From Nitrosotalea sp. (lineage in GTDB: Bacteria; Chloroflexota; Dormibacteria; Dormibacterales; Dormibacteraceae), in assembly GCA_035687505.1 (NCBI GenBank), contig DASRWV010000087.1, positions 7,204-71,203 on the forward strand: a stretch of 64,000 bases of DNA, read 5' to 3'. This document shows positions 1-64,000 of this stretch, in pieces (within the stretch, counting starts at the first letter, position 1; each line of letters begins with the position of its first letter). A program made the translations under genes and the position numbers. Below the pieces are notes generated by a model, which ran no database searches, was not told where the DNA came from, and worked only from the letters and a program-made list of their open reading frames with translations.

Positions 1-1
1 C

Positions 2-973
2 TTGTCCGAACTCGACTTCCGCACCGGACGCTGGTCGGCGGCCCACACTGAGGCAGCCGAGGCGGTCGAGCTCGCCACCGAGCTTGGGCACAGGTTCTCC
101 TTGATGTATGCGCTCGCCTGCCTTTCCTGGATCGAGGCGGCCCGCGGATTGGAAGTGGACTGCAAGGCTCACCTTGCAAGGCTGTGGGAAGTATCCGAGC
201 ACGCCCGGGACGCTGCCGGCGGCTATGTCGCTCGTATCAGCGGGCTTTTGGAGCTCGGGATGGGGCGGAATGAGGAGGCCGCCAAACATCTCTTGCCAGT
301 GGTCGAGGCCTTGGCGCGGTTAGGACTGAGTACGCCGTATCTGTTTCAGGAAGGCCCGGACTTGATCGAAGCATATGTCCACACCGGCCGGCGCTCGCAG
401 GCGCAGGCGGCGCTCATGGTCCTGCAGGCGCAGGCGGCGACTGCTCCCGGATTGTGGACTCGCGCCGCCGCTGCTCGATCCCGCGGGCTGCTCGAGGACG
501 ACTTCCAGCCTTGGTTCGAGGAGGCGATGGCGCTGCACGCTCGCACCGACATGCCTTTTGAGCGAGCCCGGACCGAGCTCTGCTTCGGAGAGCGGCTGCG
601 AAGGGCTCGCCGCCGGGCCGAGGCTCGCGACCAGCTGCACGCCGCGCTTCAGACTTTCGAACGCTTGGGCGCTGAGCCGTGGGCCGATCGCGCCCGCAAC
701 GAGCTGCGAGCGACGGGAGAGACTGTACATCGCGACCGATCGGCGTCAGACGAACTGACGCTTCAGGAACTGCAGGTTGCTTTGAAGGTGTCCGGAGGTG
801 CCACCAACCGCGAGGCTGCCGCGGCTATGTTCCTGAGTCCGAAGACAATCGAAGCTCATCTCAGCCGCATCTACAGCAAGCTCGGAATTCGATCACGCAC
901 CGAGTTGGCCAACAGATTTGCACAAGACAGCTTGCGGACGCCGACTGGCGCTACATCGGCCTCCAGGCGGTAG
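2..973 (+). CDS. LuxR-family transcriptional regulator, C-terminal part (5' end runs off the window)
   Basis: Frame is open from the window edge. A helical-repeat (TPR-like) region is followed by a C-terminal LuxR/GerE HTH (TNREAAAAMFLSPKTIEAHLSRIYSKLGIRSRTEL). Confidence 0.8.
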   Translation: MSELDFRTGRWSAAHTEAAEAVELATELGHRFSLMYALACLSWIEAARGLEVDCKAHLARLWEVSEHARDAAGGYVARISGLLELGMGRNEEAAKHLLPVVEALARLGLSTPYLFQEGPDLIEAYVHTGRRSQAQAALMVLQAQAATAPGLWTRAAAARSRGLLEDDFQPWFEEAMALHARTDMPFERARTELCFGERLRRARRRAEARDQLHAALQTFERLGAEPWADRARNELRATGETVHRDRSASDELTLQELQVALKVSGGATNREAAAAMFLSPKTIEAHLSRIYSKLGIRSRTELANRFAQDSLRTPTGATSASRR

Positions 974-1117
974 CGCCGCAGATCTTGCACTGGTACTCGG
1001 CTTGACCCTGGGCGTTCTTTTGGCCGGTCGCCCTCCAGATCAGAGCTGAACGCTTGATCACATTGCAGACGCACGGTTTCGATGTCGCATGGGTTGAATT
1101 GGGCTTGTCGGACATGT

Positions 1118-2188
1118 CTACACCTCCATTGGTTTGGCTTTCGGTCGAGTGGCCGCGATTCGGTTGACGACGTATTCGGCATCTCTGCCGACACCATCGA
1201 TCAGTGCTGAGTTGTGTCCGAACTGGAACGGCAGGCCCATGAAGTAAAGGCCTGGTTCCGACCGCACCACGCCGCGCTCGTGAGGCGGGACGTGGCCGCC
1301 GACGGTCGCGGGCCGTTGGATCCACCTGTAGTCGTGTTTGAAGCCGGTGCACCAGACAATTGTCTTGACAGTAAGCTGGCGACCACCATCCAGCCGCGGC
1401 TTGCCAGCCTCGACACCTTCGACCCGGGGTACTCGCGTGATGCCTGCGGCCGCGAAATCCTGCTCTCGGATTCGCACCAGCGGCGTGCCTTTGCCCCGAA
1501 GCTGCATGTTCATCTTCCGGCCAATCGGTGTGTTCACGGTGATCAGCCGGGTGGCCAGCCACCACGAAGGACGCGAATACAGGACAGGCGAGGCGCTGCC
1601 GGTCGGCCGGCCGGCAAGCCACACCCGATGTTGCTGCGCAGCGTCCAGGGATATCTCGGCGCCCGAGTTCCCGGCGCCGACAACCAGGACATCGCCATCT
1701 TGCAACTGCGATGGGTCGCGGTAGTCCGATGAATGCAGCTGCAAGATGCCTTGATCCAGCTCGGCAGCAAAGTCGGGTCGTTTGGGGTTTGGATGTCCAC
1801 CGGTCGCGACGACGACTTGATCTGCCTCGAACCGTCGATTGCCGGCGATTAGGACAAACGGGTTTCCCTCTCTTTTGAGCGCCTCGACGCGAGTGCCTAA
1901 TCGGATGGGTAGCTTGTGGTGGCCGGCGTAGCTCTCCAGGTAATTGGCCATCTCATCCTTCGTCGGCAACGCCCTAGCTCGGTCCGGGAACGGCGTGCCC
2001 GGGAGGCCGTCCAGGCGAGCGGGTGTAAACAGCCGCAGGGATTCCCAACGCCTGCGCCACGCTTCGCCGACGCGGGGATAGGCGTCAAGAATGACGAAAT
2101 TGATGTTGCGCCTCGCCAGGTGAAAACCAACTGCGAGACCCGCCTGACCTCCGCCGACGACGACCACCTCGAAATGCTCAGATGTCAA
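1118..2188 (-). CDS. FAD/NAD(P)-binding oxidoreductase (flavin-containing monooxygenase-like)
   Basis: N-terminal dinucleotide-binding motif VVVVGGGQAGL and a second GxGxxG (VVGAGNSGAEI). 356 aa. Confidence 0.8.
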   Translation of the reverse strand: MTSEHFEVVVVGGGQAGLAVGFHLARRNINFVILDAYPRVGEAWRRRWESLRLFTPARLDGLPGTPFPDRARALPTKDEMANYLESYAGHHKLPIRLGTRVEALKREGNPFVLIAGNRRFEADQVVVATGGHPNPKRPDFAAELDQGILQLHSSDYRDPSQLQDGDVLVVGAGNSGAEISLDAAQQHRVWLAGRPTGSASPVLYSRPSWWLATRLITVNTPIGRKMNMQLRGKGTPLVRIREQDFAAAGITRVPRVEGVEAGKPRLDGGRQLTVKTIVWCTGFKHDYRWIQRPATVGGHVPPHERGVVRSEPGLYFMGLPFQFGHNSALIDGVGRDAEYVVNRIAATRPKAKPMEV

Positions 2189-2270
2189 TTGACTCGTCCG
2201 CTCATTGGAACGTCAGGCTAAAGCGTCGGGCTCAGCAGTTGAATCGGGGAAACCCCCAATTCCCTGGGTT

Positions 2271-2573
2271 TCAGAGTACGGCGAGATCAAGGTCCATGAC
2301 ACGCAATTCGGCAACGTCGGCGACGAGAGCATCGGCTATCGGGACGTGGTCAGGATGTTCAAGGTATCGAGGAAGTGCACCCCGATCGGGCAGTGTCACG
2401 ACGATGCAGTGGGTGAGGCCGCCGGCACGGTCGGTATAGCTGGCGCTGCACTCAACGGAGAGAGCCTCCGGAACTAGGTGCGCGAGAGAACGAACCGCGG
2501 CCACGTGGTGTGCAATGCGCTTCTCATCGGTTCCTTCTTTGAACCTGAACCACGCGATGTGCATAGCCGTCAT
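2271..2573 (-). CDS. Dabb (stress-responsive alpha/beta barrel) family protein
   Basis: 100-aa protein with the typical Dabb layout (HIAWFRFKEGT ... YLEHPDHVPI). Confidence 0.7.
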   Translation of the reverse strand: MTAMHIAWFRFKEGTDEKRIAHHVAAVRSLAHLVPEALSVECSASYTDRAGGLTHCIVVTLPDRGALPRYLEHPDHVPIADALVADVAELRVMDLDLAVL

Positions 2574-2747
2574 GTCCGTTGCCCTCCGTCTCGTTTTGTG
2601 AACAACAAAGCAACTGTCTTGGCGTCGAGCTCTTGCCGCAGGCTGTCAAACCCAGCGTAATACCTAGTCCATCACAGCCGATCTGAAACCAGCCTTCCAC
2701 CTTGAACCGGCGCAGTGCGCGACCAACGGAGCCGCTGGTGGTCCCCG

Positions 2748-3557
2748 TCAGGACAGATAACGCTGCGCCAAAGTCGGTCGCATTCCGGCTGCGAAAACGC
2801 CTTCTGCCTTGTCGTGATGCTGAAGACGATCGGTTTCTTCGAGCGTTGGGATGCATACGACCTCACCCCGTTCGAGGCCGATCATGCTCGCCTTGACCAC
2901 CTCTTCTGGCTCGAGTCTCGGCCGGCCTGACATGTCCATGTTCTGGCGGGTGTGGAATTCAGTCTTCACGACGCCCGGGCAAACGATCTGGACTTTGACG
3001 CCCGTGTCACGGAGCTCCACCGCGAGAAGCTGGAAGAAGGTGAGGAGGAACGCTTTGCTAGCTGCGTACACGGCGCGCTTGGGCAACTGCGGATTTTCTG
3101 ATGTCGCGCTGAAGCCGAGCAGCGAAGAAAAGCTGACCACGGATCCTTTGCCGCGCTTGACCATGCCGGGAAGCGCTGCGTGGATCATCCGCACCGGCGC
3201 CAGAACGTTCAGGTTGACCAACTCCTCCGCCTTGTCGGGTGGGAGGTCGAGGAACGGCATGTAATAGGCGAGGGCAGCGCTGTCGACCACCACCTCGAGG
3301 CGCGGCTGAGTTGCGACGGCATCCACTGCGTGCCGTCCCGATTCCGTCGACAGGTCGGCGACGAGAGGTTGAACCGAAACGCCGTGTGCCGATTCGAGGT
3401 GACGCTTGACCTCGTCGAGTCGTTCTTTTCGCCTCGCAACGACGATGAGATCGTAGCCATCCGACGCGAGGCGCTCCGCATAAGCCCGGCCGATACCGGC
3501 TGATGCCCCTGTGACAAGCGCGAGTGGGCGGCTCATCGAACTCGCATGGGATGTCAT
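2748..3557 (-). CDS. SDR family oxidoreductase
   Basis: The track ORF (to 3788) is over-extended. The internal ATG at 3557 is preceded by AAGGAG and gives MTSH...LALVTGASAGIGRAY (TGxxxGxG) plus YAASK (YxxxK). Confidence 0.85.
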   Translation of the reverse strand: MTSHASSMSRPLALVTGASAGIGRAYAERLASDGYDLIVVARRKERLDEVKRHLESAHGVSVQPLVADLSTESGRHAVDAVATQPRLEVVVDSAALAYYMPFLDLPPDKAEELVNLNVLAPVRMIHAALPGMVKRGKGSVVSFSSLLGFSATSENPQLPKRAVYAASKAFLLTFFQLLAVELRDTGVKVQIVCPGVVKTEFHTRQNMDMSGRPRLEPEEVVKASMIGLERGEVVCIPTLEETDRLQHHDKAEGVFAAGMRPTLAQRYLS

Positions 3558-3567
3558 CTGCTTCTCC

Positions 3568-4011
3568 TTACGAAGGACGGGCTGCAGGAGCGACGTCTGC
3601 AGAGGCGGTGAGCTGGGCAATTGCGCTGCCACTATCGATCCAGACGTTTTCACGGCTGATCCGGCCGTCACGGAACTCCCATACGTGCAAAAGGCGGTGG
3701 GAAATCCGCTTACCGTGGCCGGGGACGCCCAAGAAGTTCCCGGGTACGGTGCCGGTCCACATGTGCTCGATGACGCAGAAGTCCTCACCGTAATAGCTGT
3801 GGGTAGGCTTCATTTCCTCGGTGCGAATCGACTGAGTGAGGTCTTCGTAGAACCCCTGGGCCGGACCCTTGCCATGCACGGGGCCGGTGGGATACCCCAC
3901 CACATCGTGCTCGACATCCTCGGTGTAAACGGAAATCGCTCCAGTCGTGTCTGCTGCCTTTTCCGCCGCCAAGTGGACCTCGATCAGCTTGTCCATCTCC
4001 GCTGGTTTCAT
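3568..4011 (-). CDS. SnoaL-like / ester-cyclase (NTF2-fold) protein
   Basis: 147 aa with ester-cyclase-like motifs (VYTEDVEHDVVG ... HLLHVWEFRDGRISRENVWID). Confidence 0.65.
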   Translation of the reverse strand: MKPAEMDKLIEVHLAAEKAADTTGAISVYTEDVEHDVVGYPTGPVHGKGPAQGFYEDLTQSIRTEEMKPTHSYYGEDFCVIEHMWTGTVPGNFLGVPGHGKRISHRLLHVWEFRDGRISRENVWIDSGSAIAQLTASADVAPAARPS

Positions 4012-4091
4012 GGTCTCTCCTCAAGCTCCAACTGGGTGAATTGTTCGTGAGACAGCATATCTCATAACGAGACGTGCTGTATTGTTAATCC

Positions 4092-4760
4092 ATGAGTCGA
4101 TCAGAGGTTCCAAAAACCGAAGCACTCTCGCCCGGGGGCATGCGCCACCGACAGAAGAACCGGACGCGAAGAGCCCTGCTCGACGCAGCCGCAGAGCTGA
4201 TGAGGCAGGGCCGCGAGCCCACCGTCGCGGAGGTGGCGGAGGTGGCGGAGGTCTCGAGGGCGACTGCCTATCGATACTTCCCAACCCAGGAAAGTCTGCT
4301 CGTCGAGATGCGGATGTTCGCTCCCGAGGGACCGCTCGAGATGTTCGACAAAGTTGTTCTCGAATCCGGCGATCCCGTGGAACGCGTGGGTGTTCTCGCC
4401 AGGGAGGTGTCCGAGTGGGCCCTGCAGAACGAAACGGCGCTCCGCACCTTGCTACGCCTGTCGCTGGATCCGGAGACCGGGGTTCGGCGCCCGGGTCATC
4501 GGATCCGCTGGATCGCTGAAGCACTGCAACCCCTGCAAGGGAAAGTCGATGGCGCCACTCTTGATCGACTGTCCAGCGCCTTGACCATGCTCTTGGGCAT
4601 TGACCCGATTATTCCTCTCCGAGACTTTGCGGAACTGCCTCCCGCACAGGCGATCGAGGTCATCGAGTGGGCGGCTCGCATGCTCGTCCGTTCCGTTGTT
4701 GACGAGGTCGCACTGGGGACGGAAGTTAGACGAGCGCGCGCGCCGGCCAAGCGAGTCTGA
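4092..4760 (+). CDS. TetR/AcrR family transcriptional regulator
   Basis: N-terminal TetR HTH (RRALLDAAAELMRQGREPTVAEVAEVAEVSRATAYRYFPTQESLL). Divergent from the oxidoreductase cassette. Confidence 0.85.
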   Translation: MSRSEVPKTEALSPGGMRHRQKNRTRRALLDAAAELMRQGREPTVAEVAEVAEVSRATAYRYFPTQESLLVEMRMFAPEGPLEMFDKVVLESGDPVERVGVLAREVSEWALQNETALRTLLRLSLDPETGVRRPGHRIRWIAEALQPLQGKVDGATLDRLSSALTMLLGIDPIIPLRDFAELPPAQAIEVIEWAARMLVRSVVDEVALGTEVRRARAPAKRV

Positions 4761-4793
4761 TCGCCGGAATTGCAACTGCTGCGCGGGCGGATT

Positions 4794-4861
4794 CCGCACG
4801 TCTGACGCCACACGTTTGCATCCCGAACAGCTGAACCGCACGTCTGACGTCAAACGTTCGC
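4794..4861. repeat. Two 26-nt direct repeats, 42 bp start to start (candidate operator pair)
   Basis: CCGCACGTCTGACGCCACACGTTTGC (4794-4819) and CCGCACGTCTGACGTCAAACGTTCGC (4836-4861) are 23/26 identical. The core is ACGTC-T-GACG(T/C). The spacers are unrelated. Confidence 0.6.
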
Positions 4862-4951
4862 TTTAAGCCTGATTCACGCCGCTCCTTCAGCGGAATATTT
4901 CTCCGCCCCACGCCTTCTGGTGTATGAGCAGGCCACTATTCAGATCGACTG

Positions 4952-5710
4952 ATGGAGCAACAAAAGGCAATGTCCTCTACACAACAAGGCAACCTCGAAG
5001 GGCAGAAAGCACTCGTGACCGGCGCCACGTCCGGCATTGGCCGTGCGATCGCCTTACAGCTCGCCCGCGACGGCGCCGAGGTAATCGTCCACGGCCGCGA
5101 CGCCGCCCGGGGCGTCGAGACTGTGAAAGCGATCGAGGCCGGCGGCGGTCGGGCGCGCTTTGTCGCAGCCGATCTCAGCGATCCAGCGGAGGTTCGACGC
5201 CTGGCCCAAGAAGCCGGCGACGTGGACATCCTGGTCAACAACGCGGGGTTTTCCTTGTTCGGCGCCACTGCAGGCCTCGAGGTCGAGAGGTTTGATGCGC
5301 TCTTTGCGAGCAACGTGCGGGCACCTTTCTTCCTTGTCGCCGCACTGGCGCCGGGGATGGCCGTCAGGGGCAAGGGCACCATCATCAACATGAGCAGCAT
5401 GGCCGGCCAGATTGGACTCGCCGGGGGCGCCGCTTACGGCGCGTCCAAGGCCGCTCTCGTGTCGATGACGCGCTCGTGTGCCGCGGAGTTCAGCCACAAC
5501 GGCGTTCGGGTGAATGCCGTCGCGGCCGGCCCGGTGTTCACCGAAGGCGCGGTACGCGATCGGACAGATGCGCTAGGAAAGACCACTTTGCTTGGACGGG
5601 GTGCGAACCCCGAGGAGATCGCAGAGGTAGTCGGATTCCTCACCTCGCCTCGTGCCAGCTATGTGACCGGCGCGATCGTCGCTGTCGACGGCGGTCGAAC
5701 TGCGATCTAG
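4952..5710 (+). CDS. SDR family oxidoreductase (FabG-like)
   Basis: ALVTGATSGIGRAIA (TGxxxGxG), NNAG, YGASKAAL (YxxxK). The alternative start ATG 4970 is equally plausible. Confidence 0.85.
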   Translation: MEQQKAMSSTQQGNLEGQKALVTGATSGIGRAIALQLARDGAEVIVHGRDAARGVETVKAIEAGGGRARFVAADLSDPAEVRRLAQEAGDVDILVNNAGFSLFGATAGLEVERFDALFASNVRAPFFLVAALAPGMAVRGKGTIINMSSMAGQIGLAGGAAYGASKAALVSMTRSCAAEFSHNGVRVNAVAAGPVFTEGAVRDRTDALGKTTLLGRGANPEEIAEVVGFLTSPRASYVTGAIVAVDGGRTAI

Positions 5711-5732
5711 ACCGTCGATTTCGTCGAACGCC

Positions 5733-7034
5733 TCAGAAATTGATTCGCGTCAAGCGCCATGAAGTCCCTGGTGGATCAAGCGGGTCGGCGGTGATCAGGG
5801 GGACGTCGGCGTGCTGATCGCCCATGACGATATTGAGTTTCCCCGCGGGCGTCCCTCGAGCCAGGGGACGATCGACGACGGGCATTTGCGCGTCGAGGCG
5901 CTGTCGAATGATCATGCCGGGCCACAGCACCAGCGTGACGTTGTTAATGGCGACGAGGTCCGAGTGACCTCCCCACGCGGTGTCGTACCTCCCCAGCACT
6001 TCGTTCGCGGTGATGACCCGGCGCACTTTCAATGCGGCCTTCATGGTGCCGATGAGCGCCATGGCCGCTTTGAAGGCCGCGTCCAGCGTCGGCTGGCCCA
6101 TGACGCAGCCATACAAAGTCACCAGCTCAGCGTCGACGCTGGCCGTGGCCGCGAACAGAAAGTTCGCGCCGGAATTCAATCCCGATCCGGTCTTGATCCC
6201 GATGATCCCGCTCTGCCCTAGAACGTAATTGACGTTGTAGACCTTGCCGGCCACCGGCAGCGTCGCCTCCGGCATGTTGACCACCTGGGCGAGAACCTCC
6301 TGCTGCATCGCCGCCATGCCGATCGCGAGCAGATCGGTCGGCGTGCTTACCGTCTGGGTCGAAACCCCGGCGGGATCTGCAAATGTCGTGTGCTTCAGGT
6401 GAAGCGCAGCCGCGCGCTCGTTCATCTTGGCGACGAAGGCTGCGACTGAGCCGGCATCCCAGCGAGCCAGCGTCTCCGCGATGTTGTTGCCTGACGGGAT
6501 GAGGAGTGCCTCCAGCGCCTCGAGCTCGCTCAGCTGCTCACCCGTCTTCACCGGAACGACGGACTGTCCGTCGCCGGCATCTGCCATATAGGTGGCCACG
6601 TCCTGCTCGGTGATGGTCAGGGTCGGCCCCACGTTGCCTTTCGCCAGCGGTTTGTCACCGAGCAGGACAAGCGCCGTCATCACCTTCGCCACGCTTGCCG
6701 CAGGTGCTGGAGGTACATCGCCTGAGGTCGCGATCAAGCCGAGGCCGGAAGCGCCTACTGCCGCGGAACCCTGACTGGGCCAGGGTAACGTCGGCGGGTT
6801 TCCAGCGACTTTTTGTTGGGTCGGACCCGAGCTGGTTGCAGCCACCGCAGGAATCGGTCGCAAGTAGTTGACTGTGCCCAGCGCGGCAAGCACCGCCACG
6901 ATCAGGGCAATCCATCCCAGCCATGCGACGCGGCGCCGAGGGACATAGCCGGACCCTGCCTTCGGTCTCCGGACATACCTGCTGGTGGACGCGGGGGTGG
7001 GGCGGACTTCGACCGTCAACCGAAAGCGTGCCAA
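5733..7034 (-). CDS. D-alanyl-D-alanine carboxypeptidase (serine peptidase S11), membrane-anchored
   Basis: SxxK (SVAK), SGN (IPSGNN) and KTG (IKTGSG) motifs in canonical order. N-terminal TM segment. Exact start uncertain. Confidence 0.8.
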   Translation of the reverse strand: MARFRLTVEVRPTPASTSRYVRRPKAGSGYVPRRRVAWLGWIALIVAVLAALGTVNYLRPIPAVAATSSGPTQQKVAGNPPTLPWPSQGSAAVGASGLGLIATSGDVPPAPAASVAKVMTALVLLGDKPLAKGNVGPTLTITEQDVATYMADAGDGQSVVPVKTGEQLSELEALEALLIPSGNNIAETLARWDAGSVAAFVAKMNERAAALHLKHTTFADPAGVSTQTVSTPTDLLAIGMAAMQQEVLAQVVNMPEATLPVAGKVYNVNYVLGQSGIIGIKTGSGLNSGANFLFAATASVDAELVTLYGCVMGQPTLDAAFKAAMALIGTMKAALKVRRVITANEVLGRYDTAWGGHSDLVAINNVTLVLWPGMIIRQRLDAQMPVVDRPLARGTPAGKLNIVMGDQHADVPLITADPLDPPGTSWRLTRINF

Positions 7035-7141
7035 TTTTTCCTATCTTGCACCCGAAATTGGCGCAGGCGCTTGGTATCGGGTTGGACCCCGCAATCGGTC
7101 GGCTAAACTCGTGTTCGGTGATTTGATGGGGGGAGGCGTAC

Positions 7142-7663
7142 GTGCCTGCTGACTCTGATCTCTACCGCGTACTTCAAGTTGATCCTTCAGCTGATCCCGA
7201 AGTGATCGAGGCTGCGTATCGGCGTCTGGCTCTCAAGTACCACCCCGATCACAACCGGGGCGACGCACGAGCCGAAGAGCAGATGAAGCGGATCAACGCT
7301 GCCTTTCGCGTCCTCAGCAGACCTGACTCGCGTGCGGAATACGATTCACACAGCCGTGCTCGGCTGCCCGAACTGGAAATCACGCCCAGCGAAGTGGTGT
7401 TGCGAGCCGTGGATCCCGCAGCTCGAGAAATCAACTTCTCAGTGCGCTTGAGACAAGCAGGCGGACCTCCGTTCGATCCCGCGATTCATCGCATCGATCT
7501 CGCTCTGGCTCCCCCGTGGCATCAAGCCGAGGTTCACTGGCACTGGAGCGACGATCGCCTTCCTGCGGATGTCGACTTCACCCTCGCGTTCGCCGATGGT
7601 TTCCTCGAGCCCGGCAACTCACTCAGCGGCCACATCGAGTTGAATGTGACGGCAATCGAATAG
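7142..7663 (+). CDS. J-domain protein with an uncharacterised C-terminal domain
   Basis: GTG start preceded by GGGGGGAGG. J-domain signature LYRVLQVDPSADPEVIEAAYRRLALKYHPDHN with an intact HPD. No DnaJ Zn-finger or G/F region. Confidence 0.8.
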   Translation: MPADSDLYRVLQVDPSADPEVIEAAYRRLALKYHPDHNRGDARAEEQMKRINAAFRVLSRPDSRAEYDSHSRARLPELEITPSEVVLRAVDPAAREINFSVRLRQAGGPPFDPAIHRIDLALAPPWHQAEVHWHWSDDRLPADVDFTLAFADGFLEPGNSLSGHIELNVTAIE

Positions 7664-7665
7664 GC

Positions 7666-8397
7666 GTGAGCAAGATAGTCCCCACTCCATCTCACTCCGA
7701 CATGTCGATGACTGGCGAAACAAGAGTCGTGCGAATGGAAATCGGCCGAGACTCGGCGAAGGCCCGCGCAGACCTCGTTTTTGTCATCGACACGACTGGC
7801 AGCATGAACGACAAGATCGACGGCCTCATCGAAAGCTGCCAATCCTTTGTCGACAGGCTCGCCGCCAAGCGCATCGATTGGGTTGCTGCCGTGGTGGGTT
7901 TCGGAGACCTCACGGTCGAGGGGGATCGAATTGTTGCGACTCCATTCAGCTCCAGCGCGGATCGCGTCAAAACGCAGCTTCGCGGTCTACCTCGCAATTC
8001 GGGCGGAGGTAATGAAGGGGAATCGTCGCTGGAAGCTTTGCGAGCGGCACTGAACCTGACGGGTTACCGCCCCGACGCAATGAAAGTCGTGATCCTGATC
8101 ACCGACGAGCCTGCATTGCAACGCGAGCTCCGGCCGGCCGCCATGACCGGGAGGCTGCGGGAAGCAGGCGCCCTGGCCTTTGTACTGTCGCCAAATCTCA
8201 AGTACTTCCGTGCCATGGCCACCGAAACCGGAGGCCAGTGGTGGAACGTCGATTCCGGAGGGGATTTCTCGAAGATCCTCGACGTTTTCGACAAGATCGC
8301 GACGAAGGTTGCCTCCACGGTGGCGGCCGTGCATCAGCTCACTGGAGGCAACGTGAAGGAATACATGAGCCTTCCGCCGTCCAGAAGAGAGGATTAA
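7666..8397 (+). CDS. Cytoplasmic von Willebrand factor A (vWA) domain protein with MIDAS motif
   Basis: DLVFVIDTTGSM (DxTxS), GGGNEGES and VILITDE form a complete MIDAS. No signal peptide. GTG 7666 begins 2 nt after the J-protein stop codon (7661-7663); the alternative is ATG 7702. The track ORF from 7516 overlaps the upstream gene and is over-extended. Confidence 0.75.
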   Translation: MSKIVPTPSHSDMSMTGETRVVRMEIGRDSAKARADLVFVIDTTGSMNDKIDGLIESCQSFVDRLAAKRIDWVAAVVGFGDLTVEGDRIVATPFSSSADRVKTQLRGLPRNSGGGNEGESSLEALRAALNLTGYRPDAMKVVILITDEPALQRELRPAAMTGRLREAGALAFVLSPNLKYFRAMATETGGQWWNVDSGGDFSKILDVFDKIATKVASTVAAVHQLTGGNVKEYMSLPPSRRED

Positions 8398-8405
8398 AAC
8401 GTCCC

Positions 8406-8996
8406 TCAGCGAGTAGAGGAGCCGGCCAAACCCTCGAGCCCGCGAATCGACTCGATCATCCCGAGATGCCGGCTCAGGTGTTCGAGGTAGATGAGGATAT
8501 TGTCGAGTCTCGAGTCGCCATCCGGGTCATCCTTGGCAACCGCCAGCAGCAGATCATCCGGAATGAGCTCGATCGCCTCCTCCGCGTATGCGAAGGCGAG
8601 TCTGGCGTAGCCGATCACTTCCTTCTGATCAGGGAACCGGAGATCTTCCGCCGCCTCGTCAGTCATCTTGGTCCCCGTGTCGCGGAGCCCCATCGACTCG
8701 GAAGGGAAGGACCATCGTGCCGCCAGCGACTCTCGCTCCCAGACCTGCTTGCGAGGCTCGTGATCCAATGCCCTGTGGAAGTAGGACGCGATGACGTCGT
8801 CCCAGCGGGCGGCGTGCCACAGCTGCCAGGCGACCGAGTGCAGACTCGGACCGGCGCTCCACGCAAATTGCTCCGGAGAGAGCTCGTCCCCCGCCTTCAA
8901 CAACCGTTCGTGCGTGAGTCTGTAGAACCGTAAGAGTGTCTCTTTGAGCGAGCGTTGATGAGCGGCCACCAAGCACCAAGGTACTGCGCCCCTCAA
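8406..8996 (-). CDS. DinB-family (four-helix bundle) protein
   Basis: DinB_2-like pattern (SPEQFAW...SVAWQLWHAARWDD...LEHLSRHLGMI). Start (TTG 8996) uncertain. Confidence 0.6.
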   Translation of the reverse strand: MRGAVPWCLVAAHQRSLKETLLRFYRLTHERLLKAGDELSPEQFAWSAGPSLHSVAWQLWHAARWDDVIASYFHRALDHEPRKQVWERESLAARWSFPSESMGLRDTGTKMTDEAAEDLRFPDQKEVIGYARLAFAYAEEAIELIPDDLLLAVAKDDPDGDSRLDNILIYLEHLSRHLGMIESIRGLEGLAGSSTR

Positions 8997-9016
8997 AACG
9001 CCGTGATGACGACGCG

Positions 9017-10186
9017 CTAGGAGTGCAGAAACTCCAGCGCCATCGCCGTGTAGGCAGCCGTACCTAGAGCCAGCGCGTCTTCATCGAGGTCGAACTGCGC
9101 GGTGTGCGCTGGTTTCGGTTGGGTCCAGCTGGGTTTTCTGACGCCGAGCATCAGCATCGCCCCCGGGACTCGTTGAAGAACAAAGGAGAAGTCCTCAGCG
9201 GCCATGATGGGCGACCCCTGCACGACGGTGATGCCCAGCCCGCGCACAGCGCCACCTGCCAGCTCCACCATCGCCTCGTTGTTGATCGTTGGCGGGTAAT
9301 GCATGTGGATCTCGACCTTCGCCTCGGCTCGCAGGGAAGAAGCCACCCCTTTGGCGACTGTTTCGATCCTGGCCTCGAGCTGGTCCATCAAGCCTGCGTC
9401 GTAGGCCCGGATCGTCCCCATGATCTGCGCCCGGTCCGGGATGACATTGAAGGTAGTTCCGGCCAGAAGCGCGCCGAGGGTGATGACCGCCGGCACGCCG
9501 GGTTCAACCTCGCGGCTGACGAGCGTCTGCAGTGCCACGACGATCTGCGCTGCGACGACGACGGGGTCGACGGTGGTTTGCGGGCGGGACGCATGTCCCC
9601 CCCGGCCCGTCACGGTGATCGTGAAGGAGTTCGCTCCCGCCAGCAAAGGCCCGCCTCGTGCGGTCATGGTGCCGGTCGGCGTGTCGTGACTTGTGTGGAT
9701 CGCGAAGGCTGCGTCGACCGGCGGGTCGTCGAGCAATCGCTCGTTGATCATCTTCACGGCGCCCGCGCCGCCCTCTTCCGCGGGCTGGAACATCAGCTTC
9801 ACCGTGCCGGAGAACTGAGTCCGGCCCTCCTGGAGGATTCGCGCGGCTCCGAGCAGCATGGCGGTGTGCGCGTCGTGTCCGCAGGCATGCATGACGCCCG
9901 GGTGCTGAGAGACGTACGGCGCGTCTGACTCCTCCGTGATCGGGAGGGCGTCCATATCCGCCCGCAGCAGGACTGTGGGCCCGGGTCGAGCACCGCGCAC
10001 CAGTCCGATCACCCCGGTCCCGCCGACCCCGCCTCGGTACTCGATCCCGAGGTTGCGCAGCCGGGCTTCGACCAGGGCTGCGGTCTCCTTCTCCTGATAC
10101 CCGAGCTCGGGCCGCGAGTGAATCGTGCGGCGGTCGGCGACGATGGTCTCCGCGATCGATTGCGCCGCGTCGAGAATCTCGCCCAT
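9017..10186 (-). CDS. M20 family amidohydrolase (N-acyl-amino-acid / hippurate hydrolase-like)
   Basis: Domain-consistent start MGEILDAAQ at 10186. Motifs RADMDALP and HACGHDAH. The 683-aa track ORF is an artefactual fusion reading antisense through cydB. Confidence 0.85.
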   Translation of the reverse strand: MGEILDAAQSIAETIVADRRTIHSRPELGYQEKETAALVEARLRNLGIEYRGGVGGTGVIGLVRGARPGPTVLLRADMDALPITEESDAPYVSQHPGVMHACGHDAHTAMLLGAARILQEGRTQFSGTVKLMFQPAEEGGAGAVKMINERLLDDPPVDAAFAIHTSHDTPTGTMTARGGPLLAGANSFTITVTGRGGHASRPQTTVDPVVVAAQIVVALQTLVSREVEPGVPAVITLGALLAGTTFNVIPDRAQIMGTIRAYDAGLMDQLEARIETVAKGVASSLRAEAKVEIHMHYPPTINNEAMVELAGGAVRGLGITVVQGSPIMAAEDFSFVLQRVPGAMLMLGVRKPSWTQPKPAHTAQFDLDEDALALGTAAYTAMALEFLHS

Positions 10187-10224
10187 CACGCGCAATCTTC
10201 GCAGAGGCCCAGGTGCAACCTGGT

Positions 10225-11229
10225 CTACGTGCGAGCCTGGGGATTGCGCGCCTTGAACACCCGAAATAGGAGCCAGAGCGACGGGATTAGCAAGAGTCCG
10301 CCGATGGTGATGACGACGAGCATGGCCGTCAGCGTTGCCTCCGGCGCGGCTGTCGCTGTGATGGTTAGGTCGGGCGGGACCAGATATGGCCCCTGGCCGA
10401 CGGCCCAGGCCCACAGCACGAGCACCACCTGGCCGATGACGGCGACCCTGGCGAGACGCGGCCGCGAACGCCAGACCGCCCACAGCGCCAGCGGGCCGTT
10501 GAGCAAAGCCAGCGCAAACAGGGGAGGTCGGCCGGTCAGAGTCTGGAGCAGCCGCTGGTCGCCGAAGTACGAGATCGCCACCGCCAGCAGCGCAAGGACA
10601 CCCGACACGAACGCCGCGGCGATGGCGCGACGGCGGAAGTCGGCTAGCAATGCCGGCCGGTGCTCGTTCTCGACCATGAGATAAGTCGCGGCGAGATACG
10701 CGCAGATCGCGAGGGCGAAGAGTCCGATCACGATTGCGAGCGGCGTAGTCCAGCCATCGAGAAATCCGCTGACGAGCTGTCCGTTCGGAGCGTGAATCGA
10801 GCCCGAGGCGACAGCAGCCGCCGCGGTGCCGAGGAAGAACGGCGTGACTATGCTCGCCACCCCGAACACCACGCCCCACGTCGACATCGGCCCGACAGAG
10901 TCGGCCCCGTGCGCTCGAAAGGCGAAGGACGCGCCGCGAAGAACGATGCCCACCATCGCAATCGTGAGGGGAACGTACAAGGCGAGAGCCAATACCCCGA
11001 ACGCGACCGGGAAGGCGGTGAACAGGCCGGTGATCATGAAGATCAGCCACACGTGGTTCGCCTCCCACACCGGGCCCATCGCCTCGGCGACCGCGACGCG
11101 CTGCTCTTGGGCGCGCGGGCCGCTGGCGAAAAGGTCCCAGACCCCTCCGCCGAAGTCCGCTCCGGCGAGCACGGCGTACGCGGTGAGTGCGAGCCAGAGG
11201 ATGCCTGCGATCAACTCGGCGCTATTCAT
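10225..11229 (-). CDS. cydB: Cytochrome bd ubiquinol oxidase subunit II
   Basis: MNSAELIAGILWLALTAYAVLAGADFGGGVWDL is typical of CydB. ATG 11229 overlaps the cydA stop (11222-11224) by 8 nt. Confidence 0.9.
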   Translation of the reverse strand: MNSAELIAGILWLALTAYAVLAGADFGGGVWDLFASGPRAQEQRVAVAEAMGPVWEANHVWLIFMITGLFTAFPVAFGVLALALYVPLTIAMVGIVLRGASFAFRAHGADSVGPMSTWGVVFGVASIVTPFFLGTAAAAVASGSIHAPNGQLVSGFLDGWTTPLAIVIGLFALAICAYLAATYLMVENEHRPALLADFRRRAIAAAFVSGVLALLAVAISYFGDQRLLQTLTGRPPLFALALLNGPLALWAVWRSRPRLARVAVIGQVVLVLWAWAVGQGPYLVPPDLTITATAAPEATLTAMLVVITIGGLLLIPSLWLLFRVFKARNPQART

Positions 11230-12568
11230 CTCGAAACGCATCCACCTTCTTTGCTGCGTTACGGGCCGCCGCATCGCGATTGTGCGCAGCCAGCATCAGC
11301 AACAACCGAGCCGTCGTGAATGCCAGACCCGCGTAGATGGCGATGAAGATCGCGAACGTCAAGCCGAGCCCGGGCGCTGTGGTTGCGGCCTCCGAGGTGC
11401 GCATGATTCCGTAGACAACCCAGGGTTGCCTCCCGAATTCGGTGACGAACCAACCCGCTTCCATCGCGACAACACTCGCGGGACCTGCTGCAACCAGTCC
11501 GAGGAGAACCAGCCTCCGGGTCGGCACAGACCGGCGCCGGATTGCCAACAACCAGAATGCGGCGGCCATCAGTCCGATGAATGTTCCAAGGCCCACCATG
11601 CCGTCGAAAGACAGGTGGACGAGGACCGGATTGGGGCGGTCCGCCGGCGGATAGGTGTCAAGGCCTCGCACCTCGGCGTTCGGATCGAATGTGGCGAGGA
11701 AGCTCAGCGCCTTCGGAATCTCAATCCCATAAAGGACACGGTGCTGAGCGTCGCTTGGGATCCCGCCAAGGGTGATTGGAGCTCCGCGCTGGGTCCTGTA
11801 GATGCCCTCCATGGCGGCGAACTTGGCCGGTTGCGCCTCGTAGATGAATCGCGCGCTGGAATCGCCGGTGATCCCCGCCAGGACGATCGCGATCGCGCCC
11901 ATCGCCATGCCCGAGGCGAGACCGCGCCGGTGGAAAATGTCGTTACGTCCTCGCAGCAGGCCTGCCGCATAGACGGCGGCGACGAGGAAGCCGGTCACGA
12001 CGTAGGCCGAGACCAACATGTGAGGATCCTCGGTTGCGGTCGAGGGGTTGAGGGCTGCCGCAAGTGGGTCGACCTGTGCCAGCTTGCCGTCGGGCCCTAG
12101 CTGGAAGCCGGCCGGAGTATTCATCCAGGCGTTCGCCATGACCACGAACACCGAGCTCGCGGCTCCGCTCAGCGCGATCGGTATCGACGTCAGCCAGTGC
12201 TTGACAGGGCTCAGCCGGTCCCAACCGTAGAGGTAGAGCCCGAGGAAGATCGCCTCGATGAAAAAGGCAAACCCTTCGGCGGAGAACGGAAGGCCGAATA
12301 TGCCACCCGAAAATGCCATGAACCGAGGCCAGAGCAGGCCGAGCTCGAAGGACAGGACGGTACCCGAGACGGCGCCGACAGCGAAGAGAATGCCAAACGC
12401 TTTGGACCACCGCCGCGCAAGCAGCATCCAGGCTTCATCGCGTCGCCAGAGGGCAAGTGCCTCCGCCACGCACATGAGCAGTGGCAGTCCGACGCCGAGC
12501 ACTGCGAAAACGATGTGAAACCCCAGCGAAGTTCCCATCGTCGCCCGTGCGAGGGTGGTGTTGTCCAA
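11222..12568 (-). CDS. cydA: Cytochrome bd ubiquinol oxidase subunit I
   Basis: 448-aa multi-pass protein with a CydA N-terminus (LARATMGTSLGFHIVFAVLGVGLPLL) and a Q-loop region. Immediately upstream of cydB. Confidence 0.9.
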   Translation of the reverse strand: MDNTTLARATMGTSLGFHIVFAVLGVGLPLLMCVAEALALWRRDEAWMLLARRWSKAFGILFAVGAVSGTVLSFELGLLWPRFMAFSGGIFGLPFSAEGFAFFIEAIFLGLYLYGWDRLSPVKHWLTSIPIALSGAASSVFVVMANAWMNTPAGFQLGPDGKLAQVDPLAAALNPSTATEDPHMLVSAYVVTGFLVAAVYAAGLLRGRNDIFHRRGLASGMAMGAIAIVLAGITGDSSARFIYEAQPAKFAAMEGIYRTQRGAPITLGGIPSDAQHRVLYGIEIPKALSFLATFDPNAEVRGLDTYPPADRPNPVLVHLSFDGMVGLGTFIGLMAAAFWLLAIRRRSVPTRRLVLLGLVAAGPASVVAMEAGWFVTEFGRQPWVVYGIMRTSEAATTAPGLGLTFAIFIAIYAGLAFTTARLLLMLAAHNRDAAARNAAKKVDAFRDE

Positions 12569-12638
12569 TCTATGGAAGTCGTCGCATAGGTAGGCCCTGG
12601 GGATTCATTGTGAGACGCGCGACGAGACGACTCCCAGA

Positions 12639-13064
12639 TCAGCGTTTGCGTTCGAGGACAACCACCGGAATTAGGCGCTCGGTCCGCGTCTGGTAGTCCG
12701 CAAATGGGGGCCAGATCTTCGTCATCGCTTTGTAGAGCCGGTCCCGCTCCTGCTTATTGTCGACCGCCCGGGCGCGGGCCCTGAACTTCTCCGTCCCGCC
12801 TTCGCTCGCCACCTCAACGTCGACCTCCGGGTTGGTCGCGATATTCCCGAACCACGCCGGGTTGTTGGGCGCCCCACCCTTGGAGGCCACGATGATGTAG
12901 TCGTCGCCTTGCCGGCCATAGACCAGGGGGGTTGTGATGGCTTCCCCGCTCTTCGCTCCTTTGGCCGTCATCAGCAATACGTGGTCGCCAAACATGCCTA
13001 TCCCGAGCCCATGCTTGTCATGGAACTCGGCGATCGTCTTTTGGTTGTAGGGAGTTGCTTTCAC
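12639..13064 (-). CDS. Deazaflavin (F420H2)-dependent nitroreductase-family protein (DDN/PNPOx-like)
   Basis: NQKTIAEFHDKHG...LLMTAKGAKSGEAITTPLVY...GGAPNNPAWFGN matches the DDN family. Domain-consistent GTG start at 13064. The track ORF to 13472 is over-extended. Confidence 0.75.
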   Translation of the reverse strand: MKATPYNQKTIAEFHDKHGLGIGMFGDHVLLMTAKGAKSGEAITTPLVYGRQGDDYIIVASKGGAPNNPAWFGNIATNPEVDVEVASEGGTEKFRARARAVDNKQERDRLYKAMTKIWPPFADYQTRTERLIPVVVLERKR

Positions 13065-13082
13065 CGTATGAAATCTACCGCG

Positions 13083-13643
13083 ATGAAGAAAACGAGATGC
13101 CCATGGGCGGACAGCTCGCCGGCCATGCGCAAGTACCACGACGACGAGTGGGGCGTCCCATCGCACGATGACCCCCACCTCTTCGAGATGCTCACCCTCG
13201 AAGGCGCCCAGGCCGGCCTGTCCTGGGCCACCATCCTCAACCGCCGCGCCGGCTACCGACGTGCTTTTGCGTCTTTCGACCCGGCCAAGGTGGCGAAGTT
13301 CGATGACCGCCGGCTCGAACGACTCCGCGAGGACGAGGGCATCATTCGAAACCGGCTCAAGATTTACGGCACCCGCTCCAACGCGAAAGCGTTTCTCCTC
13401 GTGCAAGCCGAATTTGGCTCGTTCGCAACCTATCTCTGGAACTGGGTCGCCGGAACCCGGATCGTCAACCACCCTCGAACACTCGCCGACCTCCGTCCCA
13501 CGACAGCGTTATCCGATCGCATCAGCAAGGACCTCAAGCGGCGCGGCTTTACGTTCGTAGGTCCCACCATCGTTTATGCGCTGCTGGAGGCGGTCGGCGT
13601 GGTCGACGACCATCTCACGAGCTGCCCGTTCAAACGAGACTGA
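13083..13643 (+). CDS. tag: DNA-3-methyladenine glycosylase I
   Basis: MKKTRCPWADSSPAMRKYHDDEWGVPSHDD...LEGAQAGLSW matches the Tag family. The alternative ATG 13068 lies only 4 nt from the divergent gene's start. Confidence 0.85.
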   Translation: MKKTRCPWADSSPAMRKYHDDEWGVPSHDDPHLFEMLTLEGAQAGLSWATILNRRAGYRRAFASFDPAKVAKFDDRRLERLREDEGIIRNRLKIYGTRSNAKAFLLVQAEFGSFATYLWNWVAGTRIVNHPRTLADLRPTTALSDRISKDLKRRGFTFVGPTIVYALLEAVGVVDDHLTSCPFKRD

Positions 13644-14199
13644 GGTGACCGAGCACGAGGTCAAGCGGCCGAGGCACTCGGTTGAGATCCAATGCCTCGA
13701 CGAGCAACGCCCCTGATTCGATCTTCCGTCCCCCGTGTGTGCCGAAGAACCGCCGGAGCTGCGCCTCTTGAGAACGTCCTCGCCACTGCGGCTGGCTTTG
13801 AAAGCTTCGCAACGCTCCCAGCTCTCCGTTGGCTTCGATGACCCGCTCGACCGCGGCGGCACCCAGGGAGCGGATCAGCTCGTCCTCCAGGTCTGCGACG
13901 CATGCATAGAAGCCCAGTCGTTCCATGCCGGCGCGACTGAGGTTGGCCCCGAGCCCGGCCCGCTCGAGGCCGCGTCGAAAGTCACCCTCCTCGGCGGCGT
14001 CATAGAGGCCCGCTAGCCTGACGTTCAAGCCTTGAGGGCCGAACTGATCGAGGAAGGTTCTGATGTTCTTCGAACCTCCGATTGGAACTATCGAAATGCC
14101 CTCAGCATCAAGACTCCGACCACGACGTTTGGCCAAGGCCTCGAGCGCTAGCTGGTCGCTGACGCCTTCCACAAGTGCGACCGCGCGAATTGACTCCAT
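13630..14199 (-). CDS. Stand-alone Toprim (OLD-nuclease-like) domain protein
   Basis: AVALVEGVSDQLALEAL (Toprim Glu), IVPIGGSKN and CVADLEDELI (acidic DxD-like) with no ATPase domain. Alternative start at 14223. The 3' end overlaps tag by 14 nt, tail to tail. Confidence 0.6.
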   Translation of the reverse strand: MESIRAVALVEGVSDQLALEALAKRRGRSLDAEGISIVPIGGSKNIRTFLDQFGPQGLNVRLAGLYDAAEEGDFRRGLERAGLGANLSRAGMERLGFYACVADLEDELIRSLGAAAVERVIEANGELGALRSFQSQPQWRGRSQEAQLRRFFGTHGGRKIESGALLVEALDLNRVPRPLDLVLGHLSLV

Positions 14200-14242
14200 T
14201 CCCAACAAACTATCGGCTCCCACCTCGCGAGGTGGACGGTGA

Positions 14243-15886
14243 TCAGACGCCGATGTCTTTGCGGACGAACCTCAACGTGCCGATTCCTAAAGCCAGAGCG
14301 CCGACGGCGATGACTCCCAGGACCGAGGTCAGCTGCAGCCCGTGAAGCAACGGTGTGCCGTAGTAGTAGAAGGCCGAGAGCCGCAGCGTCGCGTCCGGCA
14401 GCTTGAGCTCCGGTCCGATGAAGCTGATGAAGAACCAGATCGCGAGCACGAAGCTCAAGAGCCCCGTGTCGGCCGCGGTGCGGAGCCAGCCTGACGCCAG
14501 ATAGCCGATCGCGGCGATCAACAAACCGAACGGGATCATGCCCAATGTCGCCGCCGCCAGGTTGCCCCCATCGAGCTTCAGCCCCGCGGCGGCTGCAGCC
14601 CCCGCCGACGTGAGCAGTGTGATCATGGCGATCACGACAGTGGCAGTGCTCAGAGCGGCAAACCGACCGAGCAGCACCTCCGGGCGTGATCGCGGCGTGG
14701 CGAGAATGAGCTCGAGCCTCCCGTCGCTTTCGTCGCCAGACCAGCGGTTGACCTGGGTCACGGCAAAGGCCATCAGCAACAGCGGCAGAAAGAAAAACAT
14801 CGCGCTCAGAAAGCCTGCGTTGACGCCAACGTCGCCTCCACCGAGATTCTTGATCAGGCCCGTCATCGTGGGCGACCCGGACAGCAAGCCGGACAGCTTC
14901 GCCTCCATCAGCTGGACGACGTAAACCATCCAGCCGGCGAAGCCCGCGATGCCGATGGTCCACCAGACGGTCGGCATCGCGATCATGCCCATGCCGCGTG
15001 CGTAGACCGACCGAAGCGACCAATCTCTGGCCGGCAGCGCTCTGCTGGCTCTGCGTTCCGGAAGCCGAAGCAAGCGGGGCAGCGGCACCGTCCCTCCAAC
15101 GTCGCGCTTCACGAACAGCCATACGGCAAGTCCGCCGAGGATCAAGGCCAACGCGAGGAGCACGACCATCGCTCCGGCATTGGCGCCGTGGCTCGGCACC
15201 AGTGGCTTGCTCAAGTTGTAGTAGTAGATGGGGGAGAGGCGCGAGATCCACTCGGTGTTCGCGGCGACGCGATGGACCATGTCCACAACGATGAAGACAA
15301 GAAGCAGACCCGCAGTCCAGCCTGCAGCCGGGCCGCGCTCCTGCGTGAACTGCGAGATCAACAGGGCAAGGCCGCCGATCACGGCGCAGATCAAAGCGAG
15401 GTTCAAGCCGAAGAGAAGGGCGTCGCCAAGGCCGAAATCGCCGTGGAAGATTTTACCGCCGGCGAAGGTGAGCAGTCCGATCAAGAGACCCATGGCGAGC
15501 AGCGCCGTCCAGATCGCCGCCAACTTCTCCAGCGCCACGTTCAGCCTTGGACGGGGAAGGGATAGGAGCACGTCCATCGAGCCGCGATCCTCCTCGCCAC
15601 GCAGCATCCGGCTGCCTGCCAGGAGCGACCACACTGCAATGAGGAAGATGAAGATGCCGATCTTGAACATCGCGTAGCCGCCGACCGTGTCGACCGCGAT
15701 TGCATCCGCGTTCCAGGAGAACGTCGCGGCCAGGCTGACCAGCTGCTCCCGCGCCTGGGGCGTCGTGATGAGAGCGGTCACGCTCGCCATTGGCGAAACG
15801 ACCACCAGTCCCATCCCGATACCCCAACCCAGGATTGCGATGCGATAGTCGCGGAGACTCTTCAGGAAGACGCTGCTAAGCCACAC
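14243..15886 (-). CDS. ABC-2 type transporter permease
   Basis: 547-aa polytopic membrane protein. Its start overlaps the upstream ATPase gene by 11 nt. Confidence 0.75.
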   Translation of the reverse strand: MWLSSVFLKSLRDYRIAILGWGIGMGLVVVSPMASVTALITTPQAREQLVSLAATFSWNADAIAVDTVGGYAMFKIGIFIFLIAVWSLLAGSRMLRGEEDRGSMDVLLSLPRPRLNVALEKLAAIWTALLAMGLLIGLLTFAGGKIFHGDFGLGDALLFGLNLALICAVIGGLALLISQFTQERGPAAGWTAGLLLVFIVVDMVHRVAANTEWISRLSPIYYYNLSKPLVPSHGANAGAMVVLLALALILGGLAVWLFVKRDVGGTVPLPRLLRLPERRASRALPARDWSLRSVYARGMGMIAMPTVWWTIGIAGFAGWMVYVVQLMEAKLSGLLSGSPTMTGLIKNLGGGDVGVNAGFLSAMFFFLPLLLMAFAVTQVNRWSGDESDGRLELILATPRSRPEVLLGRFAALSTATVVIAMITLLTSAGAAAAAGLKLDGGNLAAATLGMIPFGLLIAAIGYLASGWLRTAADTGLLSFVLAIWFFISFIGPELKLPDATLRLSAFYYYGTPLLHGLQLTSVLGVIAVGALALGIGTLRFVRKDIGV

Positions 15887-16802
15887 CCTGCGCCTCCTTC
15901 GCGAGCACGCCGTCCGCTTCGTAGTAACGAAGGAATATGTCCTCGAGGCTCGGCTCGTAGCTGGTCAGCGAGACGACCGGATAGCGCGCGGCCGCCTTGA
16001 TGACCGCGTCCGCGGGACCCTGCATCGTCAAGCGGACACCATGCCCGTTGTTCAACGCCTCCACCTCGATCACGCTGGCCAGCGACTTGAACGTATCGAG
16101 CGGGACCGCGTCAGCGAAGGAGATCGTCATCTCGTAGCGCTTGATGGCCTTCACCTCTGCGACCTCTCCGATGCGCACAAGAGTCCCGTCGCGGATGATG
16201 CCGACCCTCGTGCACGTTTTCTCGACCTCGCTCAGAACGTGAGACGAAAGAAAGACGGTGCGTCCTTCATCGCGCGCCTCGAAGAGCATCCGGTCGAACT
16301 CCTGCTGGTTGAGCGGATCGAGCCCGCTGGTGGGCTCGTCAAGAATCAGCAGTCGCGGGCGGTGCATGAAAGCCTGGATCAAAACGACCTTGCGTTTGTT
16401 CCCGGTCGAGTACTGGCGGAACTTTCGGCTGGTGTCCAGCTCGAAGCGATCGATCAGCTGCTTGAGGTAGGTGCGGTCCACGCTTCCTCGCAGGTGCGCG
16501 AAGAACTCGAGGATCTGTCCGCCTGTCAGGTTCGCGTCGAGCGCCGGCTCGCCGGGCATGTAGCCGACCATTCGCTTGATCTGGACTGAGTCGGTCCAGC
16601 AGTCGAGCCCAGCGATCTTTGCGGAGCCTGAGTCGGCGCGAAGCAGCGCCATCAGCGTCCGGATCGTCGTCGTCTTGCCCGCGCCGTTCGGGCCCAGGAA
16701 GCCGAACACTTCGCCCTCCTCGACGGCGAACGAGACGCCCGCGATTCCCCTCTTGCTGCCGTAGCTCTTGGTGAGCTTGTCGACTTCGATGATCGCTGCC
16801 AT
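15876..16802 (-). CDS. ABC transporter ATP-binding protein
   Basis: Walker A GPNGAGKTT, signature YSTGNKRK, Walker B LLILDEPTSGLD. Confidence 0.9.
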   Translation of the reverse strand: MAAIIEVDKLTKSYGSKRGIAGVSFAVEEGEVFGFLGPNGAGKTTTIRTLMALLRADSGSAKIAGLDCWTDSVQIKRMVGYMPGEPALDANLTGGQILEFFAHLRGSVDRTYLKQLIDRFELDTSRKFRQYSTGNKRKVVLIQAFMHRPRLLILDEPTSGLDPLNQQEFDRMLFEARDEGRTVFLSSHVLSEVEKTCTRVGIIRDGTLVRIGEVAEVKAIKRYEMTISFADAVPLDTFKSLASVIEVEALNNGHGVRLTMQGPADAVIKAAARYPVVSLTSYEPSLEDIFLRYYEADGVLAKEAQGVA

Positions 16803-16811
16803 GTGTGCTCC

Positions 16812-17495
16812 TTAACCGAACCAGAAGTGGAGGGTCTGCTCGTCCGCCAGAGTCACCGACCCCTGTGGAACCCCGAGAATCCGCTCGAACGCCTCACCGA
16901 AAGACGCAAACGTTTGCCGCACCACGTCGTACGTGACCGTCCCTGCCTGGCGCGCGATAAAGAGGTCCATGGCCAGCTCCTGTGTCCCCAACATGAGCGC
17001 GATCAGAACCGTCGCGGTGTCTTCGGGTGAGCTCACTTGGCAACTTCCCTCCTCGACACCCTGTTTGACCACAGTGGAGAAGAGAGGGACCATGCGGCTC
17101 TGACTCACCCGGCGCACCTTCTCGCGGACCAACGCGTTGCCATCGGAGCGCCAGATCTCCATGATCGCCAGCACCAGCTCTTTCTGTTCGGCCTTGATGC
17201 GGGCGATGCCGGCGAAGACCCTCTCTAGCTTGCGGAGGGCCGGCAGGTCTGGATCATTGAGGATGGGGGAGAGGGAGGCCATCGAGCTGTCCGCGAAGCG
17301 CTCGACAATGGCCTCCAGCAGGGCCTGTTTCGAATCGAAGTAGTGGTAGAAGGCACCCTTCGACGCCTCCAGCTCGTCGAGCACATCCTGAATGCTCATC
17401 GCGTCGTAACCCTTGGTCTGTACGAGGCGCTGGGCCACGTCCAGGAAGGCGTCCCGGCGGATCGTGTGAAGGGTCGCGTTGACGGTCCGCGGCAT
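16812..17495 (-). CDS. TetR/AcrR family transcriptional regulator
   Basis: N-terminal HTH (RDAFLDVAQRLVQTKGYDAMSIQDVLDELEASKGAFYHYFDSK). First gene of the ABC-2 operon. Confidence 0.85.
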   Translation of the reverse strand: MPRTVNATLHTIRRDAFLDVAQRLVQTKGYDAMSIQDVLDELEASKGAFYHYFDSKQALLEAIVERFADSSMASLSPILNDPDLPALRKLERVFAGIARIKAEQKELVLAIMEIWRSDGNALVREKVRRVSQSRMVPLFSTVVKQGVEEGSCQVSSPEDTATVLIALMLGTQELAMDLFIARQAGTVTYDVVRQTFASFGEAFERILGVPQGSVTLADEQTLHFWFG

Positions 17496-17541
17496 CCCCG
17501 AACTATAACAGACCGACGGTCGGTTTGTTTATCCCGTCAGT

Positions 17542-18033
17542 TCATTTCTCGAGGAGTTTCGCCAGTTTGCCGAGCTCGCTCTCCCAGCCCATGACCGCCA
17601 GGCTCGTCCAGTGCTCGTCATGCATCGCCGTGAATGAGAGGACCATCCGCACGCCATCCGGGCCCTGTTCGAGCTCTACGGTCGTCGGCACCTCGTAGGG
17701 CTCGACACCAGGTATGAAGTCGGCCGTCTGGCTGTAGGCCAGACGGTGGGGAGGAACGACTTCGGTGTAAGTCAGCCGGCTCACTGTGGTCACCGGCATT
17801 CCTGCTTTTTTCAGGAACTCCATCTGATCGGGTGCGGTGGCGGTCATGGCGTAGACGAGCTCGCCGCCGGGCCGAAGATCGAGCCGCTGGACCTTGACGG
17901 TGAACCCGTCCGGTCCCCACCAGGACTCGATCCCCTCTTTGGTCGTCCAGAGCTCCCACACCTCATCGATAGGCGCGGCGAACGATCGCTCGAGCGTGAC
18001 CCGGCGGCGTGCATCCCGTGTCTTCGGAGCCAA
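17542..18033 (-). CDS. SRPBCC / AHSA1 (Aha1-like) domain protein
   Basis: ERSFAAPIDEVWELWTTKEGIESWWGPDGF is typical of AHSA1. Last gene of the ArsR operon. Confidence 0.75.
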   Translation of the reverse strand: MAPKTRDARRRVTLERSFAAPIDEVWELWTTKEGIESWWGPDGFTVKVQRLDLRPGGELVYAMTATAPDQMEFLKKAGMPVTTVSRLTYTEVVPPHRLAYSQTADFIPGVEPYEVPTTVELEQGPDGVRMVLSFTAMHDEHWTSLAVMGWESELGKLAKLLEK

Positions 18034-18034
18034 G

Positions 18035-18562
18035 CTACGCGGCGCTCCAATACGCCTGCTCGAGGGACGCGATGTCGAGCTTCTTCATCTTCAGCATCGC
18101 TTCCAGCGCCTTGGCGTTGTTCCCGTGCTCGGAGTCGCCCAGCATCTGGCCCAAAGCAGCGGGGACGATCTGCCACGACAGACCGAACCGATCCTTCAGC
18201 CAACCGCATGGGCCTTCCTCGCCGCCGTCGGCGGTCAGTCCCGTCCACAACCTGTCGATCTCCTCCTGCGTCTCGCAGGTCACCATGAGCGAGATCCCCT
18301 CGGAGAAAGAGAAGGAGGGGCCGCCGTCGAACGCGGTGTACTCGCGTCCGTTGAGCTCGAATGTGGCGTGCATCAGCGTGCCTTTGGGCATCTTTTCGCT
18401 CCCTTCGCTGCGCACCATGCTCACGACCTTGGAGTTGTCGAAGAGGGAGACGTAGAGATTGACTGCCTCTTCGGCCCGCTCCTTGAACACCAAACATGGT
18501 GTGAGCCCCTGCACCTTCGTCTTCTTGCTCCCTGCATCTGTCTGAGTACCTGTTTGTGTCAC
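18035..18562 (-). CDS. VOC-family protein (PhnB / 3-demethylubiquinone-9 methyltransferase-domain type)
   Basis: PCLVFKERAEEAVNLYVSLF...GPCGWLKDRFGLSWQIVP. Confidence 0.75.
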   Translation of the reverse strand: MTQTGTQTDAGSKKTKVQGLTPCLVFKERAEEAVNLYVSLFDNSKVVSMVRSEGSEKMPKGTLMHATFELNGREYTAFDGGPSFSFSEGISLMVTCETQEEIDRLWTGLTADGGEEGPCGWLKDRFGLSWQIVPAALGQMLGDSEHGNNAKALEAMLKMKKLDIASLEQAYWSAA

Positions 18563-18915
18563 TTGCGTCTCTCCTTGTTGTATTTGTCCTTAGCCCGCAT
18601 CCGGCGCCGCCGGTCGAGCTCCACCCCGAGTCTGTCCAGCCGTGATTCCCACACTCCGCGGTAGGTGGTCATCCATTCGTTCAGCTCCCAGAAAGGCTCT
18701 GGGCGCAGCGCGTAGAGCCGCCGCCGGCCCTCTGGCCGGACGACTACGAAGTTCGCGTCCTCCAGGATGGCGAGCTGCCGCGAGACACCGGGTTGTCCGA
18801 TGTCGACGATGTCGACGAGCTCGCCAACCGAATGCTCGCCCGAGCGCAGCGCTTCGACGATGCGGCGGCGAGTGGGGTCGGCCAGGATCTGGAACGCGTC
18901 GGTCATTGGCGACAT
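18559..18915 (-). CDS. ArsR/SmtB family transcriptional regulator
   Basis: FQILADPTRRRIVEALRSGEHSVGELVDIVDIGQPGVSRQLAIL winged HTH. 4-nt overlap with the next gene. Confidence 0.85.
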   Translation of the reverse strand: MSPMTDAFQILADPTRRRIVEALRSGEHSVGELVDIVDIGQPGVSRQLAILEDANFVVVRPEGRRRLYALRPEPFWELNEWMTTYRGVWESRLDRLGVELDRRRRMRAKDKYNKERRK

Positions 18916-18987
18916 ATTACTCCAGCAACATATGTCGTGTCAACAATGTATTTTGACGCCGCGCGGTTGAGCGACGATGTTGGCGCC

Positions 18988-21183
18988 ATGCGGTCGAAGT
19001 GGTGGCGGCGGCTGAATCCAGACCCTGTCGCCTTGCGCCGCGGCGCCCGGGCAGCGCTGGTCATTCCGCTGGCCTTGCTGATCGGGCGGTCTGGCGTCGC
19101 CGACTCGCAGGCGTTGATCTTCATCGTGTTCGGCTGCTTCGCGCTCCTGGTCATGGCCGACTTCGGTGGACCGCGCAGTGCTCGGCTGGTCGCGTACCTC
19201 GCGTCCGTGCTCGTCGGTGCAGTTTTGGTCGCTCTCGGGACGCTTGCCTCAGCCACGGCGCCAACAGCTGCGGCCGCGATGTTCGTCATCGGCTTCGGCC
19301 TTGCCTTCGCCGGCTTCGTCGGCGGCTATGTGACGGTCGCGCAAACAGGGTTGCTTCTCGCTTTCGTCATCTCTGTCTCGCTGCCGGCGCCTGCCTCTGC
19401 GATAGCCGGCCGGGTCGGAGGATGGATGCTCGCGGGCTTCATCTCGACGATTGCGGCGGCGCTTCTCTGGCCGCGGCCGGAGCGCGATGCCCTTCCAGAC
19501 CGCGCGGCGTCCGCGATCCTCGCCGTCGCAGACTTGCTCGAACGCCCCGCACAAATTCGAATCGGTGACGTGCGCGAGGCGGTGGACGCCGCCCGCAGCG
19601 CGTACGCAGTGGCGGCCCGCCGGCCCGCCGGCCTGAACCGGAGCGATCGGGCCTACTTCGAGATGTTCTCCGAACTGGATCAGATCATCGACCTCGTGGA
19701 GATTCCCTTTCAGTCGCCGCAGGCAACGCTCCGGCCCTGCATAGAAGAAGGGACCCGGCTCAATGCGGGGATGCTCGGTGCCCTGCGCTCGAGTGCAGGG
19801 GTTCTGAAAGGCGGCGCAGCCCCCGACCTCCGCGCGGTCGATGAAGCGTGGAGAGTCCATCGGCTGGCACTCGATGCGTGGGTGGTGGTTCAGCTGCGCG
19901 CGGGTCGCCCTGCGGCGGAGGTCCTGGACGGGGTCGACTACGACCACACGCTCCGCGTCCTCGCTTACCTTTCGCTTGGGCTTGCCGGCAATGCCGTGAT
20001 CGCGGCCGGACGTAATCCGGAACACGCCTTTCCCCTGCCTGCCGCGATCCCGCGACGTTCCGGGGCCGCCGGCGTCGCCGTGCGGGTCATGCGGTCGGTC
20101 AGAGCTCATCTGCAACCGCAATCGCCGGTTCTGCACAACAGCCTTCGTCTCGCCGTGGGCCTGGCCATCTCAGTCTTTATCGCGCGCACGCTGGGTTTCA
20201 GCCATGCCTTCTGGGTGGTGCTTGGGACCCTCCAGGTGTTGCGGACCAGCGTGTTGGGCACAGGCCGCACCACCGTCCAGGCGCTCGTGGGTACCGCGAT
20301 CGGGGTAGCCGTCGGCGGCTTGTACGCCGCGCTCGCGGGCAGCGATCCGCAGCTGATGTGGTTTGCGCTGCCAGTCACGATTTTCATCGCGGCCTATGCG
20401 GCGACGACGGTGGGATTCGTGCTCGGCCAGGCCGCGTTCAGCGTGAACCTGATCATCGTGTTCAACCTGATCTCACCTGCCGGTTGGCAGGTGGGACTGG
20501 TTCGAATCGAGGACGTCGCGGTCGGCGCGGCCGTCAGCATCGCGGCCGGGGTGCTGCTCTGGCCGCGGGGCGCCCGGCAGGAGCTCACCCGGTCGGTGGC
20601 GAGCTTTTACCGAGCTCTCGCGGCGTACCTAGGTCCGGGATTCGACCAGGTGCTCGGTTTTGAGGTTGCCGGCGAATTCAACGTGTTGCGGCGTCAAGCG
20701 GTAAGGGCGCGTGACCGCGCGGGCGAGGGCTTGCAGCTGCTGCTCGCCGAGCGAGGCGTGAAGCACCTCGAGCACCAGGCGGCTGCAGCCCTCGTGATCG
20801 CCGGAAACCAGGGGATGCTTGCCGCGGACGCTCTGAGCGTGGTCGCGACCGACCTCGGCTATCGGGCCGAGGCCTGCGCGGACGGCGCTGCCGCAATCCG
20901 CACCGAGGTGAAGGCGCTGCAGGCGCAGCTCACAAACCTGGCTGACCGCCTCGTTGCCGACCGCGATACCAATGAAAAGACGAAGCCCGTCTCACTTTCG
21001 TCAATGCGAGCCGCCGCCCTTGGCTGCCTGGATCGCACCACCCACGAGCAGGATGCGCAGCGCTCGGCCCTTGCTCTCGTGGTGGCCGAGGAATGGGCGC
21101 AGAACCTGGCCCGGCTTGCCGGCGGAATGGAGCAGCCTGTGAGCGCTGCGGTTGCTGCCGCGCGAATCCCCTGGTGGCGGTGA
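18988..21183 (+). CDS. FUSC-family (fusaric-acid-resistance / aromatic acid exporter-like) membrane protein
   Basis: Two hydrophobic blocks separated by long helical cytoplasmic regions. Start set to ATG 18988 to avoid overlapping the divergent arsR. ATG 18946 is also possible. Confidence 0.65.
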   Translation: MRSKWWRRLNPDPVALRRGARAALVIPLALLIGRSGVADSQALIFIVFGCFALLVMADFGGPRSARLVAYLASVLVGAVLVALGTLASATAPTAAAAMFVIGFGLAFAGFVGGYVTVAQTGLLLAFVISVSLPAPASAIAGRVGGWMLAGFISTIAAALLWPRPERDALPDRAASAILAVADLLERPAQIRIGDVREAVDAARSAYAVAARRPAGLNRSDRAYFEMFSELDQIIDLVEIPFQSPQATLRPCIEEGTRLNAGMLGALRSSAGVLKGGAAPDLRAVDEAWRVHRLALDAWVVVQLRAGRPAAEVLDGVDYDHTLRVLAYLSLGLAGNAVIAAGRNPEHAFPLPAAIPRRSGAAGVAVRVMRSVRAHLQPQSPVLHNSLRLAVGLAISVFIARTLGFSHAFWVVLGTLQVLRTSVLGTGRTTVQALVGTAIGVAVGGLYAALAGSDPQLMWFALPVTIFIAAYAATTVGFVLGQAAFSVNLIIVFNLISPAGWQVGLVRIEDVAVGAAVSIAAGVLLWPRGARQELTRSVASFYRALAAYLGPGFDQVLGFEVAGEFNVLRRQAVRARDRAGEGLQLLLAERGVKHLEHQAAAALVIAGNQGMLAADALSVVATDLGYRAEACADGAAAIRTEVKALQAQLTNLADRLVADRDTNEKTKPVSLSSMRAAALGCLDRTTHEQDAQRSALALVVAEEWAQNLARLAGGMEQPVSAAVAAARIPWWR

Positions 21184-21208
21184 CAGGGAGTGGCCGTATG
21201 GTTTTGCA

Positions 21209-21706
21209 ATGCGGAAGGTCTATCGCGGTAAGGACATCGAGGTCAGCTTTGACCTGGACGTCTGCATCCACGTCGGCGAGTGCCTGCGCGGACAGCCTCA
21301 GGTGTTCGAGCTCAACCGGCGGCCGTGGACCTTGCCGGACATGGCCGGGGCCGACGATGTTGCGGACGTCGTGCTGCGATGTCCGAGCGGCGCGTTGCTT
21401 TACCGGCGGCTGGACGGCGGGCCGCAAGAAGAACCCGATGCGACGACCAAGGTCACGCCGATGCGCAATGGGCCGCTGCTCGTGACCGGCAAGATCGAAG
21501 TCCAGCGTGAGGACGGAACCGTCGAGACGCTGCCTCGCGCCACCCTCTGCCGCTGCGGCGAGTCGCGGCACAAGCCGTTTTGCGACAACCAGCACCTTGC
21601 CATCGGCTTTCGCGCGCCAGGGGTGCCTTTTCGAATCCATCTCAGCCCGGTGCGCTCTCAACTGGACAAGCCGATGACCAAGGCGGAGGATCCGCGAGGC
21701 AGGTGA
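21209..21706 (+). CDS. Iron-sulfur protein: divergent 4Fe-4S mono-cluster domain + CDGSH domain
   Basis: N-terminal part VSFDLDVCIHVGECL...RCPSGALLY. C-terminal part CRCGESRHKPFCDNQH (CDGSH-type). Confidence 0.75.
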   Translation: MRKVYRGKDIEVSFDLDVCIHVGECLRGQPQVFELNRRPWTLPDMAGADDVADVVLRCPSGALLYRRLDGGPQEEPDATTKVTPMRNGPLLVTGKIEVQREDGTVETLPRATLCRCGESRHKPFCDNQHLAIGFRAPGVPFRIHLSPVRSQLDKPMTKAEDPRGR

Positions 21707-22623
21707 GCAGCCCGGGTCGAGTCGGGAGTCGGACGGTTTGGCCGGAGTTGCCCTACAGCGCCTGGAAGGAAACGCTCGCGACGCTACACATGAATCTTCA
21801 GATCGTGGGTAAGGTCAGGCTTGCGCTGAGCCCGCTAGAACCGCAGTGGGCCAACGTTCCGCTGTATCTGAGCTCGCGCGGTATGACCACGACGCCGATG
21901 ACTTATGACGGATTGATATTCGAAATCGTTGTCGATCTCATCGACCACCAGGTGGCGATCCAGACCGTCCGGGGAGAGACCCGCCGCGTTGCGCTGGCAG
22001 CTCGCGCGGTCGCGGAGTTCTACGCCGATTTTATGTCCAACCTGAAAGCGCTCGGCATTGACGCCAAGTTCCGACCGATTCCTGATGAGGTCACCGATCC
22101 GATTCCCTTTGCGCGGGACACGGTCCACCGCGCCTACGAACCCGAGTGGGCGAATCGATTCTGGAGAGTGCTCTCGCAGGTAGACCTTGTGCTCAAAGAG
22201 CATCGTTCTCGATATCGCGGAAGGACATCGCCGGTGCACTTCTTCTGGGGCACCTTCGACCTCGCCCTCACACGATTTTCCGGCCGTCCGGCTCAGCCGC
22301 CACCGGACGCCGGGATCATCAGGCGGGTGTCCGCCGATGCAGAGCAGATTTGCGCCGGCTTCTGGCCGGGAAATGAACATTACCCACGAGCAGCGTTCTT
22401 CGCGTACACGTACCCCAAACCAGAAGGAATCGAAGAGCATGCGATCGAACCGGCACAGGCGAGCTGGAGCGCAGGTCTGGGCGAGTTTGCCCTCCCGTAT
22501 GACGACGTCCGGGTGAGCGCATCGCCTCGACACGCGATTCTTCAATTCTTTGAGAGCACTTATGCCGCGGGCGCACGCCTGCGCGGGTGGGACCCCGGTC
22601 TTCTGATCGAACGCGCGCCCTAG
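21703..22623 (+). CDS. DUF5996-family protein
   Basis: WPELPYSAWKETLATLHMNLQIVGKVRLALSP...WANVPLYLSSRG. The GTG start overlaps the upstream stop (GTGA). Confidence 0.6.
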   Translation: MSSPGRVGSRTVWPELPYSAWKETLATLHMNLQIVGKVRLALSPLEPQWANVPLYLSSRGMTTTPMTYDGLIFEIVVDLIDHQVAIQTVRGETRRVALAARAVAEFYADFMSNLKALGIDAKFRPIPDEVTDPIPFARDTVHRAYEPEWANRFWRVLSQVDLVLKEHRSRYRGRTSPVHFFWGTFDLALTRFSGRPAQPPPDAGIIRRVSADAEQICAGFWPGNEHYPRAAFFAYTYPKPEGIEEHAIEPAQASWSAGLGEFALPYDDVRVSASPRHAILQFFESTYAAGARLRGWDPGLLIERAP

Positions 22624-22634
22624 AATCCGAGCTG

Positions 22635-23036
22635 ATGCCCACCGCCACCAAGATCTCAGTCGCCGAACAGGTCAAGAAGATTCCGGCGGCGACACGGCCC
22701 ACGGTCCAGGCTGCGATCAGGACCGTCAAAGCCGCAGCACCGAAGGCGGATGAGATCGCCTATCGCAGCTCGCCACCGCGCTCGAAGGCGATGATGTGGA
22801 AGATCGTCCGGTACGCGGTCGATGGCACGAACGTGGTCGGCATCGGCACCTTCTCCAGTCATTCGGCTCTGTTCTTCTACCGGGGCCGCGAGCTCGAAGA
22901 TGGGAGCGGCCTGCTTCAGGGAAGCGGAAAAGATTCGAGGTTCATCACGTTGCGCGCGCCGGCTGACCTGGAGCAGCCGGCGGTCAAGCGTCTGGTGCGG
23001 AACGCGTTCAAGCTCGCCGGAGGCGTCGAGAGCTAG
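22635..23036 (+). CDS. DUF1801 (YdhG-like) domain protein
   Basis: 134 aa with a YdhG-like pattern (AAIRTVKAAAPKADEIAY...FITLRAP...LVRNAFKLAG). Confidence 0.55.
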   Translation: MPTATKISVAEQVKKIPAATRPTVQAAIRTVKAAAPKADEIAYRSSPPRSKAMMWKIVRYAVDGTNVVGIGTFSSHSALFFYRGRELEDGSGLLQGSGKDSRFITLRAPADLEQPAVKRLVRNAFKLAGGVES

Positions 23037-23044
23037 TCCCTCTC

Positions 23045-23104
23045 AGTTTCCGCGCGGAAACTAAGCATCGAGGGAGTGAACTAGGTCGTTTCCGCGCGGA
23101 AACT
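23045..23104. repeat. Two identical 16-bp perfect palindromes GTTTCCGCGCGGAAAC, 42 bp apart
   Basis: Copies at 23046-23061 and 23088-23103. The first extends to the 18-bp palindrome AGTTTCCGCGCGGAAACT. Located between convergent genes. Confidence 0.7.
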
Positions 23105-23120
23105 GCCGATTACTTTTGCC

Positions 23121-23564
23121 TCAGCTCGCGGTGACGGTCTCGTCCCAAATCTGCACCTCGGCGCCATCGGAGTGGTTGTTCACGTAGTCGAAGGGCCGCA
23201 CGAGCGACCGCAACGCAAGCTCGTAATGAAAAGTGCCCGCGTCCTTCGCAGTCCCGACGATCACGTACGACGCGCTCTCGCCCGCGCCGAGGTCTCCGCA
23301 ATCGAATGCCGACGCATCGGCTGCGATCGTGCAGCCGCCAAGGTCGGAGAGAGTGTGGTGCTCATACCACTTATCCGCTGTCCTGAAGACCAGGCCCAGA
23401 TGCGCGATCAGGGGTCCGGTGTTGGTCAGCTTGACTACCAGCTGAGCACGCTCTCCGACCATCAGGTTCTGGCTGGCTGAGGCGACAAAGGTCGCCGTAA
23501 ACGGCACCGGGTTGGAGCAGAGTGAAGTAAAGAGCGCCAGGGCAACCAGGACTCCCGCCTTCAT
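23121..23564 (-). CDS. Secreted hypothetical protein
   Basis: Signal peptide MKAGVLVALALFTSLCS...ASA-SQ. No recognisable catalytic motif. Confidence 0.55.
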   Translation of the reverse strand: MKAGVLVALALFTSLCSNPVPFTATFVASASQNLMVGERAQLVVKLTNTGPLIAHLGLVFRTADKWYEHHTLSDLGGCTIAADASAFDCGDLGAGESASYVIVGTAKDAGTFHYELALRSLVRPFDYVNNHSDGAEVQIWDETVTAS

Positions 23565-23678
23565 TCCGCCTTCCTTAACTCTTTGCTTGACGCATCGAGG
23601 GGTGACGACCTAATACGAATTGCGCCAAATCGGTTAGCGATATTCTGGGGCGTCTTGCCCCATAACAAGTCGCGTAAC

Positions 23679-24923
23679 GTGCGGCCTCTGAAGCTCGTTC
23701 AGACTCCCGTGGGGAGGGGGTTGGTACTCGCAGGCGTGCTGCTGGTCATCGCAGGCTGCACGGCGAACGGACCGGTGGTAGCTCGTTCCAGCCCTTCGAA
23801 CTCGCCTTCACCAAGCCCGACCCCGACCCCCGAGCCCAGTCCAACGCCGAGCCCTTCGCCCAGCCCTTCGCCGGCACCCCTGCCAACTCCTGTCGCGGTC
23901 CCCGCCTGGGCCGCCATGCGAGCCACCTGCCCGGGAACGCCCGCCACGCAGGAGGCCCTCCTCGTCATGCAAGGTTCCACCACGCCGGTCCTTGCCGACG
24001 TGACCGACGCCCGCAACCCGCGTGCGATCTGCACGATCACCGGTACCGCGACACCACAGCTTGTGACCCAAACGATGATTTCGTGGTCGGCTACGCAAGG
24101 CATGCCGGGCACGCCTGGTAACAGCCTCGTCGCGGTCCTGGATCTGTTCACCGGCACGTCTTCTGTGGTCGCGACGTGGTCCGGCGGCGGGTTCATGGAC
24201 GGGCTGCACGCATGGAGTCCCGACCGCAGCCTCCTCGCCTATGTCACCTCTGACTCGACCGGTGTCAACCTGCATATCCTCAGCGGTGGTGGCGACCGCG
24301 TCGTCTCCACGATGGGCGCAGTCCCCGGGCGTGGACAGAACCCAAGTGAGGACGACACCTACCTCGGCTTCTCACCCGACGGCGGGTACTTCGCTTTCGT
24401 CCAGACGTTTACCTCCACTGGCGACCACCTCCAGATCCGGAAGACCATTGACGGCAGCGTCGCCTACTCGCAGTCGGCGGGCACGATGGCCACGTGGGGG
24501 AGCACCGGCGGCCGCCTGTACTTCCGCAAGCCGGCGGAAAACGTGGTCAGCCTCTGGGACTCGAGCGGCGGAGTCTCGCAGGCGTTCGGGCAGCGCATGG
24601 CCTGGATCCGGCCGAGGGCAGACGCGGGCGACGACAACCTCGCCTTCACGGTGCGAGATTCGACGGGAATTCCCCATGCTTGGGTGTACGGCCACGGGGG
24701 TCGTACCGGCGGCCAGCTGCCCAACATTCGCTCGTCGCCGGCGTGGATCAACACCATTGCGGTCTTTTACGTCGAAGAGGCGCCTTGCGGGACGGCCTGC
24801 GGCCCTGGCCCGGCGACCCAACCGACCAAGAATACGTTCACATATGACGTGGTCAGGCAGGCCGAGGACCCCTCGCGAATCACCCAGGTCCTTGGCGCTT
24901 GGCCGAGGCCTGGACAGATATGA
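23679..24923 (+). CDS. Lipoprotein with Pro/Ser/Thr linker and TolB-like beta-propeller region
   Basis: GTG 23679 gives a lipobox LLVIAGC, then SPSNSPSPSPTPTPEPSPTPSPSPSPSPAPLP, then repeated LAYV...D/FSPDG-type blades. Start uncertain (the track uses TTG 23583). Confidence 0.6.
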   Translation: MRPLKLVQTPVGRGLVLAGVLLVIAGCTANGPVVARSSPSNSPSPSPTPTPEPSPTPSPSPSPSPAPLPTPVAVPAWAAMRATCPGTPATQEALLVMQGSTTPVLADVTDARNPRAICTITGTATPQLVTQTMISWSATQGMPGTPGNSLVAVLDLFTGTSSVVATWSGGGFMDGLHAWSPDRSLLAYVTSDSTGVNLHILSGGGDRVVSTMGAVPGRGQNPSEDDTYLGFSPDGGYFAFVQTFTSTGDHLQIRKTIDGSVAYSQSAGTMATWGSTGGRLYFRKPAENVVSLWDSSGGVSQAFGQRMAWIRPRADAGDDNLAFTVRDSTGIPHAWVYGHGGRTGGQLPNIRSSPAWINTIAVFYVEEAPCGTACGPGPATQPTKNTFTYDVVRQAEDPSRITQVLGAWPRPGQI

Positions 24924-25699
24924 CGCCTTCTGGATTAAGGGATGCCATCATGGATTCAACCGAAATGGAGACCACGTCGACCCCGACCGACCAGGTCGAG
25001 GCGCAGCCAGTCGAGGCCTACATGCCTCCCCCCGTTCCGAGCCGCGGCGCGTCCGAGTCCTGGACGCCGGCGCGCATTCCGGGCGGGCGGCGGCTGTGGA
25101 CGGCCGCCTTGGCTGCCGCCCTGCTTGTCAGCGCCGGCGGAATCGGGCTCCTTTATCTCGACGACAGCAACAACCAGGCCGCCATCCGTTCGTTGAACAA
25201 CGCGAATCGATCTCTGACCGGCCGGACCCAAAATCTCGAGGACCAGCTGACGGTCACGCAAGGCAAGCTGACGGCGTCGCAAGCCCAGGTCGACAGCCTG
25301 AGCGCCGAGCTGAAGCACCCGACCCTGGGTGTGTGGAACGTGCCGATGACAATCCACAACGGCAACGAATTCCTGTCCGCAACGGTCCCCGACACCTTCA
25401 CGTATCACCTCCATCTCAAATCGAGCGGTCCGATGTCCGTGAGCATCCTGTCCACCAGCCAGTTCAAGGACGCGATCCTCTGCGTCTCGAGAGGGGTCGG
25501 CAACACCAACTGGTGCATGCATCACAATGGCGCCGCGTACGGAGCGCTCGGTGTAACCAGCGTCGACTACGACTTCAGTCTTGGCACAGGGTGCGCCGCG
25601 TATCTAACGATCATCACGGCGGCGAGCCAGGTCACGATCACGCCAGACGTGAGCGTCACGTACAACCCTGCCTCAGGACCGACCGGCTCCTGCGCCTGA
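24920..25699 (+). CDS. Membrane-anchored hypothetical protein (TM + coiled coil + Cys-containing C-terminal domain)
   Basis: ATG 24920 overlaps the upstream stop (ATGA). TM segment LWTAALAAALLVSAGGIGLLY followed by a heptad-like region. Confidence 0.5.
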   Translation: MTPSGLRDAIMDSTEMETTSTPTDQVEAQPVEAYMPPPVPSRGASESWTPARIPGGRRLWTAALAAALLVSAGGIGLLYLDDSNNQAAIRSLNNANRSLTGRTQNLEDQLTVTQGKLTASQAQVDSLSAELKHPTLGVWNVPMTIHNGNEFLSATVPDTFTYHLHLKSSGPMSVSILSTSQFKDAILCVSRGVGNTNWCMHHNGAAYGALGVTSVDYDFSLGTGCAAYLTIITAASQVTITPDVSVTYNPASGPTGSCA

Positions 25700-25740
25700 C
25701 GGGCTAGAAATCTGCTTCTGCTAAGAACTACGTTCTGATC

Positions 25741-25759
25741 ACAAATTAGGCTAACCTAT
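25741..25759. promoter_or_regulatory. DtxR/IdeR-type operator candidate upstream of the regulator-mntH operon
   Basis: ACAAATTAGGCTAACCTAT matches the iron-box consensus TTAGGTTAGGCTAACCTAA at 14/19 positions, with 13 contiguous matches (TTAGGCTAACCTA). It lies about 50 bp upstream of the start at 25808. Confidence 0.55.
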
Positions 25760-25807
25760 CTTTAGTGATAGGCAGGCCTGTGCACAACATTAGGGGCGCC
25801 TAGATAG

Positions 25808-26497
25808 TTGGTCGACCAGGTCGAGCGCCACAGCAGCCTCACGCGAGCCCAGGAGGATTACCTCAAAGCCCTTTATCAGCTGCACGGTGACCACCAACCC
25901 GTGCCGACCCGTGATCTCGCTCAGCGACTCGGCATCTCGTCGCCAAGCGTCAGCGAGATGGTCAGCCGGCTGAGCGCCCAGGGCCTCGTCGAGCACGACC
26001 GCTACCGCGGCCAGCAGCTGACCCGCGAGGGCCGCAAGGTCGCCCTCGAATTGGTCCGGCATCATCGCCTGCTCGAGATGTTCCTCGTCCAGGTGCTCGG
26101 CTACAGCCTTGACGAGGTCCACGACGAGGCCGAGCGCCTCGAGCACGTCATCTCGGAACGGATGGAGAAACGCATCTTCGAGCTGCTCGGCCGGCCGGAG
26201 CTCGATCCTCACGGTCACGCCATACCGACGCTCGGGGGCAAGGTCCGATCTCTCAGCGAGCGCCCGCTGAGCGAATGTCGCGTCGGCGAGAAGGTGGTGG
26301 TTCAAGGCGTCTCTGACGACGACCAAGCGAGGCTGCGAGAGCTCAAGCGGCGAGGCCTTCTGCCGGGGACGCGCGTCGAGATCGTGGTGGCCAGCACGTA
26401 CGAGGCTCCCATCCAGGTTCGAATCAAAGGAAAGCGTGTGTCGATCCCGCTCGGCCTGGCTCGCGCCATGTTTGTCGAAGCAACGCACACCTCGTGA
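25808..26497 (+). CDS. DtxR/IdeR/MntR-family metal-dependent transcriptional regulator
   Basis: EDYLKALYQL...RDLAQRLGISSPSVSEMVSRLSAQGLVEHDRYRG...RHHRLLEMFL plus a C-terminal SH3-like (FeoA-type) domain. TTG start. Confidence 0.85.
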   Translation: MVDQVERHSSLTRAQEDYLKALYQLHGDHQPVPTRDLAQRLGISSPSVSEMVSRLSAQGLVEHDRYRGQQLTREGRKVALELVRHHRLLEMFLVQVLGYSLDEVHDEAERLEHVISERMEKRIFELLGRPELDPHGHAIPTLGGKVRSLSERPLSECRVGEKVVVQGVSDDDQARLRELKRRGLLPGTRVEIVVASTYEAPIQVRIKGKRVSIPLGLARAMFVEATHTS

Positions 26498-27819
26498 TCA
26501 AAGAACCACCAATCAAACCGACCGTCGCGCCTGCGGTTGCGGCACTCCCCGGCGAAGAACGCGTCCTGCGTGCGGCGGAGAAGGCTCTAAACGGGGAGAC
26601 CCGAGGCCTGCGTGCGCTGATTCCGTTCCTCGGACCCGCATTTGTCGCCGCCGTCGCATACGTCGACCCTGGAAACTTCGCGACCAATATCGCCGGCGGC
26701 GCGCAGTACGGCTACATGCTGCTGTGGGTTGTGCTCGCGGCAAACCTCATGGCGATGCTGGTCCAGTCGATGAGCGCCAAGCTCGGCATCGCGACCGGCC
26801 TCAACCTGGCCGAGGTCTGCCGCGAGAGGTTTCCCAGAGGAGCGACGATCGCTCTCTGGATCCAGGCTGAGGTCATCGCGATGGCGACCGATCTCGCCGA
26901 GTTCGTAGGTGCCTCGATCGGTATTCACCTGCTGTTCCCGGCGATCCCACTCTTCGTCGCCGGGATCATGACCGCGATCGCCGCCTTCGCGATTCTTTCC
27001 CTGCAGGCGCGAGGCTTCCGGGGCTTCGAAGCGGTTATCGCGGCGCTCGTCGGCGTCATCGTCGCAGCATTTGCGTTCGAGGTCATCCTGGCCAGGCCTT
27101 CCGTGACCGGAGTCGTAACCGGCCTGATCACGCCACGCTTCGCGGGCACCGAGAGCGTCCTCTTGGGCGTCGGCATCCTGGGCGCCACAGTCATGCCCCA
27201 CGTCATCTACCTGCACTCCGCTCTGACGCAGCGGCGGGTCGTCGGGGTGACTGAGGTCGAGAAGCAGAAGATTTTCAGGTTCGAGAGGTGGGACGTGATC
27301 ATCGCGATGGGTCTGGCCGGGGTCATCAACATCGCCATGCTCACGATCGCCGCGGCGGCGCTCCACGGGCGCAACGTGGGGGACATCCACAGTCTCGAGC
27401 AGGCGTTCCATGCGCTCGGCCTCACGCTCGGGCATGGCGCGGACATCTTCTTCGGGCTTGGTCTTCTGGCGTCAGGGCTCTCGTCCTCGTCGGTGGGGAC
27501 GCTTGCCGGTCAGGTTGTGATGCAGGGCTTCATCCGCCGCAGCATTCCACTCTTCTTGCGGCGGACGATCACCATGGCGCCCGCCTTGCTCGTGATCGGG
27601 ATCGGCTTCGACCCCTCGCGTGCGCTGGTGCTCAGCCAGGTGGTGCTCTCTTTCGGCATTCCGTTCGCGCTCATCCCACTGCTGGTCTTCTGCCGCGACC
27701 GCGAGCTCATGGGCACCCTGGTCAATCGCAAGGTGACGACAGTGGTCGCCACTGCGGTCGTGGCGGTGATCTTGAGCCTCAACGTGTTGCTTCTCTATCT
27801 GCTGATCACAGGTCGGTAG
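26494..27819 (+). CDS. mntH: Nramp-family divalent metal (Mn2+) transporter
   Basis: Nramp signature AYVDPGNFATNI. 441-aa polytopic protein. GTGA overlap with the regulator gene. Confidence 0.9.
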   Translation: MIKEPPIKPTVAPAVAALPGEERVLRAAEKALNGETRGLRALIPFLGPAFVAAVAYVDPGNFATNIAGGAQYGYMLLWVVLAANLMAMLVQSMSAKLGIATGLNLAEVCRERFPRGATIALWIQAEVIAMATDLAEFVGASIGIHLLFPAIPLFVAGIMTAIAAFAILSLQARGFRGFEAVIAALVGVIVAAFAFEVILARPSVTGVVTGLITPRFAGTESVLLGVGILGATVMPHVIYLHSALTQRRVVGVTEVEKQKIFRFERWDVIIAMGLAGVINIAMLTIAAAALHGRNVGDIHSLEQAFHALGLTLGHGADIFFGLGLLASGLSSSSVGTLAGQVVMQGFIRRSIPLFLRRTITMAPALLVIGIGFDPSRALVLSQVVLSFGIPFALIPLLVFCRDRELMGTLVNRKVTTVVATAVVAVILSLNVLLLYLLITGR

Positions 27820-27825
27820 AGAAAC

Positions 27826-28089
27826 CTAGGTCTTGCCGCCGCCTCCCAGGAGGTCCCTCGCGCGTTCGAACTCTTCAGCGGTTATCTCACCTGCGGCAAA
27901 ACGCCGGGCGAGGATTTCCTGAGGCGTCTCTCGCGCCGACTGTGTCGAGACAGCGCCGACAGGAGAGACGGTCGTGCCTGAGCTCCGAACGCCCCAGACG
28001 ATCAATGCGACGATGCCGATGCCCCCGATGACCACCAGGAGCACCAGAAACAAGAAGAACATGCTGAATCCCACAGGTTGGTACTCCAT
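27826..28089 (-). CDS. SHOCT-domain small membrane protein
   Basis: N-terminal TM plus C-terminal ILARRFAAGEITAEEFERARDLL (SHOCT). Confidence 0.7.
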   Translation of the reverse strand: MEYQPVGFSMFFLFLVLLVVIGGIGIVALIVWGVRSSGTTVSPVGAVSTQSARETPQEILARRFAAGEITAEEFERARDLLGGGGKT

Positions 28090-28143
28090 AAGAATCCTCC
28101 CGAGGCCGAGTCACGACCCCGCGACGACAATACACTCGTTTCG

Positions 28144-29187
28144 ATGAAGCTAGGCGTCAGCGTCGGCTACTGGAGTTTCGGCCTGACCGCGGCAGACCAG
28201 CTCGAGGTCGCGCGCACCGCCGAAGACCTTGGTTACGACTCCATCTGGACGGCCGAGGCTTACGGCTCAGACGCGGCCACGGTGCTGGCCTGGCTGGCGG
28301 CCCAGACCAGCAGGATCAAGCTGGGCGCAGGCATCTTCCAGATCCCCGCCCGAAGCGCGGCGATGACCGCGATGACAGCCGCGACGATCGACCAGCTCTC
28401 GGGCGGCCGGTTTCTGCTCGGCCTGGGCACGTCTGGCCCGCAGGTCTCGGAAGGCTGGCACGGTGTTCGCTTCGCCAAGCAGCTCCAGCGCACCCGCGAA
28501 TACGTGGCGGTCGTGCGGATGGCGCTTGCGCATCAGAAGGTCGAGTTCCACGGCGAGACCCTCGACCTTCCGCTGCCGGACGGTCCCGGCAAGGTGCTCA
28601 AGCTCACCATCCGGCCGGCGCAGGACCGCATCCCGATCTATCTGGCAGTGCTCGGGCCGAAGAATGTGGCCCTGGCGGGCGAGATCGCGGACGGCTGGCT
28701 GCCGGTCTTCTTCTCGCCGGAGCACACCGCTGCGCTGCGTGCCCCGCTCGAAGAGGGCGCTGCGCGGGCGGGACGTTCGCTCGACGGCTTCCGGATCTGC
28801 CCGAGCGTCAACGTGATGATCAGCGACGACGTCGAGTCGGCGCGCAACGCGATGCGGCCGATGCTTGGGCTCTACGTCGGCGGGATGGGATCGCGTGAGC
28901 AGAACTTCTACAACCGCCTCGTCTCCTCGTACGGCTTCGAGCGCGAGGCGCAGAAGGTCCAGGAGCTTTACCTGGCAGGTCGGAAGACCGAAGCGATGTT
29001 CGCCCTGCCGGACGACTTGATCGACGCAGTCAGCATCGCCGGATCGCCGCAACGGGCCAAGGAACGGCTCAAGGCGTTCCGCGACGCGGGAGTCGAAACG
29101 CTGATCGTCTCGCCGATGGCCCTGGACAACGAAGAGCGCAAGAAACAGCTCCACGTAGTCGCCGAACTAGCAAAGGATCTCGAATGA
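28144..29187 (+). CDS. LLM-class (luciferase-like) flavin/F420-dependent oxidoreductase
   Basis: MKLGVSVGYW...LGYDSIWTAEAYGSDA...GRFLLGLGTSGPQVSEGWHG. Start trimmed to ATG 28144. Confidence 0.75.
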   Translation: MKLGVSVGYWSFGLTAADQLEVARTAEDLGYDSIWTAEAYGSDAATVLAWLAAQTSRIKLGAGIFQIPARSAAMTAMTAATIDQLSGGRFLLGLGTSGPQVSEGWHGVRFAKQLQRTREYVAVVRMALAHQKVEFHGETLDLPLPDGPGKVLKLTIRPAQDRIPIYLAVLGPKNVALAGEIADGWLPVFFSPEHTAALRAPLEEGAARAGRSLDGFRICPSVNVMISDDVESARNAMRPMLGLYVGGMGSREQNFYNRLVSSYGFEREAQKVQELYLAGRKTEAMFALPDDLIDAVSIAGSPQRAKERLKAFRDAGVETLIVSPMALDNEERKKQLHVVAELAKDLE

Positions 29188-29195
29188 ATAGAGTC

Positions 29196-29237
29196 GCTTC
29201 CCCACTTGTGGGGAAGCCGGCGCGCGAAGCGCGCCGG
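29196..29237 (+). terminator. Tandem GC-rich hairpins downstream of the LLM gene (no U-tract)
   Basis: GCTTCCCCA-CTTG-TGGGGAAGC (29196-29217) and CCGGCGCGC-GAA-GCGCGCCGG (29217-29237). Confidence 0.4.
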
Positions 29238-29274
29238 ATGGGGATGGGGGCGAGCCCTCGGGCAGCAGCCGTGA

Positions 29275-30891
29275 ATGAGTAGCAACCAGCCGCCGCCGCT
29301 CGTCGATTACAACCTCTTCGAGGCCGACGCGCCGCTGCGCGAGGCGTTCGAGCGAGAGGGCGCGGCCTGGGCCCAGGATATGGTTCACGATCTCGGCCGC
29401 CTCGCCGGCACCCAGGAGGCGATCGACTGGGGATTCCAGGCCAACTCCAACCCGCCGCAGCTCCGCACCCACGATCGATTTGGCAACCGCATCGACGAGG
29501 TCGAGTTCCACCCGGCCTGGCACCGGCTGATGGAAGTGGCGATCGGTCACGGGCTCCACGCCTTGCCATGGCGCGAGCCGCGTCCCGGAGCGCACGCTGC
29601 GCGCGCCGCGGCCTTCTACATCTGGTCGCAGGTCGAGGGTGGGCACGGGTGTCCCGTGTCGATGACCTACGCGGCGGTGCCGGCATTGCGCCAGCAAAAG
29701 GACCTCGCCGAGAAATGGGAACCACTCATGACGACTCTCGATTACGACCCCGGCTTGCGGCCCGCATCGACAAAGAGAGGGGTCCTCTTTGGGATGGCGA
29801 TGACCGAGCGGCAGGGCGGCTCGGACGTGCGCACCAACACGACGCGCGCGGTGCCGACCGGCACGGACGGCGAGCACTTGCTCAGCGGACAGAAATGGTT
29901 TTGCTCGGCTCCCATGTGCGACGCGTTCCTCGTCTTGGCTCAGGCGCCTGGAGGTCTCTCGTGTTTCTTGCTGCCGCGCGTTCTTCCCGACGGGACGCGC
30001 AACAACTTCCACATCCAACGGCTCAAGGACAAGCTCGGCAATCGATCCAACGCATCCTCGGAGATCGAGCTGAGCGACGCATGGGCAGTGATGGTCGGGG
30101 AGGAGGGGAGAGGAGTGCGGACGATCATCGAGATGGTCAACCACACACGTCTCGACTGCATCATCGGCTCCGCCTCGCTGATGCGGCAGGCCGTCGCCCA
30201 GGCCACGCATCACACCGCGCATCGAAGCGCGTTCGGCAAGCTGCTCAGCGAGCAGCCGCTCATGGTCAACGTGCTCGCGGACATCGCGGTGGAGTCGGAA
30301 GCGACGACCATCTTGATGATGCGCCTCGCGGGTTCCCTCGACCGAGCGTCCGATCCCGCCGAGTCCCTATTCCGCCGACTGGCGCTCGCGGTCGCCAAGT
30401 ACTGGACGTGCAAGCGCGCGATCGCTGTGGTCGCCGAAGCGCTCGAGTGTCATGGAGGCAACGGCTACGTCGAGGAGTCGATACTGCCGCGGCTTTATCG
30501 CGAGGCTCCGCTCAACTCGATCTGGGAGGGTGCGGGCAACGTCAACGCGCTCGACGTGCTGCGGGCGATGCGGCGCGAGCCCGAGTCGGTCGCAGCATTT
30601 CTTGCCGAGGTGGACCTCGCCGGCCCGGACGTCCGGCTCGATCGCGCCGTCGCCGATCTCAAGCGCGAGCTGTCGAACGATGCAGAAGTCGAGTCGCGAG
30701 CCCGCCGCGTAGTCGAGCGAATGGCAGTGATATTGCAAGGCTCACTCTTGATGCGCTTCGGCGATCCGGCCGTGGCGGAGACGTTTTGTGCATCACGTCT
30801 CGGCGGAGATTGGGGCCATTCGTTTGGCACTCTGGCATCGAGTCCAGAGCTCGCTTCGGTCGTCGAGCGTCACCGCCCGCGTAACTTATAG
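29275..30891 (+). CDS. Acyl-CoA dehydrogenase family protein (AidB-like)
   Basis: 538 aa with an AidB-type N-terminal extension (NLFEADAPLREAFEREGA...) and ACAD core motifs (MTERQGGSD, HGGNGYVEE). Confidence 0.8.
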   Translation: MSSNQPPPLVDYNLFEADAPLREAFEREGAAWAQDMVHDLGRLAGTQEAIDWGFQANSNPPQLRTHDRFGNRIDEVEFHPAWHRLMEVAIGHGLHALPWREPRPGAHAARAAAFYIWSQVEGGHGCPVSMTYAAVPALRQQKDLAEKWEPLMTTLDYDPGLRPASTKRGVLFGMAMTERQGGSDVRTNTTRAVPTGTDGEHLLSGQKWFCSAPMCDAFLVLAQAPGGLSCFLLPRVLPDGTRNNFHIQRLKDKLGNRSNASSEIELSDAWAVMVGEEGRGVRTIIEMVNHTRLDCIIGSASLMRQAVAQATHHTAHRSAFGKLLSEQPLMVNVLADIAVESEATTILMMRLAGSLDRASDPAESLFRRLALAVAKYWTCKRAIAVVAEALECHGGNGYVEESILPRLYREAPLNSIWEGAGNVNALDVLRAMRREPESVAAFLAEVDLAGPDVRLDRAVADLKRELSNDAEVESRARRVVERMAVILQGSLLMRFGDPAVAETFCASRLGGDWGHSFGTLASSPELASVVERHRPRNL

Positions 30892-30894
30892 GGA

Positions 30895-31665
30895 ATGCTC
30901 CAAATCGAAGAGATCCCGAGCGCGTGGCGGAATTCGCCAGTTTCGGAGGTTCCGCCAGGCGAGCTCGTCCTCGTCACCGACTTCGACGGCACCCTGGCCG
31001 AGATCGTTCCGGATCCCAACGACTCGGGTGCGCTGCCTGAAGCCCTCGAGGCGCTCAGCCGGCTCGTCCGCCTACTCGCCGACGTCATCGTGCTGAGCAG
31101 CCGCACTCCCGAACAGCTCGAAAAGCTCGTTCCGATATCCGGTGTCCGGCTCATAGGTGACAGCGGCCGGGCGATCCCGCGACACGCGCAGAGAGAAACG
31201 CTCGAACGATTCAATGCGGACGTCGCCGTGGTGCTCGAGCGGATTCCGGGCGCGTGGCTCGAGGTCAAGCCGTCGAGCAGCGCGATCCACCATCGCAAGA
31301 CCGAGCTGAGCGGTGAAGAGATGCTGGCGCTCATCCAGCCCCTGCTCGAAGGAAGGCGCCTGGTCGCGGATCTCGGACGGAAAGTGATCGAGGTCCACGC
31401 TCCCAATGCCGGGAAGGGCACCGCGCTGGCGGCATTGATCCCGGCCGAAGATCCCGGCGGAGTCGTCTGTTTCGGCGACGACGAAAACGATCGATCGATG
31501 TTCGATTACGTGAGCTCGCTCGAAACCCCGCACATGTGCGTCGGCGTGACCTCGCCGGAAGCGCCGCGCGGCCTGTTCGATCGTTGCGACCTGGTGGTCT
31601 CCGGGCCGGAAGAGGCAGTGGCTCTTCTCAACGAGATCGTCGAGTGGGCCGAGTCGGCCACATGA
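30895..31665 (+). CDS. otsB: Trehalose-6-phosphate phosphatase (HAD superfamily)
   Basis: LVTDFDGTLAEIVPDP (DxDGT), GKGTAL and GDDENDRSMF motifs. otsA is nearby. Confidence 0.8.
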   Translation: MLQIEEIPSAWRNSPVSEVPPGELVLVTDFDGTLAEIVPDPNDSGALPEALEALSRLVRLLADVIVLSSRTPEQLEKLVPISGVRLIGDSGRAIPRHAQRETLERFNADVAVVLERIPGAWLEVKPSSSAIHHRKTELSGEEMLALIQPLLEGRRLVADLGRKVIEVHAPNAGKGTALAALIPAEDPGGVVCFGDDENDRSMFDYVSSLETPHMCVGVTSPEAPRGLFDRCDLVVSGPEEAVALLNEIVEWAESAT

Positions 31666-31895
31666 AGCAGGAGCCGAAGAAGGCACCACCGGCTTTGCTC
31701 CTCCGGTGGGAGGCCCTCGACACCTGGAAGCAGCTGGCGATCTCTTTTCCTGTGTTTGCGATCGTCACGTTCCTGATCAATATCGGGCCCTTCTACCAGC
31801 CAGTGCCGCGCTCGATTCTCTACGGCCTGTTCGAGGGCGCCGTGTTGAGCGGGCTGTTGGCGGTAGTGTCCAGGAGCGAACGCGCGAAGCGCTGA
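31662..31895 (+). CDS. Small membrane protein (77 aa), translationally coupled to otsB
   Basis: ATGA overlap with the otsB stop. Two predicted TM segments. Confidence 0.5.
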   Translation: MKQEPKKAPPALLLRWEALDTWKQLAISFPVFAIVTFLINIGPFYQPVPRSILYGLFEGAVLSGLLAVVSRSERAKR

Positions 31896-31902
31896 GCTTT
31901 CT

Positions 31903-31974
31903 TTGGCGCCAATTACGTCGTTTTGGCGCCAAATCGACCTCTCGCTAGCGCCTACTCCGTGGTTTTGGCGCCAA
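31903..31974. repeat. Three copies of the 10-bp palindrome TTGGCGCCAA
   Basis: Copies at 31903-31912, 31923-31932 (12-bp palindrome TTTGGCGCCAAA) and 31965-31974. Spacings are 20 and 42 bp. The third copy lies in the last codons of otsA. Confidence 0.7.
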
Positions 31975-33541
31975 CTGCACCTAGTTCAGGGCGAGGCGAT
32001 TCAACCTGTAACCGGGCGCTCTGGCCCGGGCCGACCAGATCTCGCAGGTCCTGCACCTGGTTGCTGATCCACCGCGCGATATCGTTGGCGCGCACGACCT
32101 CCCGCGCGGCCTCGTTCCTGCGGTGACGCTCTTCAGGCGCCATCGTGAGGCCTGCATATAGCGCTGCGGCGGTGGCCTCGACGTCGAAGGGATTGATCGA
32201 CAGCACGTGCTCCCGCAGCTCCTCGTGTGCGCCGGCGTTCTCCGACAGCACGATCACCCCGTCGTGTTGGTTGACCAGCGCACCCTCTTTCACCACGAGA
32301 TTCAGCCCGTCGTAAACCGGGTTCACGAGCAGCACGTCGAAGTTCTTCAACGCGGCGATGGCTTTGCGCTCGCTTTCGGCGATCTCGAGCCGGATGGGCA
32401 CCCACTCGTACTCACCGAATTTCTGGCCGAACTCACTGTTGATCCGGCCCGCGGACTGGCGGATCTGGCGAAGGTAGCGGCTGTAAACCGCGACGTCCTG
32501 CCGCGACGGCTGTAGAAAGGCCCAGAACTGGACCTTGCCGCGCAGCTCCGGGTGATACCGCAGCAGCTTCTCGTACGCGATGAATCCCCGCACGATGTTT
32601 TTGGACGGATCTGTGCGGTCGATGCGCGCGATCAGATATTGAGGACGCCAATGCGAGAGGTCGTGCTCCTGCCGCTTGACGCCCCGCGATTCGGCAAGGC
32701 GCATGGTCCTCTGAACGTCGACCGAGATCGGGTAGTGCCGCGCGTAGATCACGCGTCCGCCCGACACCACTGCCCGCTCGCGCTCATCGACCTGAAGGCC
32801 TCCGTTCTCCTCGCAGGTCAACAGAAAGTTTCGGACGTCGAGGCTTGACTGGAAGCCGACGATGTCGCAACCAAGGATGCCCTCCAGGATCGCGTCACGC
32901 ATTTCCTTGGGCAGCACCTTCCAGTACTGAGGGGTCGGCCACGGCACGTGCACGAAGAGCTGGATCACCGATGTCGGGAGCTCCTTTCTCACCATCTGCG
33001 GCACGAGATACAGCTGGTAGTCGTGAACCAGGACCAATGGTCGTTTCGTTGCTGCGCGAGAGACTTCCACGACCCTGGCGGCCATCAGCCGGTTCACCTC
33101 GACGTATCCCTCTTTCCAGGCCTGGTGTATGCGATCGTCGATGACCGGCTCGTTGCCGAGGTCCCACAGGTAGTGCTGGATGAACCACAGCACCGGGTTG
33201 GCGATCACCCCGTAGTACATGTCGTACTGCTCGCGCGTCGGCGTTGCGTAATGGAGCCGGCCGTTCGAGTTCGGCAAGGTCACCGGCGCTGACACCCCGT
33301 TCTTTTGCGCCAGCGCGCGCTCCTCGTCGGTGCGCGCGCACGCCACCCAGTCCGCCCCTGTCGCGTCGGCCATCGTGAGCAGTGCTGTGATCACGCCACC
33401 GGCCCCGCGTGTGAACCCGCCGTCGGGCTTGGGCTCATGAGGCGCTCGGTTGCTGACCAGCACAGGGGAGTAGTCGGGGAGCGTGCGCGTCACGTACGCG
33501 CGCAGCGGTGACCCTCGGACTTCTTTTCGTCGGTCGCCCAA
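31952..33541 (-). CDS. otsA: Alpha,alpha-trehalose-phosphate synthase (GT20)
   Basis: PVLVSNRAP...GGVITAL..., LVHDYQLYLVP and other GT20 blocks. The TTG start is separated from the upstream stop codon by 2 nt. Confidence 0.9.
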   Translation of the reverse strand: MGDRRKEVRGSPLRAYVTRTLPDYSPVLVSNRAPHEPKPDGGFTRGAGGVITALLTMADATGADWVACARTDEERALAQKNGVSAPVTLPNSNGRLHYATPTREQYDMYYGVIANPVLWFIQHYLWDLGNEPVIDDRIHQAWKEGYVEVNRLMAARVVEVSRAATKRPLVLVHDYQLYLVPQMVRKELPTSVIQLFVHVPWPTPQYWKVLPKEMRDAILEGILGCDIVGFQSSLDVRNFLLTCEENGGLQVDERERAVVSGGRVIYARHYPISVDVQRTMRLAESRGVKRQEHDLSHWRPQYLIARIDRTDPSKNIVRGFIAYEKLLRYHPELRGKVQFWAFLQPSRQDVAVYSRYLRQIRQSAGRINSEFGQKFGEYEWVPIRLEIAESERKAIAALKNFDVLLVNPVYDGLNLVVKEGALVNQHDGVIVLSENAGAHEELREHVLSINPFDVEATAAALYAGLTMAPEERHRRNEAAREVVRANDIARWISNQVQDLRDLVGPGQSARLQVESPRPELGAVGAKTTE

Positions 33542-33543
33542 GG

Positions 33544-35763
33544 TTAGCTCTGCGCGCTCGCCCTCACCAACACCGAACGGTCGACAGGCACGTCACGCAC
33601 GCGTATCCCGGTCGCGCGCGCCAGCGCATTGGTCAGCGCCGCAGGGCCGGGGATCGCCGGCGGCTCTCCGACACCTTTGGCGCCGAGCGGTCCGACCGGT
33701 GACGGAACCTCGATCAGCTCGACGTCTATGTCCGGCAGCTGGTCTGCGGTCGGCAGCTCATAGTCGAGGAAGGAGCCACTCCGCAGCTGTCCTTCCGCGT
33801 CGTAGGCGAGCTGCTCGCCAAGCGCGCGCCCCAACGACTGCACGGCGCCGCCGTGCACCTGGGCCCGCACCTCGGGCGGGTTGATCGCGCGCCCGACATC
33901 CTGGATCGCGGCGTACCCGATCACCTGAAAGGCTCCGGTCTCCGGGTCGGTGCGCACCCGGGCGATGTGAACTGTGAACGCGGGCGATGCCCGCTCCACC
34001 GCAGAGCGGCCCATCGCCTGTATCGGCCGGTGGCGACCCATGAACTCAGTGCTGAGCGCGACGAGTTTCGTGATCTCGACAAAGCGGTCCGGCACGCCCT
34101 TCACAGTGACCCGCCCGTCGACAATTTCGAGGTCTTCGGGCGCAGCCTCGAGCTCCTCGGTGGCGATCTCCAGAAGCTGCCGCCTCGCTTCGAGCGCCGC
34201 TTCGTAAACCGCACCGCCCAGGCTGTAGGTCGACTGGCTGCCGGCCGCTGTCGGCCCGTGAGGCGCGACTGAGGTGTCGCCGACGTCGACGCGAACTTTC
34301 TCGGCTGAGATTCCGAATGCCTCGGCCGCGATCATGGCGAGCCCCGTCGAGGAGCCGCTGATATCGGGCGTTCCTATCAGTACCGATACGGTGCCGTCGG
34401 GCTCGACCCGGCAGCCCGCCGCCGCCGGCGAGCGTGCGCCGCCCCAGGATCCGAGCGCGACGCCCACTCCTTCATCAGGGCCCAGGGGAGCCGTGTAGAG
34501 CCGATGGCGACGTGCCGCCTCCAGGACCTCGACCATCCCGATCCGCGGCCAGGGTCTTTCGTCAGCGGCCAGGTCGCCTTCGCGCGAGGCGTTGTGCAGG
34601 CGGAGCTCGATTGGATCCATCCCGAGCTTTACTGCAAGCTCGTCCATCGCCGACTCCAGCGCGAAGTAGGCCTGCGGCCCTCCCGGTGCGCGGTACGCGT
34701 CGACGGGCGTCTTGTTGGTCGCGACCTCGTAGCCGACCAGGTCGAAGTTGGGGATGCGATACGTGCCGCCGAGGAACATGCCCGTGAGGCCGGCATGCCA
34801 GCCGCCGGTGGCCCCGTTGTCGTAGTCGTAGCGTGCGCGCAGCGCGACGAGGGTTCCGTCACGCTTGGCGCCGAGCTCGATGTCGAATCGCGCCGCCGGT
34901 GCCGGTCGGCCCACCACGAACTCCTGCTGACGGGTGAGAGACAGCCGTAACGGGCGCTTGACCTTGCGTGCAAGCAGGACAAGAAGGGGCTCGAGCAGGA
35001 TCACTTTCCCACCGAAGCCGCCACCAACCGCCATCGGGATGACCCGGACTTCGTGCGGCGCCGCGTCCAGCAGTTTGGCAATCTCGTCGCGGAGGGCGAA
35101 CGGGCCTTGTGTCGGCGCCCAGATGGTCACGCCACCGTCCGGCTCGGGCCTCACCACGGTGACATGCGGCTCGATGAACGATTGGTGGACGCCGGCGAGA
35201 CGATAGGTCGCCTTGACGATTGCATCGGCACCGGCAAGGCCGGCGGCCGCATCGCCGCGCTTGAACGTGGCGACCGCGCTCACGTTACGGGGCCGCTTGA
35301 CGGGTTCGGATTCCGCTTCGGTCGCGGCGCCGTGCATCGAGGCGTCGGCTTCGGAGCCTTCGCTGCCGGCCTCCAGCACCTCTGGGGCGCCTTCCAACAT
35401 GGCCTCATCGGGACCGGCGACGACCGGAAGCGGGTCGTAATCGACCTCGACAAGCGAAGCTGCGTCCCAGGCGGCGGCCTCGGTTTCGGCGATCACGGCG
35501 GCCACAGGCTGGCCCGCATAGAACACCCGTTCTATCGCCAGGGGTTTGTCCGGACCACTTGCCTCTACGTCTGGGAGGTCGGCCCCGACGACGACGGTGA
35601 CCACTCCAGGGGCAGAGAGCGCGGCGGCGACCTCGATGCTCCGGATCCTGGCGCTCGGCAGGTGGCTCAGCACCAGCTGGACGTGCAGCAGGCCTGGGAG
35701 CTCGAGATCAGCGGTGAACTTGGTCGACCCGTTGGCTTTGGCCCGGCCCTCCTGCCTACGCAT
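33544..35763 (-). CDS. Xanthine dehydrogenase / aldehyde oxidase family molybdopterin-binding subunit
   Basis: a/b-hammerhead plus Mo-cofactor-binding domains (RRQEGRAKANGSTKFTADLELPG..., GGGFGGK). Start at ATG 35763, or GTG 35784. Confidence 0.85.
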   Translation of the reverse strand: MRRQEGRAKANGSTKFTADLELPGLLHVQLVLSHLPSARIRSIEVAAALSAPGVVTVVVGADLPDVEASGPDKPLAIERVFYAGQPVAAVIAETEAAAWDAASLVEVDYDPLPVVAGPDEAMLEGAPEVLEAGSEGSEADASMHGAATEAESEPVKRPRNVSAVATFKRGDAAAGLAGADAIVKATYRLAGVHQSFIEPHVTVVRPEPDGGVTIWAPTQGPFALRDEIAKLLDAAPHEVRVIPMAVGGGFGGKVILLEPLLVLLARKVKRPLRLSLTRQQEFVVGRPAPAARFDIELGAKRDGTLVALRARYDYDNGATGGWHAGLTGMFLGGTYRIPNFDLVGYEVATNKTPVDAYRAPGGPQAYFALESAMDELAVKLGMDPIELRLHNASREGDLAADERPWPRIGMVEVLEAARRHRLYTAPLGPDEGVGVALGSWGGARSPAAAGCRVEPDGTVSVLIGTPDISGSSTGLAMIAAEAFGISAEKVRVDVGDTSVAPHGPTAAGSQSTYSLGGAVYEAALEARRQLLEIATEELEAAPEDLEIVDGRVTVKGVPDRFVEITKLVALSTEFMGRHRPIQAMGRSAVERASPAFTVHIARVRTDPETGAFQVIGYAAIQDVGRAINPPEVRAQVHGGAVQSLGRALGEQLAYDAEGQLRSGSFLDYELPTADQLPDIDVELIEVPSPVGPLGAKGVGEPPAIPGPAALTNALARATGIRVRDVPVDRSVLVRASAQS

Positions 35764-36009
35764 ACCGCGACCGTTCCGTTCCACGGGGCGATCATTGCAC
35801 GCCCGGGAAACGGACCTGGGCCCGCCTAAAACTTGACCGCATGGGGGCGTAGGCCCCAAGATGACGGTTGGAGTAGCGGGGCCATCGGAGGATGGCGGCC
35901 ATCGCCGGCGCACTCTCGCCCCGGTCTGACGGGAAGAGGGCGATGGATGTCGAGGGGAGCTTTCTCGTTTGCGTGCCTCCCCTCACACCTTGTTACCTGA
36001 GGAGGTTGT

Positions 36010-37716
36010 ATGACGCGATCCTCGAAGATTCGTTCTTTCGGCGCGGTCTTGTGCGCAGCTGCCATAGCAGCGGCGTGCGGCCCGACGTCCACACCTTCGG
36101 AAGCGCTCGCCGCAGACCAGACCTATCGCTTCGGGATAACGGACGACGTCACCAGCATCGACCCCGGCCACGTAATTACGGCGGTAGACATCGTCGTCAT
36201 CTCTGAAGTGTTCACAGGGCTGTACAAATTCGACAACAACCTGAAGATCCAGCCTTCCGGCGCCACGGCTTTGCCAACAATCTCGCCCGACGGCAAGACC
36301 TGGACGTTCAACCTTCGGAAGGACATGGTGTTCTCCAACGGCGACAAGATCACCTCGGCTGACTGGGTCTACAGCTGGACCCGGACGCTTCGGCTCAACG
36401 ACGCGTACGCGAGCAACCTCGAACCGATCATGGGTGCCACCGACGTCGAGGCAGGCACCGCAACCAAGATCGCCGGACTTTCCGCGCCAGACGCCTACAC
36501 GCTCGTCGCCAAGCTCGTTGCGCCAGCCGGTTACTGGCTGACCGAGCTCGCCATGCCTGTCGCGACCGAGGTCGTGGACCAGAAGGTCATCACCGCGGCT
36601 GGTGAAGACACATGGACCAACTCTCCCTCGACCTACATCGGCAGTGGCCCGTTCAAGATGACCCAGCGCACCCCCAAGGCCGCGATGGACTTTCAGCCGG
36701 TCAAGAACTGGTGGGGCGGCGACACCGGGAAGCTGACCGCTGTCCACATCGATATCGGCCTCGACGACGTCTCCCGGGTCAAGAAGTTCGAGTCCGGCGG
36801 CTACGAGGTAGTCGGTCCGGCCAACAGCCAGCCCGGGCCCGACGACGTCCTCCGCTACAGGAACGACCCGATCAAGAGCAAGCTGCTGAACGTTTATGTT
36901 GGCGGCCGCACAACGGCCGTCGGCTTCAACTTCACCAAGGGCCCCTTCGCCCAGAAGCCTGGGGTCACTCCGGGCGACTCGACCGTCAACGCCAGCGACC
37001 CCGGCCTGGACGGCCGGAGGGCGTTCTCCATGGCGATCGACCGCGTCCAACTCGCCGACATCGCTTGCGCACACGCAGTCACCTGCCAGCCGGCGTACGG
37101 CGGGCCCATTACCAAGGGCTTCATTGCCTACGCTGGTGATAACACTGACACCTACGCCAAGTTCGACGCAGGGGCGGCCAAGGCCCTCTACACGAAATGG
37201 GACCCGGACGGCAGCAAGGTCAAGGGCCTCGAGTACCGCTACAACACGAGCGCCGGCAATACAAAGATCGCGACGAACCTACAGGCTCAGTGGAAGCAGA
37301 ACCTGGGCGTTGACGTCAAGCTCGTCCCGTCTGACTTCCCGACGCTCGTCAAGGACCGCCAGGGCAAGAAGACGATTATCTTCCGCGAGAGCTGGGGCAT
37401 CGACTACGACCATCCCCAGGACTGGTTCGACAACCTGTTCATCTGCTCGCAGGCCAAGGTCGGACGCGGCAACAACGAGGGGTACTGCAACCCCGCGCTG
37501 GACGCCATCGTTTCGGCTGCCAACGCTAAGCCGATCACCGACCCCGCGACGGTCGCCGAGTACAACAAAGCGAGCAAGATGATCGTCAACGACGTAGTTT
37601 GGGCGACGCTCTTTTACGGCACGCAGCCGTACTTGACCCAGACCTATGTCAGGGGCACCGGCTACAACGGCCTCTACGACTACAACTGGGAGGGCATCCG
37701 GCTCCTCCAGCACTAA
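36010..37716 (+). CDS. ABC transporter substrate-binding protein, family 5 (peptide/nickel, DppA/OppA-like)
   Basis: Signal/lipoprotein-like N-terminus (AAIAAACG). Family-5 fold. SD GAGGAGG upstream. Confidence 0.85.
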   Translation: MTRSSKIRSFGAVLCAAAIAAACGPTSTPSEALAADQTYRFGITDDVTSIDPGHVITAVDIVVISEVFTGLYKFDNNLKIQPSGATALPTISPDGKTWTFNLRKDMVFSNGDKITSADWVYSWTRTLRLNDAYASNLEPIMGATDVEAGTATKIAGLSAPDAYTLVAKLVAPAGYWLTELAMPVATEVVDQKVITAAGEDTWTNSPSTYIGSGPFKMTQRTPKAAMDFQPVKNWWGGDTGKLTAVHIDIGLDDVSRVKKFESGGYEVVGPANSQPGPDDVLRYRNDPIKSKLLNVYVGGRTTAVGFNFTKGPFAQKPGVTPGDSTVNASDPGLDGRRAFSMAIDRVQLADIACAHAVTCQPAYGGPITKGFIAYAGDNTDTYAKFDAGAAKALYTKWDPDGSKVKGLEYRYNTSAGNTKIATNLQAQWKQNLGVDVKLVPSDFPTLVKDRQGKKTIIFRESWGIDYDHPQDWFDNLFICSQAKVGRGNNEGYCNPALDAIVSAANAKPITDPATVAEYNKASKMIVNDVVWATLFYGTQPYLTQTYVRGTGYNGLYDYNWEGIRLLQH

Positions 37717-37740
37717 CCGGCGTCTTTCGTCGTCAAATGA

Positions 37741-37770
37741 GAGGGGGTTCGCCGTTTGGCGGACCCCCTC
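37741..37770 (+). terminator. Hairpin between the binding-protein and permease genes (intra-operon attenuator/terminator candidate)
   Basis: GAGGGGGTTCGCC-GTTT-GGCGGACCCCCTC forms a 13-bp stem (one G-U) and is followed by TGCTGTATCGTTT. Confidence 0.5.
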
Positions 37771-37795
37771 TGCTGTATCGTTTGGTCGGAGCTAA

Positions 37796-38746
37796 GTGAG
37801 TCGAGGCACCCTCGTCTACGCGACGCAGCGCCTGGTGCTGATCACCTTCACGGCCATTGTCGTGTCGTCCATCGTCTTCATTGGCGTCCACCAGCTGCCC
37901 GGCAATGCGATCGCGAGCGAGAAACGGCTCAACCCGGCCACCGAGGCGGCTCTGCTTCACCACTACCACCTGGACCTGCCCTGGCCGCAGCAGTACCTTC
38001 TGTGGCTGCAAGGCCTCGCCCACGGCGACCTCGGCGAATCGCTGGTCAACCAGGGCGTGGCGATTACCCCGCTCTTGACACGTGAGCTGAGAGTCAGCGT
38101 GACCCTCGGCCTCGCCGCGGTCGTGGTGACCGTCGTCGTGGGCATGTCGCTCGGAGTCCTGGCCGCGATCAGGCAGAACACATGGGTGGATTACACCGCT
38201 TCGACCGCGGCGGTAATCGGTTACAGCGTGCCCAGTTTCGTGTGGGCCTTCCTTCTCATCCTGCTCACCGTCACCGGCTTCTATGCCTGGAGCCAAGGGC
38301 AGATCTACGAGGACATCGGCTGGGGAAAGATCGAGCAGATCCCGGTCCCGGCGTTCGCGCTTGGCCTACCCTACGCCGCCATCGTCGCCAGACTGACGAG
38401 GGCCAGCATGCTGGAGGTGATCCGCCAGGACTACGTGCGCACCGCCTGGGCGAAAGGCCTGAGTGCCCGCGTTGTGATCCTGCGCCACGCTTTGCGGAAT
38501 GCCCTCATCCCGGTGGCCACAATCCTCGGCCCGCTGATCACGGGCATCATCACCGGGTCGGTGGTGATCGAGTTCCTGTTTGGCATTCCCGGGCTGGGCA
38601 AGGAGTTCGTCACCAGCATACTGAGCCGGGACTACAACATCGTGATCGGCGTGTTCACCTTCTACGCGGCGCTTGTCGGCCTGGCGAACTTGATCGTCGA
38701 CTTGCTTTACCCGATACTCGACCCGCGGATACGCTATGGAAACTAA
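37796..38746 (+). CDS. ABC transporter permease (DppB/OppB-like)
   Basis: 316 aa, BPD-transporter type, with an EAA-like loop (RTAWAKGLSARVVILRHALRNALIP). Confidence 0.85.
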   Translation: MSRGTLVYATQRLVLITFTAIVVSSIVFIGVHQLPGNAIASEKRLNPATEAALLHHYHLDLPWPQQYLLWLQGLAHGDLGESLVNQGVAITPLLTRELRVSVTLGLAAVVVTVVVGMSLGVLAAIRQNTWVDYTASTAAVIGYSVPSFVWAFLLILLTVTGFYAWSQGQIYEDIGWGKIEQIPVPAFALGLPYAAIVARLTRASMLEVIRQDYVRTAWAKGLSARVVILRHALRNALIPVATILGPLITGIITGSVVIEFLFGIPGLGKEFVTSILSRDYNIVIGVFTFYAALVGLANLIVDLLYPILDPRIRYGN

Positions 38747-38753
38747 CTAAGAG

Positions 38754-39671
38754 ATGGCAACAGTAGTCCCGACTGCTCTCGAAATACCCGAGGAGCTCCA
38801 CGTCATCGGGGCCGACGACCTGCCGGAGCAGGTGACCCTGTGGCAGGACGCCTGGCGCCGGCTGACGCGGAACCGCCTGTCGGTCATCGGGCTTGTGATC
38901 ATCGGGACATTCATCGTCATTGCCCTTGTCTCCTTTGTCTGGACCCCTTATCCGATCTGGAAGCAGGCACTGGGACCGACCTATCAGGGTCCGAGCTTGA
39001 TCCATCCATTCGGCCTCGACGACTACGGCCGCGACATCCTGAGCCGCGTCATGGGGGGTGCTGGGATCGCGCTGGCGGTGGGCGTCGGCGCGAGCCTGCT
39101 CGCCTCGATCATCGGAATCGTTCTCGGCCTGACCGCGGGCTTCTACCGAGGCAAGATCGACGTGGCCATCTCGCTTCTGATCAACATCTCCTACGGTGTG
39201 CCGGACCTGCTCATCGCGTTGATCCTCGTGGTGCTGATCGGGCGCGGCATCCAGAACATCATCCTGGCGATCTCGATCACCGCTTGGCTGGGGATGGCGC
39301 GCCTGGTCCGTGGACAGACCATGAGCCTCCGCGAGCGTGACTTTGTCGAGGCCGCGCGTTCGATCGGCACGAAGAACGTCCAGATCCTGGCCCGCCACAT
39401 CCTGCCCAACGCACTTGGCCCGATCGTCGTCCAGGCCACCTATCTGGTGCCGGCCGCGATTATCTTCGAAGCCTTCCTGAGCCTGCTGGGCATGGGCGTC
39501 CCGCCCCCAGCACCGAGCTGGGGCAGCATGGCCAGCGAGGGCTACAAGGCGATTCAGATCGCGCCGCATATCGTGCTTGCGCCTTGCATAGCCCTGTCCT
39601 TGACTGTGCTCGCCTTCAACTGGGTGGGGGATGGGCTTCGAGACGCGATCGACCCGAGGATGCGCAGATAG
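38754..39671 (+). CDS. ABC transporter permease (DppC/OppC-like)
   Basis: 305 aa with an N-terminal OppC-type region and an EAA-like loop (EAARSIGTKNVQILARHILPNALGP). Confidence 0.85.
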   Translation: MATVVPTALEIPEELHVIGADDLPEQVTLWQDAWRRLTRNRLSVIGLVIIGTFIVIALVSFVWTPYPIWKQALGPTYQGPSLIHPFGLDDYGRDILSRVMGGAGIALAVGVGASLLASIIGIVLGLTAGFYRGKIDVAISLLINISYGVPDLLIALILVVLIGRGIQNIILAISITAWLGMARLVRGQTMSLRERDFVEAARSIGTKNVQILARHILPNALGPIVVQATYLVPAAIIFEAFLSLLGMGVPPPAPSWGSMASEGYKAIQIAPHIVLAPCIALSLTVLAFNWVGDGLRDAIDPRMRR

Positions 39672-40675
39672 CCGCTCCTCTGCTCGAGGTCAAGAATCTA
39701 ACTACGGAGTTCGGCAACTCAGCCGGGCGCGTGCGCGCCGTCGACGGGATCAGCTTCGACATGGACCGAGGCGAGACGCTGGGCATCGTCGGGGAGTCGG
39801 GCAGCGGCAAATCCATGACCGCGCTGTCGATCCTCAACCTCGTCCCCGAACCCGGGAAGATCACCGGCGGCAAGATCCTGTTCAAGAATCGCGACGTCGT
39901 GACAATGACGTCGGGCGAGCTGCTCGAGTATCGGGGCGGCGACGTGGCGATGATCTTCCAGGATCCGATGACCTCGCTCAACCCTGTCCTGCGCGTGGGT
40001 TTTCAGATCGAGGAAGCGATGCGTGCGCACTCGCGCTTCGACAAGAAGCAAGCACGTGACCGAGTGGTCCCTCTGCTGGAGCGCGTGCGCATACCGTCAC
40101 CGAAGCAGCGCGCACGCGACTTTCCGCACCAGTTCAGCGGAGGTATGCGCCAGCGCGCGATGATCGCCATGGGACTATCGAACGAGCCCTCTCTGCTCAT
40201 CGCTGACGAGCCAACTACGGCGCTCGACGTGACAGTGCAGGCGCAGATCCTGGAGCTCTTGAAGGATCTCAACCGCGAGTTGGGGACGGCCATTATCCTG
40301 ATCAGCCACAACGTCTCCGTGATCTCCAGCCTCTGCACCCGCGTCATGGTGATGTACGCCGGCCGGATCGTTGAGTCGGGGCCGACTCGGCAGGTGTTCG
40401 ATCATCCTCAGCACCCATACACGTGGTCGCTGCTGCGCTCGGTGCCGCGCCCCGACGAGCGCCGGCATGAGAGGCTGGTCAGCATCCAGGGCATGCCGCC
40501 GGACCTTTCTCGGCTGCCGACGGGCTGCACGTTCCACCCTCGCTGTGAGTTCAAGGTCGAACGGTGCACTCGCGAGGAGCCGCCGCTGGAGGAGGTCGGT
40601 CCTGCGCAGGACGCCCGTTGCTGGGTGCTGATGAAGAACGTCTCCCAAGAGTCGCGCGAAGCGGTCAAGAAATGA
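39584..40675 (+). CDS. ABC transporter ATP-binding protein (DppD/OppD-like)
   Basis: Walker A GESGSGKS, signature FSGGMRQR, Walker [14 protein letters not shown]-terminal oligopeptide domain. Start uncertain: ATG 39584 would overlap the permease gene by 88 nt. Confidence 0.85.
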
Positions 40676-41682
40676 GCCAGCCTCTGGCCGTGGTCCCCAA
40701 GCCCACTGGCGGGCCGCTGGTCAGGGTCGTCGATGTCACCAAGCACTTTCCGACCGGAGGCACGTTCGGCCGCGGCGCGGTGGTCCGGGCCGTGGACGGA
40801 GTGAGCTTCGACATCGCGCCGGGCGAGACCCTTGGACTGGTGGGCGAGTCGGGATGTGGAAAGTCCACGCTGGGGCGCGTGATCATGCAGCTGCAGCCGG
40901 CCACGTCCGGCTCGATCCAGTTCGAGGGTCGGGAGCTCACCAAGATGCACGGGAACGAGCTGCGCATGGTGAGGCAGCGGATGCAGATCATCTTCCAGGA
41001 TCCATACGCATCCCTCAACCCGAGGATGACGATCGGCGACATCGTCGCCGAGCCCCTGCAGAACTTCGGCCTTGGCAACAAGCGAGACCGCGAGAAGCGT
41101 GTGCAAGAGGTGATGCGGGTCTGCGGGCTCAATCCCAATTTCACGAACCGCTATCCGCACGAGTTCTCTGGTGGCCAGAGGCAGCGTATCGGGATCGCCC
41201 GCGCGCTGGTCCTCACGCCGAGCCTCATCGTCGCCGACGAGCCCATCTCCGCTCTTGACGTATCGATCCAGGCGCAGATCGTGAATCTGCTCGAGGATCT
41301 CCAGGACGAGTTCAAGCTGACCTATCTGTTCATCGCCCACGACCTCTCGGTGGTGCGCCATGTCAGCGACCGGGTGGCGGTCATGTACCTCGGCAAGATC
41401 GTCGAGATCGCGACGAGCCGGGACGTTTACGACACCCCGCTCCATCCTTATACGAAGGTCCTGCTGAGCTCGATCCCGAACCCAAACCCTGAGATCGAGG
41501 CGAGCCGCAAGCCCATCCTGCTGAAGGGCGAGATCCCGTCGCCGATCAACCCGCCGAGCGGATGCCGCTTCCACACGCGATGCCCGATCGCGCAGCTGCC
41601 GATCTGCTCCGAGGTCGAGCCGCCGCTGGAGATGAAGGCCAACGGGCACGTCGCGGCGTGCCACTTCGCCGGGAAACTCTAA
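40672..41682 (+). CDS. ABC transporter ATP-binding protein (DppF/OppF-like)
   Basis: ATGA overlap with the upstream stop. [29 protein letters not shown]. Confidence 0.9.
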
Positions 41683-41740
41683 GGGAGAGGTTGTTCCCTC
41701 TCCCCTTCAGGGGAGAGGGGTGGGGGGAGAGGGGCAAGGG
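41683..41740 (+). repeat. REP-like G/C-run hairpin element (GGGAGAGG / CCCTCTCCCC / GGGGAGAGGG)
   Basis: CCCTCTCCCC (41696-41705) can pair either with GGGAGAGG (41683-41690) or with GGGGAGAGGG (41710-41719). Followed by GTGGGGGGAGAGGGG. Confidence 0.7.
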
Positions 41741-41762
41741 AAGAGGCTGCTAGGGACTGTCT

Positions 41763-43394
41763 CTAGTGCTTCAGAATCCGCGCGTTTGTCCATGAGAAGT
41801 CGTACAGCGCGTTGCCGCCCACGCCCAGCACGTACGAGTGGACGAGGTACTGCTGCACGCCGTAGAGGAGCGGCGCGTAGATCGAATCGTCGATCAGCAT
41901 GTGGCCCACAGTCTTGTAGTCGGCCAGGCCGTCTTTGAGCGGCCCAGCGTCGGCAAGGCTTACAAACTTGTCGACTCGGGGGTCTGAATAGCACGACCCC
42001 GATGACGGGGCCCCGGTGACGAACAGGTAATCGAACCAGTCCTGGGGATGGTCGTAGTCGGCGCTCCAGCTCTGGCGGAACATCGGGTACGCGCACTTGC
42101 CATTGCGGTTATCGAAGAAAGTCTTCCGATCGACGTCCACGCAGGTGACCGTGACGCCGAGATTCTTTTTCCACTGCGCCGAAAGGTTGTCGCATACCGC
42201 TTTGTTGAATGGGTTTGTGTCATAGCTGTACGTGAGCCCTTTCACTTTCGTGCCGTTCGGGTCCCACGCCAGGTATTGCGTCTTCGCCGCGGCCGCGTCG
42301 AACTTTGCGTTGCTGTCGGCATCGTCGCCGACATAGCCCTGTAGTCCCTTGCTGATCAACCCGCCGGTCGCGAGGGCACACGCCGTCTTCTGGTTGCAGA
42401 GCGCGTCGACAAGCGCGTTGCGGTCGATAGCGGTGCTGAACGCGTGGCGCCCCGGCCGCCCCGCGTCGATGTCGGCGAACGGTCCGCTGCGCAGGTTGAA
42501 GCCGACCCAGAAGGTGAGGCCGATCGGCACGAGGTTGAGCTGGCTCTTGAGGGTGGCATCCGAGGTGTACCGCGTCGCCGCGGCCGGAGGCAGTCCCTGG
42601 CGTCCGTAACCGACGAGGCTGAACGCGCCGGACTCGTACTGGGACACCTGGGCGACAGGGTCCGCGATGACTTCCAGGTGCACCCGCGTCAGCTTGCCGG
42701 TCGACCCCCCGTACCAATCGGGGACCGGCTGGAAGTCCATCGACTGGCCCGGTGCGCGAGCGGTCATGCGAAAAGGTCCGCTTCCGATGAGCGTCTCGGG
42801 TTTGCTGAACCATGCGTTCTCACCCGCTGACGCGACGACTTTCTGGTCGACCACCCAGAAAGGCCACAGACCCAAAAGGGTCGTGAAATAGCCCGCGCGC
42901 TTGGTCAGGGTGGCGGTGAAGGTGTAATCGTCTGTCTTGACGAGCCCGCTCATCTGGCTGGCCCGCCCCGACGCGACCGGGTCATAGCCGGCGACGATGT
43001 TGAACAGCCCCGCGTAGTCGCCCTGCTTTGCAGCTGCGCGATTCCAGCTGTAGATGAAGTCGTCCGCAGTGATGGCGTCGCCGTTGGAGAAGTGCGCGTT
43101 GCGACGCAGATGAAAGGTATAGGTGCGGCCGTCGTCGGACATCGCCGGTGGGTCAGTGGCCAGGTCTGGTAGCACGTGCAGCTGGCTGTCGAATTTGTAG
43201 AGGCCCGAGAAGACGTTGCGGAAGATGTCCACCTCCGCCGCGGTCGAGATGAGCGCGGGATCGAGGTCGGAGATGTCCGTTGCTATGGGAAAGCTCAGCG
43301 TCTGGTCCGCCGCCAGCGGCTCCGGAGGTGGTGGGGAGCTGGTCGGTTTGCCGACGATGAGCACGAGCAGGAGCGCGATCAGCGCGATTGCCAC
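41763..43394 (-). CDS. Second family-5 ABC substrate-binding protein, TM-anchored (true start probably upstream of 43394)
   Basis: Paralog of the 36010 protein (PLAADQTLSFPIATDISDLDPA vs ALAADQTYRFGITDDVTSIDPG). The GTG 43394 start would leave the signal anchor without a charged n-region. Confidence 0.8.
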   Translation of the reverse strand: MAIALIALLLVLIVGKPTSSPPPPEPLAADQTLSFPIATDISDLDPALISTAAEVDIFRNVFSGLYKFDSQLHVLPDLATDPPAMSDDGRTYTFHLRRNAHFSNGDAITADDFIYSWNRAAAKQGDYAGLFNIVAGYDPVASGRASQMSGLVKTDDYTFTATLTKRAGYFTTLLGLWPFWVVDQKVVASAGENAWFSKPETLIGSGPFRMTARAPGQSMDFQPVPDWYGGSTGKLTRVHLEVIADPVAQVSQYESGAFSLVGYGRQGLPPAAATRYTSDATLKSQLNLVPIGLTFWVGFNLRSGPFADIDAGRPGRHAFSTAIDRNALVDALCNQKTACALATGGLISKGLQGYVGDDADSNAKFDAAAAKTQYLAWDPNGTKVKGLTYSYDTNPFNKAVCDNLSAQWKKNLGVTVTCVDVDRKTFFDNRNGKCAYPMFRQSWSADYDHPQDWFDYLFVTGAPSSGSCYSDPRVDKFVSLADAGPLKDGLADYKTVGHMLIDDSIYAPLLYGVQQYLVHSYVLGVGGNALYDFSWTNARILKH

Positions 43395-43697
43395 CCCTGC
43401 GGCCGCGGGGCGGTAATGGCGCAGCCCTGAACGGGCCGGAGGCGGCGGTGCCGCCGGAGCCTCGGGCTCAACTGGTGCCGCGGCCTCCTCGGGCTCGGGC
43501 GGCGGGGCAGGCTCTTCGAGTTGAGTCGGCAGAGCGCCTTCCTCGGGCTCAGGCGTTGGGACTGCCTCCGCGGGTTCAGCCGGCGGAGCCGGCTCTTCAG
43601 GCTCGGGAGGTGCCGGTGGCTCGTTGAGCTCAGCAGCCGGCGCCGGCTCTTCGGGCTCGGGAGGCGGGGTCGGGGCCTTGGGATCAGACAGTGAGGA
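43395..43697 (-). repeat. In-frame Pro/Glu-rich repeat tract upstream of the binding-protein ORF
   Basis: About 100 open codons in the same frame as 41763..43394 encode four P-x-P-(P)-EPEE units. No ATG/GTG/TTG in frame. Confidence 0.6.
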
Positions 43698-44670
43698 TCA
43701 CCTTGCCCGTGCTCTTGCCTTCTGCCACTGTCGCGAGCGCGCGGGGCGCCTGGCTGAGCGGAAGTCGGGTCCCGATGTAAGTCTTGATCTTGCCCGCTTC
43801 GCAAAGGTCGAGAAGAGCCTTCATCGCGGGCGGAATGAGTTCGGGTGCGCGTTTTGCGTACAGCCCCCAGTGGAGCCCGACGACGGAGTAGTTCTTGATC
43901 AGAACGTGGTTGGCGGCGGCCTGGGGAATGCGGCCACTCGTAAAGCCGACGATGACGATCCTGCCCTCGAACGCGATGCATTTCGTCGAGCGGTCGTAAA
44001 CATCGCCGCCGATCGGGTCGAACACCACGTCGGCGCCGCGACCTCCGGTGATCTTCTTGACCTCCTCCACGAAGTCCTGCGTCTTGTAGTTCACCGCGTG
44101 GTCTGCGCCCAGCTTGCGGCAGACCTCGACTTTCGCATCCGAACCTGCGGTCGCGATCACAGTCGCCCCGGCGGCTTTGCCGAGCTGTATCGCAGCGCTG
44201 CCGACCCCGCCCGCCCCGGCGTGAACGAGGAGCGTTTCGCCGGCCTGGAGGTTGGCCCGGCGATGGAGCCCGAACCAGCCGGTCTGGAAGATCAAGGTGA
44301 AGCCCGCCGCCTCTTCGAACGGCAAGCTGTCAGGGATGCGAGTGACCGTGCCTGGTTCAGCATCGGCGATCTCTGAGTAGCCGCCCCGAGTCAGACCGGT
44401 GTGGTCGACCAGTGCCATGACGCGATCACCTGCTTTGAATCCGGATGCAGACGGCGCGCTGACCACCTCGCCGCTCACCTCCACGCCAGGGACGAATGGG
44501 AGCTCAGGCTTTACCTGGTAGAGCCCGGCGACCATGAGCGCGTCGGGGAAGTTGATCGCAGCCGCGCGCACCTTGATGCGCACTATGCCGTCAGCCGGCT
44601 TACCTGGATCGATCTCCTCCAGGCGAAGGGATTCCGGCCCGCCGAGCTCCCGAACGACCCAGGCTTTCAC
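43684..44670 (-). CDS. qor: NADPH:quinone oxidoreductase (zinc-type MDR family)
   Basis: MKAWVVRELGGPESLRLEEI...AAINFPD...HAGAGGVGSAAIQLGKA. Confidence 0.8.
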   Translation of the reverse strand: MKAWVVRELGGPESLRLEEIDPGKPADGIVRIKVRAAAINFPDALMVAGLYQVKPELPFVPGVEVSGEVVSAPSASGFKAGDRVMALVDHTGLTRGGYSEIADAEPGTVTRIPDSLPFEEAAGFTLIFQTGWFGLHRRANLQAGETLLVHAGAGGVGSAAIQLGKAAGATVIATAGSDAKVEVCRKLGADHAVNYKTQDFVEEVKKITGGRGADVVFDPIGGDVYDRSTKCIAFEGRIVIVGFTSGRIPQAAANHVLIKNYSVVGLHWGLYAKRAPELIPPAMKALLDLCEAGKIKTYIGTRLPLSQAPRALATVAEGKSTGKVILTV

Positions 44671-44861
44671 CGGGGGAAGGCTACAGCGCCGGATCGGGCC
44701 GGCGCAAAAGTGATTGGTGGCATGCCGGCGCCCTGGACAGTGACATTAGTGCCGGTTTGGTCGTATCCCGGGCTCCGTATACAGCCATTCCTGCGCACTT
44801 GGCGGGGCTAACGGTTATGTGCTTGAGGCCTCAAGCTGGAAATTGGGACAATCACCAGGTA

Positions 44862-44938
44862 GCCGGCGTAGCTCAGCTTGGCAGAGCAACGGTCTTTTAA
44901 ACCGATGGTCCAGGGTTCAAATCCCTGCGCCGGCACCA
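44862..44938 (+). tRNA. tRNA-Lys (anticodon UUU), CCA encoded
   Basis: Acceptor GCCGGCG/CGCCGGC, D-arm GCTC..GAGC, anticodon loop CTTTTAA, T-arm CAGGG-TTCAAAT-CCCTG, discriminator A, then CCA. One A-A mismatch at position 27:43. Confidence 0.9.
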
Positions 44939-45005
44939 ATTTGTAAACAATGCGGGCGCCGAAAAAACGTGTGGAAAACCGCTGATCATCCGGGAGAATA
45001 GCCGC

Positions 45006-45716
45006 GTGCGCTGGGCTCCCGCCCTCATCTGGACCACCGTTGCGGTGTTCATCGCCGCGCTGTTCTGCCAGTTCGTCGGATGGGAAACAGCTCGGAGCGT
45101 GATCCTCATCGCATGGGTGGCATTCATCCTCGCGGTCTTCATGACACGTGGGATGCGCTGGACCGGCGTGCTCACATACATGTCGGCGGCCGCTCTGCTG
45201 GGCGCCGTAATCAGCCAGGTCGCCGGCTGGACTTCCGTTCGCGGCTGGTTCCTCCTCGCGTGGGCGGCGCTCCTTCTGCCTGTGGCGATCGCGCTCTTCA
45301 GTCACCCGATGCGGGGACCGGCCTGGGGCATGTTCGTGGGCTTCTTTGGTGTAGTTGGGACCGTCTGGCTGATCGTGCTCCAGCTCTTCGCGGTCGCGGG
45401 ACTGCTGAGCGGAGAGGCCTACCGCGGGTGGTCGGCGTGGCCGCTCGTACTCATTGCGATCTGGTTCGTGGTCGCCTCAGCCATTGGATTCGGCGCCGAG
45501 CGTTTCCCACGCTGGGTCGACGGGCTTGGCCTGCTTGCCGGAGTAGGGCTGCTCGCGATCAGTGTTTCGACCTGGACCGGCGCACCGGCCGAAGGGCCGG
45601 GACTGTTCGCGGCAGTCACGTATTGCCTGTGGGTTGCCGGCCTGGGCTGGGTTTGCTGGGGAACGGAGGACGTGAGCCACCGGTTCCGCGGACTCTCGCT
45701 GGAGCACACCTTCTGA
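45006..45716 (+). CDS. Polytopic membrane protein, function unknown
   Basis: 236 aa with about 7 hydrophobic segments. GTG start. Confidence 0.5.
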   Translation: MRWAPALIWTTVAVFIAALFCQFVGWETARSVILIAWVAFILAVFMTRGMRWTGVLTYMSAAALLGAVISQVAGWTSVRGWFLLAWAALLLPVAIALFSHPMRGPAWGMFVGFFGVVGTVWLIVLQLFAVAGLLSGEAYRGWSAWPLVLIAIWFVVASAIGFGAERFPRWVDGLGLLAGVGLLAISVSTWTGAPAEGPGLFAAVTYCLWVAGLGWVCWGTEDVSHRFRGLSLEHTF

Positions 45717-45739
45717 ACCAGGCTTAGACTCGCGTCGGA

Positions 45740-46432
45740 ATGGCAAGCACCGCGCTGCCACCCGCGGATCTGCTTCCGGTCAGCCGCCGGGCGAACTTTC
45801 CTTACCGGATCGTCCGCTTGATCGGCGTACCGCTTCTGCGGCTGTGCTTTCAATTCCAGGTCGAGGGCCGCGAGAACGTCCCGCGAGCTGGGAACTACAT
45901 CGTTATCGCCAACCACCTGAACTGGCTGGACGAGTTCGCGCTCTTGCTGCTGTTCCCGGTCGAGCCGCGCATCCATTTCCTGGCCGACCCGACCCTTTTG
46001 GTAACGCGGAAGTTTCAGTGGTGGCTGATCCGGACGACAGGCGGCTACGTGCCCGTCGTCCGCGACCGCCACAGCGACCAGTCTCTGTTTCACCACGTGG
46101 ATCACTGCCTGGAGGTTGGGGGAGCCGTGGCGATCTTCCCGGAGGCCAACTACGGACCGAAAGAGGGCGAGCTCATGCCCTTCAAAAAGGGCTTCGCCCA
46201 CTTTGCGATCAAGGCCGGCGTACCAGTCGTTCCCGTCGCCCTTTCGGGCACCAAAGACCTTTGGTTTCGCAAGCGGATCCGGGTGGTCATCGGCAAGCCG
46301 ATCGAGACCGCCGGCCACACTCCCGAGTCGCTGACCGAGGCAGCTTTTCAGACCATCAAACAGCTGCTTCCCGAATACAGAGAACCTGCCGGTCGCAAGC
46401 TCCTCAGGCGCCGCCTAACCCACCTTTTTTAG
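45740..46432 (+). CDS. plsC: 1-acyl-sn-glycerol-3-phosphate acyltransferase family protein
   Basis: HX4D motif (IANHLNWLDEF) and an FPEANYG block. Confidence 0.8.
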   Translation: MASTALPPADLLPVSRRANFPYRIVRLIGVPLLRLCFQFQVEGRENVPRAGNYIVIANHLNWLDEFALLLLFPVEPRIHFLADPTLLVTRKFQWWLIRTTGGYVPVVRDRHSDQSLFHHVDHCLEVGGAVAIFPEANYGPKEGELMPFKKGFAHFAIKAGVPVVPVALSGTKDLWFRKRIRVVIGKPIETAGHTPESLTEAAFQTIKQLLPEYREPAGRKLLRRRLTHLF

Positions 46433-46580
46433 GACTTCTAGAGCGAGACAAAGCCGGGACCCTTTTGGTAAGGTGCCCTTCCGCGGTAACTGAGCAGCCC
46501 TTCCAACGTCTTCGCCAAGAGCTCAGGCCTGATCAACGCCCCGGGGTGGGGCTAATGCGAAGAGGAGCGTTAGGAAGGGT

Positions 46581-47162
46581 TTGCTGCCATTGTTTCGTGC
46601 GGTCCTGGTCTGGACCGTGATTCTTGCGGGCGTGATTCTGCCTCGGCTCGAGCAGCCGGTGGACGTGAAGTACGCCGTCGCCGTCACGCAGCTGAACGCT
46701 TACGACCGGGCTTCGGTCGTGCAGCAGACCCGCACCCAGCGCGTGCAGGCGGCACAGATGGCGCAGGTCAACGCATGGACCCAGGACCTGAAGCAGGGCC
46801 TGGCCGACTACCAGGCGCAGCTCGACGCTCTTGCCGCCGCCGAGGCGGAATCGCAGCGCATCGCCGCCTTGAACAACCACCCGCCGCCGCCCGCCTGGAT
46901 CGGCAAGATAATCACCGACGCTTTCAGCCCGCTCGGACACGACGCTGTCGTGTGGGCGATGCGCATCGCGTGGTGCGAATCGCGGTACCACCCCAACTCG
47001 GTGAACAGCAGCAGCCAGGCGTCAGGGCTTTTCCAGTTCCTACCCAGCACCTGGTCGGGCACGCCGTGGGCCAGCCAGTCGCCGTTTGACCCCGTGGCGA
47101 ACGCCAACGCCGCGGCATGGCTGTACAACCGCTACGGCCCCGGCCGCTGGGAGTGCAAATAG
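46581..47162 (+). CDS. Lytic transglycosylase-domain protein with N-terminal TM anchor
   Basis: IAWCESRYHPNSVN...ASGLFQFLPSTW catalytic block. TTG start preceded by AGGAAGGG. Confidence 0.75.
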   Translation: MLPLFRAVLVWTVILAGVILPRLEQPVDVKYAVAVTQLNAYDRASVVQQTRTQRVQAAQMAQVNAWTQDLKQGLADYQAQLDALAAAEAESQRIAALNNHPPPPAWIGKIITDAFSPLGHDAVVWAMRIAWCESRYHPNSVNSSSQASGLFQFLPSTWSGTPWASQSPFDPVANANAAAWLYNRYGPGRWECK

Positions 47163-47187
47163 CGGCCAGAGCCTGAACTGATTACGC

Positions 47188-47252
47188 CCCGTTGGTTCAA
47201 AAGGGGTGGAATTTCCGTCGCGATTGGGCCCGTTGGCGCCAACGGGGTGGAA
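47188..47252. repeat. Two 24-nt direct repeats 41 bp apart; the second contains the 18-bp palindrome CCCGTTGGCGCCAACGGG
   Basis: CCCGTTGGTTCAAAAGGGGTGGAA (47188-47211) and CCCGTTGGCGCCAACGGGGTGGAA (47229-47252) are 20/24 identical. TTGGCGCCAA occurs again at 47233-47242. Confidence 0.65.
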
Positions 47253-47262
47253 AAACTGAGGC

Positions 47263-48420
47263 TCAGTCCTTGGACGCGAGAGTGATCTGAAGCTCATAGA
47301 TCGCCTGCGGTTCGCTGGCGCCCTTGAGCAGCATTGGCTCGAAGCCCGCCACCTCAAACCCATCCGGCAGCAAGCCTCGCGTCGTCTCGGACATCAGCAC
47401 CTTGGCCGGCCGCACCTTGGACAGGTACGAGCTGTTGTTGACCGGGACGCCAATCAGCGTGAACTCGAGCCGGCGGTCTGAGCCGACATGCCCCGCGACC
47501 ACACTTCCGGTGTCCAATCCGATGCCGACCGAGATCGTCGACTTGCCGTCCGAAACCAGCTCGGTGTTCAAGCGCTCGATCTCCCGCACCATCCCCCGGG
47601 CCGCCTTCAGCGCCTGGGCGCCGTGGTCTTGCATGGGGTTGGGTGCACCGAAGACCACCAGCATGCCGTCGCCCTGGAACTTGTCGATGTTGCCGCCATG
47701 TGTCAGGACGACGTCGATCATCCGGGCGAAGTAGTGATTGAGGAACTCCACCAACTCCTCGGCTTCCATGGTCTGAGACAGCGTGGAGAAGCCTGCAATG
47801 TCGGAGTTGAGCATGGTGACCTCGCGGCGCTCGCCGGGGAGGAATTTCGTGTTGATGTCAGAGCGCGCAAGAACATAGTCGGTGACCTGCTTGTTGACAT
47901 GGAGCTCGAACAGCTGGCGCAGGAAGTTCGAGCGCTCGTACTGGCGCGCATTGTCGATCGCGATCGCGGCCAGGTCCGAGATCGCCTGGAGGAACTCCTT
48001 GTCCTGTTCCTCGAAGATGGCCGCCCGAAACGGGTTGTCGACGTAGACCGCGCCGATGACCTTCCCCTTGGTGACGAGCGGCACGGCGATGATCGACCGC
48101 AGGTTCTGCAGGATGACCGACTGCTGTCCCTTGAATCGATCATCGAGGCTGGCGTCGGTTGCCACGACCGCCTGGCCGGTCCTCACGACGTGCTCAATGA
48201 CCGTCTTCGACCCAAGAAACAGACGCGTCTGCTCCGGGTCGGCCTCGCCGCCCGACATCTGAACCGACATGGTGCCCGTGACCGGGTCGACCAGCACGAT
48301 GAACCCCCGTGATGCATGCATAAGGGTGATCACGCGGTCCATCACCTTGCGCAGCACGACCTCGAGCTCGAGGGACGAGCTGAGATCGCGTGCCAGCTCG
48401 TAGAGCAGGTGATCGCGCAT
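47263..48420 (-). CDS. GAF-domain-containing class III adenylate/guanylate cyclase
   Basis: N-terminal GAF domain plus a cyclase core (VTMLNSDIAGFSTL...KFQGDGMLVVFGAP...GIGLDTGSVVAGHVG). Start trimmed to ATG 48420; the track start reads through a REP-like element. Confidence 0.85.
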   Translation of the reverse strand: MRDHLLYELARDLSSSLELEVVLRKVMDRVITLMHASRGFIVLVDPVTGTMSVQMSGGEADPEQTRLFLGSKTVIEHVVRTGQAVVATDASLDDRFKGQQSVILQNLRSIIAVPLVTKGKVIGAVYVDNPFRAAIFEEQDKEFLQAISDLAAIAIDNARQYERSNFLRQLFELHVNKQVTDYVLARSDINTKFLPGERREVTMLNSDIAGFSTLSQTMEAEELVEFLNHYFARMIDVVLTHGGNIDKFQGDGMLVVFGAPNPMQDHGAQALKAARGMVREIERLNTELVSDGKSTISVGIGLDTGSVVAGHVGSDRRLEFTLIGVPVNNSSYLSKVRPAKVLMSETTRGLLPDGFEVAGFEPMLLKGASEPQAIYELQITLASKD

Positions 48421-48488
48421 GCCGAAATCCACTTCTCGGGCCAAGGGCACGGAGAGTGTAACGAAGCAAACCGCGACATCCGGCGATT

Positions 48489-48530
48489 TCCCTCTCCCGT
48501 CGTGGGAGAGGGGTGAGGGGGTGGAGGGCG
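48489..48530 (+). repeat. Second REP-like element of the same family
   Basis: CCCTCTCCC-GTCGT-GGGAGAGGG (48490-48512) followed by GTGAGGGGGTGGAGGG. Located in a divergent promoter region. Confidence 0.7.
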
Positions 48531-48535
48531 GGTAG

Positions 48536-52772
<4,237 letters not shown>

Positions 52773-52773
<1 letters not shown>

Positions 52774-53135
52774 TGGCCGCTGTGCAAACCGCCCGGGAAC
52801 GAACATCCCCCGCCATCGCGACCACACCGCCGTGGGTCTGGGTAGTGCTTGTGTTCGGGGCGGGGGTGATGGTCGCTTGGGCCTGGTTCATCCTCGGTTT
52901 TCTTTCCGAGCCGTCAGCAGTAGGCCGGATACGCGTCGTCCTCCTCACGTCCATTGCCTACTCGGCTGGTTCCGCCGTGGTCGGCGTGATCGGCGCGTTC
53001 GGTCTGATCAGGCGCCGACGGTGGGCTGGCACCGTGTCGGTGATCGCCTCGGCCGCCATGACGCTCACCATCGTCGGCGCCATCGCGGGGATTCCCGCTC
53101 TGCTCGGTCTGATGTCGCCTCGCCGATCTCCATAG
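52773..53135 (+). CDS. Small membrane protein (120 aa)
   Basis: TAATG overlap with the ligA stop. Three to four hydrophobic segments. Confidence 0.5.
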
Positions 53136-53140
53136 AGGTG

Positions 53141-53334
53141 AGTGTCCTGCCCCGGAAGGTCCTTGCGTCTTCATCGGCCCAGGCGGCCGGGCGCCTGCGG
53201 CGCTGAAGCCGGCGTCGCCTCCTGCGCGCGCTCAGTCACGCATCTAAGCGATGCGCTCCCTCGCGTGCTCGTCGTCTCCTTGGCTCCGGCCGCCGGTGCC
53301 GCGAATACGCTGCGGACCTCCGGTGCAGGACACT
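53141..53334 (+). repeat. Structured ~190-nt repeat element, copy A (candidate cis-regulatory leader, ncRNA or MITE-like)
   Basis: Long imperfect inverted-repeat arms closed by AGTGTCCTGC/GCAGGACACT. It fills the gap before gatC. The paralogous copy is at 56872-57063. Confidence 0.75.
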
Positions 53335-53341
53335 TAGCCCA

Positions 53342-53635
53342 ATGCCGCTTTCGCGTGATGAGGTCCGCCATGTCGCCATGCTCGCGCGTCTTGGCCTCGA
53401 GCCCGGCGACGAGGAGTTCTATGCCGAGCAGCTGAGCGGCATCCTCGCGCACATCGACCGGCTGCAGCAGCTGGACACCGACTCGATCCCGCCGACCGCG
53501 CAGGTGGTCGAGGTCGCCAACACATTGCGCGAGGACGTGCCGCGCCCTGGTCTGAGCCAGGCCGAGGCGCTCGCCAACGCGCCCGCGGCGGTGGACGGAT
53601 TCTTCCGCGTGCCCTCGATCCAGGAGGAGGCGTGA
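53342..53635 (+). CDS. gatC: Asp/Glu-tRNA(Asn/Gln) amidotransferase subunit C
   Basis: MPLSRDEVRHVAMLARLGL...QLDTD is typical of GatC. 4-nt overlap with gatA. Confidence 0.9.
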   Translation: MPLSRDEVRHVAMLARLGLEPGDEEFYAEQLSGILAHIDRLQQLDTDSIPPTAQVVEVANTLREDVPRPGLSQAEALANAPAAVDGFFRVPSIQEEA

Positions 53636-55095
53636 CCAACCTCACCGAGCTGACGATCAGGGAGGCGGCGAAGCAACTGCGCCTTCACTCGTTCTCGGCG
53701 GCCGAGCTGGTGACGGCGCACATAGACCAGATCGAGAAGCTCGATCGTCGCGTGAAAGCCTTCCTTCGGTTCACCCCCGAGCTGTGGGAGAAGCAGGCGG
53801 AAGAAGCCGACGCGCGGATCAACAACGGTGACATGGGTCCGCTCGTCGGAATCCCGATGGCCGTCAAAGACGTGCTGTGCGTGCGTGGTGTGGAGACGAC
53901 GGCAGGCTCGCAGATCCTCCGTGGCTTCAAACCGCCGTACACCGGTACCGCGGTCTCGAGACTCTTCGATGCCGGCGCTGTGATGTTGGGCGTCACGAAC
54001 TGCGACGAGTTCGCGATGGGCAGCTCGACGGAGAACTCCGGCTATCACCCGACGCACAACCCCTGGGATCTCGACCGGGTCCCCGGAGGCAGCTCGGGCG
54101 GCAGCGCGGCTGCGGTGGCGTCCGGCGAAGCGATGATCGCGTTGGGCACGGACACCGGCGGTTCGATCCGCCAGCCGGCCGCCCTGTGCGGCGTCGTGGG
54201 CATGAAGCCGACGTACGGGCGCGTCAGCCGGTATGGCCTCATCGCGTTCGCGTCGAGTCTCGACCAGATCGGTCCATTTACTCGATCCGTCGAAGACGCG
54301 GCGATCGTGCTGGAGGCGATGGCCGGCCACGATCCCCTCGACGCGACCAGCTCCAACCGCCCCAACGATGTGCTCCGCGACCTGGAGACGGGCGTGAAGG
54401 GCATGAGACTCGGCGTGCCGCGCGAGTACTACCACGTCGAGGGCATCGAGCCGGCGGTGAAGGCTGCAGTCGACAAGGCGATCACGTCTTTTCGCAACGC
54501 CGGCGCGGAGATCGTCGACGTCACGCTGCCGCATACGGACTACGGGCTCGCCGCGTACTACATCATCGCGCCGGCCGAGTGCTCGTCCAACCTCGCGCGC
54601 TTTGACGGGGTGCGATATGGAATGTCCGTGGACGACGCGCAGAACATCACCGAGGCTTACATGCGCACTCGGCGCAAGGGCTTTGGCACCGAGGTCAGGC
54701 GGCGCGTGATGCTCGGCACCTACGCCTTGTCGAGCGGCTACTACGACGCCTACTACCTGAAGGCCCAGAAAGTGCGGACGCTGATCAAGCGGGACTTCGA
54801 CCTCGCGTTCGAGAAATGCGACGCGATCATCAGCGCAACCTCACCCACGGTCGCCTTTCCGATCGGGTCCAAGACGCAGGACCCTCTATCCATGTACCTC
54901 TGCGACGTGCTCACTCTTGGCGGCAACCTCGCCGGGCTGCCGGGGATCAGCGTGCCGTGCGGAATGTCAGAGGACTTGCTGCCGATCGGATTGCAGATCA
55001 TGGCTCCGCAGTGGCGTGAAGACGTTGCGCTGCGCGTCGCGCGCGCCTATGAGGTGGCCAGCGGCGTGAAGGCGGAGGTGGCGCCTGTTGTCTAG
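53632..55095 (+). CDS. gatA: Asp/Glu-tRNA(Asn/Gln) amidotransferase subunit A
   Basis: Amidase signature [12 protein letters not shown]...[10 protein letters not shown]. Confidence 0.95.
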
Positions 55096-56497
55096 CGCTC
55101 CGTGGGAAGTGGTGATTGGCATGGAGGTGCACGTCCAGCCGCGCACGCGCTCGAAAATGTTTTGTGGCTGCGCAGTCGGTCAGCTCGGCGACCCGCCCAA
55201 CTCCAACGTGTGCGAGGTCTGCCTGGGCATGCCCGGCACCTTGCCGGTCATCAACAAGGCAGCGGTCGAGGCATGCCTCAAGACCGCGCTGGCGCTCAAC
55301 TGCGAGATTCCGCGCCACACCAAGTTCGACCGCAAGAACTACATGTATCCCGACCTGCCGAAGGGCTACCAGATCAGCCAGTACGACCTGCCGATGAGCA
55401 TCAGCGGCTATCTCGAGCTCGACGGCCGCCGTGTGCGCGTCAGGCGCGTACATCTCGAGGAGGACACGGGCAAGCTCATCCACGCGGGAGACAAGCTGCA
55501 CCAGGCGCGGGAATCCTTCGTCGACCTGAACCGAGCAGGGGTGCCTTTGATGGAGATCGTCACGGAGCCGGACCTGCGCTCTGCCGACGAGGCGCGCGAC
55601 TACGCGGTCGCCCTGCGCACGCTGCTCCGGACGATCGGCGCCTCCGAGGCGGAGATGGAGAAGGGCCAGCTGAGGGCGGAGCCGAACATCTCGCTACGCC
55701 GCGCGGGGACGGAGGAGCTGGGCGTGAAGACGGAGCTCAAGAACATCAACTCGTTCCGCGCCCTTCACCGCGCCATCAGTTTCGAGGTGGCGCGCCAGAC
55801 CGAGGTTCTGGAGTCGGGTGGCAAGGTGCTGCAGGAAACGCGCGGCTGGTCGGACGCCGAGCAGCGCACTTTTTCGCAGCGCAGCAAGGAATTCGCCGAG
55901 GACTACCGCTACTTTCCCGAGCCCGACCTGCCTCCGCTGGAGATCGACGCGGCCTGGATCGAAGATCTTCGCCGCGCCCTGCCCGAGCTGCCCGGCGCGC
56001 GCCGGGGGCGGCTGGTCTCGCAGTACGCGCTGCCGGCGGCCGACGCTGTGCTGATCGCCGCCGACCGCGACCTCGCCGACCTCTTCGAGGCAGCTGTCGC
56101 GGCTGGGGCGGAGGCCAAGCCAGTGGCCAACTGGATCATCGGAGAGGTCGCGCCAACCGGCAAGATCCCGACTCCGGAGCACCTTGCAGAGCTCGTGAAG
56201 CTCGTCACGTCCGGGAACGTCACGCGTGACCAGGCGCGCGAGGTGCTCCTCGAGTCGGTCGAGACAGGCCTCTCACCGACCAAGATCGTCGCCGAGCACG
56301 GGTACGCACAGGTCAGTGACGAGTCCACCCTGCAGGATGAGGTCGAGGCCGTGATGGCGGCCAACCCGAGGGCGGTCGAGGACTACAGGGCGGGCAAGAA
56401 GCAGGCTCTCGGTGCGCTCATGGCCGAGCTCCGGAAGCGGACGCCGCAGGCCAACCCCAAGGTCGCGAGCGAACTCCTCCTCCGGTTACTGGGCTAG
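55088..56497 (+). CDS. gatB: Asp/Glu-tRNA(Asn/Gln) amidotransferase subunit B
   Basis: [12 protein letters not shown]...KMFCGC...[15 protein letters not shown]. The TTG start overlaps gatA by 8 nt. Confidence 0.95.
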
Positions 56498-56851
56498 GGG
56501 GCCACCCGGCCGGCGGGAGAGCCACGTGCTGTACACGAACAGACCAGCCCCGATCAGGTAGGTCGCCAAAGCGACGGCGACGAGGGCCCCGCCCACGAAC
56601 TCGGAGACGAAAGTGGTGAGGCCGAGCGCGACTATCGAAGCTCCCAGGCCGATCGCGGTCAAGCCCAAGAGGCGGACCACCCCCGGCGTAACTCGCGTGA
56701 TCGGACCGAGCATCCAGTCTCTGAACCAGCCCGGCAAGCTGCCCTGGACGACCAGGTACAGGCCGATTCCGAGCAAAGGCCCGCCAACCGCATAGGAAAT
56801 TCCAAGCACCACCCACCCCACGGCGGGCCATTTTAGCCAGAAACACCCCAT
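56486..56851 (-). CDS. Small membrane protein (121 aa)
   Basis: Four hydrophobic segments. The 3' end overlaps gatB by 12 nt, tail to tail. Confidence 0.5.
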
Positions 56852-56871
56852 TTTTGCTCTCCAGCTAGCCC

Positions 56872-57063
56872 AGTGTCCAGCCCCGGAATTCCTTGCGTCT
56901 TCGTCGGCCCGGGCGACCGGGCGCCTTTGGCGCTGAAGCCTGCGTCAAGGGGCCCGGCGCTGCGGAGTCACGCATCACGGATGCGCTCCTCCTTGCGCCA
57001 CCCTTTCCTTGGCTCCGGCCGCCAGTGCCGCGAATACGCTGCGGACCTCCGGTGCTGGACACT
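56872..57063 (+). repeat. Structured ~190-nt repeat element, copy B
   Basis: Same orientation as copy A. The 5' arm is 67/76 identical and the 3' arm 56/58 identical. Closed by AGTGTCCAGC/GCTGGACACT. Confidence 0.75.
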
Positions 57064-57069
57064 TGTCCC

Positions 57070-57861
57070 GTGCCCCTGCCGCCTGACCTCCACGTGCACA
57101 CCGAATGGTCGTGGGACGCTGCCCACGGCTCGATGGAGCGCAGCTGCGAGCGGGCGCTCCAGCTCGGCCTGCCCGGGATCGCCTTCACGGAGCACGCCGA
57201 CTTCGTCGTGATCCACGAGGGCCAGCACGGCCTCGATGTCGCGGGGTACCTCCAGGCGGTCGAGCAATGCCGGGCCCGGTTCAAGAACCTGCGCATCTTT
57301 TCCGGTGTCGAGCTCGGTGAGCCGCACTGGTTTCCCGACGAGACTGCAGCCGTCCTGGCCGCGGGCAAGCTGGATCGCGTGCTCGGCTCGATCCACTGTG
57401 TGCACCTGGACGGCAAGCCGGTCGACGCAAGCCAGTTTCGCGATCTGCCGCCTTCGGCATTTGGCGGCGCGGTGAGGGAGTTTTTCCGCGAGACGCTCGC
57501 CCTGGTCGAGAGCTCCCAGCAGTTCGAGGCGCTGGCGCATCTCGACTACCCCAAGCGCTACTGGCTGGAAGGCCAGGCTCCATATCGCGAAGAGGACTAC
57601 GAAGAAGACCTGCGCGCGATCCTCGTCGCCGCTGCGAAGCGAGGCCTGGTCCTCGAGGTGAACACGACCCGCGGCCGCACGCTGTGTCCCGACATCAAGG
57701 TGGTGCGCTGGTGGCACGAGGTGGGGGGGAAGGCCGTGCAGTACGGGAGCGACGCCCACCAGCCGGACAAGGTGGCCGAGGGCTTTCTGACGGCGACACA
57801 GATGGTCGAGTCGGTGGGGTTCAAGCCGGCGCGCGACCCCCTGGGGTTATGGCACCGCTGA
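57070..57861 (+). CDS. PHP-domain phosphoesterase (histidinol-phosphatase-like family)
   Basis: PPDLHVHTEWSWDA, FTEHAD, GVELG, GSIH and GSDAH metal-ligand blocks. Start is GTG 57070 or GTG 57052. The track start 56893 reads through repeat copy B. Confidence 0.8.
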   Translation: MPLPPDLHVHTEWSWDAAHGSMERSCERALQLGLPGIAFTEHADFVVIHEGQHGLDVAGYLQAVEQCRARFKNLRIFSGVELGEPHWFPDETAAVLAAGKLDRVLGSIHCVHLDGKPVDASQFRDLPPSAFGGAVREFFRETLALVESSQQFEALAHLDYPKRYWLEGQAPYREEDYEEDLRAILVAAAKRGLVLEVNTTRGRTLCPDIKVVRWWHEVGGKAVQYGSDAHQPDKVAEGFLTATQMVESVGFKPARDPLGLWHR

Positions 57862-59090
57862 TCCTGCGGCCCGATGCGCCGGCGCATGGCGGCGCCGCTG
57901 TTGCGCGCGAGGACGGCAAGGTGTGGCTCGTGAACTACGCGCTGCCGGGCGAGGTCGTTGAGGCCGAGCCGCGCGGCAGGCAAGGGGGCGTGGCGGTGGC
58001 CGCGGCAACGCGAGTCATCGAGCCTTCACCGCACCGTGTGGCCGCGCCGTGTCCGTACTTTGGTCATTGCGGCGGATGCCAGCTTCAGCACGCCGCGTAC
58101 GCGCACCAGCTCGACCTCAAGCGTCAGGTCGTCGACGAGGCATGGGCACGCGCCGGCCTCCGTCTTCCGCCGGACACGCCAGTGCTCGGCATGGATGACC
58201 CATGGCGCTATCGGATCCGAGGTGAGTTCGAAGCCATCTCGAACGGCGGGACGTGGCGGTTCGGCTTTCACAAGCTCCGCTCCCATCAGGTCCTGCCGAT
58301 CGATTCCTGCCTAATCCACGACCTCCGGATCGAGCAAGCGCTCCCCGCCTTCGCGCAGGCCGCCAACGAGCTGGAGCTCCAGGACCTGCAGAACCTGCTC
58401 CTCACGGCGGAGCCGAACGGCACAGGTTTGCTGTGGCGGATGCGCCATCGCGGCCGCGCTCCGAGCTGGCCGCGCGACGAGTACGCGCGTCGCGTCGCGG
58501 AGCTCCTGCCCGAGCAGACCCTCCTGGACGACGCGATGACGTTGAACTTCTGGGACCTCAGCTTCCGGGTTCGCAGCGACACTTTCGTGCAGACCAACTA
58601 CAAGCAGATGCTCGTCTTGTACCGCACCGCGCTCGACATGCTCGCGGCCGGTCCGGCCGACCACGTGCTGGACCTGTACGCGGGAATCGGGACGATCTCG
58701 GTGGCGGTCGCTCGCGACGCGGCCGGTGTGACGGCGATCGAGGAGAACCCGCACGCCATCCAGCTCGGCCGCCTGAACGCGCGAATCAACTCGGCCCGGG
58801 TCGAATACCTACCCGGGAAGGTCGAGACCGCGCTGCGCCAGGTGAGGCTCGGCAATCACCAGGCGGTCATCCTGGATCCTCCGCGCGCGGGGTGCGAGCC
58901 GGCTGCAATCGCCGAGCTGATCCGGCTGGGTGTTGACCGATTGGTCTATGTCTCGTGCGAGCCATCGACTCACGCGCGCGACCTGATCTCGCTGGTCAGG
59001 GGAGGCTATCGCGTTCGTCGAGCCGCAATCGTGGACATGTTTCCGCAGACGTACCACATCGAGTCCGTGGCCTTACTGCAGCGCGGCTAG
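57849..59090 (+). CDS. RumA/TrmA-family 23S rRNA (uracil-5)-methyltransferase
   Basis: TRAM-like N-terminus, Fe-S Cys motif CPYFGHCGGCQLQH, SAM fold (LDLYAGIGT), and a catalytic region near DPPRAG...YVSCEP. ATG 57849 overlaps the PHP gene by 13 nt. Confidence 0.85.
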   Translation: MAPLILRPDAPAHGGAAVAREDGKVWLVNYALPGEVVEAEPRGRQGGVAVAAATRVIEPSPHRVAAPCPYFGHCGGCQLQHAAYAHQLDLKRQVVDEAWARAGLRLPPDTPVLGMDDPWRYRIRGEFEAISNGGTWRFGFHKLRSHQVLPIDSCLIHDLRIEQALPAFAQAANELELQDLQNLLLTAEPNGTGLLWRMRHRGRAPSWPRDEYARRVAELLPEQTLLDDAMTLNFWDLSFRVRSDTFVQTNYKQMLVLYRTALDMLAAGPADHVLDLYAGIGTISVAVARDAAGVTAIEENPHAIQLGRLNARINSARVEYLPGKVETALRQVRLGNHQAVILDPPRAGCEPAAIAELIRLGVDRLVYVSCEPSTHARDLISLVRGGYRVRRAAIVDMFPQTYHIESVALLQRG

Positions 59091-59914
59091 CTGTCGAACT
59101 CGCCGCTTTCGAGAATCTGCTTCAGCCGGACCTCACCGGCGTGCCGACGCGTCTTGACCAGCCGCCTCGCGGCCAGCTGCCAGAGCTGCCCACCCATGAC
59201 GGCACTGGCGAGGCTGAGCTCGAAGTCGAATCGGTGCGTCACGCGCGTGCCATTCTCGACGCGTTCAAAGATGTACTCGTCGAGGTTTGGACGACTGGTG
59301 GCAGCAACTCGTGTCGTCAAACGGTGGTACGGCTCGTAGTCCACGATCTCCTCCACCCCGACGAACTTTCGAGCACCCGGCAGCTGCACGTGACAGCGGA
59401 ACTGCGTTCCAGGGCCTAGCGGCGCCGCCGTCAGCATCTCGACTGACTCGACGTCGGGATAGTACCGAGGCTCGTTTCGGGAGTCGCTCACGAAAGCAAA
59501 CACGACATCGGGGCTGCGCTGGACCACGTAGCTCGATGAAACTGTTGTGCCTCTAACTCGTGACTGGGACCAGAAAAGAAGCCAGGCTGCGACGCACGCG
59601 CTGAAGAGCAGGGCGACCACGGGCGATGCGATCGCCAGGAGGAATGGAAACGAATCGGCCACCAGGTCAAATCCGACCATGGTTGTGGCCAGCTGTCGTT
59701 CGGCAGCTCGTTCGTCGAACGGCTTGCGTCGGCCGACAAAGCCCATGCCGATCGCAACGAGGATGAGCGGCCCTCCGGTCCAGAAGCAAGCGTTGGATGC
59801 GGTGACGAACCATCCCGAGACGGCGCGTGGTTGCGAACCGGAAAGGATGGTGAACGCTATCGCGATTGGCGGAATCGCCAGGATCAGCAGATGGATCAGC
59901 GCCGGCGATCGCAA
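59087..59914 (-). CDS. SRPBCC (polyketide cyclase/dehydrase-like) protein with N-terminal membrane region
   Basis: Four N-terminal hydrophobic segments followed by VVQRSPDVVFAFVSDSRNEPRYYP...RVTHRFDFEL. TTG start uncertain. Confidence 0.6.
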   Translation of the reverse strand: MRSPALIHLLILAIPPIAIAFTILSGSQPRAVSGWFVTASNACFWTGGPLILVAIGMGFVGRRKPFDERAAERQLATTMVGFDLVADSFPFLLAIASPVVALLFSACVAAWLLFWSQSRVRGTTVSSSYVVQRSPDVVFAFVSDSRNEPRYYPDVESVEMLTAAPLGPGTQFRCHVQLPGARKFVGVEEIVDYEPYHRLTTRVAATSRPNLDEYIFERVENGTRVTHRFDFELSLASAVMGGQLWQLAARRLVKTRRHAGEVRLKQILESGEFDS

Positions 59915-60132
59915 GATAGATAGCGGAGTTGGGCCGGCGCCCTGGCTGACGATGAGGTCGGGAGCCGGGTCGCTAGAAGGCGTCGAGGCTGTGTCCGAGC
60001 TTCAAGAGTGCGAGGCGTAGGCGCCCAGGCTGCAGCTGTCTGACCGTAAATGCCAGCAGCGGCTTCAGAAACAGCACGGTACCTTCAACGCGGGCGGAAG
60101 CATAGGGTTACGAACCCGCCCAAGGCAACCCC

Positions 60133-61287
60133 CTACTGGAGTTGGTGAACGAACTCGGCCAGCCTGCCCACACCCTCACGGAGATCGGTGTCCGAGCTCG
60201 CGAGGCTGATCCGGACGGCGCCGCCGGCCACCTCCCCGAAAGCGCTCCCGGGGGCGACTGAAACGCCCCGCTCGCGGAGGAGCCTGAACGCGAACTCGCG
60301 CGCGTGCAGATGGCTCCGGGAGACGTCAGCCATGCAGTAGAAGGCGCCGGTGGGCTCGCTGACCAGCATTTCCGCCTCACGAAGGATGTCCACCACGACG
60401 TTGCGGCGGTGCCGGTAAGCGGCGACCATCTCGCCGACGCAGTCCTGCGGGCCGTCGAGGGCAGCTTCGGCGGCGACCTGCGTGATGGTGGAAACGCACG
60501 AGGAGCTCGATTCGAGGACCTTGGTAGCGGTGTCGATGAGCTCGGCCGAACCGGCGACATATCCGATTCGCCATCCAGTCATCGAGTAAGACTTCGAGAA
60601 GGTGAAGACGCTGGCGATCCGCGGGTCGTCAGGCGCGAGGCTCGCGGGACTCGTCCAGGTTCCGTCGAGGATGATCTGGTCGTAGCACTCGTCGCTCACC
60701 AGCCACAGGTCGTGGCGCTGTGCGATCTCGATCAGTCGCGCGATCGTGGCTTCCGGGTACACCGCTCCTGTCGGGTTGTTTGGGCTGTTGATCAGGAGCA
60801 GCTTCGTGCGCTTGGTGATCAGGCGTTCGAGTGCGTCGAGGTCGGGTTGGAATCCGTCGGCCGCGGCGCACGGATAGAAGACTCCGCGCGCTCCAGTCCA
60901 CGAGAGCATCAGCCGGGTGTTCGGCCATCCCGGGTCGGGCAGCAGGACCTCGTCGCCGGGCTCCAGCACCGCTCCGAAAACGGCGGCGAGCGCGCCGACC
61001 CCGCCCGGTCCGCATGCAATGCGATCGGGCGTCACGCTGATACCGTTCACGCGCTCGAGCTTGGTCACGAGCTTCTCGCGCAGCGAGATCATGCCCTGAG
61101 TGTGCGTGTAAAAGGTCTTGCCCTCGTCGATCGCGCGCTTGCCGGCCTCGCCGATGTGCTTGGGGGTGGGGAAGTTGGGCTGCCCCACGTCGAGGCGAAT
61201 CGCGCCGGGGGTGCGCAATGCCTCGTTGGCGATCTCGCGAATCCCTGAGTGATGCGCCTCGGCCGGCAGCTGCGAGAGCGAAGGCAT
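60133..61287 (-). CDS. Pyridoxal-phosphate-dependent aminotransferase, class I/II (aspartate aminotransferase-like)
   Basis: LDVGQPNFPTP, NSPNNPTG and FSKSYSMTGWRIGY (PLP lysine). ATG 61287 preferred over the track's GTG 61320. Confidence 0.85.
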   Translation of the reverse strand: MPSLSQLPAEAHHSGIREIANEALRTPGAIRLDVGQPNFPTPKHIGEAGKRAIDEGKTFYTHTQGMISLREKLVTKLERVNGISVTPDRIACGPGGVGALAAVFGAVLEPGDEVLLPDPGWPNTRLMLSWTGARGVFYPCAAADGFQPDLDALERLITKRTKLLLINSPNNPTGAVYPEATIARLIEIAQRHDLWLVSDECYDQIILDGTWTSPASLAPDDPRIASVFTFSKSYSMTGWRIGYVAGSAELIDTATKVLESSSSCVSTITQVAAEAALDGPQDCVGEMVAAYRHRRNVVVDILREAEMLVSEPTGAFYCMADVSRSHLHAREFAFRLLRERGVSVAPGSAFGEVAGGAVRISLASSDTDLREGVGRLAEFVHQLQ

Positions 61288-61384
61288 CTGGATATTCTCG
61301 CGTCCCGGGGGAATTAACACCCTAGAGCCTGATCAGGGAGGGCCTTAAACTACTCGCGGGGTCCCGCCCACCCAAAGCCAAACG

Positions 61385-64000
61385 ATGCAGCACGCCCCCA
61401 AGAACTTCGTTCACCTGCACAACCACACCGAGTACTCGCTGCTCGATGGGGCAAGCCGCATCCCTGCCCTGGTCACGCGGGCGGCCGAGCTCGAAATGCC
61501 CGCGCTTGCCATGACCGACCACGGCGTCATGTACGGCGCGATCCACTTCTACAAGGCATGCAAGGAAGCGGGGATCAAGCCGATCGTTGGCTGCGAGGTC
61601 TACGTCGCCCCACGCTCACGCCTGCTGCGCGAGGGGCGGGTGGACCGCGATCCCAATCATCTGACCCTTCTCGCCGCCAACCACGAGGGCTACGTGAACT
61701 TGATGAAGCTCTGCACCGTCGGCCAGATGGAGGGCATGTATTACAAGCCCCGCATCGACAAGGAGATCCTGGCAGAGCACTCGAAGGGCCTGATCGCGCT
61801 TTCCGGCTGCCTGCAGGGAGAGGCGGCGATCCGGATCACCGAAGGCGATCTGGATGGCGCGCGCGAAGCCGTTGCCGCGTATCGCGACATCTTCGGCAAG
61901 GAACGCTTCTTGCTCGAGGTGCAGCGCCACGGCATCGACAAGCAGCAGCAGGTCAACGAAGCGCTTTCGGTTTTCGCTCAGGAGTTCGGCCTCCGCCTTT
62001 GCGCCACGAACGACCTCCACTACGTGCACCGTCACGACTCGGAGGCCCATGACGTCCTGCTCTGCCTGCAGACCGGTGCGCGCTTCAACGACCCGAACCG
62101 CTGGCGATTCTCCTCGCAAGAGAACTACCTGAAGACCCCGGAAGAGATGCTGGCGACGTTCTCGGACCTGCCCGACGCGCTGGCCAGCACCCTCGACGTA
62201 GCCGACATGTGCGACTTGAAACTGAAGCTCGGCGCCACACTCCTCCCGCCATTCGACGTGCCTGACGGGATGACTCCCGACCAGTACCTGCGCAGGCTCG
62301 TGCTCGACGGCATCAAGTGGCGGTATGGCGAACCGACCGCGGCCGTCACTGATCGCGCCGAGGTCGAGCTTTCGGTCATCAGTCAGACCGGGTACGCATC
62401 CTACTTCCTGATCGTCTGGGACTTCTACAACTTTGCCCGCAAGCAGGGCATCGTCGTCGGGCCGGGGCGTGGCAGCGCGGCGGGCAGCCTCGTCTCGTAC
62501 TGCCTCGGCATCACCAACCTCGATCCACTGCAGCACGGACTGATCTTCGAGCGCTTCCTCAACATCGACCGCGTCTCCATGCCTGACATCGACTGCGACT
62601 TTTCCGTGGAGGGCAGGGAGAAGGTCATCCGCTACGTCTCCGAGAAGTACGGCTCCGACCGAGTCGCCCAGATCATCACCTTCACGACCATGGCTTCGAA
62701 AGCTGCGATCCGCGACGTCGGCCGAGTGCTGGAGGTGCCGCTCCGCGACACCGATCGCCTGGCCAAGCTCGTGCCGGTGTGGCAGGGCCGTTCGAAGACG
62801 CTCGACGACACGATCAAAGAGGTCCCGGAGTTCCGCGAGGCCTACGAGTCGAACGAGGAGCAGAAGCGTCTGATCGACGTCGCCCGCACGCTCGAGGGTG
62901 TCTCTCGCAACGTGAGCACTCACGCCGCCGGAGTGGTGATCGCACCGGAACCCCTCGTCCACTTCACGCCCCTGCAGTACGGCCCCGGCCGCGAGGCCGT
63001 GGTCACGCAGTACGACATGAAGGCCGTCGGCGACATCGGCCTCCTGAAGATCGACTTCCTGGGCCTGCAGAACCTCGACATCATCTCCACCTGTCTTCGA
63101 CTGCTCAAGGAGAATCGCGGCCTCGAGATCAACATCGACGAGCTTCGTTTCGACGACGCGAAGACATATGAGCTGCTCTCCACCGGCGACACGCATGGCG
63201 TGTTCCAGCTCGAGGGTGCGGGCATGCGCCGCATGTTGATGGACATGCGTCCGCAGAGCTTCGCGGACGTCTCCGCGGCGGTCGCGCTATTCCGGCCGGG
63301 TCCGATGGTCAACATCCCCGCATTCATCGCACGCAAGCAGGGCCGCGAGCCAATCGAGTACATGCATGAGCGCCTCGAGCCGATCCTGCGCGAGACGTAC
63401 GGCGTGATGATCTATCAGGAGCAGGTGATGATGGCCGCCCGCGAGTTGGCCGGATTCACGTTGAGCGAGGCCGACATCCTCCGCGCCGCCATGGGCAAGA
63501 AGGACAAGGCGAAGATGGCCAAGCTGCGCACCAAGTTCATCGACGGAACCGTCGAGCGCGGGATCCCAAAGTCGACCGCCGAGGCGCTGTTCGACAGCAT
63601 CGCCAAGTTCGCCGAGTACGGCTTTAACCGCGCCCATTCGGCGGCCTACGGCGTGATCGCTTACCAGACGGCGTACCTGAAAGCCAACTATCCGCTCGAG
63701 TACATGACCGCGCTGCTCATCCACATGGAGGGCAGCGCTGACCGGGTGGCGACGGCGATCGTGGATTGCAGAATCCGCGGTATCGACGTGGTGGCGCCGG
63801 ACATCAATCGGTCGCGTGCGGACTTCTCGATGAGCGATGGCCGCATCCTCTTCGGGCTCGCCGCGATCAAGAACGTCGGCCAGCACGCGGTCGAGAGCAT
63901 CGTCTCCATGCGCGACGCCGACGGCCCTTTCAAGTCACTCGAAGACCTGTGTGATCGCACGGCCGCGATCCAGGACGTCAACCGCCGCGTCCTCGAGGCA
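61385..64000 (+). CDS. dnaE: DNA polymerase III alpha subunit, N-terminal 872 codons (3' end runs off the window)
   Basis: Absent from the ORF track because there is no stop in the window. My translation from ATG 61385 gives MQHAPKNFVHLHNHTEYSLLDGASRIPALV... (PHP domain), and the frame stays open to 64000. The 526-aa minus-strand ORF here is antisense to it. Confidence 0.9.
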   Translation, partial: MQHAPKNFVHLHNHTEYSLLDGASRIPALVTRAAELEMPALAMTDHGVMYGAIHFYKACKEAGIKPIVGCEVYVAPRSRLLREGRVDRDPNHLTLLAANHEGYVNLMKLCTVGQMEGMYYKPRIDKEILAEHSKGLIALSGCLQGEAAIRITEGDLDGAREAVAAYRDIFGKERFLLEVQRHGIDKQQQVNEALSVFAQEFGLRLCATNDLHYVHRHDSEAHDVLLCLQTGARFNDPNRWRFSSQENYLKTPEEMLATFSDLPDALASTLDVADMCDLKLKLGATLLPPFDVPDGMTPDQYLRRLVLDGIKWRYGEPTAAVTDRAEVELSVISQTGYASYFLIVWDFYNFARKQGIVVGPGRGSAAGSLVSYCLGITNLDPLQHGLIFERFLNIDRVSMPDIDCDFSVEGREKVIRYVSEKYGSDRVAQIITFTTMASKAAIRDVGRVLEVPLRDTDRLAKLVPVWQGRSKTLDDTIKEVPEFREAYESNEEQKRLIDVARTLEGVSRNVSTHAAGVVIAPEPLVHFTPLQYGPGREAVVTQYDMKAVGDIGLLKIDFLGLQNLDIISTCLRLLKENRGLEINIDELRFDDAKTYELLSTGDTHGVFQLEGAGMRRMLMDMRPQSFADVSAAVALFRPGPMVNIPAFIARKQGREPIEYMHERLEPILRETYGVMIYQEQVMMAARELAGFTLSEADILRAAMGKKDKAKMAKLRTKFIDGTVERGIPKSTAEALFDSIAKFAEYGFNRAHSAAYGVIAYQTAYLKANYPLEYMTALLIHMEGSADRVATAIVDCRIRGIDVVAPDINRSRADFSMSDGRILFGLAAIKNVGQHAVESIVSMRDADGPFKSLEDLCDRTAAIQDVNRRVLEA

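Follow-up and report, generated by a model that had tools for sequence, protein, structure and literature searches.

A probable mobile palindromic repeat directly upstream of gatC and unrelated genes in Candidatus Dormibacteraceae

In Actinobacteria and Deinococcus, leaderless transcription relies on a -10 box placed so that the transcript begins at the start codon. Among hairpin-forming repeats, the IS200/IS605-derived PATEs and the REP/RAYT elements insert and excise without target duplication. MITEs, including Correia elements and REP2 of Neisseria, carry promoters and sit directly upstream of genes (PMC3184786, PMC10969869). The classical definition of a MITE includes a target-site duplication (PMC3184786). 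The element described here is shorter than ~400 bp, non-coding, bounded by terminal inverted repeats and dispersed, with presence/absence polymorphism between relatives, but it has no flanking direct repeats at the gatC, PHP and cox15 sites. It represents a new family of a known general kind, the palindromic intergenic repeats. A full-text search retrieved no literature on repeats or on leaderless genes in Dormibacterota, and this is apparently the first intergenic palindromic repeat family noted in this uncultured phylum.

Two copies of the hairpin in one gene neighbourhood

The window, i.e. the whole 64,000-nt stretch of DNA that was analysed, harbours two copies of the element, called w1 (copy 1) and w2 (copy 2) below. 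Their coordinates and those of the associated features are collected in Table 1. The genes of the region are ordered uvrD/pcrA, ligA, a 120-aa ORF, copy 1, gatC, gatA, gatB, a 121-aa ORF on the minus strand, copy 2, the PHP gene and the gene of a tRNA U5-methyltransferase. The window sequence is also present on three soil-metagenome contigs (L001-L003), and the nearest named proteins all come from Candidatus Dormibacteraceae or Dormibacterota MAGs.

Table 1. Features of the two copies, their neighbouring genes, and the empty and filled alleles at three insertion sites. A caret marks the insertion point or, within a hexamer, the split.
Feature	Position	Strand	Remarks
120-aa ORF	52773-53135	+	directly before copy 1
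TAGAG	53133..53137	+	part of the split TAGAG^T hexamer to the left of the insertion; shares bases with the stop codon of the 120-aa ORF; empty L025 reads TAGAGT-TAGCCTC-GTG
Copy 1 of the palindromic insertion element	53138..53333	+	196 nt, inserted segment relative to the empty allele; fold z = -7.2
Copy 1, long closing stem, 5' arm	53141..53190	+	MFE and consensus structure, pair counts; invariant columns
Invariant block TCCTTGCGTCTTC	53160-53172	+	inside the 5' arm of copy 1
Copy 1, central domain	53191..53285	+	three small hairpins, one of them at 53239-53255
Copy 1, closing stem, 3' arm	53286..53334	+	MFE and consensus structure
24-nt block GTGCCGCGAATACGCTGCGGACCT	53296-53319	+	in the 3' arm; invariant among six aligned copies
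GACACT	53329..53334	+	last five bases of the element and flanking T; 7 nt before the gatC ATG; junction comparison
gatC	53342..53635	+	first gene of gatCAB; Pfam GatC domain on called genes of identical contigs
gatA	53632-55095	+	Pfam Amidase domain
gatB	55088-56497	+	Pfam GatB domain
TAAAAT box	56830..56835	-	8 nt upstream of GTG 56821; outside the element, undisturbed
Copy 2 of the element	56871..57062	+	192 nt; intergenic, between the divergent PHP and minus-strand 121-aa genes; fold z = -5.1
GACACT	57058..57063	+	6 nt before the PHP start GTG 57070; replaces the ancestral TAGCCT/TAACCT box
PHP-domain gene	57070-57861	+	PHP domain confirmed by Pfam
gatC site, empty (L025/L031)			CCATAGAG^TTAGCCTCGTG
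gatC site, filled (window)			CCATAGAG, element (GTGAGTGTCC...GGACAC), TTAGCCCAATG
PHP site, empty			L023 GCTTAACC^TTGTCCCGTG; L025 GGTAGCC^TTGTCCGGTG
PHP site, filled (window)			GCTAGCC, element (CAGTGTCC...GGACAC), TTGTCCCGTG
cox15 site, empty (L038/39)			TAGACTTTCGCCTG-GTG
cox15 site, filled (L022, L040)			TAGACTTC(G/C)CAG, element, AAGGGTGT(CC/TT)-GTG

An earlier note on this DNA, made from the sequence alone, had described the 206-nt non-coding gap before gatC as one long imperfect hairpin. The gap does extend from 53136 to 53341, and all the pairings proposed between 53141 and 53334 are in place and are reproduced by the minimum-free-energy (MFE) fold. The local hairpin CGCATC-TAAGC-GATGCG is located at 53239-53255 as described. 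So is the SD-like AGGA (53327-53330), which is paired in the MFE structure as part of the closing helix and precedes the gatC ATG (53342) by 11 nt. The RNA fold of positions 53135-53345 amounts to -124.1 kcal/mol, compared with -92.8 +/- 4.3 for 200 dinucleotide shuffles, none of which folds as well (z = -7.24, 0/200). The reverse strand gives comparable values (-124.5 kcal/mol, z = -7.3). Since the opposite strand folds equally well, the fold by itself is no proof that plus-strand RNA is the functional form.

The second copy, announced 3.7 kb downstream, exists as well. It lies 3,730 nt downstream of copy 1 in unchanged orientation and is 82% identical to it. Between the two copies, the outermost helix displays a compensated T:A to A:T change, and the AGGA of copy 1 is replaced with TGGA in copy 2. 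The hairpin had not been assigned to any RNA family by eye, and Rfam 15 has no match to either copy. At gathering thresholds the whole window yielded only a tRNA, elsewhere than in the element, and at E <= 10 the two copies gave chance-level matches only, with no 6S, aptamer or thermometer family among them. Neither is the hairpin an intrinsic terminator: no terminator-like sites were found in 52700-57400, and the hairpin is followed by UUAGCCC, with no U tract.

Family members, insertion sites and conservation

We collected other members of the family by three routes. A scan of 185,579 species genomes with an exact 19-mer returned 15 loci, 14 of which are chance matches in unrelated phyla and one of which, L009, is real. 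A 20-mer scan of JGI metagenomes returned four, three of them real (L019, L021 and L022). Further loci were fetched via GatA and SCO1 homologues (L037 and L040/41/43). L009, a Ca. Dormibacteraceae MAG, has a full-length element at the orthologous gatC site, and L037, found through the neighbouring protein and not through the element sequence, has a full-length copy at the PHP site. Full-length copies are also present between SCO1/senC and cox15 in L022 and L040/41/43, and between a VWA-domain gene and a pckA-like gene in L019, where the minus strand carries the real reading frame (GC3 0.83). The copy of L021, upstream of recF, is cut by the contig end. The five insertion sites thus precede functionally unrelated genes, namely gatC, PHP, recF, cox15 and the pckA-like gene. 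At the first three the 3' end of the element points toward the gene; at cox15 and pckA the orientation is inverted, with the 5' end toward the gene.

The copies range from 192 to 264 nt and differ by frame-breaking indels and by whole inserted hairpins. We considered a conserved peptide and rejected it, as the alignments show stops or indels in other copies that interrupt the small ORFs of both strands. A profile search of all fetched loci (about 0.6 Mb) detected no further copies, and the family thus appears to be low-copy and patchy. We found no solo termini elsewhere in the window, and in the fetched DNA (about 0.6 Mb) neither further termini nor a larger element bounded by them, a transposase or an autonomous parent was found. 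The element has no match in the viral contigs, plasmids, phages or E. coli genomes searched, and no intragenic copies were seen among those recovered. The family is confined to a sublineage of Candidatus Dormibacteraceae (phylum Dormibacterota; uncultured, soil). About eight independent copies were seen, most of them found with one exact 19-20-mer, and this mode of recovery biases the apparent conservation of that block.

Among w1, w2, L009 and L037, arm identity is 85-96%. By comparison, identity at the four-fold degenerate sites of the flanking genes is 58% for the window versus L009 and 53-59% versus L036/37, the saturation level predicted from composition being about 37%. Copies at the same site have non-coding flanks that can hardly be aligned. 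Among the standard-centre copies w2, L009 and L037, identity of the centres amounts to 79-87%. The centre of w1 has diverged unusually far (61-72% identity to the other copies, 69-72% to w2, L009 and L037), and those of L019 and L022 have extra or replaced hairpins. As w2 and L037 share derived substitutions, we argue that they descend from one insertion.

In the consensus structure of six copies, 95% of the cells are paired. Double changes affect 10 of the 59 pairs, as against 3.1 +/- 1.4 in shuffles (0/500) and 0-2 when the 3' partners are slid. The stem is maintained, and the selected object could be an RNA, a DNA hairpin or a protein-recognition site. The strand signals are mixed. Four positions are G.U wobbles on the element plus strand in 7/7 copies, regardless of the direction of the host gene, and no compensating pattern is displayed by the cox15 copies, whose transcription runs in the opposite sense. 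The minus strand folds better by 10-14 kcal/mol in six of the seven copies, and sporadic G.U and A.C cells number about 10 versus 7.

For TCCTTGCGTCTTC and GTGCCGCGAATACGCTGCGGACCT, not only the pairing but also the sequence is conserved, and so is a C.T mismatch between these two blocks. They are intact in L037, which was recovered independently of the search patterns, and L040 has a single block change, TACGCT to TATGCT, compensated in the 5' arm. L022 and L040 share the same site and the same unusual flank and have different central hairpins, the L022 version being common to L019, which suggests exchange between copies. Such exchange would complicate the argument for selection.

Empty alleles, target boxes and relics

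Comparisons of filled with empty alleles revealed no target-site duplication at any of the three sites compared, gatC, PHP and cox15 (Table 1). The gatC site is empty in L025/L031 and in L026-L029, where about 10 nt separate the stop of the upstream ORF from the gatC start, with no SD. L025/L031, the closest relative of the window by identity at ligA four-fold sites (0.70), is empty at both gatC and PHP. The left flanks of the insertions (TAGAG, TAGCC, GGCCG in L009 and ACCCT in L022) have no common motif, and those on the other strand have only a single T/A in common.

In trees of UvrD+LigA and of LigA+GatA+GatB, L025 falls within a clade with the window, L023 and L030 (bootstrap 200/200). 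L036/37, where gatC is preceded by a relic and PHP by a full copy, is the next outgroup (bootstrap 199-200/200). L025 is thus nested among element-bearing lineages. Either the element was cleanly lost, which is the simplest view of the empty L025 alleles, or three or four insertions took place independently at one and the same nucleotide. Judging from the junction sequences, there is no microhomology that would account for loss by slippage, and precise excision was probably mediated by an enzyme.

Every empty allele examined has a TAnnnT hexamer 6-8 nt before the start codon, be it at gatC (five lineages; TAGAGT/TAAGCT), at PHP (six; TAGCCT/TAACCT) or at cox15 (L038/L039; TAGACT). L028, without an upstream ORF, also has such a box, and the box is kept in the divergent spacer of PHP, which measures about 26-77 nt in empty alleles. 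A TAnnnT box is also conserved before the adjacent minus-strand gene (TAGAAT/TAAAAT before GTG 56821), the orthologues of this 121-aa gene having TAGAAT or TAAAAT at the equivalent position. GTG 56821 is the probable leaderless start of this gene, which codes for a small membrane protein. No SD was found in the gatC, PHP and cox15 spacers of empty alleles or in that of the 121-aa gene. A window-wide scan for TAnnnT gave a modest peak for spacers of 6-8 nt (7 cases vs about 1 per other bin). From these observations we infer that the TAnnnT boxes of Dormibacteraceae are likely -10 elements of leaderless promoters.

At gatC and PHP, the insertions split the hexamer between bases five and six (TAGAG^T and TAGCC^T), the box being 6-7 nt before the start. 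This is not a general rule: we rejected the idea that the element always splits TAnnn^T, as the cox15 insertion lies just past an intact TAGACT box. There, an SD-like AAGGG was brought by the element or adjoined. All gatC and PHP loci with an element or a relic display GA[C/A]ACT 6-8 nt before the start codon. In the gatC and PHP copies of the window, L009 and L037, this motif is GACACT and is composed of the last five bases of the element and the retained T. In copy 1 it occupies the place of the ancestral TAGAGT box and overlaps the SD-like AGGA. GACACT does not begin with a T as TAnnnT does, and nothing resembling a -35 element can be recognised.

Decayed copies are informative in this respect. 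At gatC, the relics of L023 and L030 lack the 5' arm and the centre, and that of L036 consists of the 3' half only. At PHP, only the outer arms remain of the L030 copy, as a mini-hairpin of about 60 nt. All these relics (L023, L030 and L036) have kept the gene-proximal terminus, ..GGTG[C/A][A/T]GGA[C/A]ACT, at an unchanged distance from the start, GA[C/A]ACT being 6-7 nt before it. Furthermore, the PHP gene has no co-directional upstream gene, and the only DNA upstream of it is the element, so its promoter must be in the element or at its end. Together, the asymmetric decay and the location of the PHP promoter suggest that the terminus has taken over promoter and/or ribosome-binding function. 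That it now supplies the promoter/SD of the downstream gene is a serious possibility, which we put forward tentatively. A sigma-70 scan inside the element gave nothing convincing, its sole match being on the minus strand (56879-56850), where it overlaps an annotated ATG and is probably non-functional. An internal promoter, TTGGCT-N20-TACGCT, was rejected because its spacer is too long and the relics are devoid of TACGCT.

Interpretation and comparison with described systems

The hairpin is very probably a dispersed mobile repeat and not a gatC-specific regulator. The complete explanation that we favour, and which we consider reasonably probable, is that of a mobile palindromic repeat whose terminus rebuilds the -10/SD at gatC and PHP. 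It is a non-coding, low-copy palindromic insertion element of roughly 190-260 bp, composed of inverted termini, AGTGTCC...GGACACT, of a ~50-bp stem with small bulges and of a variable three-hairpin centre. This element enters, and can leave, very short spacers 5' of start codons without target duplication. At gatC and PHP, the insertion took place inside the conserved TAnnnT box, the presumed -10 of a leaderless promoter. The outward end, ..GGTG[C/A][A/T]GGA[C/A]AC, would then rebuild a -10-like GACACT with the retained T at the same distance from the start and add an SD-like AGGA, and expression of the downstream gene may now depend on the gene-proximal terminus. Nevertheless, a promoter role for one terminus leaves unexplained why the whole hairpin, including its distal arm, is conserved above neutral.

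The main competitor is that the element is selfish or neutral DNA without effect on its neighbours, apparently conserved solely because it is young or homogenised through exchange with a conserved master copy, and found next to genes because such sites tolerate it. The intergenic spacers are indeed tiny, and with lengths of 10-80 nt nearly any tolerated insertion would adjoin a start codon. Neutral DNA would also agree with the different centres of L022 and L040 at one site, the L022 variant being found in L019 too, with paralogue and cross-species identities as high as those of same-site copies, and with the relics, which show that individual copies can decay. However, w2 and L037 share derived states and their junction while their flanking non-coding DNA and four-fold sites approach saturation, the asymmetric decay leaves the gene-proximal terminus in place in every case, and the divergent spacer places the PHP promoter in the element or at its end. 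We thus regard the neutral explanation as unlikely. A bolder proposal, which we find more doubtful still, is that of an undescribed mobile element forming a full-length hairpin, with seamless insertion and excision without target duplication between the -10 and +1 of leaderless promoters, perhaps by targeting the single-stranded open complex. It would be mobilised by an enzyme of the HUH/Y1 type or by a recombinase, and purifying selection would maintain its ends as portable -10/SD modules driving essential genes such as gatCAB.

The remaining explanations assign the hairpin a function for the host. A structured sRNA family, rod-like in the manner of 6S or Ms1, produced from the element plus strand and with duplicated or mobilised copies, might account for the conservation far above neutral, the stem covariation, the four plus-strand G.U wobbles in 7/7 copies whatever the direction of the host gene, and a conserved single-stranded, pyrimidine-rich stretch, CCACCCTTTCCTT, in the centre. 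The earlier note had mentioned a 6S-like sRNA, but no 6S covariance match was found, any Rfam match at E <= 10 is missing, and the centre is a variable multiloop of three hairpins without a large central bubble, in which whole hairpins are inserted or replaced. In addition, both a promoter-like site upstream and a terminator-like site downstream are absent, the minus strand folds better by the margin given above in 6/7 copies, close relatives have lost or truncated copies with nothing in their place, and insertions interrupt the promoter boxes of other genes; such an sRNA is therefore improbable. We give even less credit to a function at the DNA level, whether binding of a regulator or nucleoid protein to the two invariant blocks or insulation of transcription units by a cruciform. 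Both strands fold equally, and the two blocks, with the C.T mismatch between them, are conserved beyond the needs of pairing, but there is no candidate protein, the blocks may equally be recognition sites of the mobilising enzyme, and relics lose them while the genes persist. The least probable explanation, with hardly any chance of being right, is the cis-regulatory gatCAB leader that had been suggested, i.e. a translational riboswitch or RNA thermometer in which the gatC ribosome-binding site is masked by the closing helix. Its geometry holds for copy 1 in that the AGGA, paired in the MFE fold 11 nt before the ATG, would be sequestered if the whole hairpin is transcribed, and L009 also has the element upstream of gatC. 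However, the closest relative and four other lineages have gatC leaders of about 10 nt with neither element nor SD, the gatC relics of L023, L030 and L036 are devoid of the sequestering 5' arm, AGGA is TGGA in copy 2, and there is no Rfam family. Moreover, the element also precedes the unrelated genes PHP, recF, cox15 and pckA, in inverted orientation at the last two.

The mobile palindromic repeat that we favour is essentially the third option raised at the outset, a MITE-like repeat, the sole one to survive. This part of the earlier note stands as regards dispersal, small size, inverted termini and presence/absence, but not as regards target-site duplications, absent at three sites. The scatter that had been expected of a pure MITE was likewise found in part: copies occur in both orientations, but neither target-site duplications nor intragenic copies were seen. 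The features that appear unusual, and are partly established, are the lack of target duplication, the clean loss, the insertion between -10 and start of apparently leaderless genes, the retention of the gene-proximal terminus and the conservation well above neutral. With the element recognised, the essential gatCAB operon loses a false riboswitch candidate, and several gene-start mis-annotations nearby are accounted for. If the unusual features hold true in complete genomes, the family would be a natural experiment on the rewiring of promoters by mobile DNA in organisms with leaderless mRNAs.

Among described systems, translational riboswitches and RNA thermometers resemble copy 1 in that its SD-like AGGA is paired just before the start codon. 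The element differs from them in that the orthologous leader is not conserved, no single gene class is concerned, the orientation is not fixed, and it belongs to no known aptamer family. It shares with PATEs and REP/RAYT elements the lack of target duplication, in keeping with its seamless filled and empty alleles. However, PATEs and REP/RAYT elements require a Y1 (HUH) transposase, carry subterminal hairpins and are inserted on the 3' side of a fixed motif of 4-5 nt, whereas the Dormibacteraceae element has no fixed tetra- or pentanucleotide 5' flank, its hairpin is terminal, and no transposase was seen in the fetched DNA.

The nearest analogues, in function and in structure, are palindromic intergenic repeats of other phyla, namely ERIC, Correia elements and REP2. 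The ERIC/IRU repeats of Enterobacteriaceae (127-bp) are also non-coding imperfect palindromes that form a long stem-loop, are located in intergenic regions near genes in both orientations, and have low to moderate copy numbers that vary among relatives, with internal indel variants (PMC3184786, PMC10969869). ERIC-type repeats have TA flanks or target duplications (PMC3184786), unlike the Dormibacteraceae element, which is also longer (about 195 bp) and from a different phylum. A homology with ERIC finds no support in blastn searches, which gave no match in 20,395 E. coli records (5,426 genomes), although these carry ERIC copies.

The Correia elements of Neisseria (CREE) are palindromic, about 100-160 bp long and often directly 5' of genes, with possible outward promoters, and they form hairpins when transcribed, all of which recall the element (PMC3184786, PMC10969869). 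Their TIRs are defined, their TA target is duplicated, their sigma-70 promoters have been tested, and they contain an IHF site and occur in hundreds of copies. The Dormibacteraceae element, by contrast, has no duplication, a putative promoter activity, and a low copy number. Neisseria REP2 is similar in being located directly upstream of ORFs, to which it brings a promoter and a ribosome-binding site (PMC3184786). Unlike the Dormibacteraceae element, a near end-to-end hairpin, REP2 is no full-length palindrome and lacks terminal inverted repeats.

Gene starts around the element

Judging from their start regions, genes of the window's lineage appear to be leaderless. A TAnnnT box is conserved 6–8 nt upstream of the start codons of gatC, the PHP gene, cox15 and the minus-strand gene for a 121-aa small membrane protein, and no Shine-Dalgarno sequence precedes any of these four starts in the regions compared. 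The true start of the 121-aa gene is probably GTG 56821 rather than ATG 56851.

Gene-start annotations are affected. In eight loci of element-free relatives (L024, L026, L027 and L031–L035), automatic gene callers shortened gatC to 85 aa because its start, which lacks a Shine-Dalgarno sequence, was overlooked. In L001 and L002, soil-metagenome contigs with the window's own sequence, the PHP gene was called from a GTG within the element (window position 57052 instead of 57070), which gives a protein of 269 rather than 263 aa.

Coordinates of the features discussed (L-numbers denote fetched loci)
Feature	Sequence	Positions
TAnnnT box and start regions	window	53133-53341; 56821-56835; 57058-57072
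TAnnnT box and start regions in relatives	L025	8236-8256
	L023	14251-14280
	L038	7345-7361
Junction mini-hairpin	L022	740-768
	L040	7527-7547
	L019	3476-3512
gatC-site relic regions	L023	9572-9710
	L036	7875-8037
Tandem pair with palindromic boxes	window	31894-31977
Repeat of 27-nt period	window	43444-43669
Long similarities	window	36331-37443 vs 42018-43091; 39731-39815 vs 40783-40867
tRNA gene	window	44862-44935

Other repeats and the tRNA gene of the window

An intergenic tandem pair of 42-nt units holds repeated palindromic boxes resembling TTGGCGCCAA, in three good copies and a degenerate one; by its sequence, it looks like an operator-site array for a dimeric DNA-binding protein. A G+C-rich repeat with a 27-nt period (at least seven units, ~63–73% identity) is probably coding, its product being a low-complexity stretch of protein that repeats every 9 residues. 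Long similarities, some inverted and some direct, reach 66 nt at 88% and hint at paralogues that lie in opposite orientation and in tandem; their motifs are suggestive of ABC-transporter components. The single tRNA gene is the sole Rfam match of the window at gathering thresholds.

Junctions, relics and occupancy of the element

At the cox15 and pckA-like sites, where the element is inverted relative to transcription, a short repeat of its 5' terminus, in inverted orientation, lies in the flank directly against that terminus, and the two together form a mini-hairpin at the junction (GGACAC-TAAGG-GTGTCC and CCGGGCAC-GCTCA-GTGCCCGG). This mini-hairpin may be a subfamily-specific 5' extension or the footprint of an earlier event.

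Internal direct repeats occur in the relic regions that L023 and L036 have at the gatC site: L023 contains two copies of GCGTCAGGCGCGCGGGTC, and L036 two of GGCCGCCGAATGAGCC. The L036 relic is flanked by a TTAGC motif on its left and by TTACC on its right.

Occupancy was compared between L040/L041 and L031/L035/L024, and between L038 and L023, with contigs matched by shared samples or studies. Provided that the contigs compared come from the same genomes, these comparisons suggest a population of the L025/L031 type with the element at cox15 and empty gatC and PHP sites, and one of the L023 type with an empty cox15 site. Such a pattern of cox15 versus gatC/PHP occupancy would fit cut-and-paste movement.

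Follow-up and report, generated by a model that had tools for sequence, protein, structure and literature searches.

The attC site is a palindrome defined by its structure, with a stem of free sequence, which fills the gap between the stop of an ORF and the next start. It occurs in cassette arrays beside an integrase gene and moves together with a gene. MIRUs are mobile-looking intergenic repeats located at start codons in operons; the start and stop of a small ORF within them overlap the stop and start of the flanking genes, and it has been proposed that translational coupling thereby survives the insertion (PMC12548453). REPINs are REP doublets, associated with RAYT transposases, that form hairpins and show compensatory changes across the hairpin (PMC3116915). 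Bacterial MITEs of the ERIC and Correia type are imperfect palindromes of 100–200 nt, which are co-transcribed, are found in either orientation, exist as size variants with internal insertions and have effects on mRNA processing (PMC10969869).

In this work we analysed two copies, A and B, of a structured element present in a 64-kb stretch of DNA (the window). They are probably two members of a large family of non-coding palindromic mobile elements that preserve translational coupling when inserted in the sense orientation. This family appears to be undescribed so far and restricted to Candidatus Dormibacterota, and is called the Dormibacterota family below.

Results

Two copies in the window

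The features of the window considered here are the following.

53133..53135, + strand: TAG stop of the upstream 120-aa ORF (52773–53135), 5 nt ahead of copy A
53141..53334, + strand: copy A, full-length 194-nt family member with one centre variant (GCCTCCTGCGCGCGCTC...), between the 120-aa ORF and gatC
53142..53435, + strand: copy A GTG frame from element position 2, open through the element (194 = 2 mod 3)
53342..53635, + strand: gatC (gene call, Pfam GatC), ATG 7 nt past copy A
56486..56851, − strand: divergent 121-aa gene, ATG 56851 separated from the 5' end of copy B by 20 nt and preceded by a GGAGAG of its own
56872..57063, + strand: copy B, full-length 192-nt family member with the other centre variant (AAGGGG...CCCTTT), in a divergent intergenic region
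56872..56894, + strand: 5' strand of the copy B terminal helix (AGTGTCCAGCCCCGGAATTCCTT), in the part of the family that is hypervariable but complementary
56873..57211, + strand: copy B GTG frame from element position 2 (ORF list), open through the element, out of phase
56921..56933, + strand: copy B side hairpin GCGCC-TTT-GGCGC (helix 5)
56971..56985, + strand: copy B apical hairpin CGCATC-ACG-GATGCG (helix 10)
57041..57063, + strand: 3' strand of the copy B terminal helix (...GGACCTCCGGTGCTGGACACT), final T 6 nt ahead of GTG 57070
57070..57861, + strand: PHP-domain phosphoesterase gene, GTG 57070, 6 nt past copy B

The initial annotation described copy B as a second copy of the element found at gatC. 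This second copy is real, and its coordinates (192 nt at 56872–57063) and identity counts were reproduced to the base: 67/76 columns with one gap in the 5' arm (B 56872–56946 vs A 53141–53216), 56/58 in the 3' arm (B 57006–57063 vs A 53277–53334), and 42/64 with 9 gap columns in the diverged centre. The hairpin at 56971–56985, the change from T53148:A53327 in copy A to A56879:T57056 in copy B, and the start GTG 57070 and alternative start GTG 57052 of the PHP gene are likewise all read off the sequence. The similarity between the copies is well above chance (blastn E = 5e-47), and both are predicted to fold very stably, at −118.4 kcal/mol for copy A (z −7.3) and −110.5 kcal/mol for copy B (z −6.5), with 0/200 shuffles as stable in each case. 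Neither blastn with a word size of 7 nor a covariance model detected a third copy in the 64-kb window, and a repeat scan showed no tandem array at either site.

Copy A is not at a 5' end: it lies within a co-directional string composed of ligA, the 120-aa ORF, copy A and gatCAB. The AGGTG between the stop of the 120-aa ORF and copy A forms, with the G of the stop codon, a Shine-Dalgarno-like GAGGTG. At the other site, the gene caller picked the in-frame GTG 57052, within copy B, as the start of the PHP gene.

Family size and host range

A degenerate pattern matched at least 119 genome loci, the titles of which are nearly all Candidatus Dormibacterota or 'Chloroflexi CF_' MAGs, and the covariance model, R1, retrieved 121 full copies (84–208 bits) at about 110 different gene junctions; copies were gathered with a core-derived pattern and the loci are all MAG fragments, and sampling of subfamilies may be biased. 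Copy B scores 190.5 bits with this model (E 2e-39, model positions 1–193) and copy A 167.2 bits (E 3e-34). An ortholog of copy B that is 95% identical was found in locus L127 (8524–8718), and copies identical to copy A in three soil-metagenome contigs (L001–L003). In agreement with this host range, homologues of the window GatC with 89–99% identity are named Candidatus Dormibacteraeota or Dormibacteraceae. Family length is 188–255 nt (171–255 nt across the 121 full copies), with modal lengths of 194, 233 and 236 nt, and the main size classes (194, 209, 215, 218, 233 and 236) differ by multiples of 3.

Searches in other collections were negative. Rfam 15 gave no relevant match at gathering thresholds over the whole window (one tRNA only) and nothing credible at E up to 10 over 52900–57300; hammerhead-like and twister-like ribozyme motifs seen by eye (CUGAAGCC, GAAU) were dropped, as they had no Rfam support. 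There was no blastn match in a plasmid collection and a single chance match in the viral contigs scanned. An exact 22-mer from the 3' arm had 0 matches in a genome scan and was found at two loci only in metagenomes.

Copies are insertions

At twenty junctions one MAG has the element and another lacks it, and where synteny is clear the gap at the empty site is mostly −4 to 24 nt. The copies are insertions, present or absent at otherwise syntenic junctions. Both window sites are among the variable ones: L126 and L128 lack the insertion at both, with a gap of 10 nt at gatC, and L129 lacks it at the PHP site; the empty PHP sites read CTAGCCTTGTCxGGTG and end with the same GTG. In L129 the gatC site carries an insertion of a different subfamily, and L072 and L113 have independent insertions at one junction. 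An empty site would be expected to read TGATG at the L040-type junction and CTAGCCTTGTCC at the copy B site.

Flank logos and comparisons of filled and empty sites revealed no target-site duplication, a single T at most. CTAG or TAG is frequently present at or near the insertion point; TA, AG, TAG and CTAG were considered as target duplications and were inconsistent across copies. No conserved tetranucleotide was found in the flanks, and 0.96 Mb of host loci yielded neither an autonomous partner nor a longer element sharing the ends of the family.

Copies lie ahead of gene starts

Junctions that contain an element are co-directional in 74 cases, divergent in 35 and convergent in 2, and a gene start lies at an element end in 109 of these 111 classified junctions, with gene calls that were made in this analysis and are biased to the first start after the element. 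Element-free junctions are distributed 395/108/129 (co-directional/divergent/convergent), from which weighting by starts gives an expectation of 71.7/39.3/0; the depletion of convergent junctions is significant (p = 9e-9), and the junction types are distributed as expected if each gene start offers one target. Copies occupy the gap between the gene boundary and the start codon. In the co-directional junctions the 3' end is turned toward the start (sense orientation) in 55/74, the other 19 copies being antisense. Seven distances from element end to start (1–8 nt) were taken from orthologous empty sites. The proposal that copies precede start codons in one orientation is thus largely borne out.

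The same data do not support the proposal that the two copies are 5' leaders of their operons. The family occupies about 110 unrelated junctions, and a Pfam scan of 65 downstream genes matched 94 families, none of them more than 4 times. With unrelated junctions, and with close relatives lacking the element at either window site, the window copies are not dedicated operon regulators; copy A moreover lies in the middle of a gene string, and the family includes 19 antisense copies. Neither copy A nor copy B is a conserved regulator of its operon.

Two ways in which the element might assist the adjacent start were considered and rejected. A split ribosome-binding site, in which the hairpin would place a Shine-Dalgarno sequence from upstream close to the start, is only weakly enriched (14/36 sense copies, compared with 26% of ordinary tight junctions and 19% of random coding 16-mers). 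An outward promoter or leaderless −10 box in the GACACT end is unsupported by a consensus scan, and start distances of 1–4 nt do not fit it.

The arms remain complementary while their sequence changes

The family fold is a rod with one side hairpin, in which 91.9% of cells are paired. Both sides have changed in 34 of the 67 pairs (158 cells), a level reached by 0/500 shuffles, while slid controls give 10–16 pairs. Sequence conservation is strong over the inner ~140 nt, whereas the outer ~25 bp are free to vary and still complementary. In the terminal helix 1 (alignment columns 1–23 with 182–205), 14/20 pairs are double-changed and 90% of cells are paired. The side hairpin (helix 5) has 99% of cells paired and compensated changes in 3/5 pairs (e.g. 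GCGGC/GCCGC, GTGCC/GGCAC, CCGCC/GGCGG), and the apical hairpin (helix 10) also has 99% of cells paired, with compensated changes in 4/6 pairs (e.g. GCAGC/GCTGC, GCACC/GGTGC, GCGTC/GACGC). These values refer to the ribosum structure, which was preferred because its side hairpin GCGCC-NNN-GGCGC is backed by compensated changes; the default RNAalifold structure wrongly paired GGCGC with GCGTC. Element ends are inverted repeats in every copy, AGTG...CACT in 76/121, and ends other than AGTG are complementary too (e.g. GGTG..CACC, AGGA..TCCT). The adjoining ~20 bp are the most variable stretch, and the flanking positions −1 and +1 are complementary in 51/65 copies.

The closing pair in which the initial annotation saw a compensatory change is therefore one among many covarying pairs; it is T:A, A:T, C:G or G:C in other copies, and the L127 ortholog of copy B has T:A where copy B has A:T. 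The accompanying idea of a selection on RNA pairing is not supported, as covariation is no proof of it and a comparison of G:U with A:C mismatches gave a negative or reversed result, no context class having an excess of G:U (109 G:U vs 239 A:C when one conserved pair is excluded). The mismatch pattern is strand-asymmetric whatever the local direction of transcription, and in copies at the same locus 31 double changes are compensated and 8 are not. It is more likely that complementarity of the arms is kept on DNA, or for mobilization by a structure-recognizing enzyme, than for an RNA function.

A reading frame across the insertion

In sense copies the frame that begins with GTG at position 2 is open through the element in 44/55 cases, and 41/55 have a length that is 2 mod 3 (p = 7e-10 vs one third). 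Only 4/19 antisense copies have an in-phase length (Fisher p = 7e-5), and 16/19 have a closed frame on the reverse strand. In 36/55 sense copies the frame stops beside the downstream start, at −4, +2, +5 or +8 nt relative to the 3' end, and an upstream stop lies at −2..0 in 34/59 copies. Removal of the element in silico restores normal tight stop/start junctions: 30/55 sense copies then have a stop codon across or directly beside the junction, and the virtual gaps have a median of 11 nt, compared with 13 at ordinary junctions.

The peptide itself is not conserved: entropy by codon position (0.61/0.52/0.61) reveals no codon periodicity, and the peptide of the GTG frame has no Pfam match. A protein-coding role of this frame was rejected on these grounds, in line with the argument of the initial annotation against a coding function; that argument needs revision, however, in that the open in-phase GTG frame is itself a feature of the sense copies of the family. 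An open frame from position 2 is already present in the family consensus, which makes the 'open' signal partly inherited, and the real evidence for a putative bridging frame is its context dependence.

These observations suggest a model in which a sense-oriented element would be translationally transparent. The first bases of the element (A or AG) would complete the upstream stop (T|AG, TA|A or TG|A), and the GTG at positions 2–4 would overlap or abut it. A frame of ~64 codons, 2 mod 3 in length, would then be open across the element, and the final T together with the two displaced target bases would rebuild a stop (T|GA, T|AA or T|AG) that overlaps or abuts the next start, as TGATG, TAATG, TAGTG or TAG-ATG. 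Relay of termination-reinitiation coupling over the insertion would follow from the upstream-stop overlap, the open frame and the stop rebuilt at the next start, provided that the frame is translated as we infer.

The bridging frame has no possible action in the 35 copies between divergent genes and the 19 antisense copies. Tolerance of these copies needs another explanation, for example an internal promoter or leaderless starts. The coupling model also leaves conservation of the core unaccounted for, and we assign it to a putative mobilization function. The window copies are not clean bridging cases. The copy A frame is open but lacks a boundary stop, since the last T followed by TA reads TTA, and it overshoots the boundary, running 94 nt into gatC out of frame (stop end at +101 relative). 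Copy B lies between divergent genes and its GTG frame is probably not used in this location, as 192 is 0 mod 3 and there is no co-directional gene upstream.

Discussion

A specific form of the model, which we put forward tentatively and with some doubt, is that the family represents a new kind of mobile element. Its folded core would be the recognition signal for a structure-specific enzyme, and it would home ahead of start codons, often inside the preceding stop; a built-in start, an open frame and a stop-rebuilding last base would make it invisible to translational coupling.

A reading compatible with the coupling model, but which we regard as rather unlikely, is that the element moves as REPINs or attC sites do, through a single-copy host enzyme that reads the shape of folded single-stranded DNA (an HUH/Y1 transposase or a tyrosine recombinase being candidates). 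Complementarity would then be kept because the folded DNA is the substrate. In support of this idea, the sequence is free and complementarity is kept nevertheless, compensated transversion flips (C:G to G:C, A:T to T:A) are numerous and G:T intermediates few, compensated double changes predominate at single loci, mismatches are strand-asymmetric irrespective of transcription and no duplication is made; an equal pattern of compensation is seen in REPINs, which are believed to travel as hairpins (PMC3116915). However, in REPINs it is the ends that are conserved and the spacer that varies, opposite to the Dormibacterota family, and they lie in extragenic space generally rather than specifically at starts, and no conserved tetranucleotide stands beside the copies.

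It is improbable that the element is a classical MITE, that is, a deletion derivative of an insertion sequence with a DDE transposase, moved in trans via its terminal inverted repeats and affecting expression incidentally. Size, non-coding nature, multi-copy dispersal, terminal inverted repeats, a transcript predicted to fold as a stable hairpin and insertion polymorphism agree with how MITEs are described (PMC10969869), but filled and empty sites show no target-site duplication, and a transposase that binds ends would be expected to leave the opposite pattern to the one observed, in which the terminal repeats are most variable, even the 4-nt ends can change, and the interior is conserved. Furthermore, a search of 0.96 Mb of host DNA found no element of greater length that shares the ends, the family is GC-rich and not AT-rich, and it is placed precisely, either within a stop codon or a few nt ahead of a start.

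We also give little credit to the element being a portable expression cassette, kept because its outward promoter, perhaps joined by a ribosome-binding site, drives the adjacent gene. The candidate promoter is TTGGCT-17 nt-GAATMT in the 3' arm, where TTGGCT is invariant and its spacing to GAAT constant; the 3' end is preferentially turned toward the start, and hardly any copies are found at convergent junctions, whereas divergent ones, in which the element makes up nearly the whole intergenic region, are enriched in them. Yet a consensus scan found no such promoter in copy A or B, its sole match being on the minus strand and overlapping the ATG of the divergent gene, and the second hexamer is GAATAC in both window copies, without the final T. 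Moreover, the gene at the 5' end has no mirrored promoter, divergent enrichment is fully accounted for by start counts, and empty orthologous sites work with gaps of 10–50 nt.

Finally, a cis-regulatory structured RNA (leader or riboswitch-like), with a closing helix that gates the start codon of the operon and selection acting on RNA pairing, is highly improbable: strong covariation, a conserved core with a variable closing helix reminiscent of an aptamer, a 3' end 1–8 nt from start codons, a G-rich 3' strand that could mask ribosome binding and a 3:1 preference for the sense orientation would all suit it, but the downstream genes are unrelated (94 Pfam families for 65 genes), close relatives lack the element at gatC and at the PHP gene, the family includes 35 copies between divergent genes and 19 in antisense orientation, G:U pairs are not in excess over A:C, a rod of −110 to −118 kcal/mol is implausible as a switch, and Rfam has no match at E up to 10.

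The preferred reading, a family of mobile palindromes whose sense copies preserve coupling, has practical consequences. The 'leaders' A and B of the window are repeats, and annotating them as riboswitch-like regulators is unwarranted. Gene callers already stretch ORFs into the element, as they do for the PHP gene, and covariance model R1 can be used to mask its copies in Dormibacterota MAGs. If start-proximal homing and structure-based mobilization are true, a new recombination or transposition activity and a natural module that relays translational coupling become testable, and if the folded core is read as proposed, a self-insulating palindromic element would have spread through a whole uncultured phylum.

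The family shares features with each of the systems described above. Like attC, it is a palindrome with a free stem sequence between a stop and the next start, but its neighbours are syntenic housekeeping genes that are the same at filled and empty sites. With the ERIC and Correia elements it has in common palindromy, size range, presumed co-transcription with neighbours, both orientations and the existence of size variants; those elements, in contrast, have TA-type duplications and conserved terminal repeats and lie in many cases in 3' regions, whereas the Dormibacterota family makes no duplication and is found at convergent junctions in 2/111 cases. REPINs and the Dormibacterota family are both non-autonomous, long-lived hairpin repeats with compensatory changes, no autonomous copy nearby and no classical duplication. 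REPINs, however, are ~70–110 nt long, with conserved ends and a variable spacer, and are scattered extragenically, while the Dormibacterota family has variable ends, a conserved centre and a start-proximal placement.

MIRUs are units of 40–100 bp, often in tandem, which are not long palindromes and belong to Mycobacterium, whereas the Dormibacterota family is a single rod-forming palindrome of 190–236 nt whose arms covary and whose core is conserved, and the two have no detected similarity in sequence. The Dormibacterota family is nevertheless also located at start codons in operons and also has a bridging ORF, and it is probably a mobile element that preserves coupling and is functionally MIRU-like. 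It would show a way for a 190-nt insertion to be tolerated in tightly coupled operons of genomes with little intergenic space, and would stand beside MIRUs as a second, independently arisen repeat compatible with stop/start coupling, joined here with a palindrome that is kept by abundant compensated changes.

Copies A and B are members of a large family

Features in the window
53133-53135: stop codon upstream of copy A, 5 nt from the element
53141-53334, plus strand: copy A, 194 nt, before gatC
56872-57063, plus strand: copy B, 192 nt, before the PHP gene
57070-57861, plus strand: PHP-domain phosphoesterase gene (PHP gene)

Copies A and B are real and have the same orientation. As the hand alignment in the initial annotation had it, their 5' arms are identical in 67/76 columns with one gap and their 3' arms in 56/58, while the centres have diverged (42/64 identical, 9 gap columns). 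The apical hairpin of copy B, the swapped pair (T53148:A53327 in A, A56879:T57056 in B) and the GTG codons at 57052 and 57070 are legible in the sequence itself. The similarity of the two copies is far above chance (blastn, E = 5e-47), and the long-hairpin folds of both are much stabler than shuffled controls (z -7.3 for A, -6.5 for B). Neither blastn nor R1, the covariance model of the main family, found a third copy within the 64-kb window, and the copies match no Rfam 15 family, even at E up to 10. At gathering thresholds Rfam matches a single feature of the window, a tRNA gene (44862-44935).

The collection of further copies turned this pair into a large family. An exact 22-mer from the 3' arm had zero matches in the genome collection and two in metagenomes. 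The contexts of these two are unrelated: one lies upstream of recF, the other between a thioredoxin-fold (SCO-like) gene and a ctaA-like gene. A degenerate pattern made of blocks conserved across these four copies retrieved at least 119 genome loci, each confirmed by nhmmer; almost all of the loci listed come from Dormibacterota MAGs or from soil MAGs named 'Chloroflexi CF_'. R1, the E-values of which are rough, finds 121 full-length copies at 84-208 bits, and the orientation of the element is well defined because these sites, read on the reverse strand, score just 29-67 bits. Lengths cluster at 194, 209-218 and 231-236 nt. The copies were collected with a core-derived pattern, and the comparative DNA consists of MAG fragments throughout. 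The closest named relatives of the window GatC are Candidatus Dormibacteraeota/Dormibacteraceae MAG proteins (89-99% identity), and an identical GatC is found on three soil-metagenome contigs bearing the same two elements. Copies A and B thus appear to belong to a hitherto undescribed, Dormibacterota-wide family of palindromic elements.

Some element-bearing contigs, all from one soil MAG project, are binned under unrelated phyla, one of them archaeal: comparison loci L025, L026 and L111 in a Verrucomicrobiia bin, L027, L049, L055, L076, L119 and L125 in Eisenbacteria bins, and L093 and L097 in a Nitrosopolaris bin. L025, the sole such contig compared, has its flanking gene pair in common with L067, labelled 'Chloroflexi'; we suspect mis-binning rather than cross-phylum spread, in which case the element could act as a marker of MAG contamination.

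The element appears to insert repeatedly at gene starts

Otherwise syntenic junctions either carry a family member, directly before a start codon, or lack one. Clustering of flanking proteins yielded 20 junction types at which one MAG has the element and another lacks it, and empty sites with clear synteny are mostly gaps of -4 to 24 nt. Among the close relatives L126-L129, two (L126 and L128) have an empty gatC site, where 10 nt separate the upstream ORF from gatC; L129 holds a longer member of a different subfamily (L129:3254-3506, against window:53141-53334), and L127 only a decayed remnant (L127:4931-4993) reduced to the 3' arm (...GCCGCCAATACGCGGCAGACCTCCTGTGCACGAAACT), evidence that a copy can decay where it was inserted. 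At the PHP site L126, L128 and L129 have no element (CTAGCCTTGTCxGGTG), and L127 has one at a position identical to that in the window. At another junction two loci carry copies that differ in position and orientation (L072:3779-3971 and L113:1963-2155), the L113 insertion falling within the last codons of the upstream gene. As the same junction can bear copies differing in position, orientation or subfamily, these observations suggest repeated independent insertions into the same short target region. Many insertion points (L023, L047, L067, L126; window:56865-56871) coincide with, or are only a few bases from, CTAG or TAG; CTAG is generally under-represented in bacterial genomes. The empty PHP site includes TGTCC, which is element positions 3-7; no consistent rule emerged from these motifs.

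Junctions with and without an element (our own ORF caller, codon log-odds scoring, elements masked)
Co-directional: 74 element-bearing (55 sense, 19 antisense), 395 element-free
Divergent: 35 element-bearing, 108 element-free
Convergent: 2 element-bearing, 129 element-free

Elements are depleted at convergent junctions (p = 9e-9) and, between co-directional genes, biased towards the sense orientation (p = 3e-5). Weighting junctions by their number of starts predicts 71.7, 39.3 and 0 elements in the three classes, which essentially matches the observed numbers, so that one target per gene start is the simplest description of placement. Start codons do adjoin the copies, and largely in one orientation, the 3' end facing the start at 55 of the 74 co-directional junctions. 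Starts checked by orthology lie 1-8 nt past the element end, and among 59 copies with a gene end on their 5' side, 34 have the upstream stop at -2 to 0 from the 5' end. The insertion point is spanned or abutted by a stop codon in 30/55 sense copies, and in-silico excision regenerates canonical junctions (TGATG, TAGATG, TAGTG, TAAGTG), leaving a median gap of 11 nt versus 13 at ordinary co-directional junctions. The genes on either side of copy B are divergent, with one ATG 20 nt and the PHP GTG 6 nt from the element; non-element spacer there is only ~26 nt, and orthologous empty sites measure 50-120 nt. These empty sites indicate GTG 57070 as the PHP start. The public gene call begins at GTG 57052, within the copy B 3' arm, and so takes in 57052-57069; elements of this family are a likely cause of systematic N-terminal over-extension in MAG annotations.

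The arms are probably maintained as a DNA palindrome

The default RNAalifold structure mis-paired the inner part and was superseded by a ribosum-scored consensus, a rod bearing a single side hairpin (GCGCC-NNN-GGCGC) and, at its apex, another hairpin (CACGCATC...GATGCG). In 45 short copies 91.9% of cells are paired and double-sided changes affect 34/67 pairs (158 cells), values reached by 0/500 shuffles; slid controls gave 10-16 pairs. Conservation is distributed unusually: the inner ~140 nt hardly vary among MAGs of many species, and the outer ~25 bp, though hypervariable, remain complementary. AGTG...CACT forms the ends of 76/121 copies, the exceptions are likewise complementary, and pairing reaches one base into the flanks in 51/65.

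The compensatory change between copies A and B had been taken as consistent with selection on base pairing. Pair changes are indeed compensated across the family, but selection on an RNA helix is not favoured. With one conserved G:U pair left out, A:C mismatches (239) outnumber G:U cells (109), and they do so in each of the sense, antisense and divergent classes. Transversion flips (C:G to G:C, A:T to T:A) make up many of the compensated changes; the L127 orthologue of copy B has T:A at a pair where B has A:T. Between same-locus copies in different MAGs, 31 double changes are compensated and 8 are not; single changes that make or unmake a pair number 100, and those passing through G:U only 9. 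Therefore, we do not read the covariation of the arms as selection on an RNA helix; it points to a DNA palindrome maintained by arm-to-arm correction or by the need of a mobilisation step.

Movement on folded single strands by a putative enzyme, REPIN-like (PMC3116915) or attC-like in mode, suits the complementarity of the arms. A classical DDE-type MITE fits poorly, as neither flanks nor filled/empty comparisons reveal a consistent target duplication, the core is conserved while the ends vary, and no partner, that is no longer element with the same ends, was found in 0.96 Mb of host DNA.

Possible effects on the downstream gene

Bridging frame and element length
Sense co-directional: frame open 44/55; length 2 mod 3 in 41/55 (p = 7e-10 vs one third)
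Antisense co-directional: reverse-strand frame closed 16/19; length 2 mod 3 in 4/19 (Fisher p = 7e-5 vs sense)
Divergent: frame open 22/35; length 2 mod 3 in 18/35

The initial annotation argued against a coding function. This holds in that the frame starting at the GTG of AGTG shows no codon periodicity (entropy by codon position 0.61, 0.52, 0.61) and no Pfam match; what counts is the frame, not a protein. The frame is nevertheless open across the element in 86/121 copies, and openness and phase depend on junction context. Differences between the main size classes are multiples of three. Sense frames end mostly on the last T plus two flank bases, or one or two codons away (18 at +2, 8 at +5, 6 at -4, 2 at +8, 2 at +4), and their stop overlaps or abuts the next gene's start. 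Copy A is a sense copy, within the string ligA, 120-aa ORF, A, gatCAB: the frame beginning at its GTG (53142) stays open, its length is in phase, and because its 3' junction is T|TA the frame continues to 53435, inside gatC. At copy B, a divergent site where the element length is 0 mod 3, the bridging frame has no role. We infer homing of the elements to starts and a design that keeps translational coupling intact.

An outward promoter acting at divergent sites is possible; a consensus scan gave it no sequence support. That the hairpin places an upstream Shine-Dalgarno sequence beside the start is a weak proposal, the frequency of such sequences being 39%, versus 26% at ordinary tight junctions and 19% in random coding 16-mers.

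The initial annotation described a genuine feature well; its meaning differs. A gene-specific RNA leader of the gatC and PHP operons is rejected on the grounds of distribution, polymorphism and base-pair statistics: the 65 genes starting just past an element 3' end carry 94 Pfam families, none in more than four genes, and are mostly housekeeping (Mur ligase, GcpE, GlpX, GltX, penicillin-binding proteins, enolase, TIM, SHMT), both sites are empty in relatives, and G:U pairs are outnumbered by A:C mismatches.

Related repeats and known systems

A second, weaker family of ~179 nt has the same rod architecture (L017:6628-6806, L086:6963-7141, L086:5044-5222, L027:3907-4085, L123:3275-3452). Two submotifs recur from the main family, the pairing of ATCTTCG with CGAATCT and an apical hairpin CACGCRTC...GAYGCG; the remaining sequence differs, and R1 scores are only 30-84 bits. 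For the L017 copy the fold energy is -118.6 kcal/mol (z -9.2). Another small repeat is centred on the palindrome TTGGCGCCAA (window:31865-31985, 47190-47260; L127:4900-4990; L024:245-301), with three exact copies within 31903-31974, one at 47233, and 10 window matches at one mismatch versus 2.4 expected. GGAATT(C)C often lies beside it, the 31865 unit opens with AGTGTCCAGG, resembling the main element 5' end, and in L127 this repeat occupies the expected place of the 5' half of the gatC-site element. The window also holds inverted, diverged paralogous segments (36331-37443 and 42018-43091, ~4.6-6.7 kb apart, 80-88% complementary over 49-66-nt seeds) and a further internal repeat at 39949 and 40986.

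Compared with known systems, the element is best classed as MITE/REPIN-like in form and as resembling MIRU in its proposed effect.
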